From assembly GCA_903916665.1 (NCBI GenBank), contig CAIWXP010000030.1, positions 1 through 7,039 of the forward strand: a stretch of DNA of 7,039 nucleotides, written 5' to 3'. Below, one piece after another: positions 1 through 7,039 of this stretch (positions are counted from its first letter, which is position 1; every line of letters begins with the position of its first letter). The notes under the pieces are model-generated. The model had not been told where the DNA came from, did not search any database, and was given only the letters and a program-made list of their open reading frames with translations. The translations under genes were made by a program, and so were the position numbers. This stretch comes from Candidatus Iainarchaeum sp. GTDB lineage: Archaea > Iainarchaeota > Iainarchaeia > Iainarchaeales > 0-14-0-20-30-16.

Positions 1-131
1 ATATACTTTACTTTTTTATAATATTTATTAAACTAATTTTAACTCAGAAAGGTGTTAACATAAATAGAATTGTTTTAATTGATTTACCAAAGGTTACTCA
101 CGATATAAAAGGCTGTTGGAGCAAAGGCTAC

Positions 132-986
132 ATGGCACACGCAGGGGTTAGCTATGATAGTGTTAATTTGGCAGGCGTTTATGCGCATCAGAGTAAGATT
201 GTGCCAGACCAAAAGTTAATTATCAAAGAACATAAAGGCTTAGTAGATACATTAAAAAAGATTGGTTATGATGTTGGGCTGTTTGATTTTCCAGAAAGTT
301 TGAATAGGTTAGATTGCTTGGATCATTCTGCAGTTTTTATTAGAGATTCTGGTTTTTGCTATAAGAATAAATGGATTAAAGCTAATTTCAGTTGCCAAGA
401 AAGAATTGTTGAATCAAATGTGATGGCAGAGTTAGTGGGTAAGAAATTAAACAAAGAAATTGTTACACCTCCAACTGATGCATACATTGAATTTGGCGAA
501 GTTTATTTTGTTAATACCAATAAAGGTACTTTTTATTTTGGTGGTTTGTCAAGATCCAATGAAGCAGGGCATAATTTTATGAGAAATATTTTAAATCCTG
601 ATAATTTTATTATTTTAAAATCTCAAGGTTATCATTTAGATACTGTTTTTTCTCCTGTGTTAAATAAAGATGGAGATTTGATTGCTTTATTATATGTTGA
701 AAAACTATTTACACAGGAATCAATTGATCATTTAAAATTATTAAATATTCCATTAATAACGGTTGATATGTGTGATTCTACCTGGGATGATGGAAAATTA
801 GGCACATCTGCAATAAATAGTTTTATTGATAAAGGAATATTTATTAGTTGTTCAAAATTTAAAACAAAGGGTGTTGAAGAGAAATTAAAAGATTTAGGAA
901 TTACAAGATATATAACTCCTTTGTCTTGCTTCTTATTAGATGGCGGTTCAGTTCATTGTTTAACCAATGAAATTATTGATGAATAA
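132..986 (+). CDS. Amidinotransferase-fold guanidino-group-modifying enzyme (DDAH / arginine-deiminase-like hydrolase); substrate unknown
   Basis: ATG at 132 with GGAG 10 nt upstream; TAA stop. Motifs typical of the DDAH/ADI/amidinotransferase superfamily: SAVFIRD (cf. DSVFVED), FGEVYF, FYFGGLSRSNEAGHNFM (cf. DDAH SARTNxEG), GYHLDTVF (catalytic His region) and C-terminal DGGSVHCLTNE (catalytic Cys). The N-terminus is uncertain because the frame stays open upstream to the window edge. Confidence 0.75.
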   Translation: MAHAGVSYDSVNLAGVYAHQSKIVPDQKLIIKEHKGLVDTLKKIGYDVGLFDFPESLNRLDCLDHSAVFIRDSGFCYKNKWIKANFSCQERIVESNVMAELVGKKLNKEIVTPPTDAYIEFGEVYFVNTNKGTFYFGGLSRSNEAGHNFMRNILNPDNFIILKSQGYHLDTVFSPVLNKDGDLIALLYVEKLFTQESIDHLKLLNIPLITVDMCDSTWDDGKLGTSAINSFIDKGIFISCSKFKTKGVEEKLKDLGITRYITPLSCFLLDGGSVHCLTNEIIDE

Positions 987-1547
987 TTACTCTGGAATTT
1001 GTTGTATTCTAAATATTGCGTAATTCATATCAATAATATCACAATCTGCAATTGTCTGTGCACCAGTTTTCCAACTTTCAACAGTATTATCAAAATCTTC
1101 TTTTGTAAAGTCGTTACAATTATGTCCTGATGTTGACCAGGCACAATTTGATGTTGGTGTTATTATATTATCTCCAGTTTCAGCAGGTCCCTTAGTTAAT
1201 AATCTTGCCATTCCATCGGCAAACCAAAATTCTTGTGTTACTCCATTTCCATAATCTTTATAACAATGAGTTACATTTTTATCATTTGAATTTACATTTT
1301 TTGTTGAACTATCTTGACCATTAGTTTGTAAATTAGTTTGATCATTTGTAGTTGTTGTTGTATTAACATTACTTGTATCCGTAGAATCATTTTCTGTAAT
1401 GTGATTATAATCATTTATATCCTGATTTTGTAAATTAGGGTTTGGTGCATTGAAATTAATATTTTGTTTATTATTAGAAACACAACCAGATAATATTAAC
1501 ATAAATGTTAATGCAAATACAATACTAAAAATACTAATATACTTCAT
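987..1547 (-). CDS. Secreted lipoprotein of unknown function (lipobox signal peptide, N/T/Q-rich linker, 4-Cys C-terminal domain)
   Basis: ATG start. N-terminus MKYISIFSIVFALTFMLILSGC has a hydrophobic core plus an L-S-G-C lipobox. A low-complexity N/T/Q/D-rich segment of about 70 aa follows, then a globular tail of about 95 aa with 4 Cys (HCY, NCAW, HNCN, ADCD). The start lies 4 nt after the upstream gene's stop, with a GTGAT SD-like sequence 3 nt upstream. Confidence 0.7.
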   Translation of the reverse strand: MKYISIFSIVFALTFMLILSGCVSNNKQNINFNAPNPNLQNQDINDYNHITENDSTDTSNVNTTTTTNDQTNLQTNGQDSSTKNVNSNDKNVTHCYKDYGNGVTQEFWFADGMARLLTKGPAETGDNIITPTSNCAWSTSGHNCNDFTKEDFDNTVESWKTGAQTIADCDIIDMNYAIFRIQQIPE

Positions 1548-1551
1548 TTAA

Positions 1552-2367
1552 TCACAACCCCTTCAAATTATTTTTTAATTCTTTTATTTCGTTTTTAAAT
1601 AATTCAATTTCTATTTTATTTAATTTAATATTTACCGGATTAAGCATTTTTCCTTTTTGCACCTTAAATGGAATAGATATTGATAAGGTTCCAATTTTAT
1701 AACATAATAATAATTTATTCTTTTGATTTGAATTTAATTTTTTAAAGAATTTAAAAAATACCAATCCTACAAATTTAGATGGTATTCCATTAGCTCTAAC
1801 AAATTTTAAAAGTGTTAAATCTACTTTCTTTTGAAGTTTTTTATAATTCAATTTCGATTTTAAATTTAACAAAGGAATTGCTTTTCCGTGTAGACCTATA
1901 CAGGTAACTTTTTTGTTAAATTCTTTTGAGAATCTTTTTGCATCTAATTCCATTCCAAAACCAATTATTGTTTTATCCTTTATTTTTTTTTGTAAATAAT
2001 TAGTTATTTCATCTATAGGATTGGTAACAACAATTATTTTGGTTTGTTTATTTAGTGTATTTAAAAAAGAAATATATTCTTTAATTTTCTTTATATTAGA
2101 TTTTAATTCTATATGTCTAACATCAAAATTATTTGTTTTGATTTTTGCAATATTAATACGTTTTTTTGAGCTAATTGTTGAAAATGTAATTATAACATAA
2201 TCAAAATTTGTGTTTTTAAGTTTATTTAAAAATTTAATTTTTTTGTTATCCCTAACATTTTTAATAAACGGATCAAATATGAATATGGTCTTTACATAGC
2301 TTAATTTAACAAGATTTTTAACTATTTCTTTACCTGTGTTTCCATATCCAATTATTAAAATATTCAT
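1552..2367 (-). CDS. Short, divergent LDH/MDH-family NAD(P)-dependent 2-hydroxyacid dehydrogenase
   Basis: N-terminal Rossmann motif ILIIGYGNTG with FIFD at the end of beta-2. VVTNPIDEITNY matches the family signature V(I/V)TNPVD. GFGMELDAKRF matches G.G..LDS.RF (Asp168/Arg171 equivalents). IGLHGKAIPLL matches IGEHGDS.VPL (catalytic His). It is 271 aa versus about 310 for typical members, and the substrate loop is expanded and rewritten. Confidence 0.65.
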   Translation of the reverse strand: MNILIIGYGNTGKEIVKNLVKLSYVKTIFIFDPFIKNVRDNKKIKFLNKLKNTNFDYVIITFSTISSKKRINIAKIKTNNFDVRHIELKSNIKKIKEYISFLNTLNKQTKIIVVTNPIDEITNYLQKKIKDKTIIGFGMELDAKRFSKEFNKKVTCIGLHGKAIPLLNLKSKLNYKKLQKKVDLTLLKFVRANGIPSKFVGLVFFKFFKKLNSNQKNKLLLCYKIGTLSISIPFKVQKGKMLNPVNIKLNKIEIELFKNEIKELKNNLKGL

Positions 2368-2420
2368 ATTATATTATAATGTATTTACTTTATAATTCTT
2401 TGTAACCAATTATAATTAAA

Positions 2421-2460
2421 AAAATGAAAAATAAAAAAAGAAGTAGGTATTAAAACCTAC
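2421..2460 (-). terminator. Hairpin plus oligo-U terminator downstream of asnS
   Basis: On the minus strand, 13 nt after the asnS TAA, the sequence reads GTAGGT-TTTAAT-ACCTAC (6-bp perfect stem, 2443..2460). It is followed directly by TTCTTTTTTTATTTTTCATTTT (2421..2442). This fits both an intrinsic-terminator shape and archaeal oligo-T termination. Confidence 0.55.
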
Positions 2461-2473
2461 ATTTAATTTTGTT

Positions 2474-3760
2474 TTAAGGATAAAATCTATTTGGTGTTCT
2501 AGGGAATGCAATTGCATCTTTAATTGTGTCAATACCAGTAACCCATTTAACAACTCTTTCTAAGCCCATACCAAAACCTGCGTGAGGAACAGAACCGTAT
2601 TTTCTAGTGTCTAAATAAAATCCATAGTTCTTAGGGTCTTCACCTTGGGCTTTTAATCTTGCAATTATAGAATCGATGTTTTCTTCTCTTTCTGAACCAC
2701 CTATTATTTCTCCACAACCCTCCGGTGCTAAGAAATCAGAACCCAAAACAACCTCTGGTCTACCGGGTGCTTCTTTCATATAAAATGCCTTTACTATTTT
2801 TGGATAGTGTGTTACAATAACAGGAGTATCATAAAGAGCAACTAATTTTTCCTCTTCCAAAGTTCTTAGGTCTTTTCCCCATTCAACTTCAAAATCACAT
2901 TTATTTTTTAATAGGTCCAAAGCTTTGTCGTAGGTAATTCTTGGAAATTCTTTTTGAATAGTTGGCAATAATTTAGAAGTATCTCTTTCCATAACGTTTT
3001 CCAAATCTTCTTTGTGGTCTTCTAAAACTCTTTTAACAACATGTTTTACTAAACCTTCTGCGCAGGAAATCATTTGATCAAAGTTATACCATGCCATTTC
3101 TGCTTCAATCATCCAGAATTCTGTTAGATGTCTTGAAGTCAAAGATTTTTCTGCTCTAAAAGTAGGAGAAACGGTGTAAATTTTTTCCAAAGAGAAAATT
3201 CCTGCTTCTGCGGGCAATTGCCAGGTTTGTGTTAGGAACATTTTTTGGTCAAAATATTTTACTTCAAATAATTCTGAACCTCCTTCTGCCTGTGTACTTT
3301 GTAAAATAGGAGATTGAAATTCATAGAATCCATCTGCATCAAAATATTCATGTATTGCTTTTATTGCAGTTGCTCTAACTTTTAATGTTGTTGTTAATTT
3401 TCTACTTCTTAACCATAGATGTCTAACATCTGCTAAAAATTCTTTTGAATAATCTTTTTGTATTGGAAAATCTTCGCCTATGTGCACAATTTCTAATTTA
3501 GTTCCTTGTAATTCTAAACCACCCGGTGCCTTAGGTTCTTCTTTTAATTTTCCATGTACTATTAAAGAGCTTTCTGATTTTAGTTTATCTGCATCATTAA
3601 AGTGGGGAGAAGTTGCATCAAAAACTATTTGTATAATACCATAGGAGTCTCTCATTACAATGAAAACCTTATCTTTCATTTTTCTTATTCTGTAGACCCA
3701 ACCTTTGATTTCATATTCTTTGCCAATTTCTCTATCTTCGAATATTTTTTGTATGTACAT
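2474..3760 (-). CDS. asnS: Asparaginyl-tRNA synthetase, archaeal type (class IIb)
   Basis: 428 aa, ATG start, TAA stop. N-terminal OB-fold anticodon-binding region (IKGWVYRIRKMKDKVFIVMRDSYGIIQIVF). AsnRS-diagnostic motif 2 FRAEKSLTSRHLTEFWMIEAEMAW. Also LAPEGCGEIIGGSEREE, motif 3 GFGMGLERVVKWVTG and the C-terminal FPRTPNRFYP characteristic of AsnRS rather than AspRS. Confidence 0.92.
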   Translation of the reverse strand: MYIQKIFEDREIGKEYEIKGWVYRIRKMKDKVFIVMRDSYGIIQIVFDATSPHFNDADKLKSESSLIVHGKLKEEPKAPGGLELQGTKLEIVHIGEDFPIQKDYSKEFLADVRHLWLRSRKLTTTLKVRATAIKAIHEYFDADGFYEFQSPILQSTQAEGGSELFEVKYFDQKMFLTQTWQLPAEAGIFSLEKIYTVSPTFRAEKSLTSRHLTEFWMIEAEMAWYNFDQMISCAEGLVKHVVKRVLEDHKEDLENVMERDTSKLLPTIQKEFPRITYDKALDLLKNKCDFEVEWGKDLRTLEEEKLVALYDTPVIVTHYPKIVKAFYMKEAPGRPEVVLGSDFLAPEGCGEIIGGSEREENIDSIIARLKAQGEDPKNYGFYLDTRKYGSVPHAGFGMGLERVVKWVTGIDTIKDAIAFPRTPNRFYP

Positions 3761-3765
3761 GTTTT

Positions 3766-3771
3766 CCCCCC
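3766..3771 (-). promoter_or_regulatory. Shine-Dalgarno-like G6 tract for asnS
   Basis: The minus strand reads TAAGGGGGGAAAAC-ATG. The purine/G tract ends 5 nt before the asnS start codon. Confidence 0.5.
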
Positions 3772-3792
3772 TTAGTACATATTATACTAGTG

Positions 3793-3816
3793 TTCTCTTT
3801 AAATAGTTTAAGAGAA
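3793..3816 (-). other. Inverted repeat in the tRNA-Asn 3' trailer, overlapping a TTTAAA TATA-like element upstream of asnS
   Basis: TTCTCTT (3793..3799) pairs with AAGAGAA (3810..3816), and AAA (3801..3803) pairs with TTT (3807..3809), giving a 1-nt bulge and a 3-nt loop. The repeat begins 1 nt after the tRNA discriminator base. The stem is AU-rich with only 2 G-C pairs, so it is weak. Confidence 0.35.
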
Positions 3817-3817
3817 G

Positions 3818-3889
3818 CGTCCCGTGCAGGATTCGAACCTGCGACCTCTCGATTAACAGTCGAACGCACCACCGCTGTGCTAACGGGAC
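3818..3889 (-). tRNA. tRNA-Asn (anticodon GUU), no encoded CCA, no intron
   Basis: The reverse complement reads GTCCCGT-TA-GCAC-AGCGGTG-GTGC-G-TTCGA-CTGTTAA-TCGAG-AGGTC-GCAGG-TTCGAAT-CCTGC-ACGGGAC-G. It has a perfect 7-bp acceptor stem, a 4-bp D stem with GG in the loop, a 5-bp anticodon stem (one T-G pair), a loop C-T-GTT-A-A, a 5-nt variable loop, a 5-bp T stem with a TTCGAAT loop, and discriminator G. Confidence 0.92.
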
Positions 3890-3910
3890 AGAAAAAGTCG
3901 AACAAATGAG

Positions 3911-3918
3911 CAATTATT
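3911..3918 (-). promoter_or_regulatory. Candidate TATA-like box for tRNA-Asn
   Basis: The minus strand reads CGGAAATAATTG, with AAATAATT at -29 to -22 relative to the mature tRNA 5' end. This is the expected archaeal TATA position if the leader is short. A weak AT-rich match in AT-rich DNA. Confidence 0.3.
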
Positions 3919-4035
3919 TCCGATTATTGTCTAGAGCAGATTTTGAAAAAGAATAGATTTTTGTTGCCTTCAATTTTCTAACCATAATAATCTCTCACTA
4001 AATAATAATTGCCCCTTTGTTTTTATAAATGTTTT

Positions 4036-4938
4036 CTAGACCTCTACTCTTTTTCCTGGGATTCTTTTGAACAATTGTACTTCTCCCACGTGTTTCAAAC
4101 CACAAACAAATCTTGTTAATCTTTCAATTCCAAATCCTGCTCCAGCAGTAGGTTTTAATTTTCCTGCTTTTGCTAATTTAATATAATATTCATATTTTTT
4201 TTGATCTAATTTATGATCTTTAATTTTCTTCATTAATATTTTATATTCGTGGTCTCTTTCTCCTCCTGATAGTGCTTCTCCAAATCCTTCTGGATAAACT
4301 AAATCATAGTTAAAATATTCGCCTGATTTTTTAGGATCGCTTTTATCATAGAATTCTCTTTTATGACTTATTGCCCAAAATGGAATTTTATAATATTTAG
4401 ATGCTTTTAATTCCCAATATTCCCCAAATTTTTCAATCAATTCCCGCGTGTGTAATTTGGGAAATGGTAATTTCATTTCAGGTAAAACTCTTTTTAATAT
4501 TTTTAGTTCTTTTGATTTTGTTTTTTTCAAATGAATAAATAATTTTGAATAATATTCTTCCATTAATTCAAATACATCTGTCATTTTCGCATCTTTAATT
4601 TCAAAATCTAATTGTGTAAATTCAAATAAATGTTTTCCACTCTTCATTCTTTTTGGGTGTTCTAATCTTATGTTCGGAGATAAAATAAATATTTTGTCTA
4701 ACCCTTTTGATATTGCAATTTGTTTGTGTAAAATCATAGATTGCATTAATTGTAGCTTTTGACCACAATATTCTATTTCTCCAGTTTTAATTACTGAACT
4801 ATTTGGATCGGGTCCCAAAGGATCTGTAATTGGGGATAACATCACGGGTAATAATTGTGTAAATCCTTTATCTTGAAAATAATCAACACCAAATCTTAAT
4901 ATTTCACTTTCTATTCCTAATATTTCTTTTTCATGCAT
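4036..4938 (-). CDS. asnA: AsnRS-related asparagine synthetase (archaeal AsnA-type aspartate-ammonia ligase); class II catalytic core without anticodon-binding domain
   Basis: 300 aa, ATG start, TAG stop, strong SD. All three class II motifs are present: LLPVMLSPITDPL (motif 1), RLEHPKRMKSGKHLFEFTQLDFEI (motif 2, parallel to asnS FRAEKS..RHLTEFWMIEAEM) and GAGFGIERLTRFVCG (motif 3). YPEGFGEALSGGERD parallels asnS APEGCGEIIGGSERE. The protein begins where the AsnRS catalytic domain begins (about residue 120 of asnS). Length and motifs match the Pyrococcus AsnRS paralogue shown to make asparagine. Confidence 0.78.
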   Translation of the reverse strand: MHEKEILGIESEILRFGVDYFQDKGFTQLLPVMLSPITDPLGPDPNSSVIKTGEIEYCGQKLQLMQSMILHKQIAISKGLDKIFILSPNIRLEHPKRMKSGKHLFEFTQLDFEIKDAKMTDVFELMEEYYSKLFIHLKKTKSKELKILKRVLPEMKLPFPKLHTRELIEKFGEYWELKASKYYKIPFWAISHKREFYDKSDPKKSGEYFNYDLVYPEGFGEALSGGERDHEYKILMKKIKDHKLDQKKYEYYIKLAKAGKLKPTAGAGFGIERLTRFVCGLKHVGEVQLFKRIPGKRVEV

Positions 4939-4944
4939 TTTATC

Positions 4945-4951
4945 TCACCTC
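4945..4951 (-). promoter_or_regulatory. Shine-Dalgarno site (GAGGTGA) for the asnA-like gene
   Basis: The minus strand reads ATAGAGGTGAGATAAA-ATG. GAGGTGA is complementary to the conserved 16S rRNA 3' end (UCACCUC), with a 6-nt spacer. Confidence 0.6.
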
Positions 4952-5024
4952 TATTACTATTTGTTTTAAACTAGTTTATTAATACTTTTTCAATAATATT
5001 GTATATTTTATGAAAAAAGAAAGG

Positions 5025-5032
5025 TATTTATA
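5025..5032 (+). promoter_or_regulatory. TATA-box-like element (TATTTATA) for the Lrp/AsnC gene; implies a leaderless mRNA
   Basis: TATTTATA is preceded by the purine-rich AAAAAGAAAGG (BRE-like). Its centre is about 28 nt upstream of the A of the ATG at 5057, and there is no SD between it and the ATG. Confidence 0.4.
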
Positions 5033-5038
5033 CTACTT

Positions 5039-5057
5039 TATTGTAAATTTTACAATA
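5039..5057. promoter_or_regulatory. Perfect 19-bp palindrome, candidate Lrp/AsnC operator (autoregulation site)
   Basis: TATTGTAAA-T-TTTACAATA has 9-bp perfect arms around a central T at 5048. It lies between the TATA-like box and the start codon, and its last base is the A of the ATG. Confidence 0.45.
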
Positions 5058-5512
5058 TGGCCAAAGAAATTGATAGTCTGGACAACCAAATACTAGATTT
5101 GTTGCAAAAAGATTCTAAAATCAAGTTGCATGTATTAGAAAAAAAGTTAGGTGTTCCTGCATCTACAATACATTTTAGACTACAAAAATTAGAATCGCAG
5201 GGATATTTTAAATATTCAATTGATAAAAATTATAAAAAATTAGGTTATAATATTAAATCAATAGTTATAGTTTACATAAATCCAAAGGATTTAAGACTAA
5301 TTAAAAAAACCCAAAGTGATTTGGCAAAAGCTATTTTAAAAATTAATGGTGTTGAAAGTGTTGATATAATAACTGGCGAAGGTGATTTGTTAGTTGTTTT
5401 GAGAGCAAAAACCATTGAAGAATTAAATAAAATGGTTTTGGAACAGATACAATTAATAGACGGAATTAAAAATACAAGAACAGTGGTTGTTTTGGAAGAA
5501 CATAGAAAATAA
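5057..5512 (+). CDS. Lrp/AsnC-family transcriptional regulator
   Basis: 151 aa. N-terminal winged HTH LDNQILDLLQKDSKIKLHVLEKKLGVPASTIHFRLQKLESQGY. C-terminal RAM/AsnC-type effector domain (IVIVYINPKD...GVESVDIITGEGDLLVVLRAKTIEELNKMVLEQIQLIDGIKNTRTVVVLEE). The size is typical of the family. Confidence 0.9.
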   Translation: MAKEIDSLDNQILDLLQKDSKIKLHVLEKKLGVPASTIHFRLQKLESQGYFKYSIDKNYKKLGYNIKSIVIVYINPKDLRLIKKTQSDLAKAILKINGVESVDIITGEGDLLVVLRAKTIEELNKMVLEQIQLIDGIKNTRTVVVLEEHRK

Positions 5513-5562
5513 ATATGTACTTATTTTAAAAATACAATATATCTAATATTTATTGTGATTCT

Positions 5563-6189
5563 ATGCCAAAGCCAAAAAGAATGTCAATTGGAAAAAAAGC
5601 AGTTATTGTAGGCGCAATTGGCCTGGGTATAAGTGCGGCAGCAGGTGTTGGTTTAGCATATCATAATGCAAATAAACATAAAGTAGAATTACCCTATCCT
5701 GAAAATTTTAGAAAAGATTCTAATCACGGGAGATTTGTTAATACTCCTGATAATGGGCCCAAAGTAACAGAGAAAAATTCAGGGGTAAAAAAAGATGAAC
5801 AAAGGAAATCAGGCATTAATAGAATAGAATCATTAAAAGTTTTCGAACCAAAAAATAAAAGTGAGTATTATAAATTAGGTGAACGTGTAAACGAATCTAA
5901 TTTTATGAAATTTTATAGTAGTGCTACATCCATGGAACAAAAATTAGATTTTGTTACAGGTTTTTGTTATAGATTTTATTTTGCAGATGAATATGGTGGA
6001 CATTTTGATTTGAAAGTAATGTCTAATTCTATTTCTGGTTTACAATTGCGAGAAATATTGGCTAAATTCATGATAAATAGACAAATAAAATCTCTTAGAA
6101 ATGATCCAAATGGTAAAGCTAGATTAGAAATATTTAAACAAACAATTCCTAGAGAATACCAAAAATATTTTGAACAAGGCTTAAAATGA
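5563..6189 (+). CDS. N-terminally membrane-anchored protein of unknown function
   Basis: ATG start, TGA stop. Basic N-terminus MPKPKRMSIGKK is followed by one hydrophobic helix AVIVGAIGLGISAAAGVGLAY, a polar linker, and a C-terminal domain of about 110 aa (FVTGFCYRFYFADEYGGHFDLKV...). I recognise no family. Confidence 0.6.
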   Translation: MPKPKRMSIGKKAVIVGAIGLGISAAAGVGLAYHNANKHKVELPYPENFRKDSNHGRFVNTPDNGPKVTEKNSGVKKDEQRKSGINRIESLKVFEPKNKSEYYKLGERVNESNFMKFYSSATSMEQKLDFVTGFCYRFYFADEYGGHFDLKVMSNSISGLQLREILAKFMINRQIKSLRNDPNGKARLEIFKQTIPREYQKYFEQGLK

Positions 6190-6191
6190 AA

Positions 6192-6653
6192 TTAATATAA
6201 TTTTCCTTTTTTATTTTCCCATTCTTTAAATGCAATTAGACATTCGTTCTTATCAATTTGTTTTTTTGTAAATTGTTTTTCTTTTTCTTTACCTGATAAA
6301 ATATCGTAAATTTCTTTATCGTCAAAACCTATTTTTGCAGCATCTTTTCTACTTGCCGAATAATACACTTTTTTTATTCTTGCCCAATGAATTGCAGCAA
6401 AGCACATTGGACAGGGTTCGCAAGTAGTATATAATTCACAGTCAGTTAATTTTTTATTTTTTATTTTTTTTGTTGCTTTTCTTATGGCAGTTATTTCTGC
6501 GTGTGCTGTTGGATCATTAGTTTTGTAAACCATATTATGCGCACGGGCAATTATTTTTCCTTTGCAAACAATTATTGCGCCAAATGGTCCACCATCTTTT
6601 TTATCAACGCCTAATAAACTTTCTTTTAATGCTTCTGCCATGAATTTGTTCAT
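6192..6653 (-). CDS. guaD: Guanine deaminase, cytidine-deaminase fold (GuaD type)
   Basis: GGPFGAIIV, NDPTAHAEITAIRKA (zinc His / catalytic Glu), CEPCPMCFAAIHWARIKKVYY (zinc Cys pair), DAAKIGFDD and the C-terminal F..W.N.K...Y tail closely parallel Bacillus subtilis GuaD. I place the start at the ATG at 6651..6653 (MNKFMAEAL...). The GTG at 6660..6662 used by the ORF track lies inside a GTGAT SD-like sequence 4 nt upstream of that ATG. Confidence 0.8.
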   Translation of the reverse strand: MNKFMAEALKESLLGVDKKDGGPFGAIIVCKGKIIARAHNMVYKTNDPTAHAEITAIRKATKKIKNKKLTDCELYTTCEPCPMCFAAIHWARIKKVYYSASRKDAAKIGFDDKEIYDILSGKEKEKQFTKKQIDKNECLIAFKEWENKKGKLY

Positions 6654-6658
6654 AAATA

Positions 6659-7039
6659 TCACTTTAAATCCAATGGTGTTCTAACTTTCCAACCATCAAT
6701 ATTAAATCCACCCATTTTATTTAATGCGTAATTTGTTAATTTTCTAAATGTAGTTATTTTTTCTTTATTTGTTTTTGAGTCTAAGCAAGATAAAAATATA
6801 TTTAAGAATTTTTTATCAGAATATTCTTTTAACACATATTTATTTCTTGCATCAGTAGTTAATAATTCATATATTTTATGTGATTTATATTTTGTTTCTC
6901 CAATGAATTGTCCATAGTCGTTAAAAAGTTCTATTAATTTATTATAATAAGAAATGTCAAAAGATTTTGAATTTGATTCGTAAAGTTCTTCAAGTTTTTC
7001 TAAATGTTCATACAAAAAGTATTTATTAATTTCAATTGA
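6659..7039 (-). CDS. Hypothetical protein, 5'-partial (reading frame runs off the right edge of the window)
   Basis: The start at 7015 in the ORF track is a TTG, and the same frame stays open through 7039 (..SIEINKYFLYEHLEKLEEL..), so the gene probably starts outside the window. TGA stop at 6659..6661, tightly packed against guaD. No recognisable motifs. Confidence 0.5.
   Translation of the reverse strand, partial: SIEINKYFLYEHLEKLEELYESNSKSFDISYYNKLIELFNDYGQFIGETKYKSHKIYELLTTDARNKYVLKEYSDKKFLNIFLSCLDSKTNKEKITTFRKLTNYALNKMGGFNIDGWKVRTPLDLK

Follow-up and report, generated by a model that had tools for sequence, protein, structure and literature searches.

A presumed asparagine synthetase gene (asnA), a tRNA-Asn gene and a presumed asparaginyl-tRNA synthetase gene (asnS) follow one another on the minus strand of a 7,039-nt stretch of archaeal DNA (hereinafter, the window), with an Lrp/AsnC-family regulator gene divergent from asnA, and the question raised by this locus is whether it is a single regulated operon, a pair of adjoining expression units or a fortuitous assemblage. 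The four parts named in an earlier note on this DNA, namely, synthetase, tRNA-Asn, AsnRS and divergent regulator, are all present and were correctly identified, as shown by profile searches, ARAGORN and Rfam (Table). The window, however, is better described as two adjoining modules than as one proven operon, that is, the divergent regulator-asnA pair and a unit that consists of a candidate promoter, a small ORF, tRNA-Asn and asnS. The earlier note mentions neither the operator nor the small ORF, nor the structures predicted between tRNA and asnS. The host is a DPANN archaeon, Micrarchaeota/Iainarchaeota-like, with a tiny genome.

Table. Features of the asparagine locus, in positions of the window
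Feature	Position	Strand	Remarks
Lrp/AsnC-family (feast/famine) regulator	5057..5512	+	151 aa; divergent from asnA
O1, perfect 17-bp palindrome ATTGTAAA-A-TTTACAAT	5040..5056	.	abuts regulator ATG; read directly; candidate autoregulatory operator
Regulator TATA-like box (TATAAATA / TATTTATA)	5025..5032	.	about 25-32 nt 5' of regulator ATG; conserved block in alignment A3; putative promoter
O2, second degenerate operator-like site (TTCATAAAATATACAAT)	4998..5014	.	T-run before site; just upstream of asnA TATA-like box; putative function
asnA TATA-like box (TATTAATAAA)	4975..4984	-	conserved A/T block before SD and ATG in alignment A3; putative
asnA SD, AGGTGA	4945..4950	-	from sequence
Archaeal-type asparagine synthetase A (asnA)	4036..4938	-	300 aa
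TATA-like box TTTATAAA	4022..4029	-	6 nt past asnA stop; candidate promoter of sORF-tRNA-asnS unit
Small ORF, 23 codons (MVRKLKATKIYSFSKSALDNNRK*)	3914..3985	-	SD-like GTGAGAG at 3992..3998; candidate leader peptide
tRNA-Asn(GUU)	3818..3889	-	Rfam and ARAGORN
Hairpin (TTCTCTT...AAGAGAA)	3793..3816	-	begins 2 nt past tRNA discriminator; MFE fold
Stem-loop TATGTAC-[SD GGGGGG]-aTGTACATA	3752..3781	-	encloses asnS Shine-Dalgarno and start codon; MFE folds
AsnRS (asnS)	2474..3760	-	428 aa
Terminator-like hairpin (GTAGGT...ACCTAC) and T-rich run	2434..2460	-	after asnS; consensus scan

Against NF005054, a curated NCBIfam equivalog (archaeal-type asparagine synthetase A), the asnA product scores 382 bits, above the cutoff of 309; it can be aligned along its whole length with the solved enzyme of Pyrococcus abyssi (3P8T, E = 8.5e-78; 3P8T/1NNH, E ~1e-77) and has 2,328 homologues, with numerous invariant columns in an alignment of 18 homologues. 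The synthetase is thus of the conserved AsnA type that had been proposed, an AS-AR, or paralogue of the AsnRS catalytic core, and the same three lines of evidence rule out a decayed aminoacyl-tRNA synthetase fragment. The asnS product exceeds the cutoffs of both AsnRS equivalogs (NF003037, 495.7 bits, cutoff 414; TIGR00457, 439.6 bits, cutoff 342.6) and contains the tRNA_anti-codon and tRNA-synt_2 domains of Pfam. The tRNA gene, found by ARAGORN at 3817..3889 and by Rfam (RF00005, 68.9 bits) at 3818..3889, carries the anticodon GTT and the discriminator G73, and does not encode CCA. The regulator contains the Pfam domains HTH_AsnC-type (1.3e-08) and AsnC_trans_reg (3.3e-13); its PDB relatives are archaeal FFRPs and also E. 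coli AsnC (2CG4, 3e-12), and it falls under the AsnC equivalog cutoff (67 bits vs 227).

The regulator and asnA form a divergent pair in 48 of 80 asnA loci, from archaea and some bacteria, and operator-like palindromes are conserved, which bears out the suggestion that this layout mirrors the asnC-asnA locus of E. coli. There, AsnC is an autorepressor that also activates asnA, and the activation is abolished by L-asparagine (PMC4482635). Common to the two systems are the divergence of an Lrp/AsnC-family regulator from an ammonia-dependent asparagine synthetase and the arrangement of an operator over the regulator's own promoter and of another site ahead of the synthetase promoter, both sites being predicted in our case. 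Unlike in E. coli, the synthetase is an archaeal AS-AR related to 3P8T rather than the bacterial AsnA, the candidate promoters are of the archaeal TATA type, and the regulator, with putative DNA binding and asparagine as a putative effector, has archaeal FFRPs as its nearest relatives. O1 is kept at the equivalent position, as a TTG[GT]A-W5-T[AC]CAA-type palindrome, in loci of Micrarchaeota whose AsnA is as little as ~45% identical, and the block that includes O2 (TTTTTT-G.AA.....TCAAT) is conserved in 11 aligned intergenic regions. Indeed, the start codon, palindrome, TATA, T-run with the second site, TATA, SD and ATG are colinear blocks in 11 loci. The distance of the TATA-like box from the regulator ATG would imply a leaderless mRNA, with O1 located between TATA and the transcription start. 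The host DNA is AT-rich (25-30% GC), so that TATA-like strings are frequent; a scan for bacterial-type promoters yielded 21 against 16.1 expected, that is, no enrichment.

The second module, which is limited to a narrow clade, starts with the TATA-like box past the asnA stop, which is conserved in the window and in L084, L091 and L101. In L091, where asnA is lacking upstream, the box sits between divergent genes, so that a promoter would have to be there; the DNA homology between this locus and the window extends across asnS, the tRNA and all of the spacer, and ends where the asnA stop would be. Downstream of the tRNA, L089, L092 and L101 have a hairpin in the equivalent place that differs in sequence, whereas the L091 stem is nearly that of the window. 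The G-rich SD before asnS, 56-247 nt 3' of the tRNA, is conserved in all A-type loci (those in which asnS follows tRNA-Asn, as in the window). Both arms of the stem that encloses it and the start codon are present in all five sORF-tRNA-asnS loci and absent from all five other asnS loci; these arms are invariant, hence no covariation, and the z-scores of this stem and of the hairpin are modest (-0.7 to -4.6). The terminator-like site after asnS is the only one on the minus strand between 5600 and 2300.

The interpretation that we favor, with moderate confidence, is that of two adjoining asparagine-related expression units. The regulator would bind O1, which separates the TATA box of its gene from the start codon, probably repressing itself, and would also bind the second site, probably controlling asnA as AsnC does in E. 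coli. Transcription of the second unit would start from the TATA box past the asnA stop, cover the small ORF, tRNA-Asn, hairpin and asnS, and end at the hairpin and T-run 3' of asnS; RNase P and RNase Z would free the tRNA, and a protective hairpin would then form the start of the leftover asnS mRNA, with SD and AUG held in a weak stem-loop. With asnA alongside, asparagine synthesis, acceptor tRNA and charging enzyme would make up one heritable block, and transcription from asnA could conceivably read through into the second unit, by which the block may be co-expressed. Operons that join tRNAs to mRNAs are exemplified by thrU-tyrU-glyT-thrT-tufB of E. coli. As in such operons, the tRNA would be transcribed with a downstream gene of the translation apparatus and then released by RNase P/Z; the differences are that the gene downstream encodes the synthetase for this tRNA and that co-transcription is suggested here only by spacing and SD conservation. 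Dicistronic tRNA-mRNA transcripts, organellar and plant, are documented (for example, PMC8166872 and PMC1920247).

A further reading, tentative and an addition to the two-unit explanation rather than a replacement, is that the small ORF encodes an asparagine-sensing leader peptide, the translation of which, chiefly of Asn codons near its end, would report the supply of charged tRNA-Asn and tune how far transcription reads through, or how the downstream tRNA-Asn/asnA/asnS RNA is processed or stabilized. The ORF precedes 7/7 asn-linked tRNA-Asn genes vs 0/5 near-identical genes without asnS, all five in tRNA arrays (Fisher p = 0.0013; conservative p = 0.0048). Its start, stop and length are conserved in five sequences, with 23 codons in the A-type and 24-25 in the B-type (loci in which asnA lies between tRNA-Asn and asnS; up to 27 codons from an upstream in-frame ATG), the indels of the latter comprise whole codons, and (G)GTGA lies 5-9 nt ahead of the ATG in every version. 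Synonymous changes are in excess in frame in codons 10-23 (synonymous to nonsynonymous events 9:8 vs 2:14 and 4:13 out of frame), whereas no sign of coding is seen in the N-terminal half (3:14 vs 3:13 and 2:13 in the other frames). In test windows picked after inspection of the data, the B-type tails SNHNNN* (four Asn in the last six codons, P = 4.5e-4) and SNRHNSNN* (four in the last eight, P = 1.9e-3) are Asn-rich against a background of 5.7-7.7%, and A-type ORFs have only one or two Asn codons near the end (P = 0.05), although Asn21 is invariant among them. In L103, the ORF start takes the place of the regulator-controlled asnA start.

Such a peptide would be an archaeal counterpart of the leader peptides that control operons for aminoacyl-tRNA synthetases or biosynthesis in E. 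coli, pheM-pheST and the his, trp and thr attenuators, with which it shares a short SD-led ORF, enriched in cognate codons near its end, directly 5' of synthesis or charging genes. Unlike in pheM-pheST, however, Asn enrichment is clear in the B-type loci only, and neither alternative pairing of leader and tRNA in six loci nor a consensus RNA structure was found, so that no classical terminator/antiterminator switch is visible. Moreover, the stop codon falls within the AAATAATT box, and so the AAT-rich strings may be tRNA promoter elements instead. To our knowledge, a leader-peptide mechanism is not established in archaea, and the literature searched held no report of such attenuation. T-boxes, which are bacterial, were not detected either, Rfam at E<=1 returning the tRNA alone in the window; Lactobacillus bulgaricus reportedly has an Asn-specific asnS-asnA T-box operon. 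In Firmicutes, T-box operons often have asnS in second place (PMC2494555), and another Asn-specific T-box operon is aspS2-gatCAB-asnB of Clostridium acetobutylicum (cited in PMC4206432). These operons likewise co-locate genes for asparagine synthesis and Asn-tRNA formation, under the control of a signal that reports tRNA-Asn charging, but sense the tRNA in trans, whereas here the tRNA gene itself is within the cluster.

The earlier note had suggested one transcriptional unit or regulon, and a possible precursor from 4938 to 2474; a single regulator-controlled transcript that would begin at the asnA promoter (about 4975), continue through the tRNA and cover asnS down to 2474, with the TATA-like box and small ORF incidental, now appears doubtful. 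The genes are all co-oriented, neither an oligo-T nor a hairpin terminator separates the asnA stop (4036) from the TATA-like box at 4029, and the B-type relatives look like one regulator-controlled operon. However, asnA is separated from the tRNA by a conserved TATA-like box and a small ORF with its own SD, and the promoter-sORF-tRNA-asnS ensemble is kept in L091, L092 and L101 without asnA and regulator upstream (and, without asnA, in L089/L090), apparently as an autonomous unit, which is why the window looks like two adjacent ones. In addition, the conserved T5 run within the small ORF (TCTTTTTCA) or the second T5 just 5' of the tRNA could halt archaeal read-through.

The gene order is not a one-off: relatives share asnA->tRNA-Asn (L084/L085), tRNA-Asn->asnS (L089-L092, L101) or the full set of components in permuted order, regulator<->small ORF-tRNA-Asn-asnA-(lysE)-asnS (L082, L083, L103), in which the same parts would be fused into one regulator-controlled operon. 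The three-way linkage is limited to a narrow clade. It is improbable, in our estimate, that this is neutral adjacency, whereby tRNA-Asn landed beside asnS once in a small clade and tRNA recombination later shuffled asnA and the regulator, all with their own promoters and no coupling. The tRNA-asnS linkage is patchy, being absent from L094, L102 and L104 at 72-80% AsnRS identity, and hence dispensable and possibly inherited neutrally, and no tRNA-Asn was found within 6 kb of asnA in 80 asnA loci of other species. Partial copies of the tRNA 3' end lie 3' of the tRNA in L092 and L089 and suggest tRNA-associated rearrangement, able to scramble neighborhoods without selection; 3'-end copies or repeats occur also in L101. 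Furthermore, the spacer between tRNA and asnS is variable (56 to 247 nt), and its 158-247 nt in L089, L092 and L101 leave room for a separate asnS promoter. Against neutrality, a set of three or four Asn-specific components recurs in three orders (A, B and B'), that of the window and two others in related genomes, which implies at least two independent rearrangements that united Asn genes rather than random ones. The 21-24 nt between tRNA end and asnA in L082, L083 and L103, SD included, leave no space for an archaeal promoter and point to co-transcription of tRNA and mRNA; the small ORF follows asn linkage, not the tRNA per se; and the window contains no tRNA-fragment scar, nor does the tRNA pattern match viral contigs. 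Grouping by chance is unlikely because related genomes repeat it in shuffled orders; the 80 asnA loci of other species, none with tRNA-Asn close by, and the five array-type tRNA-Asn genes serve as controls.

The closest parallel to the B-type order sORF-tRNA-Asn-asnA-asnS has the same logic: in pylTSBCD, a co-oriented, uninterrupted archaeal cluster, the tRNA comes first, along with its cognate aminoacyl-tRNA synthetase and the amino-acid biosynthesis genes (PMC3941956). The asparagine locus differs in that the amino acid is canonical and the tRNA reads a standard sense codon, so that no code expansion is involved, and in that no homology links its proteins to those of the Pyl system, its order varies among relatives, and it additionally carries a regulator and a small ORF.

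The reading that the sequence best supports is that of two adjoining units, namely, asnA, the gene for an archaeal-type asparagine synthetase A (AS-AR), which would be controlled by the divergent Lrp/AsnC-family regulator, and an apparently autonomous transcript in which a 23-codon small ORF and tRNA-Asn precede asnS, the AsnRS gene. Side by side in the window, the two units would bring synthesis, acceptor and ligase together as a single block, and in sister genomes the same parts seem to have been fused into one regulator-controlled operon. The single transcription unit that the earlier note had proposed is not favoured for the window because the small ORF-tRNA-asnS unit appears autonomous. 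The genes on which that proposal was built are all present, as judged by curated models, ARAGORN, Rfam and Pfam, on a contig that is complete at 7,039 bp and has a GC content of ~28%.

Features of the window, with coordinates on the forward strand
Feature	Coordinates	Strand	Remarks
186-aa ORF	987..1547	-	
271-aa ORF	1552..2367	-	
428-aa ORF, AsnRS	2474..3760	-	NF003037, TIGR00457 equivalogs
tRNA-Asn(GTT)	3818..3889	-	ARAGORN, Rfam
Small ORF, 23 codons, MVRKLKATKIYSFSKSALDNNRK and stop	3914..3985	-	SD-like GTGAGAG upstream
TTTATAAA TATA-like box, candidate promoter	4022..4029	-	6 nt after asnA stop
300-aa ORF, archaeal-type asparagine synthetase A	4036..4938	-	NF005054 equivalog
Second TATA-like box, asnA side	4975..4984		followed by SD AGGTGA and asnA ATG
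Degenerate second operator-like site	4998..5014		preceded by T-run
TATA-like box, regulator side	5025..5032		
Perfect 17-bp palindrome ATTGTAAA-A-TTTACAAT, candidate operator	5040..5056		abuts regulator ATG
151-aa ORF, Lrp/AsnC-family regulator	5057..5512	+	Pfam PF13404, PF01037; divergent from asnA
156-aa CDA/TadA-like zinc deaminase	6192..6662	-	4-nt overlap with upstream 118-aa ORF
118-aa ORF	6659..7015	-	

The 300-aa protein is, on its sequence, an archaeal-type asparagine synthetase A. It scored 382 bits against NF005054, the NCBIfam model of this enzyme (cutoff 309), and at most 110 bits against AsnRS and AspRS models; the Pfam search identified tRNA-synt_2 alone (residues 4-291), that is, the class II catalytic core only, and did not find the OB-fold tRNA_anti-codon domain. 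The solved Pyrococcus abyssi enzyme (3P8T) aligns with residues 7-295 (E = 8.5e-78), and the class II motifs 2 (SPNIRLE) and 3 (GAGFGIERL) are retained. Because homologues number 2,328 and the 18 sampled share dozens of invariant columns, the protein is no decaying fragment; the equivalog score, the invariant columns and the full-length match to 3P8T rule out a remnant of an aminoacyl-tRNA synthetase, in agreement with the earlier assignment to the AsnA type. The 428-aa protein exceeded the cutoffs of both AsnRS equivalog models, NF003037 (495.7 bits, cutoff 414) and TIGR00457 (439.6 bits, cutoff 342.6), fell below that of the non-discriminating AspRS model NF003483 (332.7, cutoff 353) and has the AsnRS domain layout in Pfam, with an N-terminal OB domain (tRNA_anti-codon) and the class IIb core (tRNA-synt_2). 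The tRNA folds into a cloverleaf with a GUU anticodon (ARAGORN), matches the Rfam model over its full length (68.9 bits) and has a discriminator G and a 5-nt variable loop; CCA is not encoded.

The regulator combines an N-terminal AsnC-type HTH domain (PF13404, 35 bits, cutoff 27) with a C-terminal RAM/AsnC ligand-binding domain (PF01037, 49.8 bits, cutoff 25), and full-length PDB members of the Lrp/AsnC (feast/famine) family match it, as befits a member of that family. It scored 67.1 bits against the AsnC orthologue model NF008384 (cutoff 227) and is therefore a family member rather than an AsnC orthologue, so that the analogy to AsnC rests on gene context; the best orthologue model was LysM (71.8, cutoff 180), and every named orthologue model stayed below its cutoff. 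The nearest named homologues of AsnA (Candidatus Micrarchaeota, ~60%) and of AsnRS ('Candidatus ainarchaeum sp.', 72%) belong to DPANN archaea. AsnA goes together with AsnRS instead of GatCAB, and among archaea GatCAB is confined to genomes that lack AsnRS (PMC2330236). The direct route to Asn-tRNA therefore depends on a separate supply of free Asn, as the earlier note had argued.

In a survey of 80 loci from different species, each encoding an AsnA-type homologue, we located AsnRS, Lrp-type regulators and all tRNAs per locus. The regulator and asnA form a divergent pair in 48 of the 80, and the suggested likeness to the asnC-asnA layout of E. coli holds; the taxa include Micrarchaeota, Thermoplasmata, Undinarchaeota, Woesearchaeota, Asgard archaea and Nanopusillus, and also Pontibacter and Clostridium. 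The full cluster is rare, because asnS directly follows asnA in just four of these loci (L006, L049, L056, L078) and tRNA-Asn lies within 6 kb of asnA in none of the 80.

Among the closest relatives of the window (L-numbers denote the compared loci), the linkage of the Asn-specific parts extends well beyond one genome, to L082-L085, L089-L092, L101 and L103. Type A comprises the window and L084/L085 (AsnA 79% identical), in which the divergent regulator-asnA pair is followed by the conserved spacer and the same tRNA-Asn, 30 nt into which the L084/L085 contigs stop. In type A0, which includes L091, L092 and L089/L090 (AsnRS 81-86% identical) and L101 (62%), tRNA-Asn lies upstream of asnS in the same direction, and neither asnA nor the regulator was found nearby. 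In type B (L082 and L083, AsnA 76-79%), the regulator diverges from tRNA-Asn-asnA-lysE-asnS, and in type B' (L103, which is NCBI GCA_030154545.1, AsnA 78%, AsnRS 73%), from tRNA-Asn-asnA-asnS. Thus, a tRNA, its cognate aminoacyl-tRNA synthetase and a biosynthetic gene are contiguous and co-oriented in the window, L084/L085, L082, L083 and L103. At least three orders of the same parts inside one narrow clade are hard to explain by chance. The DNA homology between L091 and the window (82%) spans asnS, the tRNA and the whole 146-nt spacer and stops where the asnA stop sits. The linkage with tRNA-Asn is clearly dispensable: no tRNA was found upstream of asnS in L094, L102 and L104 (AsnRS identity 72-80%), and five metagenome contigs have a near-identical tRNA-Asn as the first gene of a tRNA array (Asn-Val-Ser-Lys) that lacks asnS. 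In L103, the start codon of the small ORF occupies the exact position of the asnA start in other genomes. A viral or mobile-element origin was rejected for the window, given that the tRNA pattern had no matches in viral contigs and that the window lacks partial tRNA copies; relatives adjoin dnaK/grpE/dnaJ and ribosomal protein genes. Unlike the window, L092 and L089 do contain tRNA-fragment scars.

In the intergenic region between the regulator and asnA, the palindrome, TATA-like boxes, T-run, second site and SD are colinear and conserved in eleven aligned loci, with an invariant TTG...CAA palindrome core. Given the position of the TATA-like box on the regulator side, the regulator mRNA would be leaderless, with the palindrome between this box and the transcription start, a layout to be expected of an Lrp-type factor that represses its own gene and acts on the divergent promoter as well. 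The palindrome is also compatible with TTGYAWWWWWTRCAA, the consensus of Ss-LrpB. In E. coli, AsnC is an autorepressor and an activator of asnA, the activation being lost when L-asparagine is present (PMC4482635); the candidate autoregulatory layout of the window parallels this arrangement.

The second unit begins with the candidate promoter that follows asnA. Both the TTTATAAA box and the small ORF are kept in L084, L091 and L101; in L092, the small ORF is kept and the upstream region differs. Because the upstream gene in L091 is divergent, this stretch must contain a promoter there. In the window, the small-ORF stop is separated from tRNA-Asn by 24 nt. In type-B loci, only 21-24 nt, with an SD within the gap, separate the tRNA end from the asnA ATG, too short a distance for an archaeal TATA/BRE promoter, so we straightforwardly infer co-transcription of tRNA and mRNA in these loci; by extension, co-transcription of tRNA-Asn and asnS across the 56-nt spacer with its conserved SD is plausible in the window. 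RNase P and RNase Z would process the small ORF-tRNA-Asn-asnS transcript. On the minus strand between 5600 and 2300, a single site resembles a terminator, namely, the hairpin with a T-run after asnS.

Every tRNA-asnS locus folds two structures 3' of the tRNA, a hairpin and a stem around the SD and start codon. The hairpin begins 1-3 nt past the discriminator, and its stem sequence is distinct in L089, L092 and L101 and nearly that of the window in L091. The second stem, TATGTAC/GTACATA, encloses the G-rich SD and the asnS start codon; both arms are present in all five loci with small ORF, tRNA and asnS and in none of the five other asnS loci. The individual z-scores of both structures are modest, and the second stem has no covariation. 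An Rfam scan at E<=1 detected neither a T-box nor any other known RNA family; besides the tRNA, it gave one chance plastid match. The scan of the window for bacterial sigma-70 promoters (21 sites, 16.1 expected) is uninformative for an archaeal host. Strict-distance, leaderless tRNA promoters are known in Nanoarchaeum; such a promoter is not supported here because the AAATAATT box at the small-ORF stop and the first nucleotide of the tRNA are 11-26 nt apart, depending on the locus, a spacing too variable for the box to fix +1.

The start, stop and length of the small ORF are constant in five sequences despite flanking indels; the type-B versions vary by whole-codon indels (MILRQDITHIKIYFLKLISNHNNN in L103 and MITKTIHAKKLLLLKLISNRHNSNN in L082, each followed by a stop), and (G)GTGA is found 5-9 nt ahead of the ATG in every version. 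Over codons 10-23, the ratio of synonymous to nonsynonymous events is 9:8 in frame, compared to 2:14 and 4:13 in the shifted frames. The small ORF is found upstream of all seven asn-linked tRNA-Asn genes, whereas none of the five genes located in tRNA arrays has one (Fisher p = 0.0013; conservative p = 0.0048). Given the conserved frame, the SD, the synonymous excess and the link to asn loci, the small ORF is a credible translated element tied to asn genes.

We further hypothesize that the small ORF might act as an Asn sensor. Asn clustering is strong in the type-B tails, where four of the last 6-8 codons encode Asn (P ~5e-4 to 2e-3; background 5.7-7.7%), and weak in the type-A tails, with one or two among the last five (P = 0.05), in test windows that were picked post hoc. 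A classical attenuator was rejected: cofolds of leader and tRNA from six loci yielded zero pairs between small ORF and tRNA, the joint MFE being the sum of the separate folds. RNAalifold on seven leaders found no consensus structure (0 consensus pairs), and neither analysis yielded mutually exclusive terminator and antiterminator structures at the small ORF; single-sequence leader folds do pair the SD region of the small ORF with the surroundings of the stop codon, a pairing that RNAalifold does not support. The most far-reaching proposal, which we consider rather unlikely, is that this DPANN clade has an asparagine operon, tRNA-Asn-(asnA)-(lysE)-asnS, in which tRNA-Asn comes first among the structural genes, behind a translated leader of 23-25 codons; at the Asn codons of this leader the ribosome would sense charged tRNA-Asn, and the output of tRNA, synthetase and ligase would be tuned jointly. 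If true, a canonical amino acid would here have a self-contained cassette under feedback control, and leader-peptide-type control would be described for the first time in Archaea.

To our knowledge, the gene for an aminoacyl-tRNA synthetase is hardly ever linked to both the gene for its tRNA and the pathway of the amino acid. The pyrrolysine cassette is the textbook exception, and its linkage is put down to horizontal transfer of new coding capacity. A cassette for an ordinary amino acid in strongly reduced genomes suggests that linkage is selectable for co-expression or co-inheritance. The pieces are of known kinds, that is, asnC-asnA-type control, tRNA-mRNA operons and a tRNA/synthetase/biosynthesis cluster as in pylTSBCD (PMC3941956), which the Asn cluster resembles in organisation only, its proteins not being homologous to the Pyl proteins; Asn-specific T-box operons, with asnS as the downstream gene (PMC2494555), are comparable. 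What is new is the combination of tRNA, ligase and synthesis for a canonical amino acid in archaea, recurring in permuted form, along with the small ORF that accompanies it and the wide occurrence of the regulator-AS-AR pair and its candidate operator; within the incomplete coverage of the literature searched, no prior description of any of these was found. Little-studied archaea thus offer candidates for an Lrp-family operator kept across phyla, for tRNA-mRNA co-transcripts and for an Asn-sensing leader ORF.

Several further observations pertain to the compared loci. The position taken by the small ORF and tRNA in the window is occupied in L082 (3704..4294) and L083 (974..1564) by lysE, a gene for a 196-aa LysE-family amino-acid exporter between asnA and asnS; because the lysE start overlaps the asnA stop (ATGA), the exporter is apparently translationally coupled to asparagine synthesis. 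The tRNA-asnS spacers of L092 (4754..5000), L089 (31..195) and L101 (5655..5812) are enlarged to 158-247 nt and include incomplete copies of the tRNA 3' end (3 mismatches over 22 nt in L092); in the L092 spacer, a ~70-nt unit that forms a 12-bp hairpin (AAACATTTTTGC/GCAAAAAGGTTT) is also repeated in tandem about three times. These fragments and repeats could have been left by integration or could belong to a repeat element. The L101 AsnRS (5813..7114), although preceded by a leader and tRNA nearly identical to those of the window, drops from 70-75% identity to the window protein over the first ~120 residues to 53-60% through the catalytic domain, which may reflect recombination within asnS. 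The archaeal-type AsnA of the bacterial loci L067-L077, L081 (Pontibacter), L066/L070/L072 (Clostridium) and L059 (Bacteroidales), at 43-47% identity, is likewise accompanied by a divergent Lrp/AsnC regulator, which suggests transfer of the pair between domains as one unit. A woesearchaeal locus (L023, 6001..9401) encodes two full tandem AsnA-type genes followed by an apparent third copy that is frameshifted or split.

Of the remaining ORFs in the window, the 271-aa one, with 18-21% GC compared to ~30-35% for asnS, retains no more of malate/lactate dehydrogenase than the N-terminal Rossmann part (52.8 bits, cutoff 283) and may encode a dehydrogenase that is degenerating or has diverged strongly. 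The 186-aa protein has a signal/lipobox-like sequence (…LSGC) at its N-terminus and a low-complexity region rich in Asn, Thr and Gln; no family match was found for it, and a weak homologue is encoded in L089. A bacterial-type TadA is unexpected in an archaeon; the CDA/TadA-like deaminase and the 118-aa ORF are kept as a pair beside the asnS region in L091 and L102 (~70-74% and 69% identity).
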